Shown here: positions 1-64,000 of the stretch, piece after piece | Position numbering within the stretch: the stretch's first letter is position 1 | Layout: each line of letters opens with the position of its first letter | Source of the DNA: Escherichia coli | GTDB taxonomy: Bacteria > Pseudomonadota > Gammaproteobacteria > Enterobacterales > Enterobacteriaceae | Assembly: GCF_051903065.1 (NCBI RefSeq) | Contig: NZ_CP178438.1 | Length of the DNA: 64,000 nt | Direction: 5' to 3' (one strand) | Made by a program: the position numbers and the translations under genes | The notes under the pieces: model-generated | Database searches by the model: none | The model's input: the letters and a program-made list of their open reading frames with translations, nothing else | Told to the model about the DNA's origin: nothing

Positions 1-6
1 GGTTTA

Positions 7-399
<393 letters not shown>

Positions 400-1557
400 T
401 CAGGATGCGGGGATAACCAACGGTTTATTCCCGCTTAGCTCGGTCACCAGATCATTGATGCCATCGCTCATATTTTTAAAGCGCGTCAACGGCGAACGAG
501 TGACCACCACAAACGCGCCAATATTCTTCTGCGGGATCATCGCCATATAGGTAATGAAACCGCCACCACCACCTGTCTTCTGAATAATCCCCGGACGACC
601 CTCTTTCGGGGCCATATATACCCAGCCTAAACCAAGCGCATCCGCTTTGCCGGGGACATCCATGCCAATCACTTTCGTAAACTGCGCGCGCTGATAAATC
701 AACGTCTGCATGCGATCTGCCTGGTTACTGCGCTGATAAAAATCAGATGACAAATACTGCTGCATCCAGCGCATCATATCGCCAGGCGTGGAATAGACGC
801 CGCCGCTGCCAATTGCCGCCAGCGTGTTATTGCACGGACTGGCACCGCGCTCTGCAACCATTAAACGGCGGCACTGATCCGGTGAGGGGGTGTAGGTGGT
901 GTCTTTCATCCCCAATGGACGGGTAATCTGCTCTTCAAACAACTGGGTATAAGGCTTGCCGGACGCATTCGCCAGTGCATCTGCCAGCAGGTCGAACGCA
1001 AGGTTAGAGTACGCCGCCTGACTGCCTGGCGCGGCTTTCAGCTTCGCCGTAGAAAGGTATTTCCAGCGTTGCTCGCGCGTTGGCCAGACAAACACCGGAC
1101 GATGTGCCGCGCCACCGGGCTGTTCACGGGGCAGGGCGCTGGTATGGGTTGCCAGATTGACCAGCGTAATGGGCGTCCCATTGTAGGTTGGCACGCATGC
1201 GCCTGGCGGAGCATATTTACTTAGCGGATCGTTTAACTTCACGGTCCCCTGGTCGAGCAATTTCACCAGCATCTCACTGGTCATTAGCTTGGTGAGGGAA
1301 GCAATACGCACGACCGAATCCAGCTGCGGGCGAACGTTATTACCAGGTCGCGTTTCGCCATAACTGCGAAAGACGCGCTGGTTACCGTCGATAACAACCA
1401 GCGCCATCCCCGTGGCACCGCTGCCGTAAAAAATATGATCGGCATAACGATCAACAATATCAGAAGCGAACTCCGGTTCAGTGATCGGCTGTGCCGCATG
1501 GACGGAGGTCAATGACGCCGCACACAGCACGGCAGAAAAAAGCAGACTACGTTTCAA
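400..1557 (-). CDS. ampH: Penicillin-binding protein AmpH (class C beta-lactamase-like D-Ala carboxypeptidase)
   Basis: 385-aa ORF with signal peptide and SxxK motif (ASLTK); recognised sequence and synteny. Confidence 0.9.
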   Translation of the reverse strand: MKRSLLFSAVLCAASLTSVHAAQPITEPEFASDIVDRYADHIFYGSGATGMALVVIDGNQRVFRSYGETRPGNNVRPQLDSVVRIASLTKLMTSEMLVKLLDQGTVKLNDPLSKYAPPGACVPTYNGTPITLVNLATHTSALPREQPGGAAHRPVFVWPTREQRWKYLSTAKLKAAPGSQAAYSNLAFDLLADALANASGKPYTQLFEEQITRPLGMKDTTYTPSPDQCRRLMVAERGASPCNNTLAAIGSGGVYSTPGDMMRWMQQYLSSDFYQRSNQADRMQTLIYQRAQFTKVIGMDVPGKADALGLGWVYMAPKEGRPGIIQKTGGGGGFITYMAMIPQKNIGAFVVVTRSPLTRFKNMSDGINDLVTELSGNKPLVIPAS

Positions 1558-1908
1558 CGGTGGTGTCCATAAATTGAATGAAGGTAACTGAGCGTATTTA
1601 TACTACTCATTGATGGATTGCAAAGGGCGAATTAGTGCAATAATAGTGTTAAAAACGTAACGGCGCGTAAACACGATCTTTTTCCTGCTCACCAATGCCT
1701 GCATTTGTGATCCTGCGCGTGTTAATCCGCTTATGTAAACAATCTTTGGTTTGTGAAATCCGTCGAAACAATTCTTATGGTCAGGCTGGCGAACTAAGCG
1801 CCTTGCTATGGGTCACAATGGGCGGTTTCATTTGGCTGACGCTTTGTAGCGGTCATGCGGTTAATACACAGCAGTTGTTAAAACGATAAGAAGTTAGCAG
1901 GAGTGCAT

Positions 1909-3129
1909 ATGTTTAAGTCTTTTTTCCCAAAGCCGGGAACGTTTTTTCTCTCGGCCTTTGTTTGGGCATTGATTGCCGTTATCTTCTGGCAAGCCGGTGG
2001 GGGTGACTGGGTGGCGCGTATCACCGGCGCTTCCGGGCAGATCCCGATTAGCGCCGCGCGTTTCTGGTCGTTGGATTTCCTGATTTTTTACGCTTACTAC
2101 ATTGTTTGCGTAGGACTTTTTGCATTGTTCTGGTTTATCTACAGCCCGCATCGTTGGCAATACTGGTCAATACTCGGTACTGCGCTGATTATCTTCGTCA
2201 CCTGGTTTTTGGTGGAAGTCGGGGTTGCCGTCAACGCCTGGTATGCGCCGTTCTATGATCTGATTCAAACCGCGCTAAGTTCGCCGCATAAAGTCACCAT
2301 CGAACAATTTTACCGCGAAGTGGGCGTCTTTCTGGGGATTGCGCTGATCGCGGTAGTGATCAGTGTGCTGAATAACTTCTTTGTCAGTCACTACGTGTTC
2401 CGCTGGCGTACGGCGATGAACGAATATTACATGGCGAACTGGCAACAACTGCGTCATATCGAAGGCGCCGCACAGCGTGTGCAGGAAGACACCATGCGTT
2501 TTGCTTCAACGCTGGAGAATATGGGTGTCAGTTTTATCAACGCCATCATGACGTTGATCGCCTTCCTGCCGGTGCTGGTAACGCTCTCCGCGCATGTGCC
2601 GGAGCTGCCGATTATCGGGCACATTCCGTATGGTCTGGTGATTGCCGCTATCGTCTGGTCGCTGATGGGGACCGGATTGCTGGCAGTGGTAGGGATCAAA
2701 CTGCCGGGGCTGGAGTTTAAAAACCAGCGAGTAGAGGCTGCCTACCGTAAAGAGCTGGTTTATGGTGAAGACGATGCCACGCGCGCGACGCCGCCTACGG
2801 TACGCGAGCTGTTTAGCGCCGTACGGAAAAACTATTTCCGCCTCTATTTTCACTATATGTATTTCAACATCGCTCGCATTCTCTATTTGCAGGTCGATAA
2901 CGTTTTCGGTTTGTTCTTGCTGTTTCCGTCAATTGTTGCCGGTACGATTACGCTCGGCCTGATGACGCAGATTACCAACGTTTTTGGTCAGGTTCGCGGT
3001 GCTTTCCAGTACCTGATTAACTCATGGACCACACTGGTTGAGTTGATGTCTATCTACAAACGTCTGCGCAGCTTTGAACATGAGCTGGATGGTGACAAAA
3101 TTCAGGAAGTAACCCATACCTTGAGCTAA
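1909..3129 (+). CDS. sbmA: Peptide antibiotic/microcin transporter SbmA
   Basis: Recognised N-terminus [31 protein letters not shown]; ORF-track start at 1903 is 2 codons upstream of the start I recall. Confidence 0.9.
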
Positions 3130-3141
3130 AAAGGAGAAGTA

Positions 3142-4236
3142 ATGTCGCGCGTCAATCATCTATCTTCGCTGTCATTGTTGGCGGTTCTGGTTTTAGCGGG
3201 GTGCAGTAGTCAGGCTCCGCAACCGTTGAAAAAGGGCGAAAAAGAGATAGATGTGGCGAGCGTCGTGCGGCAGAAGATGCCTGCGAACGTGAAAGACCGT
3301 GATGCCTGGGCAAAAGATCTCGCCACCACCTTTGAAAGTCAGGGGCTGGCACCGACGCTGGAAAACGTCTGCTCGGTGCTGGCGGTGGCGCAGCAGGAGT
3401 CAAATTATCAGGCAGATCCGGCCGTTCCGGGCTTAAGCAAAATCGCCTGGCAAGAGATTGACCGTCGTGCTGAACGGATGCACATTCCTCCTTTTCTGGT
3501 TCATACCGCGCTAAAAATCAAATCGCCAAACGGCAAAAGTTATAGCGAACGGTTAGATTCGGTGCGTACAGAAAAGCAATTGAGCGCGATTTTTGACGAT
3601 CTGATCAGCATGGTGCCAATGGGGCAGACGCTGTTTGGTTCGCTTAATCCGGTGCGCACCGGTGGGCCGATGCAGGTCAGCATTGCTTTTGCCGAACAGC
3701 ATACCAAAGGGTATCCGTGGAAAATGGACGGTACAGTCCGTCAGGAAGTCTTTAGTCGCCGCGGCGGGTTGTGGTTTGGTACTTACCATTTACTGAATTA
3801 TCCCGCCAGTTATAGCGCACCGATATACCGTTTTGCTGATTTTAACGCTGGCTGGTACGCCAGCCGTAATGCCGCGTTTCAGAACGCGGTCAGTAAGGCC
3901 AGCGGCGTGAAGCTGGCACTGGACGGTGATTTAATTCGTTACGACAGTAAAGAACCCGGGAAAACCGAACTGGCAACGCGCAAACTGGCGGCAAAACTGG
4001 GGATGAGCGACAGCGAAATTCGTCGTCAGCTAGAGAAAGGTGACAGCTTCTCTTTTGAGGAGACGGCGCTGTACAAGAAAGTTTATCAACTTGCCGAAGC
4101 GAAAACGGGTAAATCACTCCCCCGCGAAATGTTGCCTGGCATTCAACTGGAAAGCCCGAAAATCACCCGCAACCTGACTACGGCCTGGTTTGCGAAGCGC
4201 GTAGACGAACGGCGGGCGCGTTGTATGAAACAGTGA
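3142..4236 (+). CDS. yaiW: Surface-exposed lipoprotein YaiW
   Basis: 364-aa ORF; lipobox LAGC after signal peptide; immediately downstream of sbmA. Confidence 0.85.
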   Translation: MSRVNHLSSLSLLAVLVLAGCSSQAPQPLKKGEKEIDVASVVRQKMPANVKDRDAWAKDLATTFESQGLAPTLENVCSVLAVAQQESNYQADPAVPGLSKIAWQEIDRRAERMHIPPFLVHTALKIKSPNGKSYSERLDSVRTEKQLSAIFDDLISMVPMGQTLFGSLNPVRTGGPMQVSIAFAEQHTKGYPWKMDGTVRQEVFSRRGGLWFGTYHLLNYPASYSAPIYRFADFNAGWYASRNAAFQNAVSKASGVKLALDGDLIRYDSKEPGKTELATRKLAAKLGMSDSEIRRQLEKGDSFSFEETALYKKVYQLAEAKTGKSLPREMLPGIQLESPKITRNLTTAWFAKRVDERRARCMKQ

Positions 4237-4252
4237 TCAAACAGGAATGTCA

Positions 4253-4285
4253 TGCCAGATAAGGCGTTTTAGGCCGTATCTGGCA
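4253..4285. terminator. Inverted repeat (tgccagata...tatctggca) between convergent yaiW and yaiY; REP-like bidirectional terminator
   Basis: 9-bp perfect inverted repeat seen in sequence. Confidence 0.4.
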
Positions 4286-4294
4286 ACGTAAATC

Positions 4295-4603
4295 TTACTG
4301 GCGGCGATGTCGCCAGTGCAGCCATAGCGCCACCACTGCAAAAATGAGGCAGCCTACTAAAAACGGGATCAGCCCGAAAATGGTGCCGACACCTAAACCA
4401 ATTTCCACCCGTGGGCGACCTGTTTCCTGGACCTGCATTAAACGCTCATAGACGCCGGGCGCATGCACTAACAGGTTCAGCAATTGCGCCCCAGCCCAAA
4501 AGCAAAACAGCACAAACAACGCATAGGCAATGTTGCCAGGCGTTGAAGAGGCATTGCGATATTTTCCGCTAAACAGCGATTTTGACAGGGTGAAATCAGC
4601 CAT
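4295..4603 (-). CDS. yaiY: Inner membrane protein YaiY
   Basis: 102-aa hydrophobic ORF; synteny. Confidence 0.8.
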
Positions 4604-4862
4604 AAAAACCTCCGGAAGTCATCTGCTTCTCTTCTGGTGTGATACCAGCGGCTTATGGCAAGTCTGACAGGTCATTTAGATTGTCAATATCAGAATCATG
4701 GTAAATTGATGTTGGGAATATTCCCGAAGCGTGAATCTTCGCTGCGAGTCACAAAATAGCAACTTTAAGTTAAATTTATTAACAATTGCGAAAATGTTGT
4801 CTACACCACAGACGGTTGTTGCAGAATATGCAAGGATGTTGTTTTTCGTTAACGGAGCAGCC

Positions 4863-5075
4863 ATGAATCTGCCTGTAAAAATCCGCCGTGACTGGCACTA
4901 CTATGCGTTCGCCATTGGTCTTATATTCATTCTTAATGGCGTGGTGGGGTTACTGGGATTTGAAGCAAAAGGTTGGCAGACCTATGCCGTCGGTCTGGTG
5001 ACATGGGTGATTAGTTTCTGGCTGGCGGGGTTGATTATTCGTCGTCGCGATGAAGAAACTGAAAACGCCCAATAA
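4863..5075 (+). CDS. yaiZ: Small membrane protein YaiZ (70 aa)
   Basis: ORF-track 114-aa frame trimmed to internal ATG at 4863 (MNLPVKIRRDW...), giving the 70-aa two-TM protein I recall; start choice uncertain. Confidence 0.65.
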   Translation: MNLPVKIRRDWHYYAFAIGLIFILNGVVGLLGFEAKGWQTYAVGLVTWVISFWLAGLIIRRRDEETENAQ

Positions 5076-5098
5076 GAATATTATCGGGCGTTAAAATA

Positions 5099-6193
5099 TT
5101 ACATTGTGGTTTTCAATGCGTTATCCGCAGCGTGACGCTCCAGCGCCAGCTCAATCAAACGTGTGATCAGATCGGTGTAACCCAGACCGCTGGCTTGCCA
5201 CAGCTTCGGATACATACTGATGTTGGTGAAGCCAGGCAGTGTGTTGATCTCGTTGATCACCACTTCGTTCTCTGGGGTTAAAAACACGTCTACACGTGCC
5301 ATGCCTGCGCATCCCAACGTCTGATAAGCTTGAACGGCAATCGCCCGGATCTTATCGTTGATTTCTGGCGCAATGGCTGCCGGAACTACCACTTTCGCGC
5401 CATCTTCGTCAATGTACTTGGTGTCGTAGGCATAGAAATCGCTGGTGAGTACGATCTCACCACAGGTGCTGGCTTGCGGATTGTCGTTGCCCAGAACTGC
5501 GCATTCGATCTCACGACCTTTGATCCCTTGCTCAACGATCACTTTATGATCGAACTCGAACGCCAGATCGACGGCAATTGCGTACTGTTCTTCACTGGTT
5601 ACTTTGCTGACACCAACAGAAGAGCCCTGATTAGCCGGTTTTACAAACAGTGGTAACCCCAGTTTAGACTCCACTTCGGCAAAACTAATGTTGTGACGAT
5701 TAGCGCGCGTCAGGGTAATAAATGGCGCAATGTTCAGCCCGGCATCGCGTAGCAGACGTTTGGTGACATCTTTGTCCATACAGGCTGCTGAAGCCAGAAC
5801 ATCAGAACCTACAAACGGTAAATTGGCGACCCGCAGCATTCCCTGCAAGGAACCATCTTCGCCCAGCGTACCGTGGACAATCGGGAAAATGACATCCACC
5901 GTCGGCAACGGCTGACCGTTTTGCGCGTCGATAAGCTGATGCTCATGTTTACCTGGCACCTGGGCGAGGCTGGTCGCCGAAGGGCGCAACGCAATATGGG
6001 CAGGATCGTCTGCATTTAGCAGATAATTGCTGGCATCGCTGACGTGCCATTGCCCTTGTTTATCAATGCCCAGCAGCACAACGTCGAAGCGACTTTTATC
6101 AATGGCATCGACAATGTTTTTTGCCGATTGCAGAGACACTTCATGTTCCGCTGATTTACCACCAAAAACGATTCCTACCCGCAGTTTTTCCAT
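5099..6193 (-). CDS. ddlA: D-alanine--D-alanine ligase A
   Basis: 364-aa ORF, ATP-grasp Ddl sequence recognised ([33 protein letters not shown]). Confidence 0.95.
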
Positions 6194-6655
6194 CTTAAAA
6201 ACCTATCCCGTCTAACACAAAGTGCATACATTACCACGACAAAACGGGGGATTCGCGGCCTTCTGAAAGATTGTTGCAATCTTCTGCTGACAAAGCGTGC
6301 AACGTACTGGTGAAGAAAGTGCGTTATCTCAAAGATGTGCGCAAGATCACAAAAATGATGAACGGGAAGCTAATTTATTCCTGGCTTAAATGGCCATGCG
6401 GTGAGTTTTTTTCTCTTAATTATAAGTTAACGAAGAGAATATATTTCATAACTTTTATTTATAATAAAGGTTGATAATTAAAAGCCTATATTTTGTGTGG
6501 ATAATTATTTAAATAAGAGAAACGTTTCGCTGGTAATCAAACAAAAAATATTTGCGCAAAGTATTTCCTTTGTCATAAAAATAATACTTCCAGACACTAT
6601 GAAGTTGTGAAACATAATGTTAACTTCTCCATACTTTGGATAAGGAAATACAGAC

Positions 6656-6916
6656 ATGAAAAATCTCATTGCTGAGTTGTTATTTAAGCTTGCCCAAAAA
6701 GAAGAAGAGTCGAAAGAACTGTGTGCGCAGGTAGAAGCTTTGGAGATTATCGTCACTGCAATGCTTCGCAATATGGCGCAAAATGACCAACAACGGTTGA
6801 TTGATCAGGTAGAGGGGGCGCTGTACGAGGTAAAGCCCGATGCCAGCATTCCTGACGACGATACGGAGCTGCTGCGCGATTACGTAAAGAAGTTATTGAA
6901 GCATCCTCGTCAGTAA
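6656..6916 (+). CDS. iraP: Anti-adaptor protein IraP (RpoS stabiliser)
   Basis: 86-aa [35 protein letters not shown]...; preceded by a long AT-rich leader. Confidence 0.85.
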
Positions 6917-6936
6917 AAAGTTAATCTTTTCAACAG

Positions 6937-6956
6937 CTGTCATAAAGTTGTCACGG
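6937..6956 (+). promoter_or_regulatory. Pho box (PhoB binding site) of the phoA promoter
   Basis: ctgtcataaagttgtcacgg matches the Pho-box direct-repeat consensus CTGTCAT-N4-CTGTCAC; a -10-like tatagt follows at 6965-6970. Confidence 0.75.
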
Positions 6957-7016
6957 CCGAGACTTATAGTCGCTTTGTTTTTATTTTTTAATGTATTTGT
7001 ACATGGAGAAAATAAA

Positions 7017-8432
7017 GTGAAACAAAGCACTATTGCACTGGCACTCTTACCGTTACTGTTTACCCCTGTGACAAAAGCCCGGACACCAGAAATGCCTGTT
7101 CTGGAAAACCGGGCTGCTCAGGGCGATATTACTGCACCCGGCGGTGCTCGCCGCTTAACGGCTGATCAGACCGCCGCTCTGCGTGATTCTCTTAGCGATA
7201 AACCTGCAAAAAATATTATTTTGCTGATTGGTGATGGGATGGGGGACTCGGAAATTACTGCCGCACGCAATTATGCCGAAGGTGCGGGCGGCTTTTTTAA
7301 AGGTATCGATGCCTTACCGCTTACCGGGCAATACACTCACTATGCGCTGAATAAAAAAACCGGCAAACCGGACTACGTCACCGACTCGGCTGCATCAGCA
7401 ACCGCCTGGTCAACCGGTGTCAAAACCTATAACGGCGCGCTGGGCGTCGATATTCACGAAAAAGATCACCCAACGATTCTGGAAATGGCAAAAGCCGCAG
7501 GTCTGGCGACCGGTAACGTTTCTACCGCAGAGTTGCAGGATGCCACGCCCGCTGCGCTGGTGGCGCATGTGACCTCGCGCAAATGCTACGGTCCGGGCGC
7601 GACCAGTGAAAAATGTCCGGGTAACGCTCTGGAAAAAGGCGGAAAAGGATCGATTACCGAACAGTTACTTAACGCTCGTGCCGACGTTACGCTTGGCGGT
7701 GGCGCAAAAACCTTTGCTGAAACGGCAACCGCAGGTGAATGGCAGGGAAAAACGCTGCGTGAACAGGCACAGGCGCGTGGTTATCAGTTGGTGAGCGATG
7801 CTGCCTCACTGAATTCGGTGACGGAAGCGAATCAGCAAAAACCCCTGCTTGGCCTGTTTGCTGACGGCAATATGCCAGTGCGCTGGCTAGGACCGAAAGC
7901 AACGTATCACGGTAATATTGATAAGCCCGCAGTCACCTGTACGCCTAATCCGCAACGTAATGACAGTGTACCGACCCTGGCACAGATGACCGACAAAGCC
8001 ATTGAATTGTTGAGTAAAAATGAGAAAGGCTTTTTCCTGCAAGTTGAAGGTGCGTCAATCGATAAACAGGATCATGCTGCGAATCCTTGTGGGCAAATTG
8101 GCGAGACGGTCGATCTCGATGAAGCCGTACAACGGGCGCTGGAATTCGCCAAAAAGGATGGTAACACGTTGGTCATAGTCACCGCTGATCACGCCCACGC
8201 CAGCCAGATTGTTGCGCCGGATACCAAAGCTCCGGGCCTCACCCAGGCGCTAAATACCAAAGATGGCGCAGTGATGGTGATGAGTTACGGGAACTCCGAA
8301 GAGGATTCACAAGAACATACCGGCAGTCAGTTGCGTATTGCGGCGTATGGCCCGCATGCCGCCAATGTCGTTGGACTGACCGACCAGACCGATCTCTTCT
8401 ACACCATGAAAGCCGCTCTGGGGCTGAAATAA
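7017..8432 (+). CDS. phoA: Alkaline phosphatase PhoA (471-aa precursor, GTG start)
   Basis: Recognised signal peptide [21 protein letters not shown]; the ORF-track ATG at 6948 lies inside the Pho box, so the in-frame GTG at 7017 is the likely start. Confidence 0.95.
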
Positions 8433-8439
8433 AACCGCT

Positions 8440-8476
8440 CCCGGCAGTGAATTTTCGCTGCCGGGTGGTTTTTTTG
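8440..8476 (+). terminator. Stem-loop cccggcag/ctgccggg followed by a T-run, downstream of phoA
   Basis: 8-bp perfect stem, 10-nt loop, then tggttttttt. Confidence 0.6.
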
Positions 8477-8550
8477 CTGTTAGCAACCAGACTTAATGGC
8501 AGATCACGGGCGCATACGCTCATGGTTAAAACATGAAGAGGGATGGTGCT

Positions 8551-8871
8551 ATGAAAATAACATTACTGGTTACCTTGCTTTTCGGTCTGGTTTTTTTAAC
8601 CACCGTCGGCGCTGCCGAGAGAACTTTAACCCCACAACAACAGCGTATGACCTCCTGTAATCAGCAGGCGACGGCGCAGGCGTTGAAAGGGGATGCTCGT
8701 AAGACCTACATGAGTGATTGCCTGAAGAACAGCAAGTCTGCGCCTGGCGAAAAAAGTTTGACGCCACAGCAGCAAAAGATGCGCGAATGTAATAATCAAG
8801 CAACGCAACAATCTCTGAAAGGTGATGATCGTAATAAGTTTATGAGTGCCTGCCTCAAGAAAGCCGCCTGA
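8551..8871 (+). CDS. psiF: Phosphate starvation-inducible protein PsiF
   Basis: Signal peptide plus duplicated LTPQQQ(R/K)M..CN.QA motif; trimmed to ATG at 8551. Confidence 0.85.
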   Translation: MKITLLVTLLFGLVFLTTVGAAERTLTPQQQRMTSCNQQATAQALKGDARKTYMSDCLKNSKSAPGEKSLTPQQQKMRECNNQATQQSLKGDDRNKFMSACLKKAA

Positions 8872-8972
8872 CACCTGATAGTGCTAACGGGTGAGCTACG
8901 AAAATGGCTCACCCGAAATTTCATACTTCTGCCTTTAGCTCCGTCTCTATAATTTGGGAAAATTGTTTCTGA

Positions 8973-10088
8973 ATGTTCCCAAAAATAATGAATGATGAAA
9001 ACTTTTTCAAAAAAGCGGCGGCGCACGGGGAGGAACCTCCTTTAACTCCTCAAAACGAACATCAGCGGTCCGGGCTGCGCTTCGCCCGTCGCGTCAGACT
9101 ACCCCGTGCGGTTGGCCTGGCTGGCATGTTCTTACCGATTGCTTCAACGCTGGTTTCACACCCGCCGCCGGGCTGGTGGTGGCTGGTGTTGGTCGGCTGG
9201 GCGTTCGTCTGGCCGCATTTAGCCTGGCAGATAGCGAGCAGGGCCGTCGATCCGCTTAGCCGGGAAATTTACAACTTAAAAACCGATGCAGTATTAGCGG
9301 GAATGTGGGTAGGCGTAATGGGCGTAAACGTGCTGCCTTCCACCGCGATGTTGATGATTATGTGTCTGAATTTGATGGGGGCAGGCGGCCCCCGTCTGTT
9401 TGTCGCGGGTCTGGTGTTGATGGTGGTTTCCTGCCTTGTCACCCTCGAGCTGACGGGCATTACCGTGTCGTTCAATAGTGCGCCGCTGGAATGGTGGCTC
9501 TCCCTTCCCATTATTGTCATTTATCCTCTGCTGTTTGGCTGGGTCAGCTACCAGACGGCAACCAAACTGGCGGAACATAAACGCAGGTTGCAGGTCATGA
9601 GTACACGCGACGGCATGACGGGCGTGTATAACCGACGTCATTGGGAAACTATGTTACGCAATGAATTTGATAACTGTCGGCGACATAATCGCGATGCAAC
9701 GTTACTGATTATCGATATCGACCATTTCAAGAGCATCAACGATACCTGGGGCCATGATGTGGGCGATGAAGCGATTGTGGCGCTTACCCGACAGTTACAA
9801 ATTACCCTGCGTGGTAGCGATGTGATTGGTCGGTTTGGCGGCGATGAGTTTGCAGTAATCATGTCCGGTACGCCAGCTGAGAGCGCCATTACCGCCATGT
9901 TACGAGTGCATGAAGGATTAAATACGTTACGCCTGCCGAATACGCCGCAGGTGATGTTACGGATTAGTGTGGGGGTTGCGCCGCTGAACCCACAAATGAG
10001 TCACTATCGTGAGTGGTTGAAATCGGCAGATTTGGCGCTCTACAAAGCAAAGAAAGCCGGACGTAACCGCACCGAAGTGGCGGCCTGA
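8973..10088 (+). CDS. dgcC: Diguanylate cyclase DgcC (YaiC/AdrA), membrane MASE2 + GGDEF
   Basis: N-terminal TM helices; GGDEF signature RFGGDEF present. Confidence 0.9.
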   Translation: MFPKIMNDENFFKKAAAHGEEPPLTPQNEHQRSGLRFARRVRLPRAVGLAGMFLPIASTLVSHPPPGWWWLVLVGWAFVWPHLAWQIASRAVDPLSREIYNLKTDAVLAGMWVGVMGVNVLPSTAMLMIMCLNLMGAGGPRLFVAGLVLMVVSCLVTLELTGITVSFNSAPLEWWLSLPIIVIYPLLFGWVSYQTATKLAEHKRRLQVMSTRDGMTGVYNRRHWETMLRNEFDNCRRHNRDATLLIIDIDHFKSINDTWGHDVGDEAIVALTRQLQITLRGSDVIGRFGGDEFAVIMSGTPAESAITAMLRVHEGLNTLRLPNTPQVMLRISVGVAPLNPQMSHYREWLKSADLALYKAKKAGRNRTEVAA

Positions 10089-10104
10089 CGTCCGGCGAAA
10101 GTCA

Positions 10105-10914
10105 TCAGGATTTGCTGAGTTTTTCTGATTTTTCCATACACTTCGTCATCGCTTCGATCACTGCAGCACGGAAGCCTTTCTCTTCCAGTACGCGTACCGC
10201 TTCAATGGTGGTGCCTCCCGGTGAGCAGACCATATCTTTCAGTGCCCCTGGATGTTCTCCCGTTTCCAGCACCATTTTTGCGGAACCCATTACCGCCTGA
10301 GCGGCAAATTTATACGCCTGGGCGCGTGGCATCCCGCCCAGCACGGCGGCGTCGGCCATCGCTTCGATAAACATAAATACGTAGGCTGGCGAAGAACCGC
10401 TCACACCGACCACCGGGTGGATCATCGGCTCAGCAATTACTTCCGCTTCGCCAAAGCAGCGGAAAATATTCAGCACATCAGCGGTATCTTCTGGGGTTAC
10501 CAGCGCGTTTGGCGTTACGGAGGTCATCCCGGCATTAACCAGCGCGGGAGTGTTCGGCATGGCGCGGATAATTTTCCGGTCATGGCCCAGCGCGCGGGCA
10601 AGCTGGTCGAGCGTGACACCTGCAGCAATAGAAACGACCAGAGAGTCTTTATTGAGGCTGGAGGTGATTTCGCTAAGCACTTTAATCATGATGCCAGGTT
10701 TAACGGCGGCAAAAATGATGTCGGCGATTTGCGCCACTTCTTGCGCCGATTCTGCGGCGTTGATGCCGAACTGGTCATGCAGGGCGGCGACTTTATCCGG
10801 GGAGGGGGTGTATACCCAGATTTGCCCTGGAAGCACCTGACCGCTGGCAATCAGACCGCCGAGAATGGCTTTTCCCATATTGCCGCAGCCAATAAAACCG
10901 ATTTTCTTTTCCAT
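10105..10914 (-). CDS. proC: Pyrroline-5-carboxylate reductase
   Basis: Rossmann motif FIGCGNMG; trimmed to MEKKIGFIG start (269 aa). Confidence 0.9.
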
Positions 10915-11033
10915 TGCCTCACTCCTGCCGTGAAATTCATTGTTTTGATAATCGCTGGCAGAAGCATAAACAGAACTATGCCGGAAGGCAAAAGCGCGAC
11001 ACAATAGAGGATTACCCAACAAAGGATGACTTT

Positions 11034-11492
11034 ATGACAATTTGGGTGGATGCCGACGCGTGTCCCAATGTAATTAAAGAGATTTTGTATCGCGCGGCGG
11101 AACGTATGCAGATGCCGCTGGTACTGGTAGCAAACCAGAGTTTACGCGTGCCGCCATCGCGATTTATTCGTACGCTGCGCGTCGCGGCAGGTTTCGACGT
11201 TGCCGATAACGAAATTGTCCGGCAGTGTGAAGCGGGCGATTTGGTGATCACCGCAGATATACCTTTGGCTGCTGAAGCCATCGAGAAAGGCGCTGCGGCG
11301 CTTAATCCGCGCGGTGAACGTTACACGCCAGCGACCATTCGTGAGCGCCTGACGATGCGCGATTTTATGGATACCTTACGTGCCAGTGGGATCCAGACCG
11401 GCGGACCAGATAGCCTTTCACAACGTGACCGCCAGGCATTTGCCGCGGAGCTGGAGAAGTGGTGGCTGGAAGTGCAACGTAGTCGTGGCTAA
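11034..11492 (+). CDS. yaiI: UPF0178 family protein YaiI
   Basis: ORF trimmed to [13 protein letters not shown] (152 aa); divergent from proC. Confidence 0.8.
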
Positions 11493-11494
11493 AT

Positions 11495-11617
11495 GTAATT
11501 TATTATTTACACTTCATTCTTGAATATTTATTGGTATAGTAAGGGATGTATTGAGATTTTCACTTTAAGTGGAATTTTTTCTTTACAATCGAAATTGTAC
11601 TAGTTTGATGGTATGAT
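11495..11617 (+). promoter_or_regulatory. aroL promoter region with TyrR boxes and a TrpR operator-like site
   Basis: tgtaatttattatttaca (11495-11512) and tggaattttttctttaca (11571-11588) fit TGTAAA-N6-TTTACA; gtactagtttgatggta (11598-11614) resembles a trp operator half-site arrangement; tatgat -10 candidate at 11612-11617. Confidence 0.6.
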
Positions 11618-11674
11618 CGCTATTCTCATGACACCGGCTTTCGCCGCATTGCGACCTATTGGGGAAAACCCACG

Positions 11675-12199
11675 ATGACACAACCTCTTTTTCTGATTGG
11701 GCCTCGGGGCTGTGGTAAAACAACGGTCGGAATGGCCCTTGCCGATTCGCTTAACCGTCGGTTTGTCGATACCGATCAGTGGTTGCAATCACAGCTCAAT
11801 ATGACGGTCGCGGAGATCGTCGAAAGGGAAGAGTGGGCGGGATTTCGCGCCAGAGAAACGGCGGCGCTGGAAGCGGTAACTGCGCCATCCACCGTTATCG
11901 CTACAGGCGGCGGCATTATTCTGACGGAATTTAATCGTCACTTCATGCAAAATAACGGGATCGTGGTTTATTTGTGTGCGCCAGTATCAGTCCTGGTTAA
12001 CCGACTGCAAGCTGCACCGGAAGAAGATTTACGGCCAACCTTAACGGGAAAACCGCTGAGCGAAGAAGTTCAGGAAGTGCTGGAAGAACGCGATGCGCTA
12101 TATCGTGAAGTTGCGCATATTATCATCGACGCAACAAACGAACCCAGCCAGGTGATTTCTGAAATTCGCAGCGCCCTGGCACAGACGATCAATTGTTGA
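11675..12199 (+). CDS. aroL: Shikimate kinase II
   Basis: 174 aa; P-loop GPRGCGKTT. Confidence 0.95.
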
Positions 12200-12239
12200 T
12201 TTTCGAGCGCCTATACTTAACGTTCATCCCGTGAAATAA

Positions 12240-12440
<201 letters not shown>

Positions 12441-12697
12441 CCGCATCAGACTGCTCGGAAGGGATTCTGAGTGCCACTACAAGGGATCTGCGTCACATTT
12501 TTCATAATTCATGTTTTTCAAATAATTAGAATATTAAACAATAACAATCCATTACTGGAATCATTTGGAATCTTTACATTATGCCGTGCACGTCTGCTGC
12601 TACGCTTTTTGTCATTTGTAGCACAAGTAAGTGTCAGCAGTGGTGCTTAACACTTGCCCGGTAATTAACGACGAAATAAAAGTAAGGTGGAAGAACA

Positions 12698-13375
12698 ATG
12701 AGTGCGTCGTTGGCGATTCTAACCATCGGCATTGTACCTATGCAGGAAGTTTTGCCGCTCCTGACAGAATACATTGACGAAGATAATATTTCCCATCATA
12801 GCCTGCTGGGGAAGTTAAGCCGCGAAGAAGTGATGGCGGAGTACGCGCCAGAAGCAGGCGAAGACACAATTCTCACATTATTAAATGACAACCATTTGGT
12901 CCATGTTTCGCGTCGCAAAGTAGAGCGTGACCTGCAAGGTGTGGTTGAAGTGCTCGATAATCAGGGCTACGACGTCATTATATTAATGAGTACGGCAAAC
13001 ATTAGTAGTATGACTGCGCGTAATACGATCTTTCTTGAGCCGTCGCGGATATTGCCACCGCTGGTTTCCTCTATTGTTGAAGATCATCAGGTGGGGGTTA
13101 TCGTACCGGTTGAGGAGTTGCTGACCGTTCAGGCGCAAAAATGGCAAATTTTGCAGAAACCGCCGGTATTTTCATTGGGTAACCCCATTCATGATTCAGA
13201 ACAAAAAATCATTGATGCCGGGAAAGAATTACTGGCGAAAGGCGCAGATGTCATCATGCTGGATTGTTTGGGATTTAACCAGCGTCATCGCGATTTACTG
13301 CAAAAACAGCTCGATGTTCCTGTCTTGCTCTCTAACGTATTGATTGCACGGCTGGCTGCGGAATTACTGGTGTAA
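12698..13375 (+). CDS. aroM: AroM family protein
   Basis: 225-aa ORF; synteny. Confidence 0.85.
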
Positions 13376-13446
13376 TTTTGCGTGACAGCCAGCGCATCTG
13401 GCCCCTATAGTGAAGTAGATGTTCAACTACCAGACAGGGCCAGTTT

Positions 13447-13731
13447 ATGCTTCAAAGTAATGAGTACTTTTCCGGCAAAGTGAAATCGATCGGCTTTTCC
13501 AGCAGCAGCACTGGTCGCGCCAGCGTGGGTGTTATGGTTGAAGGCGAATACACCTTCAGCACCGCTGAGCCGGAAGAGATGACGGTAATCAGTGGCGCGC
13601 TGAATGTGTTACTGCCTGACGCGACCGACTGGCAAGTGTATGAAGCCGGTTCGGTGTTTAATGTTCCCGGTCACAGTGAGTTTCATCTGCAAGTTGCCGA
13701 ACCCACCTCTTATCTGTGCCGCTATCTGTAA
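13447..13731 (+). CDS. ppnP: Pyrimidine/purine nucleoside phosphorylase PpnP (YaiE)
   Basis: 94-aa cupin-like ORF; synteny. Confidence 0.85.
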
Positions 13732-15001
13732 TTCCTCGCCTTCCCCTTGAACGGGAGGGCATTTTTCTGAAATATCCTCTCTTTAACCCATAATAATATT
13801 TCCTTTGCTGCGATTTTTTCAATTTCCGATATATTCATAATTCATCAAGGTTGATATCAATATCATTGAAGATTATGAATAGAATTAATATATTGGTCAT
13901 CTGTATGGTCGTGTTTTTTATGACTGGCAATGCATGTGCCACAGAGTGGATCAGTAGCGAGGACCTTATCACCTCTGACTTTCATCTTATGACGGCAGAT
14001 GAGCGCAACGTGGTTAAAGCGGCAACCGACGATAGTATGGAAGCTGCTTATATGCTAAAAGATAATATCCGCTGGTATTATCATAATGGTAACCTATCAT
14101 TACCCGCTAACTTCAGCAATCAAAATAAACTGGTGGTGAACGGTAATTTAACGATTTCCGGCGATTATGATGATTATCTGTCAGGTAATGGTCATCTGAT
14201 TGTATTAGGTAATGTTATTGTCGATAACTTTATTAATCATGATTTCGCGTATGTCAAAGGACAGATGACAGCGAAAGGTTTAGTTTATGCTGATTACAAT
14301 GATCACAACTTTGAAGTGATGAAGGGAATTAGCGCGCGAGGCATTATTGTTTCCGATAAAGCAACGCAATTTGAGGTCATCAAAGCTGAGTTTTATATCA
14401 ATGAAGATGAAAGCGGTGAAGGATATAACTGGGATGAGAATATTCAAAAAGCCTATTCACTGGTGACTGCCGATCTTTATGATCACACTGAAATCGAAAC
14501 CGATAACATTTCCAATGCGTATCCTGACTATGATAGCGTCGCAGACAACATCGTTCAGGGTTTACCTCTTTTTTGCGATAAAGCCGCTCCTGAAATTAAT
14601 GAGAAATTAAAATGGATTGAAACGGGGAAACTCGATAATTTCCCAGCGAATAAAATAAAGCATCAAGATCCACTGGTGGCACGTTTTCTGACTCATACAG
14701 AGAGTTTATCACCCGCCGTTATGCTGCAACTGTTACAGCACCCCGATGACCAGACGCGTGAATCGATGGCGCAGTCCTGGCCCGCTCAACAGATGCATTT
14801 GCTTACCGATGAATTAATTAAAGATGAGGCTGTTGCCAGAGGGCTGGTTAAAAACAGTAATATTTCCGCCGATGTGAATAAAAAATTAATGTCTGTACCC
14901 GTCGAGAGCGTACAGCTGGAGCAGGCCAGACAGGATAATCTTTCTCCAGATATTGTTGCGTCGTTAAGTCATAGCCCCTTTCTCAGTGTACGCAAGACAT
15001 T

Positions 15002-15010
15002 ACTCAGCCA
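15002..15010. repeat. IS1 target-site duplication, left copy (actcagcca)
   Basis: Identical 9-mer directly flanks both IS1 ends. Confidence 0.9.
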
Positions 15011-15065
15011 GGTGATGCTGCCAACTTACTGATTTAGTGTATGATGGTGTTTTTGAGGTGCTCCA

Positions 15066-15341
15066 GTGGCTTCTGTTTCTATCAGCTGTCCCTCCTGTTC
15101 AGCTACTGACGGGGTGGTGCGTAACGGCAAAAGCACCGCCGGACATCAGCGCTATCTCTGCTCTCACTGCCGTAAAACATGGCAACTGCAGTTCACTTAC
15201 ACCGCTTCTCAACCCGGTACGCACCAGAAAATCATTGATATGGCCATGAATGGCGTTGGATGCCGGGCAACAGCCCGCATTATGGGCGTTGGCCTCAACA
15301 CGATTTTACGTCACTTAAAAAACTCAGGCCGCAGTCGGTAA
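15066..15341 (+). CDS. insA: IS1 InsA (transposition inhibitor)
   Basis: 91-aa [43 protein letters not shown]... recognised. Confidence 0.9.
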
Positions 15342-15763
15342 CCTCGCGCATACAGCCGGGCAGTGACGTCATCGTCTGCGCGGAAATGGACGAACAGTGG
15401 GGCTATGTCGGGGCTAAATCGCGCCAGCGCTGGCTGTTTTACGCGTATGACAGGCTCCGGAAGACGGTTGTTGCGCACGTATTCGGTGAACGCACTATGG
15501 CGACGCTGGGGCGTCTTATGAGCCTGCTGTCACCCTTTGACGTGGTGATATGGATGACGGATGGCTGGCCGCTGTATGAATCCCGCCTGAAGGGAAAGCT
15601 GCACGTAATCAGCAAGCGATATACGCAGCGAATTGAGCGGCATAACCTGAATCTGAGGCAGCACCTGGCACGGCTGGGACGGAAGTCGCTGTCGTTCTCA
15701 AAATCGGTGGAGCTGCATGACAAAGTCATCGGGCATTATCTGAACATAAAACACTATCAATAA
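15260..15763 (+). CDS. insB: IS1 InsB frame (expressed as the InsAB' transposase by -1 frameshift)
   Basis: 167-aa ORF in the -1 frame relative to insA, overlapping its 3' end. Confidence 0.85.
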
Positions 15764-15778
15764 GTTGGAGTCATTACC

Positions 15779-15787
15779 ACTCAGCCA
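15779..15787. repeat. IS1 target-site duplication, right copy (actcagcca)
   Basis: Identical to 15002-15010. Confidence 0.9.
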
Positions 15788-16927
15788 TTACGATTACGCC
15801 TGGCTGGTTCCGACTGCAGTGGCCGATGAGTTGATAAATAACGAAGACCCGGAGTTACGTGAAAGAATTACCGGAGCAGATTTAACCGCACAACAAGCAG
15901 TGATGTTGAGTAAAGATAAATCACTGAAAGTTCGTGAAGCATTAGCCCGGACGCTTACTGAATTAAAAATTACCCAACTGTCAGCAACCCTGCGTACAGA
16001 GGATATTGAACGTATCGCAGAACAAATGTATCTGGATAATAAAGAAAATAAAAATATCGTAAAAGCGTTATTGATAGCGTTGCCGGAGATGCGTCAACTG
16101 TCTCTGGCAAAAGAAGATGTGCACAATTTGCGCGAAGGTGCGCGTTATCTGACATCGAAGGACGTGATTAGTTATCTATTGACTCAGCATGATGTTCCCA
16201 CCGTCTGGGATGAGCTGGCACGCGATAAATTATTGCCGCTGGAATATAAGAAACAGTTATGGCAACGCACATTAAATTTAATGATGAGCAAACGGCAAGA
16301 AGATCAAGAGCAAGCCTACGAAGTACAGCTGGCGCTGATTGATAATGGTGTTGTTGACGAAGAGATGTTAAATAATGCCATTGATTTACTGGTTGATTTA
16401 CCCGCTGAATACCGCTATCGAATGCGTAACCAATTATTTGATAATAAAGATTTACCTTCCGGAATTATCAACAAACTCGATCAACAGTATCGCTTCAACT
16501 CTGACTGGGCGCTGTCTGTTGACAGTATGAAAAATAGCACCCGTAGGCAAAGTGAAAGAGGATTACACCGCTGGAACCGTGAGGATAGCGATATTTTTGC
16601 GGAACTGGCGACGATAAAAGATAAATCAGATGATGAATGGTGGCGTGCATTGCTGCAAAGTCGCAATGATCATTTGCGCCAAACGGCATTACGCAACGCA
16701 CATACCCCGGCGTCGTTGTTAACGACATTGACTGAGCCTCAGGATCGGTCGCTGGCTATTAATAATCCACAGCTGGCTGCCGATGTGAAAACGGCGTGGT
16801 TAAAAGAGGATCCATCATTACTCTTATTTGTCGAACAACCCGATCTTTCGCTGTTACGTGATTTAGTGAAAACCGGGGCAACGCGGAAAATTCGCAGTGA
16901 AGCGCGTCACCGGCTTGAGGAAAAACA

Positions 16928-17383
16928 ATGACACAACGTCCATGGAGCAAGTTACAGCGGGAGATCTATGACTTACTGACGCCAACGATCAACCTGCAAA
17001 TTCACTGTACCCGTTATCCCATGCGCAGCCAAAATGGTGGAAGCACCGATTTACCGCGTTATTGGATCACGTTGGATAAAAACGTGATCTGGGATTACCC
17101 GAAAGACTTTATTGCAGGTAACGGTGGAGTGCGTAATTTTCACGGTGAAACTTGCTGGTATCCTTACCTGACGGATATTTGTTCAATTTCTGATTTATTG
17201 CGTGAATATATTGATACCCCAAAAGCGGAGCTGTTAACAAAACAATTTACCAGCGATAAATGGGGGTTAGTGAATATTCTGCGTGCTGCTGACAGGCGAA
17301 TAGGGATGAGGCGATTAGATCAGTTACGGCGTAAAACGCATAATATTGCTGCGCTAAAAATTATTGCCCGCCGTAGCGAATAA
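16928..17383 (+). CDS. Hypothetical 151-aa protein, translationally coupled to the IS1-interrupted gene
   Basis: Start overlaps upstream stop (ATGA at 16928-16931); no family recognised. Confidence 0.55.
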
Positions 17384-17408
17384 TTATATCCCTGGTATGG
17401 CTTCGTAC

Positions 17409-17441
17409 GCCGGATAAGACGCGGCAGGCGTCGCATCCGGC
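17409..17441. repeat. REP (repetitive extragenic palindrome) element
   Basis: gccggataagacgcggcaggcgtcgcatccggc, typical E. coli REP. Confidence 0.65.
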
Positions 17442-17460
17442 ATTAAAGGAAAATCAGCAA

Positions 17461-18372
17461 TTAACGTTGTGCTTCGCCACCTAATCCTTCAATCAGGTTT
17501 TGAATTAACGCTGCCAGTTCACCAGTCATCAGGATGAAATCGGCATCAAAACGCTGGGCGAAATCTTCACGGTCGATATCTTCGTTTTGATCGCGCAGCT
17601 CGTCGCAGAACTTCAGACGCTTGAGCGAACCATCGTCGCACATCACAAACTGAATGCGCTGCTGCCAGTCGAGCGCCAGTTTAGTCACCACTTTTCCGGC
17701 TTCAATGTGATTGGTGATCTCTTCGCTGGTCAGATCTTGTTTCTTCGCGCGGATCACTCCGCCATCTTCCAGCAACGATTTCAGCTCGGCTTCATCAAGC
17801 AGCTGGAAGCCCTGTGCCGCACTACCGGAACGTACCCATTCGGTCAGCGTCAGTTCAATCGGGTTTTCCATGCTCAATGGTACAACCGGTAACGACCCCA
17901 GGCTTTTACGCAGCAGTGCCAGCGTATCTTCCGCTTTTTTGGCACTGGCGCAGTCCACCATAATCAAACCGTTAACCGTGTCGATCCACATCATTGTCTG
18001 GCTAAAACGGCTGAAAGCACGCGGCAACAGAGAGTGCAGCACTTCGTCTTTCAGCGAATCTTTTTCGGTTTTCTTCAGCTTACGCGCCTGTTCCGCTTCC
18101 AGTTTGGCGATTTTCGCTTCCAGCGCCTGTTTAATCACCGGAGACGGTAGGATTTTTTCTTCTTTGCGCGCGCAGATAACAATTTGACCATTGGCAACGT
18201 GCGTTAACGCATCGCTGTGCGATCCCATCGGAGGAACCCAGCCCATCTTCGCCATGTCCTGGCTGCCGCATGGGGTAAATGCCATCGAGGCTAGCTGTTT
18301 TTCCATCTCTTCTGCACGCAGCGAAATCTCGCGGCTAAGACGGTAAACCATTAAATTTTTGAACCACAGCAT
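17461..18372 (-). CDS. rdgC: Recombination-associated protein RdgC
   Basis: Trimmed to [12 protein letters not shown] start (303 aa); recognised sequence. Confidence 0.9.
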
Positions 18373-18496
18373 GATAATTTCCACGGCCTTGTCGTTAAAT
18401 TTAGCGGGCATGATAACGAATTGTCGGCGGCCTTGCATTGCCAATCCGGTTGTCCGTCTCTACGCTATTGATATTGAAAAAAATAAGGAGAGTACC

Positions 18497-19405
18497 GTGC
18501 GTATAGGTATCGATTTAGGCGGCACCAAAACTGAAGTGATTGCACTGGGCGATGCAGGGGAGCAGTTGTACCGCCATCGTCTGCCCACGCCGCGTGATGA
18601 TTACCGGCAGACTATTGAAACGATCGCCACGTTGGTTGATATGGCGGAGCAGGCGACGTGGCAGCGCGGAACGGTAGGTATGGGCATTCCTGGCTCAATT
18701 TCGCCTTACACCGGTGTGGTGAAGAATGCCAATTCAACCTGGCTCAACGGTCAGCCATTCGATAAAGACTTAAGCGCGAGGTTGCAGCGGGAAGTGCGGC
18801 TGGCAAATGACGCCAACTGTCTGGCGGTTTCAGAAGCAGTAGATGGCGCGGCAGCGGGAGCGCAGACGGTATTTGCCGTGATTATCGGCACGGGATGCGG
18901 CGCGGGCGTGGCATTCAATGGGCGGGCGCATATCGGCGGCAATGGCACGGCAGGTGAGTGGGGACACAATCCGCTACCGTGGATGGACGAAGACGAACTG
19001 CGTTATCGCGAGGAAGTCCCTTGTTATTGCGGTAAACAAGGTTGTATTGAAACCTTTATTTCGGGCACGGGATTCGCGACGGATTATCGTCGTTTGAGCG
19101 GACATGCGCTGAAAGGCAGTGAAATTATCCGCCTGGTTGAAGAAAACGATCCGGTAGCGGAACTGGCATTGCGTCGCTACGAGCTGCGGCTGGCAAAATC
19201 GCTGGCACATGTCGTGAATATTCTCGATCCGGATGTGATTGTCCTGGGGGGCGGGATGAGCAATGTAGACCGTTTATATCAAACGGTTCCGCAGTTGATT
19301 AAACAATTTGTCTTCGGCGGCGAATGTGAAACGCCGGTGCGTAAGGCGAAGCACGGTGATTCCAGCGGCGTACGCGGCGCTGCGTGGTTATGGCCACAAG
19401 AGTAA
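18497..19405 (+). CDS. mak: Fructokinase/manno(fructo)kinase Mak (ROK family), GTG start
   Basis: [17 protein letters not shown]-terminus; SD aaggag at 18485-18490; the upstream ATG extension overlaps rdgC and is rejected. Confidence 0.9.
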
Positions 19406-19428
19406 AAAACCCAGGCAATTGGCGCATC

Positions 19429-19510
19429 ATGCCTGATGCGACGCTTGCCGCGTCTTATCAGGCCTACAAAATGTGCCAGAACCGCGTAGGGCGGATAAGG
19501 CGTTCACGCC
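19429..19510. repeat. BIME/REP cluster between mak and araJ
   Basis: gcctgatgcgacgcttgccgcgtcttatcaggcctac and ggcggataaggcgttcacgccgcatccggc. Confidence 0.65.
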
Positions 19511-19547
19511 GCATCCGGCAATAAGCAACGCGCTCCGTGACTGCAAT

Positions 19548-20732
19548 CTACCCCAGAGGTTTCGCCAGCACCGGAGTATCCGCCGCTTGCTGGCGCTTAT
19601 AGCGACCATACAGCAGCAATGATGACATCGCAGCAAACGAAAGCAGGGCGGCAGGCAGCGCCACGTAATTATATGCCAGCCCCAGCGTCAGCATCATACC
19701 TCCGCAATATGCGCCGACGGCGCTACCGAGGTTAAACGCTATTTGCCCACCTGCGGCACCTAATAACTCTCCGCCTTTGGCATTTTGCAGTAACAATATT
19801 TGCAGAGGTGCTGAAAGGGCAAATAATCCCGCGCAACAAATAAAAGCAAAAATAAGCGACGTTGTTTTCATGCCGCCGCAGAAAAAGAGCATCAGCAGTG
19901 CCAGTACAATGATAAAGTCAGTCACTGCTGCAATGCGCAGTGGTGAATAACGTCCTGAAATCCTGCCACTTAGCATATTTCCCAGCACCATCCCTAGCCC
20001 AACTAACATCATAATAAAGGTCATCGCCGTTTCCGAAAAACCGGAAATAAACATCATGTATGGCTTTACGTAGCTGAACCAGGCAAATACACCTGCGTTG
20101 CCAAACATGGTGGCGGCGAAAATTAACCACGGGGCCGGGCTGCGCAAAAAGTGAAATTGTTCGCGCAGCTTTCCTTTCGCCTCGTCGCGAATATCCGGCA
20201 CCCAAAAATAGACCGATGCCATCACCGCAATATTAAAAACAGCGATCAATAAAAAGGTGTAACGCCAGCTAAATTCCTGACTTAAATACGTTCCCAGCGG
20301 AATGCCCAGCAAATTGGCGACTGTCATCCCGGAAACCATCCCCGCCACGGCGGCGGTGACTTTTCCGGGTTTGATAATTTTTGATAACACGATCGCTCCG
20401 ACGCCAAAAAATGCGCCATGCGGAAAGCCGGAAACCAGGCGACCAATGGCAAGCATCAGGTAAGACGAAGAGAGCGTGAACATGGCGTTGCCAATGACGC
20501 ACAACGCCACCAGAAACAACAAGATATGTTTGAGTGAGTAGCGGCTGGAAAAGAGTGCGATTATTGGCGCACCGACCACCACCCCCAGCGCATAATACGA
20601 GATCATATGCCCGGCAGCAGGAATCGAAATTCCTACGTTATGCGCCAGCTCCGTGAGCACGCCCATAATGCCAAATTCGGCCATCCCCAAACCAAACGTG
20701 CCCAGAGCCAAAGATAAAATGACTTTTTTCAT
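19548..20732 (-). CDS. araJ: MFS transporter AraJ
   Basis: 12-TM MFS sequence; trimmed to MKKVILSLALG start (394 aa). Confidence 0.85.
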   Translation of the reverse strand: MKKVILSLALGTFGLGMAEFGIMGVLTELAHNVGISIPAAGHMISYYALGVVVGAPIIALFSSRYSLKHILLFLVALCVIGNAMFTLSSSYLMLAIGRLVSGFPHGAFFGVGAIVLSKIIKPGKVTAAVAGMVSGMTVANLLGIPLGTYLSQEFSWRYTFLLIAVFNIAVMASVYFWVPDIRDEAKGKLREQFHFLRSPAPWLIFAATMFGNAGVFAWFSYVKPYMMFISGFSETAMTFIMMLVGLGMVLGNMLSGRISGRYSPLRIAAVTDFIIVLALLMLFFCGGMKTTSLIFAFICCAGLFALSAPLQILLLQNAKGGELLGAAGGQIAFNLGSAVGAYCGGMMLTLGLAYNYVALPAALLSFAAMSSLLLYGRYKRQQAADTPVLAKPLG

Positions 20733-20857
20733 ACCACCATCACAACCACCAGAACGGCTACCAATCACCGTAGCCAATAAAGTGATAGCTTGCAGGATAA
20801 CGACCAGCAAGGCCAAGAGATAATTCGCCCCTCTGTATTCATTATTCTGCTGAATAG

Positions 20858-23800
20858 TCATTTCACCGCAAACGCGCTTTCCAGTTTGCTGTAGCCCAGA
20901 CCGTTGATCTTTTTCACTTTGATCTGCACCGGAATACGCTCTTTCATCGCTTCTACGTGGCTAATCACACCGATGGTTTTGCCACTGGCGTTCAGGGCAT
21001 CCAGCGCATCAAGGGCGGTATCCAGCGTTTCGCTATCCAGCGTGCCAAAACCTTCATCAAGGAACAGCGAGTCAATACGTGTTTTATGGCTGACCAGATC
21101 CGAAAGCGCCAGCGCCAGCGCCAGACTAACGAGGAAACTTTCGCCGCCGGAAAGGGTACGGGTATCGCGTACCGCATCTGCCTGCCAGGTATCAACAACC
21201 TCGACTTCCAGCGCCTCGCTGGCTTTGCGCTGTAACAGATAGCGCCCGTGCAGCCGGGTAAGTTGCTGATTAGCGAGATGGACTAAATTATCCAGCGTCA
21301 GCCCCTGGGCAAACTTGCGGAATTTATCGCCCTCTTTGGAACCTATTAGCGAATTCAGATATCCCCAGTCCTCAACCTGCTGCGTCATTTGAGCAATTTG
21401 CTGCATTAAGGTTTGTTGTTGCTGACGGTTATCTGCATCTTGCTTCAGCTGCTGGCGAATCTCGCCTTGACTCGTGGTGTTTTCACGCAACTTTTGGTGA
21501 GTTTGCGCTAACTCTTGCTGAATCTGCTCCACCGTCACAGTGAGAGCCAACCCGTCAGGTCGGTGTTGCTGATGCTGTGCCAGCGTTTCTGCTGTCTGAG
21601 TGACCAGCGTTTGCGCCTGACGGCGCTGGTTTTCCAGATTCTGCTTGAGCTGTTCCAGCTGCGTTAGTGTTTGTTCATCCATTAGCGCCGCAAGGAACGC
21701 CTGCTGATCGTCAAAGACGCTGGCCTGTAGCGCGGTGTCAAACTGCGCCTGGGCTTTTTGCAGACTTTGCGCCGCCAGAACGTCCTGTTGCTGTAATGTC
21801 TGCTGCTGGCTGTGTAATGCGAGACATTGTTCATGTACCTGCCGCCAGTTTTCCAGTACCACAGTTTCTTCGCAGTGCGGGAGTTCATCACTTTGCGGCA
21901 GCGTTTCCAGAATTGGCGTCAACTGCTGAATACGGTTTTGCAACTCGGTTAATTCGTTCTGGCGTAGTTGCCAGCTATGGGCTTCTTGCTGGCGCGCCGA
22001 CAACCAGCTCTCTTCTTCATCTTCCTGTGGCACTGTCAGTGCATAACCCGCCAATGCCGTTAAGAGCTGCTGCTGGCGTTGTTCAATTTGCTGTTGATAC
22101 TGGATAATTTGCTGATTATGCGCGGCAATCTGCCCTTGTAATTCATGTCGTTGGCTGAGTAACCGCAGCTGGCGTTCGTGCTCATCTTGTGCATCCAGCC
22201 ACGGTTGAATATCGTCCTGTGGCTGCAACGTGATATTGAGGCTGGCCGTGACGGCTTGCCATTGTTGAGTAAGTGCTTGCTCATCTTGTCGGAGGCTTTG
22301 CGCTTCGTTTTCATCACGCTGAAGCTGCTTTGTTAAGGCGTCCAGTTGCCCACGTAGCGTCGCACCTTCTTCACCGAGCTTTTTAACTTCGTTTTCCAGC
22401 GCCAGTAATCGAGACTGATTAACACCAGGCTCCAGCGCCTGATACGCCTCGACCGCCGGGTGGCTGGTGGAACCACAAAGTGGGCAAGGCTGACCCGCCT
22501 GTAACTGTGCACGTTGAGCTTCCAGCGTTTTGATGCGCGCTTCCTGCTCGCAAATGGTTTTGACATCGGCAAGTTGCTGCGTCTTTTCTTTATAACGCTG
22601 GCGCATTTCGTTAAGTGCGGCATTACGTTGCGTCTGTTCCAGAGTGACATTCTGGATAGTGACCATTAACTGCGCCAGACGTTTTTGTTGGGGAACAATC
22701 TGCCCATGCAGCGCGACCAGGCGCTGACGCAGTGGGCGTTGCTCGGCATGTTGCGCCAGGGCGCTAGCAACTTCATCGGCGGTTAACGTCAACGTGATCG
22801 CCGCAAGCGTATTAAGTTTTTGCTCAGCATGGGTTAACTGTTGCTGCCATTGCCGCAGATGCTCGCGATCGCTGGTTTGTTGGGAGAACTGCGCACGCCA
22901 ACCCGCCAGTTCGTTGTTCCACTGACGGAAGCGGTCGTGTTCCTGTAACCAGGTATTCAGGCTTTGTTGCTGCTGCTGTAATTCTGCTGACTGCTTCGCC
23001 GCGTGGTGGCGAATGCTCGCGCGAAGCGCCATTGTGCTCTGTAAGCGAGTATTTACTTCTTCAATCTGCTGGCGAGTATGCGCCAGCGCCGCGCTGTGTT
23101 CTGCGATGCGTTCCCAGTGCGGACGAAGATTTCGTGCCGGTTGTGCCAGACTGAGCGCCGCCAGTTGAGGTTGCGCTTTTTCTTCTTCGGCTAACGCCTG
23201 TTGCAAGGCCTGCTGACGGCGGCTGGCTTCTTGCTGCAATTCGTCCAGACGCGTTAACCAGTTTAGTGATTGTTGTTCTTGCTGCTGCGCGGTAATTAAC
23301 TGTTTTTCTTCGTCAGTAAGTACCTGCAAACTCGCTGTCAGCGATTGCACTTGTTCTGGCGTGAGCAACGCGACGCCGCTGGCCTGCGCTTGCAGCTTCT
23401 CCAGCTCAGTGCGGGCCGATTTGTGCTGCTCAAAAACCATCGCCGAGATTTGCCCGTAGATTTCAGTGCCGGTTAACTCCTCGAGCAATTCCGCGCGTTC
23501 TTTGGGTTTGGCATTCAGGAAGGCAGCAAATTGCCCCTGCGAAAGCAGCATCGAACGGGTGAAGCGCCCGTAATCCAGCCCGGTTAACGTCGCTGTCAGT
23601 TCCAGCTTATCTTTCACTTTGTCGGCGAGAATTTTGCCGTCGGCGCAGCGCGCCAGCTCTACGCGTGGCACCTGCAAATTACCGTCGGGTTGGTTACGCG
23701 CCCGATTCTGGCTCCAGAACGCGCGATACGCTTCACCTTTCACTTCAAACTCCACCTCCGCCAGACATTCGGCGGTATCGCGGGTCATGAGATCATTTTG

Positions 23801-64000: not shown

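Follow-up and report, generated by a model that had tools for sequence, protein, structure and literature searches.

The promoter of iraP is reportedly activated by ppGpp and DksA (Bougdour & Gottesman, 2007; Girard et al., 2018), and this activation would act on a core promoter with an AT-rich discriminator. To our knowledge, neither an RbsR-like operator nor an origin of the upstream DNA by gene loss forms part of the descriptions of this ppGpp/DksA-dependent promoter. The promoter has been used in RT-qPCR work (PMC10191844). A second line of research concerns RbsR in Salmonella, where rbsR and iraP insertions came out of one screen and deletion of either gene lowers the level of RpoS protein while rpoS transcription stays the same (Wenner et al., 2024; PMC10965054). 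RbsR was found not to act on rpoS transcription in Salmonella and the mechanism was left open (PMC10965054), and a rival account proposes that rbsD mRNA lowers RpoS translation (preprint, reference 83 of PMC10965054). Genomic SELEX of RbsR has reported five sites (PMC4797297). A full-text literature search combining RbsR and iraP turned up no paper that makes a direct connection between the two. As far as we know, iraP is not among the published RbsR SELEX targets.

In the present study, the DNA between ddlA and iraP of Escherichia coli was analysed as part of a 64-kb stretch, referred to as a whole as the window, in which a coordinate equals that of MG1655 (NC_000913.3) minus 394730. ddlA occupies 5099-6193 on the minus strand and iraP 6656-6916 on the plus strand, with phoA next after iraP, and the two genes are separated by a divergent intergenic gap of exactly 462 bp at 6194-6655. 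This gap is most probably a composite divergent promoter region enlarged by the loss of genes, not a long leader of iraP. Overall it is an ordinary region of a known kind, i.e., a divergent promoter region with putative transcription-factor sites, and its size is probably a by-product of gene loss. What is new here is the proposed gene-loss history, an orphan CRP site under constraint, an ORF that is likely mis-annotated and an apparently undescribed candidate RbsR-like operator at the iraP promoter.

Transcription starts and coding potential of the gap

The region 6194-6655 is found in 5422 of the 5426 complete E. coli genomes, nearly always with at least 95% identity, and has an overall GC content of 0.34. 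The first-pass annotation had described about 460 bp as unusually long, AT-rich and free of a convincing ORF, and this description holds. Among the 10 divergent gene pairs found in 50 kb of K-12 annotation around the locus, admittedly a small sample, the ddlA-iraP spacer is the longest, the others measuring 92-351 bp. The two long A/T tracts that had been singled out, 6421-6480 and 6541-6600, have a GC content of 0.17 and 0.27, respectively, and 6404-6553 (GC 0.207) represents the lowest-GC 150 bp of the window, only a fraction of 8e-5 of all 150-bp windows being equally low.

The starts of iraP transcription have been mapped in three independent published datasets. 5'RACE placed a start of iraP (yaiB) at -24, with the -10 element GTTAACTT (PMC2760140 supplement). 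Cappable-seq reported strong plus-strand starts at U00096.2 positions 400543 (score 298) and 400587 (score 168) (PMC4782308), which convert to 6589 and 6633 in the window, about -67 and -23 from the iraP ATG, and SMRT-Cappable-seq reported starts of an iraP-phoA transcript at 401318 and 401362 in the forward direction (PMC6131387), i.e., 6588 and 6632, or 68 and 24 nt before the ATG. On the opposite strand, the start of ddlA (b0381), which comes from SMRT-Cappable-seq only, was placed at 400951 reverse (PMC6131387 supplement file 4), corresponding to 6221. No plus-strand start between yaiZ and 6588 was reported in Cappable-seq (PMC4782308), and the DNA separating the divergent starts 6221 and 6588, roughly 366 bp, is not known to be transcribed, in published start-site datasets that cover few growth conditions.

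Around these starts, the promoter elements and the ribosome-binding site can be assigned from the sequence. The 28-nt 5' untranslated region of ddlA (6194-6221, minus strand) is preceded by an extended -10 element, TGgTAATGT, at 6228-6236 on the minus strand, 7 nt upstream of the mapped start. This element falls within the block 6194-6265, which has 88% invariant columns across Escherichia and for which homologous DNA lies next to ddlA in Salmonella, Citrobacter, Enterobacter and Kosakonia. The distal iraP promoter (6552-6588, plus strand), which initiates at 6588 and yields a 68-nt leader, would consist of a -35-like TTGCGC (6552-6557) and a -10-like TAAAAAT (6576-6582) at a spacing of 18 bp, followed by an AT-rich discriminator; its ATAAAAATAnTAC is kept across genera, and the fraction of invariant columns within Escherichia is 0.79. 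The proximal iraP promoter (6618-6632, plus strand) has the extended -10 element TGtTAACTT (6618-6626) and a start at 6632, seen by 5'RACE, Cappable-seq and SMRT-Cappable-seq, which gives a 24-nt leader, and the block 6610-6655 reaches 96% invariant columns in Escherichia. The ribosome-binding site AAGGAAA and the ATG at 6656 lie within 6642-6658 on the plus strand, and the surrounding TAAGGAAAT is conserved in 19 genera. Starts on both strands, correctly placed -10 elements and conserved promoter blocks are all present, as in a divergent sigma-70 promoter region. A scan of the region with the promoter consensus gave 4 matches against 2.0 expected, one alone (CAGACA/CATAAT) lying near a mapped start, and a terminator scan of 6194-6655 gave none. 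Footprinting of the iraP-proximal piece, both within Escherichia and across 19 genera, revealed four blocks: besides the distal and proximal promoters and the ribosome-binding site, a palindrome at 6514-6534. From this observed conservation, we infer that the DNA controlling iraP is concentrated in the last ~145 bp of the gap.

The first-pass annotation had regarded the region as a leader of iraP that could hold a regulatory RNA structure, and neither part of this proposal is supported. Only 68 of the 462 nt are transcribed together with iraP, from the starts at 6588 and 6632. A scan of 5900-7100 against Rfam 15 at E <= 10 returned only chance-level matches to eukaryotic miRNA and lncRNA families, far below their gathering scores. 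The real 68-nt leader with the early coding sequence folds no better than shuffled sequences (z = -0.44), and RNAalifold on 10 species predicted no base pair in the iraP leader and found 0 compensatory changes. It might still be argued that most of the 462 bp is a long 5' leader with a riboswitch, an attenuator or an sRNA target operating in phosphate starvation, since a relative does make such a leader, the 218-nt PhoP-dependent transcript of Salmonella (PMC3335776 Table 1), and since the fold of the larger stretch 6380-6660 is somewhat more stable than that of shuffled sequences (z = -2.24), although this stretch is not known to be transcribed. However, the E. coli starts lie at -24 and -68 with none farther upstream on the plus strand in Cappable-seq, the structural searches gave no Rfam family and no covariation, the region has no PhoP box (none was found at up to 2 mismatches), and its upstream part is poorly conserved except for blocks that resemble protein-binding sites. 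A long leader is thus very improbable, and largely refuted for the growth conditions sampled. The finding that had been named as refuting the proposal, a start immediately upstream of iraP together with no regulatory role of the distal DNA, has been made only by half: the starts are indeed there, yet conserved regulatory-looking DNA lies farther upstream, and the remark that the gap exceeds what a simple promoter needs is to that extent justified.

The only coding feature annotated in the gap is a 67-aa 'hypothetical protein' with a TTG start, placed by PGAP at 6271-6474 on the plus strand. Were it a real small protein, the region would be partly coding, and its accession, WP_001300163.1, is indeed carried in most of the ~5400 E. 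coli genomes, e.g., NZ_AP045789. Against this stand the TTG start, the lack of any family match in Pfam and NCBIfam, and the absence of an entry in the curated K-12 record. Moreover, stops or frameshifts interrupt the frame in each of the six other Escherichia lineages examined, its substitutions are spread evenly over the codon positions (e.g., 21/18/16) with no third-position bias, no plus-strand start has been found upstream of it by Cappable-seq, and its sole conserved segment is the CRP block discussed below. We consider a functional protein hardly credible here; the 67-aa hypothetical protein, listed for thousands of E. coli genomes, very likely reflects an artefact of annotation, and 6271-6474 was judged not to be a gene. 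A leader peptide at the conserved ATGATGAACGGG (MMNGK...), which has no Shine-Dalgarno sequence before it and abuts a CRP half-site, was also considered and set aside.

Probable gene loss and the pieces of the gap

The comparison of iraP loci from 80 species points to an origin of the gap's size in gene loss, and not in a hidden RNA element. A ddlA-iraP distance of 450-464 bp occurs only in Escherichia, and one of ~600 bp in one Citrobacter group; elsewhere, the two genes are separated by 1.6-2.4 kb or ddlA lies beyond the 2.5-kb flank. The genes that intervene in relatives, which are present in ~60 of the 80 species, encode an extensin-like protein (PF06904) and a transporter of the MFS class that resembles MdtG, scoring 543 bits with the MdtG model. 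Intermediate states exist as well, with the extensin-like gene alone kept in C. amalonaticus and the MFS gene alone in Cedecea and some others. Protein-level remnants of the two genes were searched for in the Escherichia and Citrobacter spacers and none was significant, C. amalonaticus being the case in which the extensin-like gene itself is kept.

Segments of the E. coli spacer were compared with the loci of all 80 species by sensitive blastn, and its parts matched different places of the longer arrangement. The counterpart of 6194-6275 lies next to ddlA in many genera, that of 6347-6373 immediately before the MFS gene in Salmonella and Citrobacter, and that of 6517-6650 (6442-6651 in C. koseri) next to iraP. 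The order in the common ancestor of these enteric bacteria would therefore have been ddlA, the extensin-like gene, the MdtG-like transporter gene and iraP. Escherichia would have lost the two genes in the middle, and the non-coding DNA around them would have been fused into one gap. That the genes were lost and not gained is a parsimony inference from the gene orders compared. The gap would then be long because three ancestral intergenic pieces were joined when the two middle genes disappeared: the ddlA core promoter with its 5' untranslated region (6194 to ~6298), a ~55-bp relic of the CRP-dependent promoter of the transporter gene (6333-6385), and the ancestral upstream region of iraP (~6442-6655), the remaining ~110 bp presumably being lineage-specific filler, much of it AT-rich. 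About one third of the region is ddlA promoter or relic of a lost gene, and not DNA that controls iraP.

The middle piece contains a CRP site, agaTGTGCgcaagaTCACAaa, at 6333-6353 (centre 6343.5), which was predicted in 2009 (PMC2760140 supplement file 6). Its core, TGTGC-GCAAGA-TCACA at 6336-6351, agrees with TGTGA-N6-TCACA at 9 of the 10 core bases. CRP has been shown to bind it in vitro with a Kd of 1.2 nM by Footprint-seq, in which it counts as a novel site of high affinity and is assigned to 'ddlA / iraP' (PMC12871828 Table 1, 2026 preprint). In Salmonella, Citrobacter and Enterobacter, homologous TGTGA-N6-TCACA sites directly precede the MdtG-like MFS gene, and in these relatives a conserved TGTGA-N6-TCACAAAaATGATGAACGGGaAGaTAAAAT block with the geometry of a class II CRP promoter precedes the gene. 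Next to the E. coli site, on the plus strand at 6355-6385, a conserved ATGATGAACGGGAAG with a -10-like TAATTT (6371-6376) aligns at equal spacing with the ...ATGATGAACGGGaAGaTAAAAT of the relatives. The -10 position reads TAATTT in E. coli, GAATTT in some Escherichia and TAAAAT in the relatives. The whole block 6333-6385 is thus a probable relic of the class II CRP promoter of the lost transporter gene. Within Escherichia, 74% of its positions are invariant against 24% in the flanks (Fisher p = 1e-7), compared with 57% at the third codon positions of iraP, and, as far as the alignment tells, the CRP site is still constrained after the loss of the gene.

The constraint raises the question of whether the orphan site and its TAATTT still work as a promoter, firing rightward from ~6383 into iraP as a third, conditional promoter with a ~270-nt AT-rich leader, or whether the site regulates ddlA. 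The tight binding in vitro and the conservation of the block long after the loss of the transporter are compatible with such activity; so is the fact that conservation stops about where the start site would lie, and the published start-site maps come from few conditions. Nevertheless, no start has been reported at 6355-6385 or near 6383 by Cappable-seq or SMRT-Cappable-seq, the -10 is degraded relative to the TAAAAT of relatives, and the distances of the CRP site from the mapped starts, -122.5 for ddlA and -244.5 for the distal start of iraP, correspond neither to a class I or class II position nor to a standard position for activation. A further argument against it is physiological, as IraP is not known to be required for the stabilisation of RpoS on carbon starvation. 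Both forms of continued activity are therefore improbable in our view, and the relic of a lost promoter is the reading that we retain. The orphan CRP site provides a clear case of a transcription-factor site that outlives its gene under constraint, a point to be considered when genome-wide binding maps report 'novel intergenic' sites.

Between the relic and the conserved iraP promoter lies a very AT-rich spacer (6386-6513), with weak homology outside Escherichia, limited to C. koseri and beginning at 6442. Its first part, 6386-6441, has a GC content of 0.30 and no homology outside Escherichia. At the positions from -130 to -214, the GC content is 0.15-0.23 in Escherichia and at least 0.29 in most other genera, a few genomes having 0.23-0.26; AT-richness of this extreme degree is confined to Escherichia. 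This restriction, together with the position of the lowest-GC 150 bp of the window in this DNA and the moderate conservation of the sub-block 6414-6470 (67% invariant within Escherichia), would suit a platform at ~6386-6560 for nucleoid-associated proteins such as H-NS, Fis and IHF, silencing or shaping iraP and/or ddlA; such a platform could coexist with a composite promoter. On the other hand, the helical phasing of the A-tracts, a sign of curved DNA, is not significant (p = 0.18), and the neutral decay of non-functional enteric DNA also yields AT-richness. The Ira proteins reportedly controlled by H-NS are IraD and IraM, not IraP (Battesti et al., 2012). A role of the spacer as a nucleoid-protein platform is less likely than not, though by no means remote. 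The same spacer contains a predicted NagC-type site at 6487-6509 on the minus strand, known from the FITBAR benchmark (PMC3098098 Table 2), which differs by one base in the window from the K-12 site. It is probably not functional, the stretch 6471-6509 being poorly conserved (49% invariant in Escherichia).

A palindrome upstream of the distal iraP promoter

The palindrome TAAGAGAAACGTTTCGCTGGT at 6514-6534, with the core GAAACGTTTC at 6519-6528, resembles the operators of the LacI family. Among these, it is closest to TCAGCGAAACGTTTCGCTGAT upstream of rbsD in MG1655, which we take to be the RbsR operator and with which it shares 18 of 21 bases; the right half-site, CGTTTCGCTG, is identical to that of rbsD over 10 bases, and the left half-site has two mismatches. 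The core occurs once in 64 kb. In Escherichia, 80% of the palindrome is invariant against 42% of its flanks, and ~60 of the 80 species carry the motif ahead of iraP at a nearly constant spacing, with 129-133 nt from its centre to the iraP ATG and 51-54 nt to the distal -10. In a subset of species, these distances are 116-121 nt and 38-42 nt, respectively, and thus about one helical turn shorter. Because the two classes differ by about one turn, a factor that acts in a face-of-helix-dependent manner is suggested, i.e., one that would need to occupy a fixed side of the DNA with respect to RNA polymerase, at around -64.5, the position of the palindrome centre relative to the distal iraP start in E. 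coli. The operators of LacI-family regulators resemble each other in general, and with the degenerate left half-site of the iraP palindrome another member of the family could bind as well.

We tentatively propose that RbsR, or a close paralogue, binds the palindrome and modulates the distal iraP promoter in a face-of-helix-dependent manner, most likely by activating it. In its specific form, in which ribose-free RbsR directly activates this promoter from -64.5 through 6514-6534, the proposal is a serious possibility, although we would not call it probable. An alternative would be another regulator of the LacI family (PurR, Cra or MalI) or an unrelated factor, in which case the effect of RbsR on RpoS would have nothing to do with iraP. 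The central AAACGTTT is common to the operators of PurR, Cra and MalI, the left half-site departs from the rbsD operator and varies by genus (GAGAAAC, GAAAAAC, GCAAAAC), and for the rbsR phenotype an explanation through rbsD mRNA has been published. What speaks for RbsR instead is the identity of the right half-site with the rbsD operator, the match at the positions that distinguish RbsR (AGCGAAAC, as opposed to GCTGAAAC for Cra and CGCAAAC for PurR), and the phenotype shared by rbsR and iraP mutants in one screen. Binding by a different factor thus seems unlikely, if by no means far-fetched, and RbsR remains our preferred candidate.

If RbsR does act in this way, the availability of ribose would lower IraP and speed the degradation of RpoS, which would offer a direct mechanism for the lower RpoS of Salmonella rbsR mutants, whose phenotype on succinate is that of iraP mutants (PMC10965054). 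Such control would also add a carbon-source input to an anti-adaptor known for its response to phosphate (ppGpp) and, in Salmonella, magnesium (PhoP) signals. The RbsR-like operator therefore represents a concrete and cheaply testable lead on how RbsR raises RpoS levels.

Comparison with described promoters and operators

The described system that is most directly comparable is the iraP promoter of E. coli itself, as activated by ppGpp/DksA, and its description (summarised in PMC4415409) agrees with the starts at -24 and -68 and with the AT-rich stretch that separates the -10 from the start. The Salmonella iraP promoter (Tu et al., 2006; Zwir et al., 2012) serves the orthologous gene and shares both promoter motifs and the RbsR-like palindrome. 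It differs in its PhoP boxes and its 218-nt leader, whereas E. coli has neither a PhoP box nor a mapped far-upstream start, and in its upstream neighbour, which is the MFS transporter gene in Salmonella and ddlA in E. coli.

Class II CRP promoters, in which CRP is positioned near -41.5, find their counterpart in the relatives of E. coli, where the CRP site lies ~39.5-41.5 bp upstream of the start expected from the TAAAAT -10; the E. coli copy, in contrast, has no gene left to serve, a weakened -10 and no mapped start. Finally, the palindrome at iraP resembles the RbsR operator reported for the rbsDACBK operon (Mauzy & Hermodson, 1992) in being centred on CG, in 18 of its 21 bases and in an identical right half, but the two differ in position, as the operator at rbsD lies just upstream of the start codon and represses, whereas the candidate at iraP is centred at -64.5, a position more typical of activators.

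A conserved block beside the CRP half-site and an annotated reading frame

Directly 3' of the CRP half-site lies a short block, ATGATGAACGGG(A/G)AG (window 6355-6369), which is nearly invariant from Escherichia through Enterobacter and can be followed in the iraP loci fetched from other species (L014, about 880-900; L019; L026). This block is conserved beyond the needs of a promoter spacer, and it could be either the site for a second factor or a leader peptide. In Salmonella, C. sedlakii and Enterobacter a mini-ORF of 7-8 codons (MMNGKIK*-like) is readable in the block and precedes the MdtG-like transporter gene; no Shine-Dalgarno sequence is visible ahead of this mini-ORF.

A larger frame on the + strand (window 6271-6474, TTG start, 67 aa) is annotated by PGAP in most complete E. 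coli genomes as the 'hypothetical protein' WP_001300163.1, and it has no counterpart in the curated K-12 record. The frame is interrupted in every other Escherichia lineage checked, and WP_001300163.1 is therefore likely to be a systematic over-annotation.

Promoter spacing and sequence variation

The distance from the RbsR-like palindrome to the distal iraP -10 falls into two classes, being 38-42 nt in E. albertii (L008, about 2380-2400) and several other genera, compared with 51-54 nt; short spacing is found at loci L057, L058, L061, L070-L073, L076 and L079 as well. The two classes differ by about 10-15 bp, approximately one helical turn. Across the 462 bp between ddlA and iraP, the window differs from MG1655 by one single base, inside a FITBAR-predicted NagC-type site (window 6487-6509) that reads GGATAATT in the window and GGGTAATT in K-12. 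Elsewhere in the 64-kb window, a GC content of 0.26 or below in 150-bp windows is reached only at 32848-33041, 46989-47542 and 58204-58477.

Transcription from iraP into phoA

Transcripts from both iraP start sites (window 6588-8432) are listed by SMRT-Cappable-seq as b0382|b0383, that is, iraP and phoA, and they therefore pass the iraP stop and continue into phoA, which also has its own start at 401706 (window 6976). Several weak + strand starts with scores of 2-9 occur in Cappable-seq inside the iraP coding sequence (6696 and further positions) and in the iraP-phoA spacer upstream of phoA (6935, 6955 and 6999).

Probable gene loss in Citrobacter

In Citrobacter amalonaticus (L012, 1791-2500) the MFS gene is missing, the CRP block is still present alongside the extensin-like gene, and about 640 bp of non-coding DNA lies ahead of iraP. 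The Citrobacter sp. NCU1 group (L009-L011, about 1900-2500) is without both genes, and its spacer is roughly 600 bp, with phoA downstream as in E. coli. C. amalonaticus and the NCU1 group probably represent intermediate stages of the same gene loss as in Escherichia.

Follow-up and report, generated by a model that had tools for sequence, protein, structure and literature searches.

The promoter and N-terminal sequence of Escherichia coli phoA appeared in print in 1981-82, and Makino and colleagues are reported to have defined the Pho box in 1986-88. What is found at this locus, from the phoA promoter to the GTG start codon and the signal peptide, is textbook matter and already known.

More recent genome-wide and biochemical work has confirmed the PhoB binding site at this promoter. 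In ChIP-seq, PhoB gives a peak with 20-fold enrichment at MG1655 position 401676, at the site TGTCATAAAGTTGTCACG, and the same study names phoA-psiF as an operon (PMC10294691). It also reports phoA RNA at 310,112 in the wild type as compared to 1,548 in a delta-phoB strain, a residual of about 0.5% of wild type, and phosphate-limited phoA RNA is about 99.5% PhoB-dependent (PMC10294691). Similarly, ChIP-chip located a PhoB site, CTGTCATAAAGTTGTCAC, centred at -71.5 from the start codon (PMC3465305). Gao and Stock described a 22-bp phoA site whose 3' minor-groove extension consists of G/C pairs alone and whose upstream spacer contains one G/C pair; PhoB binds this site with an EMSA Kd of 0.59 uM (PMC4447250). 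Further, a 44-bp fragment, CAGCTGTCATAAAGTTGTCACGGCCGAGACTTATAGTCGCTTTG, acts as a complete phosphate-repressed promoter when fused to a foreign ribosome-binding site and gfp (PMC8601176).

Here we analysed the phoA locus in a stretch of 64,000 nucleotides of E. coli DNA (the window). An 801-bp query taken around the phoA start matches 5,425 of 5,426 complete E. coli genomes, with iraP and phoA as the features at the matches. Positions 6880-7100 of the window are 100% identical to MG1655 401610-401830, which comprises the iraP-phoA intergenic region and the phoA start (window coordinate = MG1655 coordinate - 394,730); because of this identity, experiments made in K-12 apply directly, and the ChIP-seq peak falls at window position 6946. 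With a probability of roughly 97%, the locus holds the classical phoA promoter of E. coli, activated by PhoB, together with the region where translation of the gene starts.

The whole window equals the corresponding part of E. coli 23CRST027 (NZ_AP045789.1 714308-778307), the near-identical strain, except for 3 mismatches and one IS1 insertion. This IS1 is the sole structural difference between the two, with 3 positions differing among the other 63,223 bases. The element, 768 bp long (15011-15778), lies inside a DUF2773-domain gene, is flanked by the target-site duplication ACTCAGCCA (15002-15010 and 15779-15787), and carries the InsA (15066-15341) and InsB (15260-15763) open reading frames. 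Between ddlA and iraP, the 23CRST027 RefSeq annotation has a 67-aa 'hypothetical protein' (WP_001300163.1) at positions 6271-6474, where the MG1655 annotation shows none.

Architecture of the phoA promoter

A sequence-only reading of this DNA had claimed that a Pho box, a -10 element and a GTG start of phoA can be recovered from the sequence, and all three were found. On direct reading of 6700-7300, positions 6937-6956 read ctgtcataaagttgtcacgg. The classical 18-bp Pho box, CTGTCATAAAGTTGTCAC, occupies 6937-6954 on the plus strand with 2 mismatches to the consensus CTGTCATAWAWCTGTCAY, and its centre relative to 7017 is the -71.5 given by ChIP-chip. In its 22-bp form the PhoB binding site extends over 6937..6958 (plus strand) and comprises two 11-bp repeats, CTGTCATAAAG and TTGTCACGGCC, which together fit the published description of a G/C-only 3' extension (PMC4447250).

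[quoted passage not shown] With up to 3 mismatches allowed to CTGTCATAWAWCTGTCAY, the scan returned 3 sites in the 64 kb, as compared to 0.22 expected from shuffled sequence (14-fold enrichment), so that the match at phoA is more than chance. The two other matches, which overlap each other, occupy 25309-25337 and precede the phoB open reading frame (25390..26079) by 53-81 nt; they thus serve as an internal positive control for the consensus scan. These two boxes correspond to the sbcD/phoB ChIP-seq site TTTCATAAATCTGTCATA (PMC10294691).

The -10 hexamer, TATAGT (6965-6970, plus strand), begins exactly 10 bp past the 18-bp Pho box (spacer 6955-6964) and has no -35 hexamer; the Pho box stands in the -35 position at this fixed distance. 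A sigma-70 -35/-10 scan returned no promoter pair at the phoA Pho box and -10 region, which is expected because the activator site replaces the -35 element. The spacing of the -10 element, and the point at which the functional 44-bp promoter fragment (PMC8601176; window 6934-6977) ends on its 3' side, lead us to infer a transcription start near 6977, 7 nt past the -10; a literature search found no direct mapping of the phoA transcription start. The resulting 5' untranslated region would cover 6977..7016 (plus strand), is T-rich, and differs in length between species.

The upstream neighbour on the same strand is iraP (6656..6916), annotated by RefSeq in the near-identical strain and in MG1655; 20 nt separate its stop codon from the Pho box. 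On the plus strand, no terminator was predicted in this interval. Within 6905-7000, the RNA fold is no better than that of shuffled sequences (z = 0.66), and Rfam gave no match with E below 0.8.

Taken with the published work, this arrangement explains how phoA is switched on. Under phosphate limitation, a phosphorylated PhoB dimer occupies both direct repeats of the Pho box (6937-6958), which takes the place of a -35 element 10 bp ahead of TATAGT and recruits sigma-70 RNA polymerase. Transcription from about 6977 would then produce a T-rich leader of about 40 nt carrying the GGAG Shine-Dalgarno sequence (7005-7008), and translation from GTG 7017 yields a 471-aa precursor, whose 21-residue Sec signal peptide is cut after Thr-Lys-Ala. 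The present analysis or the published experiments show that PhoB binds and is needed, where the annotated start lies and where the mature chain begins, whereas the exact transcription start is inferred.

Translation start and leader across the Enterobacteriaceae

The phoA coding sequence extends over 7017..8432 (plus strand) and encodes an alkaline phosphatase precursor of 471 aa with a GTG start. RefSeq places the start at window position 7017 in the near-identical strain and at the same place in MG1655 (401747..403162), so the comparison with the annotated start that the sequence-only reading had proposed turned out in favour of GTG 7017. The identity of the product is clear from its scores against the NCBIfam equivalog NF007810 (895 bits, cut-off 540) and Pfam PF00245 (458 bits, cut-off 24.4), and from about 99% identity to E. 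coli alkaline phosphatase chains in the PDB.

Structures in the PDB bear on both ends of the signal peptide. The GTG (7017-7019) lies in frame with position 6948, where the longest open reading frame begins, 69 nt (23 codons) downstream of it. The unprocessed precursor chains 5jtl_E and 6psi (471 aa) begin with MKQSTIAL at residue 24 of that longest open reading frame, which is the codon at 7017, while crystallised mature chains begin at its residue 45 (Arg22 of the precursor) or 46 (Thr23). These mature N-termini at residues 22 and 23 match cleavage of a 21-residue signal peptide after Thr-Lys-Ala, and they bear out the earlier statement that the in-frame GTG gives the known signal peptide. 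The Sec signal peptide is encoded by the 21 codons of 7017..7079 (plus strand), after which the mature chain starts with RTPEM; it has a short basic n-region, a hydrophobic core and small residues at -3 and -1.

A Shine-Dalgarno sequence, GGAG (7005-7008, plus strand), precedes the GTG by 8 nt. Its predicted duplex with the 3' end of 16S rRNA, computed for the region from -20 to -4, has an energy of -6.4 kcal/mol, which places 7017 in the top 4% of the 3,253 NTG triplets on the plus strand of the window. In a collection of 15 billion proteins, the exact 471-aa sequence of this strain occurs on 246 contigs and that of K-12 on at least 1000 contigs. Annotation, PDB chains, the Shine-Dalgarno sequence, the protein collection and the orthologous loci agree, and together they support GTG 7017 as the translation start of phoA.

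The orthologous loci come from a genome scan that gave 80 phoA loci, including members of Escherichia, Citrobacter, Enterobacter, Lelliottia, Klebsiella, Raoultella, Kosakonia, Kluyvera, Cedecea and others, 79 of which were analysable. The signal peptide is conserved in the 79 loci, and the codon aligned with 7017 is GTG in 64 of them, TTG in 13 and ATG in 2. A Pho box with no more than 3 mismatches is present in 61 of the 79, and nearly all of these 61 have a TAnAGT-type hexamer 10 nt past the box. The distance from the box to the start varies between 64 and 86 nt among the 61 loci, and its residues modulo 3 are distributed as 39/12/10, which means that the reading frame is not preserved.

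An alignment of 21 genera and species resolves the same region further. The TGTCA cores are invariant, the -10 element and a CGCTCTG block at the predicted +1 are conserved, GAG is invariant and TACATGGAGA is nearly so; between the conserved blocks lies T-rich sequence in which indels of 1, 2 and 4 nt occur. Such a pattern is that of a promoter with its leader and not that of a coding region.

The distribution of start codons also raises the question of selection on the codon itself. Changes at the first base of the start codon were counted by parsimony on a neighbour-joining tree of the 80 coding sequences, with four-fold sites as the neutral reference; the method is crude and concerns one site. 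There were about 6 G/T changes as compared to a neutral expectation of 6.0, 1 change to A as compared to 7.4, and none to C as compared to 9.2, which suggests that GTG and TTG interchange freely and that ATG is avoided. Tentatively, then, a weak non-AUG start of phoA may possibly be kept by selection across the Enterobacteriaceae, where it might cap the initiation of a very strongly induced, Sec-exported protein.

Other candidate starts

TTG 6948, TTG 6975 and ATG 7003 were each considered as functional starts and rejected, on the grounds of lacking a Shine-Dalgarno sequence and conservation.

The sole nearby ATG, at 7003, is out of frame with phoA and opens a mini-ORF, ATG GAG AAA ATA AAG TGA (MEKIK and a stop; 7003..7020, plus strand), which spans the Shine-Dalgarno sequence and whose stop overlaps the GTG start. 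Such an arrangement could mean that the five codons are translated and regulate phoA by termination-reinitiation at the overlapping GTGA, and it is true that ACATGGAGA is highly conserved and that the TGA overlaps the phoA start codon in Escherichia, Citrobacter and Enterobacter. However, this conservation is explained by the GGAG Shine-Dalgarno sequence of phoA together with its second codon, Lys (AAA), which is the source of the TGA, and ATG 7003 itself has no Shine-Dalgarno pairing (+0.9 kcal/mol). Further, the ATG has become ACG in Phytobacter and Dryocola, and in Klebsiella, Raoultella, Kosakonia and Trabulsiella it shifts into the phoA frame (at -15), so that the mini-ORF as such is not conserved. 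Regulation through this mini-ORF is very unlikely, and the mini-ORF is probably incidental.

The NF007810 profile (482 positions) aligns to the longest open reading frame from residue 21, three residues ahead of the GTG codon. This offset probably derives from some seed sequences of the Klebsiella type that were annotated from the in-frame ATG at -15.

The longest open reading frame is 494 codons long (6948..8432) and opens with the TTG at 6948..6950 (plus strand), the first three bases of the second half-site, TTGTCAC. The sequence-only reading had called this codon an ATG, which both direct reading and the list of open reading frames correct to TTG; its placement of 6948 within the Pho box is borne out by that half-site and by the published ChIP-seq and ChIP-chip sites, which cover 6948 (PMC10294691; PMC3465305). 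Downstream of the stop at 6897 and ahead of 7017, the frame contains just two NTG triplets, TTG 6948 and TTG 6975, and no ATG. Relatives whose half-site is the consensus CTGTCAT carry CTG at the position of 6948, and the TTG is therefore a by-product of the operator's one-base deviation from consensus.

It had further been argued that a codon inside the operator cannot be a start. The conclusion that 6948 is not the start stands, given that it has no Shine-Dalgarno sequence, conservation or kept frame, but the argument from operator position alone is insufficient, because no iraP terminator is predicted and a read-through RNA could carry 6948. A rival reading would make TTG 6948 a genuine minor start on iraP read-through RNA, which may be present at a low level; the product would be a precursor of 494 aa, extended by 23 residues at the N-terminus. 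The frame from 6948 to 7017 is indeed open in this strain and in K-12, and the extension is hydrophobic and superficially resembles a signal peptide. However, the hydrophobicity follows from the T-rich leader, with its TTT and TTx codons, and the phoA RNA of phosphate-limited cells is almost wholly PhoB-dependent (about 99.5%; PMC10294691). The codon shows no Shine-Dalgarno pairing (+1.2 kcal/mol) and sits upstream of the -10 element.

Conservation is lacking for both the codon and its frame: E. albertii and many other genera have CTG in its place, and the indels between the Pho box and the start have lengths that three does not divide. In 60 of the 79 orthologous loci, a stop closes the frame within fewer than 69 nt upstream of the phoA start, which means that no equivalent of the 6948 start is possible in those 60; among them are E. 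albertii and one divergent lineage of E. coli (stop at -51 in each). An exact look-up of the 494-aa product with Met as first residue found no entry in the 15-billion-protein collection, a form of search that would miss records written with Leu first, as in JGI/IMG style for TTG starts. A literature search on start-site profiling found, among the papers listed, none with phoA start-site data. A minor start at 6948 is thus extremely improbable, and initiation there, if any, should be negligible because the codon has neither a Shine-Dalgarno sequence nor conservation. The 494-codon open reading frame is a harmless artefact with two incidental causes: TTGTCAC makes a TTG, and no in-frame stop follows in the next 69 nt.

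The second in-frame TTG (6975..6977, plus strand; -42) is the start of one JGI/IMG gene call, P0005, a protein of 485 aa that begins LFLFFNV, with the first residue written as L. A 485-aa precursor from this codon is just as improbable and the call is judged spurious: the codon is in frame with phoA, has a database member and shows weak Shine-Dalgarno-like pairing (-3.0 kcal/mol), but it overlaps the predicted transcription start, so that the mRNA would begin at this codon or downstream of it. Most relatives lack the codon or have it in another frame (59 of 79 have a stop no more than 51 nt away), the members read from the same protein cluster are mostly of 471 aa, and RefSeq and the PDB precursor constructs use 7017.

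Over-extended reading frames and relation to known systems

The sequence-only reading had also taken phoA as a sign that the 5' ends of open reading frames in this window are often over-extended, and a survey of the window agrees. The 60 complete RefSeq coding sequences of the near-identical strain were mapped onto the window, and the start of each longest open reading frame was taken as the first NTG after the upstream stop. This start lies upstream of the annotated one in 23 of the 60 (38%), with a median extension of 20 codons and a maximum of 56. Examples include psiF (+6), sbcD (+14), secF, tsx, mak, yajQ, ribH and cyoD/E. For psiF (8551..8871, plus strand), the second gene of the phoA-psiF operon, the longest open reading frame begins at 8533, 6 codons too early, and the Shine-Dalgarno pairing is -8.2 at 8551 as compared to -2.2 at 8533. 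For quality control, this means that longest-ORF coordinates are not to be trusted for 5' ends in this window, and that the anatomy of a promoter and operator can be used to reject a spurious start.

The upstream start at phoA is in one respect the generic longest-ORF artefact, in which the first NTG after a stop is taken as the start. Unlike the generic case, 6948 is excluded on unusually strong grounds, namely its position ahead of the -10 element and within an activator site that experiments have mapped.

The closest described system is the phoAp promoter and phoA-psiF operon of K-12, with which this locus shares the Pho box, -10 element, Shine-Dalgarno sequence, GTG start, signal peptide and downstream psiF. 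The regulatory region has no differences from K-12, and within the PhoA protein three residues set this strain apart from K-12 (G/A, S/G and E/D). The phoB promoter boxes are built on the same 18-bp direct-repeat consensus as that of phoA and likewise lie upstream of a Pho-regulon gene, and both sites are bound by PhoB in ChIP-seq (PMC10294691). In comparison, phoB has two overlapping boxes with A/T-rich minor-groove positions, whereas phoA has a single box with G/C there, and the affinity of phosphorylated PhoB is about 5-fold lower for the phoA site than for phoB (PMC4447250).

Follow-up and report, generated by a model that had tools for sequence, protein, structure and literature searches.

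TyrR boxes, a half-palindromic TrpR-type site and tandem transcription starts in the aroL control region of Escherichia coli

How far can the dual control of aroL by TyrR and TrpR be read from the DNA ahead of the gene, and how do the sites for the two proteins lie relative to the points at which transcription starts? These questions are raised by a short stretch within a 64,000-nt segment of an Escherichia coli genome (RefSeq assembly GCF_051903065.1, contig NZ_CP178438.1; the whole segment is referred to as the window), for which an initial annotation had proposed two to three boxes resembling TGTAAA-N6-TTTACA and a trp-operator-like palindrome upstream of aroL. The locus very probably holds the classical promoter and operators of the E. 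coli aroL-yaiA-aroM operon, under the control of TyrR and TrpR. The annotated gene order is phoA-psiF-adrA-proC(-)-yaiI-aroL-yaiA-aroM-ppnP, and the downstream open reading frame (11675..12199, plus strand; ORF list and RefSeq annotation), encoding the 174-residue shikimate kinase II, shows 100% identity to RefSeq E. coli records that carry the annotation 'shikimate kinase AroL'. A 501-bp query from the aroL region is 100% identical to many RefSeq E. coli genomes, and the region was found in 5,425 of 5,426 complete E. coli genomes. With the yaiI stop codon at 11490-11492 and the aroL start at 11675, the yaiI-aroL spacer spans 182 bp and is 65% A+T. Relative to K-12 MG1655, the control region of the window carries a single base change, an A at 11546 where K-12 has a G, which falls at position -2 of the main promoter (P1, below) and outside all motifs. 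Because the locus is the aroL operator itself, its regulon membership is a matter of identity and not of resemblance. It is the same locus as the K-12 aroL promoter-operator of DeFeyter et al. 1986, Heatwole and Somerville 1992 and Lawley and Pittard 1994, which likewise carries three TyrR boxes and one TrpR site; the control region is already known, and its recognition in the window is correct but ordinary. The less familiar point of the locus is a conserved second promoter that appears to lie directly beneath the TrpR site.

A TyrR box is an 18-bp dyad, TGTAAA-N6-TTTACA, which is classed as strong when at least 10 of its 12 arm positions match and as weak when fewer do; the G-N14-C pair is invariant, and a weak box requires an adjacent strong one (PMC4374768). 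Three such boxes were found upstream of aroL, all with G-N14-C, in keeping with the two to three that had been expected. Box 3 (TGTAATTTATTATTTACA, read as TGTAAT-TTATTA-TTTACA; 11494..11511) is strong, with 11 of 12 consensus matches and one mismatch, and it begins one base ahead of the region as first delimited, at 11495. Box 1 (TGGAATTTTTTCTTTACA, TGGAAT-TTTTTC-TTTACA; 11570..11587) is also strong (10/12, two mismatches). Box 2 (TGTATTGAGATTTTCACT, TGTATT-GAGATT-TTCACT; 11547..11564) is weak, with 8/12 matches and four mismatches, and ends 5 bp ahead of box 1. The numbering follows what we take to be the published scheme. Boxes 3 and 1 show every sequence-level property of a TyrR box, and box 2 the formal ones only. 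Measured from centre to centre, box 3 and box 2 are 53 bp apart (about five helical turns), box 2 and box 1 23 bp, and box 3 and box 1 76 bp.

TyrR sites were scored by the published consensus, the G-N14-C rule and shuffling, instead of by a TyrR weight matrix. Only three sites with at most two mismatches and G-N14-C occur in the 64-kb window, and two of them are found here, 76 bp apart. Among 20,000 dinucleotide-preserving shuffles of the 182-bp spacer, at least two sites of this quality arose once, one site with at most one mismatch 25 times and three sites with at most four mismatches 60 times. The clustering of TyrR boxes is therefore far beyond chance. The count for the whole window at up to three mismatches is unremarkable (34, against 27.7 +/- 5.0 expected), and box 2 taken alone is at chance level by sequence, there being 77 four-mismatch sites in the window. 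Elsewhere, a TyrR-like 18-mer with two mismatches (TGTAAGCGAGTATTTACT, 23040-23057) is at chance level and distant from aromatic amino acid genes.

A scan of species-representative genomes for AroL recovered the Escherichia clades, E. albertii, E. whittamii and many Citrobacter species, and 21 Escherichia/Citrobacter sequences were aligned; four further loci were reached through AroL homologues in Enterobacter, Kosakonia, Intestinirhabdus (I. alba) and a Salmonella-like genome (P0045), whose genus was deduced from an AroL of 181 aa and from its cluster size. In the alignment, 11 of the 12 arm positions of box 3 are invariant and its N6 spacer varies, while the arms of box 1 have 8 of 12 positions invariant and a mean identity of 0.92 (0.76 in its spacer); the G and C of G-N14-C are kept in both boxes in 21/21 sequences. 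For the two strong boxes together, 19 of 24 arm positions are invariant, compared with 63 of 182 positions across the spacer and 3 of 12 within the N6 spacers of the boxes, a variability to be expected where a dyad is contacted by way of its arms. Only 1 in 100,000 random position sets matched this arm invariance. Beyond the alignment, box 3 is also present in the Salmonella-like, Intestinirhabdus alba and Kosakonia loci, and where box 1 would stand the Salmonella-like locus carries a box that matches the consensus perfectly; the aroL layout as a whole is found again in the Salmonella-like locus and in that of Intestinirhabdus, and for the most part in Kosakonia. Box 2, on the other hand, is not conserved: its mean column identity of 0.65 equals the background, and its arms have a single invariant position out of 12. 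A strict three-box model lacks comparative support, because box 2 is both at chance level and unconserved. Lawley and Pittard are said to have described, in 1994 (J Bacteriol 176:6921), three TYR R boxes and one TrpR site at aroL, with boxes 1 and 3 essential and box 2 dispensable, and the apparent lack of constraint on box 2 matches that dispensability. The comparative footprint marks as constrained boxes 3 and 1, the left half of the TrpR site and the extended -10 elements of both promoters described below, and box 2 as unconstrained; judged by sequence comparison, conservation is the decisive support for the putative regulatory motifs. The Shine-Dalgarno sequence (GGGGAA, 11661..11666, plus strand, 8 nt before the ATG) is kept as GGGGAA in 16 and as GGGAA in all of the 21 sequences.

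Elsewhere in the family the aroL control region has been rebuilt, as observed for Enterobacter and Klebsiella. The Enterobacter locus (L046 1221-1503) has a promoter resembling P1, followed downstream by two boxes, and no box 3, TrpR site or second -10 was found there. In Klebsiella pneumoniae, a mapped start lies 144 nt upstream of the ATG and 3 nt after a TyrR-like box (TGCAATGATAAGTTTACA) that holds the -10.

The TrpR-type element was compared with an ideal operator, a dyad of about 18 bp akin to GTACTAGTT.AACTAGTAC, whose CTAG cores stand 8 bp apart. The aroL site GTACTAGTTTGATGGTAT (11597..11614), composed of GTACTAGTT-TGATGGTAT, matches this dyad at 13 of 18 positions, and the matches are unevenly divided: the left half, GTACTAGTT at 11597-11605, is perfect (9/9), and the right half agrees at 4/9, its CTAG core reading ATGG. 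The proposed trp-operator-like palindrome accordingly holds in part, in that GTACTAGTT is present and marks the top TrpR matrix position, but the element is half a palindrome with a degenerate right half. Being such a half palindrome with five mismatches, it escaped a search for the ideal trp operator with up to three mismatches, which returned no match. The 9-mer GTACTAGTT alone is not significant, as about 0.5 occurrences are expected per window on both strands. The TrpR matrix scan that the initial annotation had suggested as a check was run with a symmetric matrix derived from the K-12 trp, aroH, trpR and mtr operators, with aroL excluded, and it placed 11597-11614 first among the approximately 64,000 window positions with a score of 13.63, compared with 22.9-27.4 for the four training operators. 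A near-tie of 13.49 at 7027-7044 (GCACTATTGCACTGGCAC) falls in phoA signal-peptide codons and is a chance-level site. In the alignment, the mean column identity of GTACTAGTT is 0.97, and GTACTAG is present in 20 of the 21 sequences as well as in the Salmonella-like, Intestinirhabdus and Kosakonia loci.

Where does transcription start relative to these elements? Three datasets, whose coordinates were converted via the aroL ATG (406,405 in MG1655 version 3), agree on a main start at 11548 on the plus strand, 127 nt upstream of the aroL ATG. Kim et al. 2012 placed the aroL start at NC_000913.2 405,502 with 136 reads, and their 51-nt upstream sequence for aroL ends at the G of box 2; Cappable-seq gave the same position (405,502; log2 enrichment 6.2, relative read score or RRS 4.74), and SMRT-Cappable-seq reported an aroL-yaiA-aroM transcript from 406,277, which corresponds to it. 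The start lies 8 nt downstream of an extended -10, TGgTATAGT (11532..11540, plus strand; hexamer TATAGT at 11535-11540), that defines P1; at 17-bp spacing from it no good -35 was found. The motif TTGnTATAGT (11531-11540) is invariant at 9 of 10 positions of the alignment. A generic promoter scan returned TCGAAA-17-TATGAT as its sole result, which was rejected as the main promoter because the main start lies 77 bp further upstream; that promoter alone would put every box upstream of the promoter. Relative to the P1 start, box 3 occupies -54..-37, box 2 -1..+17, box 1 +23..+40 and the TrpR site +50..+67. Boxes 2 and 1 and the TrpR site are therefore located in the transcribed leader, so the description of the elements as preceding aroL is right with respect to the gene, but these three lie downstream of the main start at 11548.

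This geometry can be set against what is known of aroL regulation. Phased DNase hypersensitivity reportedly led Lawley and Pittard in 1994 to propose looping. A potential IHF site has also been reported at aroL; no site with up to one mismatch to the IHF consensus WATCAANNNNTTR was found in 11480-11680. The aroL(M) unit, conserved in Enterobacterales, is repressed by TyrR and TrpR, and comparative regulon analysis counts aroLM among the TrpR targets of close E. coli relatives (PMC5343134); tyrosine-mediated repression of aroLM proceeds through the TyrR hexamer (PMC10170061). Knock-down of tyrR by CRISPRi de-represses aroL, whereas knock-down of trpR caused no significant change of aroL in either single-cell RNA-seq or a P_aroL reporter (bioRxiv 10.64898/2025.12.20.695731). 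The dual repression put forward in the initial annotation is thus borne out by reviews, by the strong/weak box rules and by the TrpR matrix, with the TrpR arm as its weaker part, given the lack of an aroL effect of the trpR knock-down in the 2025 preprint. P1 would be bracketed by TyrR boxes, box 3 lying just upstream of the -35 zone and boxes 2 and 1 just past the start. When tyrosine and ATP are present, TyrR dimers would assemble into a hexamer, and a single hexamer could engage boxes on either side of the core promoter, so that the approximately 35 bp carrying the promoter would be looped or wrapped, shutting out RNA polymerase or trapping it. On 11597-11614, a TrpR dimer carrying tryptophan would add a smaller, tryptophan-dependent repression. 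In this scheme, the motifs, their statistics, their conservation and the start positions come from the present analysis, and binding, hexamer formation and looping from the literature. The box spacing and the promoter geometry fit the published TyrR-hexamer looping model.

The promoter returned by the generic scan coincides with a second mapped start, at about 11624 (11623..11625, plus strand), approximately 50 nt upstream of the ATG. Cappable-seq located this start, P2, at U00096.2 405,579 (window 11625; RRS 7.35, log2 enrichment 3.9), and SMRT-Cappable-seq reported an aroL-yaiA primary transcript from 406,353, at about window 11624; P2 is absent from the list of Kim et al. 2012. P1 and P2 both conform to the sigma-70 extended -10 pattern, TGnTAnnnT with a 5'-triphosphate start 6-9 nt downstream. 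The extended -10 of P2, TGgTATGAT (11609..11617, plus strand), overlaps the right half of the TrpR operator, and 17 bp from TATGAT lies a -35-like TCGAAA (11589..11594, plus strand), the sequence of which is not conserved; in Citrobacter other 4/6 -35 hexamers (TTGGCG, TTAACG) occupy identical 17-bp spacing. TGnTATGAT is invariant at eight of nine positions in 21/21 sequences, the sole variable base being the free 'n'; it is retained in C. sedlakii, where GTACTAG is lost, and persists in Citrobacter variants (GATGATAT) in which a G-to-A change weakens the right half of the TrpR site. Relative to the P2 start, box 1 occupies -55..-38 and the TrpR site -28..-11, so that the TrpR-type site overlaps core promoter elements of P2 and not those of the classical P1. 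As a predicted operator, the aroL site is first by matrix, conserved and superimposed on P2, yet it is only half a dyad. The parallel between the box 3-P1 and box 1-P2 pairs is underlain by a 22-nt direct repeat at 76-bp spacing. Tandem duplication was considered as the origin of the two modules and rejected, since the two resemble each other only weakly outside the functional motifs, the score being attained in 19 of 5,000 shuffles; for the same reason the parallel is architectural, and common descent is not demonstrated.

Three readings other than the classical one deserve consideration, and they differ widely in probability. The plainest, that an AT-rich spacer has produced the motifs by chance and that they play no part in regulation, could draw on the base composition of the spacer, on the unremarkable whole-window count of sites with up to three mismatches and on the chance-level status of both box 2 and the bare 9-mer; it is effectively refuted by the local shuffles, by the arm invariance across genera and by established genetics (PMC5343134, PMC10170061, bioRxiv 10.64898/2025.12.20.695731). 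A narrower doubt concerns the TrpR-like element, which might not work as a TrpR site in vivo and be conserved for other reasons, such as P2 or leader RNA, so that TyrR alone would govern aroL. The failure of trpR CRISPRi to change aroL significantly (bioRxiv 10.64898/2025.12.20.695731) speaks for this, as does a matrix score far below those of the training operators and nearly equalled by the chance site in phoA, but the growth conditions of the preprint may have kept P1 dominant. P2 has GTACTAGTT between its -35 and its -10, a stretch whose sequence a promoter leaves unconstrained; GTACTAGTT nevertheless shows its 0.97 identity and is kept from Escherichia to Kosakonia. In footprinting experiments TrpR reportedly protects the aroL operator site, 11597-11614, and aroLM is listed as a TrpR target in close relatives (PMC5343134). 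A non-working site is unlikely.

The remaining reading gives the TrpR site a different promoter. On this account aroL would be controlled by two tandem modules, each a TyrR box with an extended -10, about 77 bp apart; P2 would be the true target of TrpR, the site acting chiefly as a P2 operator by direct occlusion, and the 'synergy' with TyrR would reflect a promoter hierarchy without TyrR-TrpR contact, the effect of tryptophan becoming visible once P1 is off. We regard this as a tentative proposal, one that falls somewhat short of an even chance, both for the modular arrangement and for the hierarchy drawn from it. In its favour, P2 is seen in two 5'-triphosphate-selective datasets, with a higher RRS than P1 (7.35 vs 4.74), and one of these, SMRT-Cappable-seq, gives a full-length aroL-yaiA transcript from it; both datasets come from one laboratory, however, and the list of Kim et al. 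2012, from which P2 is missing, was obtained in the same medium. The sequence evidence points the same way as the transcripts, in that TGnTATGAT holds apart from its free 'n' even where GTACTAG is lost or the right half of the TrpR site deteriorates, a 4/6 -35 at 17-bp spacing is kept in each lineage, and the offset of box 1 from P2 mirrors that of box 3 from P1. In addition, GTACTAG and TGnTAT(G/C)AT co-occur at a fixed distance in all GTACTAG-bearing genera examined and neither is found in Enterobacter, and TGGTAC+AGT, at the right half of the mtr operator, makes an extended -10 whose register is identical to that of TGGTAT+GAT at aroL. When 4 bp were inserted between box 1 and the TrpR site, reportedly again by Lawley and Pittard in 1994, tyrosine repression is said to have risen and the tryptophan effect to have been abolished, which is the phenotype expected if the spacing of P2 is destroyed. 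Against the P2 reading, TyrR is reported to enhance TrpR protection slightly in vitro, which favours some direct interplay of the two proteins. If the P2 reading is real, it would account simply for several earlier observations: the effect of tryptophan, reportedly confined to tyrR+ cells, would be hidden elsewhere because P1 swamps P2; the 4-bp insertion would kill P2 and so increase tyrosine repression and remove the tryptophan effect; and the trpR knock-down would have had no measurable effect because P1 was active. TrpR may thus mainly occlude P2. To our knowledge, the P2 start is absent from the classical description of the aroL promoter. If confirmed, a promoter under the TrpR site would offer a simpler mechanism for the TyrR-dependent effect of tryptophan and would be of consequence, too, for strain engineering in which aroL is de-repressed to make aromatic compounds.

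Related operators place this arrangement in context. The other gene co-regulated by TyrR and TrpR is mtr, at which TyrR activates and TrpR dominates, whereas at aroL TyrR represses and dominates (bioRxiv 10.64898/2025.12.20.695731). Both loci have a strong TyrR box on the upstream side, and in both the right half of the TrpR operator, TGGTA(C/T), serves at the same time as TGnTA in an extended -10. When the K-12 mtr sequence from -71 to -51 relative to its ATG is compared with window positions 11597-11617, GTACTCGTGTACTGGTAC+AGT at mtr and GTACTAGTTTGATGGTAT+GAT at aroL yield the extended -10s TGGTACAGT and TGGTATGAT, respectively, in identical register. The distance from the TyrR box to the TrpR operator differs, at 57 bp for mtr as against 27 bp for aroL. 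The boxes of aroF overlap its promoter or sit upstream of it; at aroL, unlike aroF, they straddle the core promoter, and two are in the transcribed leader. The likeness to aroF-tyrA, an operator with three TyrR boxes, consists in multiple TyrR boxes, with a strong and weak pair and a distal strong box, through which a tyrosine-induced hexamer represses (PMC10170061). With the trp operator (trpLEDCBA) the aroL site shares the GNACTAGTT half-site and the overlap of an operator with a -10, but in trpO, GAACTAGTTAACTAGTAC, the dyad is nearly perfect and has the -10 in its middle, whereas the aroL site is good in one half only and its overlap with the -10 is marginal in position, at the edge.

Several further features of the locus were observed. 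The leader RNA fold is not significant (z-score -1.6), and no Rfam family matched in 11400-12300 at E-values up to 1. A small leader hairpin at 11641-11654 (TCGC/GCGA, 4 bp with a 6-nt loop), about 20 nt before the Shine-Dalgarno sequence, has a small energy and no Rfam match; GC-rich stems of differing sequence stand at its place in other genera, and three of seven predicted pairs are compensated, a modest covariation. Control of the aroL leader by GcvB was set aside as not relevant, since the reported effect is just a 1.6-fold unexplained activation. SMRT-Cappable-seq also detected read-through transcripts, yaiI-aroL-yaiA(-aroM-ppnP-rdgC), from a yaiI promoter upstream of 11200 (MG1655 405,741); part of the aroL mRNA therefore originates at a third start, further upstream, and runs across all operators. 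A weak antisense start at about 11586 on the minus strand, with four reads and assigned to proC (Kim et al. 2012), fits a TACAAT -10 read on the opposite strand from ATTGTA (11594-11599), within the interval that separates box 1 from the TrpR site. Finally, in one of the 5,426 complete E. coli genomes, 18AR0366 (NZ_CM132283.1; L054 1672-2501), an IS1A lies between the -10 and the start of P1; its insertion point corresponds to window 11537-11545, with the 9-bp target duplication TAGTAAGGG, and the element cuts box 3 and P1 off from the downstream part of the region, with boxes 2 and 1, the TrpR site, P2 and aroL.

Follow-up and report, generated by a model that had tools for sequence, protein, structure and literature searches.

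The region between ppnP and rdgC in the window (the whole 64,000-nucleotide stretch of Escherichia coli DNA that was analysed) was shown to be an IS1-inactivated copy of an old, low-GC, dispensable accessory operon of Escherichia. The two-gene locus is real and its products are already catalogued as families, being the full-length forms of what K-12 has left as ykiA and ykiD. The original prediction overstated the case in calling this the strongest undescribed candidate in the window, since both families are named in RefSeq and ykiA/ykiD were already known from this position. The explanation favoured as a whole, with a probability of roughly 0.55, is an insertionally inactivated accessory operon with two independent genes, a small one of orphan-immunity type (SF0329 family) and a large one for a scaffold or decoy.

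The locus contained only these two genes between ppnP and rdgC, without a recombinase, and the GC content of the module was 41-44% compared with 50-55% in the flanks. Directly past the ppnP stop, a terminator-like hairpin (13738..13760, + strand) with a stem of 8 pairs, 6 of them GC, followed by ATTTTTCTGA, set ppnP apart from the module. The AT-rich 5' region (13761..13874, + strand) was homologous to the upstream region of K-12 ykiA, 142 bp of which aligned with the intact locus at 96.5%. A BglJ-RcsB-activated promoter has been mapped in that K-12 region (PMC3950696), and a putative promoter is assigned here by homology. Activation by BglJ-RcsB is the only documented regulation of ykiA, as H-NS was not assayed on ykiA in that study (PMC3950696); from the low GC we infer that H-NS may silence it. 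The 5' part of the large gene (13875..15010, + strand; codons 1-378 plus 2 nt) coded for a signal peptide (aa 1-22), a beta-helix (aa ~62-180) and the start of an LRV-type solenoid, the rest of which was encoded by the 3' part (15788..16931, + strand). Next came the 151-aa SF0329-family gene (16928..17383, + strand), which is intact and of which K-12 ykiD is the shortened form; its start shared 4 nt (ATGA) with the stop of the large gene, exactly the overlap that had been predicted, so that co-expression of the two genes is implied. A REP-like imperfect palindrome, recognised by eye only (GCCGGATAAGACGCGGCAGGCGTCGCATCCGGC, 17408..17442), was located in the gap between the SF0329 gene and the convergent rdgC.

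The reading of ORFs 13851-15032 and 15765-16931 as one gene split by IS1 was confirmed, and the repair by joining 13875..15010 with 15788..16931 was exact. The repaired 759-aa ORF showed 100% identity to RefSeq WP_175118533.1 ("DUF2773 domain-containing protein"). The inserted element (15011..15778, + strand, oriented like the gene that it interrupts) had the 768-bp size of IS1, 23-nt inverted ends forming an imperfect terminal repeat (arms 15011-15033 and 15756-15778), and the insA (15066-15341) and insB' (15260-15763) frames of a frameshift transposase, annotated in related records as IS1-like transposase with programmed frameshift. It was bordered by a 9-bp target-site duplication, ACTCAGCCA, at 15002..15010 and 15779..15787. 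Entry after codon 378 with duplication of these 9 bp cuts the protein off within its solenoid; the SF0329 gene is intact but has lost translational coupling to a complete upstream frame. Other, independent IS1 insertions were found at different sites of the locus, and the insertion per se represents routine gene decay, which would be in keeping with a possible Shigella origin.

The large protein was modelled with high confidence by AF2 (pLDDT 90.6), and the predicted layout comprised a signal peptide, a right-handed, bactofilin-like beta-helix of ~110 residues and an LRV/HEAT-type alpha-solenoid of ~570 residues, which agreed with the exported product of beta-strand and LRV/HEAT-like repeats that had been proposed. 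The large gene encodes a predicted Sec-exported, non-enzymatic repeat protein: no catalytic or toxin domain was detected by Pfam, NCBIfam, PADLOC or the whole-length AF2 model. Pfam DUF2773 (PF10971) matched only the last 81 codons (aa 679-759, all 81 model positions, i-Evalue 4.6e-44), corresponding to 11% of the protein, and for the LRV families (PF01816 / PF25591) the protein itself stayed below Pfam significance. Compared with the Azotobacter vinelandii LRV protein (1LRV) and PBS-lyase/HEAT-like solenoids, it is exported and carries an N-terminal beta-helix, and it lacks the Fe-S domain of 1LRV. The likeness of its beta-helix to bactofilin BacA (PDB 2N3D / 6RIA) was at fold level only (9% identity, no Pfam bactofilin match), and LbH acyltransferases and adhesin beta-helices matched it equally well; its signal peptide rules out a cytoplasmic cytoskeletal element. 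Lipoprotein processing was rejected, as T-G-N-A-C before Cys21 is no lipobox and the Cys is missing in a 74%-identical homologue; the sequence rather points to SPase I, cutting after A-C-A. Most likely, the large protein would bind a protein or an envelope ligand, the solenoid offering the proposed contact surface, and would act as a scaffold or decoy that is either periplasmic or secreted.

The product of the 151-aa gene was identified as WP_000194199.1 ("SF0329 family protein"), with matches to NCBIfam NF049912 (94.6 bits against a cutoff of 60, aa 6-148) and Pfam PF25753 (3.8e-22) and to no Pfam Imm family. It had no signal peptide and was predicted to be cytoplasmic, and its predicted alpha+beta fold (a confident AF2 model) matched no solved structure. 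Homologues formed 542 clusters, with 50-68% identity across phyla. No match occurred in the 50,697 phage records, and plasmid records gave just 2; for both proteins, PADLOC yielded no hit and PHROGs no meaningful one. A phage-borne SF0329 and an anti-phage role of either gene were therefore not evident. No functional study of SF0329 or DUF2773 was found in the literature.

The uninterrupted alleles sought at ppnP-rdgC were present in other Escherichia genomes; O157:H7, for example, carries an intact copy. Among 5,426 complete E. coli genomes, the large-gene core was kept in 446 and the SF0329 core in 920, and both genes were kept in 443; SF0329 thus accompanied the large gene in 443 of 446 genomes and stood alone in ~470. 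Most of the genomes contained the K-12-type remnants, ykiA and ykiD, so that both genes are dispensable in E. coli. The dN/dS was 0.18 for the large gene and 0.036 for SF0329, compared with 0.04-0.11 for ppnP and aroM; by these sequence comparisons both genes are real and under purifying selection. In K-12, ykiA (b0392, pseudogene) corresponds to the final 113 codons of the large gene at the same ppnP-rdgC locus, and YkiD (b4732, a 27-aa small protein) arose from SF0329 by an in-frame deletion. The K-12 locus was reduced by two separate deletions (~1.9 kb and ~0.36 kb), whereas the large gene of the window was cut by IS1 instead. The mapped BglJ-RcsB promoter (PMC3950696) and the detection of tagged YkiD in K-12 (PMC6001520) are cited as support for expression of the operon remnant.

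The genomic contexts suggested that the two genes are independent. The two families occurred together only at ppnP-rdgC in Enterobacteriaceae. A large-family fragment was present in 1 of 80 species-level SF0329 loci (another Escherichia) and absent from the other 79. Seven large-family loci were found by exact look-up, and in all five sampled outside ppnP-rdgC the large gene was solitary, in unrelated contexts, without SF0329 nearby. One large-family gene lay directly 3' of a Sel1-repeat gene. Most SF0329 homologues were likewise solitary among housekeeping genes; their tight neighbours changed in nearly every locus, and those that were annotated were housekeeping genes. No cognate toxin was found in any of ~90 loci. 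Ten loci with large upstream genes and ten more with tightly adjacent genes were inspected as candidates for a nearby toxin; beside SF0329 they gave housekeeping genes, a recombinase, a VanZ protein or no family match, and the idea of a toxin partner close by was rejected.

In two loci (L008 and L009), SF0329 was a cassette in an integron-like array of immunity-type genes. Each array was led at the 5' side by a 379-aa Phage_integrase protein (tyrosine recombinase) and held ~20 co-directional small genes, including Imm10 and DarG-like Macro genes, at a GC content of 33.9% and 33.7%, respectively; the motif GCCGRACATTA occurred 7 and 6 times in the intergenic spacers against 0.3 expected. These features resemble the rAID-1 clusters of Bacteroidales, in which orphan immunity cassettes form a recombinase-associated acquired interbacterial defence (Ross et al., bioRxiv 10.1101/471110), and both arrays agreed with them in gene arrangement (at least 2 co-directional downstream genes), GC (≤41%) and repetitive intergenic sequences. 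SF0329 of the window, in contrast, lies outside any array and has no recombinase. A fixed two-gene Macro-SF0329 cassette was rejected, since the repeat boundaries agreed in L008 and not in L009, and the cassette boundaries thus gave no consistent link of the Macro genes to SF0329. In Paenibacillus, the SF0329 neighbourhood contained SUKH-3, DUF2314 and Macro genes.

Based on these contexts, we infer that the large gene and SF0329 are not a toxin-immunity pair; they are probably two accessory genes, each with its own distribution, that happen to lie in one operon in Enterobacteriaceae. SF0329 would then be a stand-alone, horizontally spread cassette of orphan-immunity type, that is, a small cytoplasmic protein neutralising an incoming toxin or the product of a toxin. 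A lineage-specific fusion of SF0329 to KptA, an NAD-dependent RNA 2'-phosphotransferase, hints at a possible connection to NAD/ADP-ribose or RNA ends. Several observations run counter to this explanation. No cognate toxin came to light in the ~90 loci, and solitary SF0329 genes among housekeeping genes are equally what one would expect of a small selfish or accessory gene of any kind; the cross-phylum identity and the low dN/dS are unusually conservative for an immunity protein, and would suit an enzyme or a nucleic-acid binder too; the asymmetry of retention (443 of 446) is the pattern expected of a toxin-immunity pair; and the ATGA overlap implies co-expression.

Two other explanations are each considered unlikely. 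According to the first, both genes are defensive and form a mini poly-immunity islet, the large protein acting against a periplasm-acting toxin and SF0329 against a cytoplasm-acting one, and they would stay together solely through co-transcription. Repeat solenoids are typical architectures of binders and inhibitors, both genes are low in GC, dispensable and patchily retained, the promoter is part of the BglJ-RcsB regulon (PMC3950696), which is linked to envelope stress, and the Sel1-repeat neighbour of one large-family gene is in keeping with this idea. A small LRV-like protein also shares the rAID-like array with SF0329 (L008, 8486-8938), but its similarity is at repeat level only (E 0.007). 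Moreover, none of the sampled immunity arrays contained a large-family gene, the contexts of which were housekeeping genes; at 760 aa the protein is large for an immunity role, and no toxin is known.

Comparable doubt attaches to the second, in which SF0329 is no immunity protein and acts as a conserved nucleic-acid- or nucleotide-handling factor in NAD or RNA 2'-phosphate/ADP-ribose chemistry, with the large protein as unrelated cargo. Besides the dN/dS, 28 positions, many of which are polar, did not vary among 30 SF0329 sequences drawn from several phyla, and the protein is basic (pI 9.6, with 11 K/R among the last 40 residues). One cluster, of 44 members, also carried a genuine KptA/Tpt1 domain (241.7 bits, with the cutoff at 239) joined to SF0329 in the same reading frame, and the DarG-like Macro genes share the arrays of SF0329. 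In the search for recurrent fusions, the KptA fusion was found in one cluster only. A further SF0329 fusion, with an unannotated C-terminal domain, was observed in L095.

The original prediction of an effector/immunity module, in which the large exported protein is an antibacterial or host-directed effector, SF0329 its cognate cytoplasmic immunity protein and IS1 has left an orphan immunity gene, is regarded as somewhat more doubtful. As in polymorphic toxin/immunity pairs (CDI, Rhs, T6SS effectors), a large secreted-looking protein with a signal peptide is followed by a small, overlapping, co-transcribed gene; the E. coli genomes retain the large gene almost exclusively with SF0329, and the large-then-small order was kept at ppnP-rdgC in a second enterobacterium despite only 31% identity of the large protein. 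The immunity side was upheld to the extent that SF0329 relatives sit in immunity-type arrays; the effector side was not, since the large protein has neither a toxin nor a trafficking domain. Such pairs possess a toxin domain, a secretion or trafficking domain and conserved pairing of the families, all three of which were absent here. No TPS/CdiA, Rhs/YD, PAAR, LXG, MAFB or similar module was detected by Pfam, NCBIfam or PADLOC, and the confident whole-length model was accounted for by beta-helix and solenoid, with no C-terminal toxin domain. The sole secretion feature, a Sec-type signal peptide, by itself provides no route into a neighbouring cell, and it was wholly absent from an enterobacterial homologue (L015). 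The pairing was further contradicted by the separate distribution of the two families across genomes and by their predicted compartments, the large protein being periplasmic or exported and SF0329 lacking a signal peptide.

It is quite improbable, in our estimate, that SF0329 is a pan-phylum neutraliser, of new fold, of a widely shared toxin activity, coupled in Escherichia to the large protein as a new conflict module. If so, the target activity may involve NAD/ADP-ribosylation or RNA 2'-phosphates and RNA ends, which is proposed because of the KptA fusion and the array contexts; the large protein would stand for a class of Sec-exported effectors or sensors that is new and non-enzymatic, and a two-component module would have been lost from E. 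coli K-12 and Shigella. Finally, that the ORFs are chance frames or long-dead, functionless pseudogenes can practically be dismissed: most E. coli have a deletion or disruption of the locus, and it is disrupted here, but the 759-codon frame is intact in 443 genomes with a dN/dS of 0.18, the large family has 169 remote homologue clusters (37 with E<1e-30) beside the 542 of SF0329, and the AF2 models are confident for both proteins.

The overall significance of the locus is modest. Its annotation was cleared up, in that deletions have left "ykiA" from the gene for a 759-aa exported repeat protein and the "small protein YkiD" from the 151-aa SF0329 protein, and Pfam DUF2773 models just the tail that survives in K-12. 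The content of the ancestral operon bears on any view of YkiD as a small protein in its own right, and on ykiA where it is treated as a target of BglJ-RcsB. The exported architecture of beta-helix and LRV-type solenoid defines a sizeable family (the 169 clusters), so far uncharacterised. For SF0329, a small protein that has spread horizontally and is conserved to an unusual degree, the array cassettes and the KptA fusion supply concrete hypotheses.

The ORF listing and direct sequence reading bore out exactly the original prediction of a gene split by IS1 between ppnP and rdgC, with its repair join and a coupled 151-aa ORF. The two fragments of the large gene (13851-15032 and 15765-16931, + strand) were separated by a 768-bp IS1 element at 15011-15778, identified by its 23-nt inverted ends and insA/insB' frames, and the perfect 9-bp direct duplication ACTCAGCCA was read on both sides of it (15002-15010 and 15779-15787). 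After the IS1 and one duplication copy were taken out and 13875..15010 was joined to 15788..16931, the repaired gene contained 759 codons, and its translation showed zero differences from WP_175118533.1, the product of an uninterrupted allele at ppnP-rdgC in E. coli 23CRST027. IS1 transposition with a 9-bp duplication thus cuts the large protein short after residue 378, within its solenoid, and the small gene, encoding SF0329, is still intact downstream. The large-gene stop and the SF0329 ATG overlap as ATGA (16928-16931), and the 151-codon ORF was identical to WP_000194199.1. The module is set apart from ppnP by a terminator-like hairpin (13738-13760) immediately 3' of that gene, and its GC content was 41-44% compared with 50-55% in neighbouring genes. 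A REP-like, GC-rich imperfect palindrome, GCCGGATAAGACGCGGCAGGCGTCGCATCCGGC, was also observed at 17408-17442, within the DNA that separates SF0329 from the convergent rdgC.

In RefSeq the products are named "DUF2773 domain-containing protein" and "SF0329 family protein", the latter after an S. flexneri locus tag. The window SF0329 matched NCBIfam NF049912 with 94.6 bits (cutoff 60) and also Pfam PF25753, while the Pfam DUF2773 match was confined to residues 679-759 of the large protein. The earlier view that neither protein belongs to a characterised family held as to function, but both are families already named by RefSeq and Pfam, at a known locus. The K-12 ppnP-rdgC spacer is just 646 bp and aligned with the intact locus as three blocks, which indicated two deletions of ~1.9 kb and ~0.36 kb; the remnant region (NC_000913.3 408609-409030, L003:3610-4031 in the retrieved locus) matched window 16590-17383. 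Since the K-12 ykiA pseudogene preserves just 113 codons from the 3' end of the large gene, Pfam DUF2773 models a pseudogene remnant. A promoter activated by BglJ-RcsB has been mapped upstream of ykiA in K-12 (PMC3950696). YkiD (27 aa), which has been observed as a tagged protein (PMC6001520), is what an in-frame deletion has left of SF0329, namely its residues 1-11 and its last 16.

Among 5,426 complete E. coli genomes, the whole two-gene locus was kept in 443 (those listed including O157:H7, O55:H7 and O145), the body of the large gene in 446 and the SF0329 core in 920, and K-12-type remnants were present in most. The IS1 junction of the window was absent from all of these genomes, which, like the naming of the SF0329 family, would be compatible with a Shigella source. 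Other strains carried IS1 elsewhere in the large gene (H1, H88, H113; e.g. comparison locus L002:2388-3085) as independent insertions, and the AT-rich gene appears to be a recurrent IS1 target. Between two intact alleles that were 6% divergent, the large gene had a dN/dS of 0.18 and SF0329 one of 0.036, compared with 0.11 for aroM and 0.04 for ppnP. These values indicated that both genes are genuine and under purifying selection where intact, and still dispensable at the species level. The two genes form an ancestral, low-GC operon of Escherichia that has decayed in many strains, and the interruption in the window is routine IS1 decay.

A word-indexed search with the large protein returned Escherichia-type relatives only. 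When 1.84 billion representatives were scanned exhaustively with HMMER, 169 clusters emerged, 37 of them at E<1e-30. About 35 clusters were full-length (735-820 aa, 19-35% identity), for example in Tahibacter and Pseudomonas. The AlphaFold2 model, built on a 33-sequence alignment, was confident (pLDDT 90.6) and comprised a low-confidence N-terminal helix corresponding to the signal peptide (MNRINILVICMVVFFMTGNACA/TEW, A-x-A site), then a beta-helix (residues 68-176) and, over residues 186-758, nothing but helices. By a simple hydrophobicity criterion, a signal-peptide-like N-terminus was found in 24 of 33 family members, and in 2 more once the start codon was corrected; the homologue at L015, a second enterobacterial locus, truly lacked one, with stop codons just upstream of its ATG. 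Seven gene contexts of the family, among them sprT/galP, a Sel1 gene, a cytochrome c gene and pyruvate kinase/iPGM, had nothing in common. The large protein is viewed, at a moderate level of confidence, as a Sec-exported binding scaffold rather than a catalyst.

SF0329 is basic (pI 9.6), with an R/K-rich C-terminal helical region, and no hydrophobic segment was found in it. Its 542 homologue clusters shared 50-68% identity across phyla, in Enterobacterales, Campylobacter, Leptospira, Photobacterium, Bacteroidales, many Bacillota, Spirochaetes and others. Genes within 60 bp of SF0329 were nearly all singletons that differed from locus to locus. The annotated ones encoded PurL, isocitrate dehydrogenase, acyl-CoA dehydrogenase, ArgD, GltX, pyruvate kinase and a histidine kinase, with one recombinase and one VanZ protein as the non-housekeeping exceptions, and no adjoining toxin was found among them. 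As the neighbours differ in almost every locus, SF0329 was regarded as having no conserved partner. In Campylobacter (L040-L096, many of them uncultured MAGs, around position 8000) it lay in a conserved three-gene islet with 227-aa and 177-aa (membrane) proteins, neither with an NCBIfam match, flanked by yggS/rseP-like genes and a methyltransferase. A plasmid-borne homologue was seen in Photobacterium sp. TY1-4 (NZ_CP099737.1, 23464-23901). It comes after a recombinase and a YggL-family gene, and downstream of it lies a DEAD-helicase/DUF1998/AAA-ATPase cluster resembling a defence system.

On two metagenome contigs (L008:2956-12270 and L009:1852-8756), SF0329 was carried in integron-like arrays, each headed by a tyrosine recombinase, behind which ~20 small genes of 34% GC all run in one direction; Imm10 and a DarG-like Macro domain gene were also among the cargo. 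The spacer motif GCCGRACATTA occurred 7 and 6 times, respectively, compared with 0.3 expected, one copy lying directly 3' of SF0329 in each array. The recombinase-associated orphan-immunity clusters of Bacteroidales (rAID-1) are defined by array, GC, repeats and recombinase identity (Ross et al., bioRxiv 10.1101/471110); the likeness of the two arrays to them rests on the first three. A 150-aa protein of the first array (L008:8486-8938) had LRV-like repeats ('NPKLPIDLLKKL', 'D..IR') that resembled the large-protein solenoid at the repeat level only (BLASTP E 0.007). SUKH-3, DUF2314 and Macro genes neighboured SF0329 in Paenibacillus, and a run of small genes including WGR-DUF4240 in Leminorella. 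SF0329 may tentatively be viewed as a cytoplasmic orphan-immunity-type cassette protein. An enzymatic or nucleic-acid-binding role would account about equally well for its extreme conservation. In one lineage, an uncultured Bacilli MAG (L083:2162-3199), SF0329 (aa 5-154) formed an in-frame fusion with a genuine RNA 2'-phosphotransferase KptA/Tpt1 domain (aa 160-336; NF002014, 241.7 bits; Pfam PTS_2-RNA, 2.7e-43), and this cluster (P0278, 44 sequences at 90% identity) was the sole SF0329-KptA cluster found. The single fusion and the Macro genes in the arrays, whose linkage to SF0329 was inconsistent, give a faint hint of NAD/ADP-ribose or RNA-end chemistry.

The original prediction of an effector/immunity or surface-associated module was upheld as to an exported repeat protein with a coupled small gene. 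That the large protein is an effector and SF0329 its immunity protein is an unlikely, minority reading, favoured by the 4-nt overlap, by the same ppnP-big-SF0329-rdgC order in a second enterobacterium (L015:532-3377, Logan contig) and by the fact that E. coli almost never keeps the large gene without SF0329, which often stands alone. At L015, the large protein and SF0329 shared 31% and 79% identity with those of the window, and the genes were 89 bp apart without overlap. However, among the sampled loci the two families co-occurred nowhere beyond ppnP-rdgC (1 of 80 species-representative SF0329 loci held any large-family sequence, in another Escherichia), the proteins belong to different cellular compartments, the large one has no toxin domain and the evolutionary rates are very different. 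For these reasons, the sharing of one operon is most probably a matter of local history and not the mark of an obligate two-component system, and a truly new two-component conflict module is improbable. The two genes were assigned to known kinds, the large one to exported repeat scaffolds and SF0329 to orphan-immunity-like cassettes. What is new is the pan-phylum, cassette-like spread of SF0329, whose predicted fold has no solved-structure match, the beta-helix plus LRV architecture of the large protein, and the recognition that ykiA, ykiD and DUF2773 are the leftovers of a far larger module.

Follow-up and report, generated by a model that had tools for sequence, protein, structure and literature searches.

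A complete copy of the insertion sequence IS1 was located inside a gene between ppnP and rdgC in the stretch of 64,000 nucleotides from Escherichia coli contig NZ_CP178438.1 that was analyzed here, and which we refer to in its entirety as the window. The element was flanked by 2 copies of a 9-bp target-site duplication and separated the 5′ and 3′ fragments of the gene, the latter of which overlapped a smaller gene located immediately downstream. The features at the locus were as follows, with all positions given in window coordinates:

13875-15032, + strand: 5′ part of the interrupted DUF2773-family gene, with the start codon according to the annotation of the intact gene
15002-15010: left copy of the target-site duplication, ACTCAGCCA, 9 bp
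15011-15778, + strand: complete IS1 of the IS1A type, 768 bp, assigned by sequence identity
15011-15033, + strand: IRL, left terminal inverted repeat, 23 bp, from comparison with the reverse-complemented right end
15018-15045, + strand: promoter-like site CTGCCA-16-TATGAT, in and just after IRL, from a consensus scan
15066-15341, + strand: insA, 91 amino acids, GTG start, with NCBIfam matches to the IS1 transposase and to a zinc-binding domain
15260-15763, + strand: insB' reading frame, an ORF of 167 amino acids, matching NCBIfam NF033558 (transpos_IS1)
15315-15323, + strand: TTAAAAAAC, A6C programmed -1 frameshift motif, the predicted join between insA and insB'
15756-15778, + strand: IRR, right terminal inverted repeat, 23 bp
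15779-15787: right copy of the target-site duplication, ACTCAGCCA, 9 bp
15788-16931, + strand: 3′ part of the interrupted gene, with codons 380 to 759, the stop codon, and the Pfam DUF2773 domain
16928-17383, + strand: SF0329-family gene, 151 amino acids, matching NCBIfam NF049912 and Pfam PF25753

The element began with GGTGATGCTGCCAACTTACTGAT and ended with ATCAATAAGTTGGAGTCATTACC, and was complete to the final base at both ends. Its terminal inverted repeats were imperfect, with matches at 18 of the 23 positions when IRL was compared with the reverse complement of IRR. Both InsA and InsB' matched the NCBIfam IS1 transposase model, InsB' with 145.6 bits to NF033558 (transpos_IS1; cutoff 100), and the motif TTAAAAAAC is annotated as "programmed frameshift" in identical IS1 copies elsewhere. 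The promoter-like site at 15018-15045 is presumably the promoter of IS1 itself, judging from its position in the element. Thus, the length, the terminal repeats, the insA/insB' organization with its A6C motif, the 9-bp duplication, and the sequence identity all placed the element in the IS1 family. E. coli chromosomes and plasmids carry many copies, annotated as "IS1-like element IS1A family", to which the element was 100% identical over its 768 bp. The IS1A copy in K-12 MG1655 (NC_000913.3, 19796-20563) was identical at 767 of the 768 positions and shared the length of 768 bp, the insA/insB' layout, the A6C motif, and the imperfect repeats of 23 bp; the single difference was located at IS1 position 444, which is G in the window and T in K-12, and the 2 copies were inserted at different sites. 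The element is apparently a canonical and functional IS1A-type element, its capacity for transposition being suggested by its undamaged sequence and by how recently it was inserted.

The initial annotation had described an IS1 of 768 bp between identical 9-mers at 15002-15010 and 15779-15787, and these positions, as well as those of the element itself (15011-15778), were confirmed. The 9-mer ACTCAGCCA had no further occurrence on the + strand of the 64-kb window, and the probability that 9 of 9 bases match by chance at 2 fixed positions is approximately 4e-6. The junctions of the insertion were represented by the 30-mers AAGACATTACTCAGCCAGGTGATGCTGCCA and GGAGTCATTACCACTCAGCCATTACGATTA.

To identify the empty site, we removed IS1 and one of the 9-mers and used the resulting sequence of 600 bp as the query. 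A contiguous empty site was found in 442 of the 5,426 complete E. coli genomes, including O145 strains in which the match was 100% identical and located within a single CDS. The decisive comparison was provided by strain 23CRST027 (NZ_AP045789.1), in which the segments corresponding to window positions 1-15010 and 15779-19970 abutted with an overlap of 9 bp on the subject sequence, which means that the target 9-mer is present once in that genome. When IS1 and one copy of the duplication were removed from the window, the remaining 63,223 bp differed from 23CRST027 by 3 SNPs and no indels. On the right-hand side of the insertion, 24 kb were 100.0% identical to 23CRST027, 23CRST031, and ECNB21-M121, and the rebuilt locus of 2,952 bp was likewise 100.0% identical to 23CRST027.

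In both 23CRST027 and O145 RM9872, the empty site was located within one CDS of 2,280 bp, encoding a protein of 759 amino acids annotated as "DUF2773 domain-containing protein", the stop codon of which overlapped the start of a 456-bp gene for an "SF0329 family protein". The rebuilt gene reads ...RKTLLSHYDYAWLVP... across the empty site and contained no internal stop codon. Since the sequence is a single CDS in genomes without the insertion, the ORFs at 13851-15032 and 15765-16931 are the 2 halves of one gene. The initial annotation had proposed that the ancestral gene could be rebuilt exactly, with the junction ...RKTLLS-HYDYAWLVP..., and had suggested a comparison with strains lacking IS1 at this site, with non-identical 9-mers or separate genes in such strains as the outcomes that would speak against it. 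That comparison has now been made: the 9-mers were identical, and the reconstruction, including the junction, was borne out by the single 759-codon CDS.

It was also noted that the window contained several other accessory genes. An intact gene of 523 amino acids between pgpA and yajO (46979-48550, - strand) was annotated, by collinearity with NZ_AP045789.1, as encoding the pentapeptide-repeat protein EspY3, a type III secretion effector. The SNP at window position 47318, which is among the 3 that separate the window from 23CRST027, was located in this gene and was synonymous. The accessory block between yajR and cyoE (58568-60396), in which all ORFs were intact, contained a gene for a tetratricopeptide-repeat protein of 311 amino acids on the + strand and an overlapping pair of genes for a GNAT acetyltransferase and a TacA-family antitoxin on the - strand. 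Finally, an intact ORF of 461 amino acids was located between malZ and acpH (32768-34153, + strand), for which the annotation of the near-identical genome gives only a hypothetical protein.

The insertion itself was found in none of the 5,426 complete E. coli genomes, as judged from a search with a query that spanned both junctions with 300 bp of flanking sequence on each side, and for which a coverage of at least 80% was required. Searches for exact matches to the truncated ORF products, with 10 alternative starts, gave no hits in a collection of 15 billion proteins, a result that says little about rarity because its outcome hinges on how the genes were called. The absence from the searched collections indicates that the insertion is rare, not that it is unique.

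Because IS1 is a multicopy element, which was present in 4,950 of the 5,426 complete E. coli genomes at a median of 11 sites each, and because repeats often cause misassembly, an insertion seen in a single genome and absent from every other genome searched might result from an assembly error or a chimeric joining of sequences rather than being a real feature. However, a misjoin would not yield an exact 9-bp duplication together with 2 flanks that follow an insertion-free genome in both order and register, nor would it be expected to preserve an IS1 copy that is full to the last base at either end, and we consider an artefact to be extremely improbable. The insertion is real, very recent, and private to this strain or lineage, as indicated by the combination of a near-identical relative without IS1, an exact target duplication, and an element identical to common copies. 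The earlier suggestion of little decay since the insertion agreed well with the 3 SNPs in 63 kb and with the 100% identity of the element to widespread copies.

The insertion point of IS1 follows nucleotide 1,136 of the gene, inside codon 379 of 759. The 5′ fragment consists of 378 native codons, the junction codon, and 6 codons derived from IS1, which together with the junction codon specify the tail QVMLPTY, and ends with the stop codon at 15030-15032. The initial annotation had emphasized a frame-preserving geometry, and it is correct that IS1 plus one duplication amounts to 777 bp and that the flanking ORFs share the same frame. However, this was rejected as a meaningful property, because 768 + 9 = 777 applies to every canonical IS1 insertion and because the host frame is filled with stop codons inside the element, 13 in total, the first of which is met after 7 codons. 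The frame match can therefore not allow translation through IS1 and is without translational consequence.

Two further observations on the reading frames probably represent coincidences: insA (15066-15341) shares its reading frame with the host gene (13875-15032), and the host frame is reopened by a TTG codon at 15765, which is located 2 bases past the stop codon of insB'. None of the candidate start codons of the 3′ fragment that were inspected (TTG at 15765, GTG at 15819, ATG at 15903, and ATG at 16026) was preceded by a Shine-Dalgarno sequence. From these data, we infer that the IS1 insertion has abolished the function of the DUF2773-family gene, and the ORFs at 13851-15032 and 15765-16931 merit annotation as one disrupted gene.

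The only domain identified by Pfam in the rebuilt protein of 759 amino acids was DUF2773 (PF10971), at residues 679 to 759 (E = 4.6e-44, covering model positions 1 to 81 of 81), and intact orthologs are named DUF2773 domain-containing protein in RefSeq. The N-terminus, MNRINILVICMVVFFMTGNACA, looks like a signal peptide when read from the amino acid sequence. The SF0329 protein matched the SF0329 family only, with a hit to NCBIfam NF049912 over residues 6 to 148 with 94.6 bits (cutoff 60), and PF25753 is on record for a protein identical to the one encoded in the window. No match to the 759-amino-acid protein was obtained in NCBIfam, no solved structure for either of the 2 proteins or their relatives was found among the PDB sequences, and PADLOC assigned neither gene to a defence family. 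A scan of positions 12000-19000 against Rfam revealed no RNA family, and the literature search for DUF2773 returned one unrelated preprint only.

Close relatives of the protein encoded by the disrupted gene were confined to Escherichia, with identities of 98%, 90%, and 74%. A homology search identified one further relative with 49% identity in an assembly of a public sequencing run, and the distant K-12 paralog at the ydbD locus showed 26% to 38% amino acid sequence identity. The target of the insertion is an Escherichia-restricted accessory gene.

The start codon of the SF0329 gene overlaps the stop codon of the upstream gene (ATGA), and it has a ribosome-binding site of its own, GAGGA, located 7 nt before the ATG. 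The segment from the SF0329 gene to the end of rdgC (17384-17460) contained a GC-rich palindromic stretch, GCCGGATAAGACGCGGCAGGCGTCGCATCCGGC, which resembles a REP-type element.

As the initial annotation had noted, IS1 has the same orientation as its host gene, with insA on the + strand (15066-15341) like the gene itself, and this raised the question of whether the insertion has a regulatory effect, such that a promoter in IS1, or a hybrid promoter formed at its right end, drives transcription of the 3′ fragment and the SF0329-family gene. In agreement with such an effect, a consensus scan identified no intrinsic terminator on the + strand within IS1, for which reason a degree of transcription starting at the native or the IS1 promoter may pass through the element, and the SF0329 gene could be translated with the help of its own GAGGA site from any transcript that arrives there. 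PMC12095673 cites Prentki et al. (1986) for hybrid promoters created by IS1 insertions and Hubner et al. (1987) for a terminator sequence within IS1, the latter of which speaks against a regulatory effect.

However, the consensus scan revealed no promoter-like site on the + strand between 15046 and 17383, and thus none between the right junction and the start of the SF0329 gene. A hybrid promoter at the right junction was rejected as a candidate, since nothing there reached the scan threshold of 9 of 12 consensus positions; the best candidate found by eye, TTGGAG-18-TACGAT, matched 7 of 12. Moreover, the start of the SF0329 gene is located 1.15 kb past the right junction, across RNA that is untranslated, and the promoter of IS1 is weak and repressed by InsA. 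Taken together, we consider it very unlikely that the insertion acts in a regulatory manner, although some residual read-through into the C-terminal fragment or the SF0329 gene may occur.

IS1 insertions are polar in both orientations, an effect that is mediated by Rho. We therefore rank a reduced expression of the SF0329 gene through polarity as likelier than read-through, given that transcripts would have to cross about 1.9 kb of mostly untranslated sequence (the insB' region and the 3′ fragment), which would invite Rho-dependent termination.

The locus is very probably explained by a recent and canonical insertion of IS1A in codon 379, which has resulted in a simple loss of function of an accessory gene. 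According to this explanation, an IS1A-type element was inserted into codon 379 of a 759-codon accessory gene of Escherichia, with the usual target duplication of 9 bp, and the gene represents the full-length form, in the DUF2773 family, of the ykiA pseudogene in K-12. The product would be at most 385 residues long and would comprise the N-terminal half, with its signal-peptide-like start, followed by QVMLPTY, while the C-terminal half would probably not be usefully translated and expression of the overlapping SF0329-family gene would presumably be lowered by polarity.

The event is of a kind that is already known, a textbook IS1 insertion that has knocked out an ordinary accessory gene. Its main use is as a strain-specific marker and for the correct annotation of the pseudogene. 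Together with the near-identical genome that lacks the insertion, it also provides a natural pair of knockout and wild type for an Escherichia-restricted protein, probably an exported one, and for the small protein coupled to it, and it adds one more independent inactivation to those at a locus undergoing decay throughout the species.

To put this decay into perspective, at least 80% of the 2,952-bp locus was retained in only 443 of the 5,426 complete genomes. When 50 records were sampled at even intervals from the ranking, intact loci accounted for about 8%, loci that had retained only the SF0329 gene for a further 8% or so, and K-12-like loci for about 80%. A deletion of 1,939 bp with identical end points, which has removed the start and most of the DUF2773-family gene, was common to K-12 and to the genomes with only the SF0329 gene, and about 9 of 10 complete E. 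coli genomes, K-12 included, already carry this deletion. The K-12-type genomes contained a second deletion, of 362 bp, inside the SF0329 gene. In strain MB53 (CP073939.1, segment L008 3000-3775), the sequence from the start of the locus to approximately nucleotide 1051 of the gene was replaced by other sequence. It was also noted that an insertion sequence of about 1.3 kb, encoding a DDE transposase of 402 amino acids, was located between the SF0329 gene and rdgC in this strain (L008 5470-6803).

An IS1 element was also identified in the paralogous DUF2773-family gene ydbD in strain N9 (NZ_CM165877.1, segment L013 4016-4783), where it splits the gene and is flanked by the 9-bp duplication TCCCTGCCA. 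This copy differed from the window IS1 by one base, was inserted in the opposite orientation to the gene, and was located elsewhere in the genome, in the ynbA-pdxI region. A flanking similarity of 16 nt was considered as an indication of a shared target site but was rejected as a partial match that has arisen by chance, given that the 2 loci are different.

A counterpart was found in strain XJ5.2 (NZ_CP074354.1, segment L016 3341-4108), whose copy of this DUF2773-family gene between ppnP and rdgC is likewise interrupted by an IS1 that is oriented as in the window. However, the XJ5.2 element is a different variant with 97.8% identity to the window IS1, and its junctions are unlike those in the window, with nucleotides 698 to 1704 of the gene being replaced, corresponding to a loss of 1,007 bp. 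The different variant and the different junctions indicate that the insertion in XJ5.2 was an independent event. In light of this independent hit and of the deletion in about 9 of 10 complete genomes, the gene is plainly dispensable, and its disruption by IS1 comes as no surprise.

At least 5 independent lesions have accumulated in the gene pair, namely the 1,939-bp deletion, the 362-bp deletion, the replacement in MB53, the IS1 insertion with deletion in XJ5.2, and the IS1 insertion in the window. It is conceivable that selection has repeatedly favored the loss of the pair between ppnP and rdgC in E. coli, although we regard this as unlikely. If it were true, the insertion would represent a fresh and fully reversible snapshot of adaptive gene loss, and the isogenic pair formed with 23CRST027 would offer a means to determine the cost of an uncharacterised secreted protein.

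The corresponding genes in K-12 are located at the same chromosomal locus, between ppnP and rdgC: the pseudogene ykiA represents the final 342 bp of the disrupted gene, and ykiD is a remnant of the SF0329-family gene. The segments of the window that are missing from K-12 were as follows:

13874-16589 and 16960-17321: window equivalents of the sequence missing from K-12 (K-12 segment L014, 3104-3479)

Thus, the genes were lost in K-12 through 2 deletions, of 1,939 bp and 362 bp, and not through an insertion sequence, whereas the window has retained all of the coding sequence.

Follow-up and report, generated by a model that had tools for sequence, protein, structure and literature searches.

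An intact SF0329-family gene in an old, decaying islet of Escherichia coli: a widespread bacterial family with a possible stand-alone protective role

Gene content of the islet between ppnP and rdgC

The window analysed here, a stretch of 64,000 nucleotides of Escherichia coli DNA (contig NZ_CP178438.1 of RefSeq assembly GCF_051903065.1), carries a chromosomal islet of low GC content between ppnP (yaiE) and rdgC. The islet harbours two genes, a large ydbD paralog split by a copy of IS1 and, overlapping the stop codon of this paralog, an intact gene of the SF0329 family. Its features are as follows:

13738..13760, + strand: terminator-like hairpin after ppnP, at the left edge of the low-GC islet (hairpin scan)
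13875..15010, + strand: 5′ part of the ydbD-paralog gene (DUF2773 family), codons 1 to ~379 (99.3% identity with its uninterrupted counterpart in strain A16)
15002..15010, no strand: left 9-bp IS1 target duplication, ACTCAGCCA (sequence)
15011..15778, + strand: IS1, 768 bp, splitting the ydbD-paralog gene (insertion relative to strain A16)
15779..15787, no strand: right 9-bp IS1 target duplication, ACTCAGCCA (sequence)
15779..16931, + strand: 3′ part of the ydbD-paralog gene (alpha-solenoid), stop codon at 16929-16931
16917..16920, + strand: Shine-Dalgarno-like GAGG, 7 nt before the SF0329 ATG and within the 3′ end of the upstream gene (sequence)
16928..17383, + strand: SF0329-family gene, 151 codons plus stop, intact (equal to WP_000194199.1)
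17409..17441, - strand: REP palindrome that separates the SF0329 gene from the convergent rdgC and marks where the islet ends on the right (consensus match)

The small gene encodes a protein of 151 aa and 18 kDa with a pI of 9.6, which is 100% identical to the RefSeq entry WP_000194199.1, named “SF0329 family protein”. The initial annotation had seen in it a protein that matches nothing, a statement that does not hold, as the protein hits both the NCBIfam model NF049912 (94.6 bits for a cut-off of 60, residues 6-148 of 151) and the Pfam family PF25753 (E 3.8e-22, residues 6-140). Judged by these sequence matches, the gene is a member of a family already catalogued and annotated, and as such no discovery; nothing sets the window protein apart from the other members of PF25753/NF049912. 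The family takes its name from the Shigella flexneri locus tag SF0329, and a full-text literature search found no publications on it. Other elements of the initial annotation were borne out, among them the existence of the ORF, its basic C-terminus (11 K+R vs 3 D+E in the last 38 residues) and the lack of a transmembrane segment, the highest 19-residue Kyte-Doolittle mean being 0.34. The overlap of the start codon with the upstream stop was likewise confirmed, the ATG of the SF0329 gene (16928-16930) sharing the tetranucleotide ATGA with the TGA of the large gene (16929-16931), and so was the REP element at 17409-17441, which shows 0 mismatches to the REP consensus, with 0 such matches expected in shuffled sequences. 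A second REP-like palindrome lies at 19431-19463, downstream of mak, with 2 mismatches to the same pattern, and an Rfam scan of positions 12000-20000 of the window gave no match.

The SF0329 ORF is a real, intact gene under purifying selection, as indicated by a dN/dS of 0.06 against the E. albertii copy, and likewise against that of Escherichia sp. MOD1-EC7003. Moreover, YkiD, the remnant of the protein in K-12, has been detected by chromosomal tagging (PMC6001520), and since it shares its initiation region with the SF0329 gene, this region works in vivo.

The upstream gene is disrupted, as had been noted at the outset, by a 768-bp IS1 that contains InsA/InsB-sized ORFs. Strain A16 carries an intact upstream ORF of 759 codons, and the in silico excision of the IS1 together with one copy of the 9-bp duplication yields an intact ORF of the same length in the window. 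Since the IS1 is the sole lesion in the ydbD paralog and its excision restores the 759 codons, the insertion is probably recent. The encoded protein is 29% identical to K-12 YdbD over its full length (E 9e-87), and the Pfam family DUF2773 matches solely its last 81 codons (16686-16928). YdbD itself appears in one published listing as sigma-E induced and “induced by methylglyoxal”. The 5′ part of the paralog codes for a signal-peptide-like N-terminus and a beta-rich domain. A structure model of the large protein, built from an alignment of 7 sequences (pLDDT 86.6), shows residues 1-22, which are hydrophobic and signal-peptide-like, as disordered, residues 68-176 as beta-rich, and ~40 helices across residues 240-758. 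The large protein is predicted from its sequence to be exported to the periplasm, in keeping with the secreted repeat protein of the initial annotation, and profile searches found no recognisable toxin or enzyme domain in it.

Origin and decay of the islet in Escherichia

The two genes of the islet (13875-17383) have GC contents of 42.8% and 44.1%, compared to 51-52% in ppnP and rdgC, and third-position values (GC3) of 42-43%, compared to 58% in the same flanking genes, which points to a horizontal acquisition that took place long ago. The site holds the two genes, or what is left of them, not just in E. coli but also in E. albertii and in a cryptic Escherichia clade, which rules out a recent insertion of the module in this strain and indicates that the variation within E. 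coli results from deletions. The “inserted module” of the initial annotation can therefore be kept in the sense of an old acquisition, and has to be abandoned in the sense of a recent insertion.

Allele counts were taken among 5426 complete E. coli genomes, 446 of which (~8%), many of them O157:H7, have the large gene, while 920 cover the SF0329 ORF at ≥80%. A junction-specific query recovered the junction of the allele from which the large gene has been cleanly deleted (SF-only allele) in 420 genomes, and the junction of K-12 ykiD is present in at least 3490. All five SF-only alleles sampled (L096, L099, L100, L107 and L108) were annotated as frameshifted, with an SF0329 pseudogene of 457 nt. 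In K-12, the 27-aa YkiD joins, in frame, the first 11 residues of the SF0329 protein to its last 16, and the ykiA pseudogene corresponds to ~124 codons at the 3′ end of the upstream gene; both are remnants of deletions (L002, K-12 MG1655, 3610-4031), whereas the window has a full-length SF0329 gene.

An order of events can be derived from the alignment of the junctions. The starting state would have been the full two-gene module, from which a first deletion at a GAAGAT microhomology would have removed ~635 codons from the 5′ end of the large gene. The state after this deletion, a ykiA remnant followed by an intact small gene, is found in Escherichia sp. MOD1-EC7003. The second event would have followed either of two routes, an in-frame deletion within the small gene, giving rise to K-12 ykiD, or the deletion of the ykiA remnant, in an allele that also carries a frameshift. 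E. albertii carries an independent deletion, which spared ~26 codons at the 3′ end of the large gene together with an intact small gene. As the SF0329 gene is being lost in E. coli, any benefit derived from it must be conditional.

Distribution, conservation and predicted fold of the SF0329 family

A family search returned 542 homologs of 56-98% identity, and 443 clusters at 50% identity were obtained among 1.84 billion representatives, nearly all the proteins having a single domain and a length of 140-200 aa. The genes are carried by 117 species (in a scan of ~100,000) from more than 10 phyla, with hosts as diverse as Leminorella, Photobacterium, Campylobacter, Leptospira, Bacteroidales, Ruminococcus and other Bacillota, Spirochaetes, Deferribacteres, Acidobacteria and Cloacimonadota. 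The proteins of different phyla are 50-68% identical, and a cross-phylum alignment of 42 sequences shows a mean column identity of 50% and 19 invariant columns. The window protein has all 19, which include S7, K8, Q24, R44, Y45, D56, P58, Y94, D110, W112, D122, R124 and N139. Many polar residues are invariant, among them an H-C pair and a D-R-R motif, and the family is basic throughout, with a median pI of 9.4 (range 8.5-10.2).

No SF0329 homolog was found by tblastn in 50,697 phage records, and the SF0329 protein had no match in PHROGs (best E 0.093) or, at E values up to 0.1, among the families of PADLOC-DB 2.0. The family is also nearly absent from the plasmid collection, where it occurs in one Photobacterium plasmid and in a 1.2-Mb E. 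coli record labelled as a “plasmid”.

Structure prediction, one of the checks put forward in the initial annotation, resulted in a confident fold with no solved relative. The AlphaFold model of the SF0329 protein (pLDDT 88, pTM 0.81) combines an N-terminal helix with a three-stranded antiparallel sheet, a long loop and four helices. Foldseek finds family members alone as structural neighbours, two of them labelled DUF4304, and no solved structure matches. The two Foldseek matches to DUF4304 (PF14137) are 32-34% identical, and one SF0329 member matches this family with an E of 0.035, while the window protein itself gives no match; SF0329 and DUF4304 are probably distant relatives. No papers on DUF4304 were found in a literature search. 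Lactate racemase, the top match of a PDB sequence search, was rejected as due to chance (E 0.15).

The C-terminal extensions of the longer members of the family are heterogeneous, and those that can be recognised correspond to Tpt1/KptA, to a DnaA-like ATPase and to one weak BrnA-like stretch. In the first of these, from a metagenome-assembled genome of an uncultured member of the Bacilli (L091, 2162-3199), the SF0329 domain is fused to a Tpt1/KptA RNA 2′-phosphotransferase (Pfam E 2.7e-43), a fusion that could be either genuine or an artefact of assembly or frameshift.

Genomic contexts of the homologs

Clustering of 1176 neighbouring ORFs revealed no constant partner gene across lineages, recurrence being found solely within single lineages. 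One instance is that of ~30 Campylobacter metagenome-assembled genomes, where the SF0329 gene forms, with two unannotated genes of 227 and 177 aa, a small islet flanked by housekeeping genes; its association with the 227-aa gene takes two different arrangements (L047, 6650-7856, and L085, 8503-9183).

In two Bacteroidales loci (L007 and L008), SF0329 homologs with 52-60% identity to the window protein lie in arrays headed by a tyrosine recombinase. More than 15 small genes, all co-directional, come after it, and Imm10, Macro and DUF7716 are found among these. The GC content of the array is 33.8%, compared to 40.4% in the recombinase, and a repeat with the core GCCGRACATTA is found at the ends of the cassettes (L007, 3758-8986, and L008), in a manner that resembles integron attC sites. 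The same core flanks the SF0329 gene in five more loci (L023, L035, L052, L062 and L064), from Parabacteroides, Muribaculaceae, Bacteroides and Mediterranea. The recombinase of L007 shares 94% identity with one from B. fragilis and 65-68% with those of Paraprevotella clara and other Bacteroidales; the rAID-1 criterion is stated as ≥44% identity to the B. fragilis protein BF9343_RS08045. The so-called rAID-1 regions are arrays of orphan immunity genes, some of them experimentally validated, which are recognised by an XerD-like recombinase at the 5′ end, numerous small genes in the same orientation, a low GC content and repetitive intergenic sequences, and whose orphan genes are 32-91% identical to cognate immunity genes (Ross et al. 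2019, bioRxiv 10.1101/471110). With their recombinase, more than 15 co-directional genes, low GC and intergenic repeats, together with the Imm10 and Macro neighbours, L007 and L008 match the rAID-1 hallmarks. In contrast, the window copy has no recombinase, array or cassette repeat, and SF0329, unlike the rAID-1 genes, has no known cognate toxin and shows a conservation far above the rAID-1 range of 32-91%.

Other homologs adjoin WGR-DUF4240 (Leminorella), DUF2314, SUKH-3 and Macro (Paenibacillus, with the Macro gene nearby in L004), or DKNYY and DUF1266 (L011). Pfam scans of 138 and then 150 neighbouring proteins added SUKH_6/SMI1_KNR4, Imm43, DUF4261, DUF4240 and GNAT, most of the proteins scanned, array neighbours included, having no Pfam match. 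A number of copies lie beside defence genes, such as an IetA-like ATPase and a TIR protein (L103), PDC-S01 (L101), a McrB-like protein (L076) or, in the Photobacterium plasmid, a helicase-DUF1998 pair. A complete Shango-like system (L005, 1-5356), with a TerB protein, SngB (E 3.5e-182) and SngC (E 9.5e-250), was observed 650 nt upstream of a Bradymonadia homolog. Finally, solitary copies end housekeeping operons of gltX, rodA (twice), rpoD, argD, purL and yifB.

None of the ~100 loci inspected has a toxin gene directly upstream of SF0329, and neither there nor in the window does the gene stand directly downstream of an Rhs, CdiA, LXG or T6SS effector gene. The large same-strand upstream neighbours encode PurL, GltX, PBP2/RodA, YifB, DnaG/RpoD, ArgD, an acyl-CoA dehydrogenase, a histidine kinase or defence proteins, and all of them were discarded as candidate cognate toxins, being housekeeping or defence genes. 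SF0329 proteins resemble those of the SUKH/SMI1-KNR4, Imm10 and Imm43 families in being small, cytoplasmic, single-domain, sporadic across phyla and encoded in shared loci, but differ from them in sequence and fold, and in that SF0329 was never found directly downstream of a toxin gene.

Association with the ydbD paralog

The initial annotation took the small protein for a chaperone, immunity or regulatory partner of the large one, and held that this would be refuted if the small ORF were not conserved beside homologs of the large gene in other genomes. A search with the large protein among the ORFs called in 95 loci, within ~100 loci inspected, found both genes together solely in Escherichia and in one metagenome-derived contig (L014), so that the expected co-occurrence largely, though not wholly, fails. 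In more than 95% of the SF0329 contexts (more than 90 loci) there is no DUF2773 gene at all. Matches to the DUF2773/YdbD family, for their part, were found solely in Escherichia and in two metagenome-derived contigs, L014 and L015, whose context is enterobacterial-type or unidentifiable. The ydbD gene of K-12 adjoins ynbA, with no SF0329 gene beside it, and the YdbD-like homolog of L015 (49% identical) stands alone between sprT and a sugar transporter, also with no SF0329 gene. In E. albertii and Escherichia sp. MOD1-EC7003, the SF0329 gene is intact in the absence of a full large gene. Across the genomes inspected, the two families do not show the co-occurrence that a dedicated DUF2773/YdbD partner would have.

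In the contig L014 (323-5914), two ydbD-like genes stand in tandem, one with 49% and the other with 30% identity to that of E. coli, and are followed by an SF0329 homolog (70% identical) and by pieces of a third gene of the ydbD type.

We consider it improbable that the small protein serves the YdbD paralog as a dedicated partner, be it as a chaperone before export, as an immunity factor or in regulating its expression. The idea draws on the overlap of the stop and start codons within one shared operon, on the recurrence of the pairing in the diverged contig L014, and on the finding that all E. coli alleles without the large gene have a disabled SF0329 gene, either through the K-12 deletion (at least 3490 genomes) or by frameshift in the SF-only allele (~420). 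However, this joint loss in E. coli goes back to just two inactivations, which were independent of each other but arose on the same ancestral deletion background, and against the partnership stand the YdbD genes of K-12 and L015 that do without SF0329, the intact SF0329 genes of E. albertii and Escherichia sp. MOD1-EC7003 that do without the large gene, and the lack of DUF2773 in nearly all SF0329 contexts. The large protein, moreover, has no recognisable toxin or enzyme domain, and given its predicted export and the lack of a signal peptide in the small protein, the two would be expected in different compartments.

Discussion

The SF0329 family is independent of the neighbouring large gene, and its homologs are found in immunity-array and defence-island contexts. 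From these contexts we infer a protective function for the SF0329 protein, and tentatively favour its reading as a stand-alone protein of the orphan-immunity or defence type. The protein of the window is basic, cytoplasmic and of 18 kDa, and its gene is co-transcribed and translationally coupled with that of a periplasmic YdbD paralog, which according to this proposal it would not need as a partner. The family as a whole behaves as a cassette of one gene, autonomous and horizontally mobile, from the gene pool of bacterial conflict. Each protein would work alone, protecting its host against an external toxin or attack. Immunity, as suggested in the initial annotation, would then have to be dropped with respect to the large protein, and could survive in the form of orphan immunity, given the homologs in orphan immunity-type arrays. 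As there is no cognate toxin-immunity pair, the immunity reading is one of guilt by association. In addition, immunity proteins that bind toxins are not typically as conserved as this family, with its 19 invariant columns and its 50-68% identity between phyla. The unusually conserved and basic sequence suggests action on a conserved target or lesion, possibly a nucleic acid, rather than on a fast-evolving toxin. Nuclease inhibitors are usually acidic, whereas the SF0329 family is basic.

These traits also feed a possible, though rather unlikely, alternative, in which SF0329 would be a nucleic-acid-binding or modifying protein, for example in RNA repair, serving as a single-gene anti-phage or stress factor and not in interbacterial immunity. 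Such an activity would be in line with the basic pI throughout the family and the arginine-rich C-terminal segment of three helices, and with the invariant polar residues (the H-C pair and the D-R-R motif), which suggest a ligand or active site. It would also fit the fusions of one homolog with the Tpt1/KptA RNA 2′-phosphotransferase and of another with a DnaA-like ATPase, the Macro-domain genes that adjoin SF0329 in L007 and L008 and lie nearby in L004, and the several copies that adjoin known defence systems. On the other hand, PADLOC returned no match, the domains fused to SF0329 are of various kinds and for the most part lack annotation, as would result from chance fusion of neighbouring cassettes, and defence-system neighbours are a minority, present in ~5 of ~50 distinct contexts. 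In any case, a nucleic-acid function overlaps in part with the stand-alone protective role favoured here. A further and unlikely possibility is that the gene is, in E. coli, a functionless hitch-hiker, the decaying remnant of an old acquired islet kept solely by chance in some lineages. The low GC of the islet, its stepwise decay, with the full module in ~8% of the complete genomes and remnants or pseudogenes in the others, and the IS1 already inserted in the upstream gene of this window would all agree with it. However, the dN/dS of 0.06 among the intact copies of three Escherichia species or clades, the very strong conservation across phyla and the confident structure prediction speak against mere chance, and the SF0329 protein is clearly functional where intact, though perhaps dispensable.

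A more specific version of the protective role, which we regard as a long shot, is that SF0329 would be a broad-spectrum factor of new fold acting on the side of the target. The molecule that it would shield or repair would be a conserved one of the cell, probably RNA or some other nucleic acid, and its way of doing so might be to reverse a phosphate lesion or one derived from NAD. Protection of the target would account for a conservation near that of ribosomal proteins, for the absence of a toxin neighbour and for the basic charge, as well as for the Tpt1/KptA fusion and the Macro neighbours.

The gene of the window is an ordinary accessory feature of E. coli, of moderate interest for the discovery of functions. 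The two-gene islet to which it belongs explains the oddities ykiA and ykiD of K-12 as its deletion remnants, and makes of K-12, where solely the 27-aa YkiD is left, a natural null for the SF0329 gene. Since O157:H7 has an intact pair (ECs_0442/ECs_0443), gain- and loss-of-function work would be easy. The family as a whole merits a test at the bench, in view of its conservation across phyla, its confident fold without a solved relative and its recurrence in defence arrays and islands.
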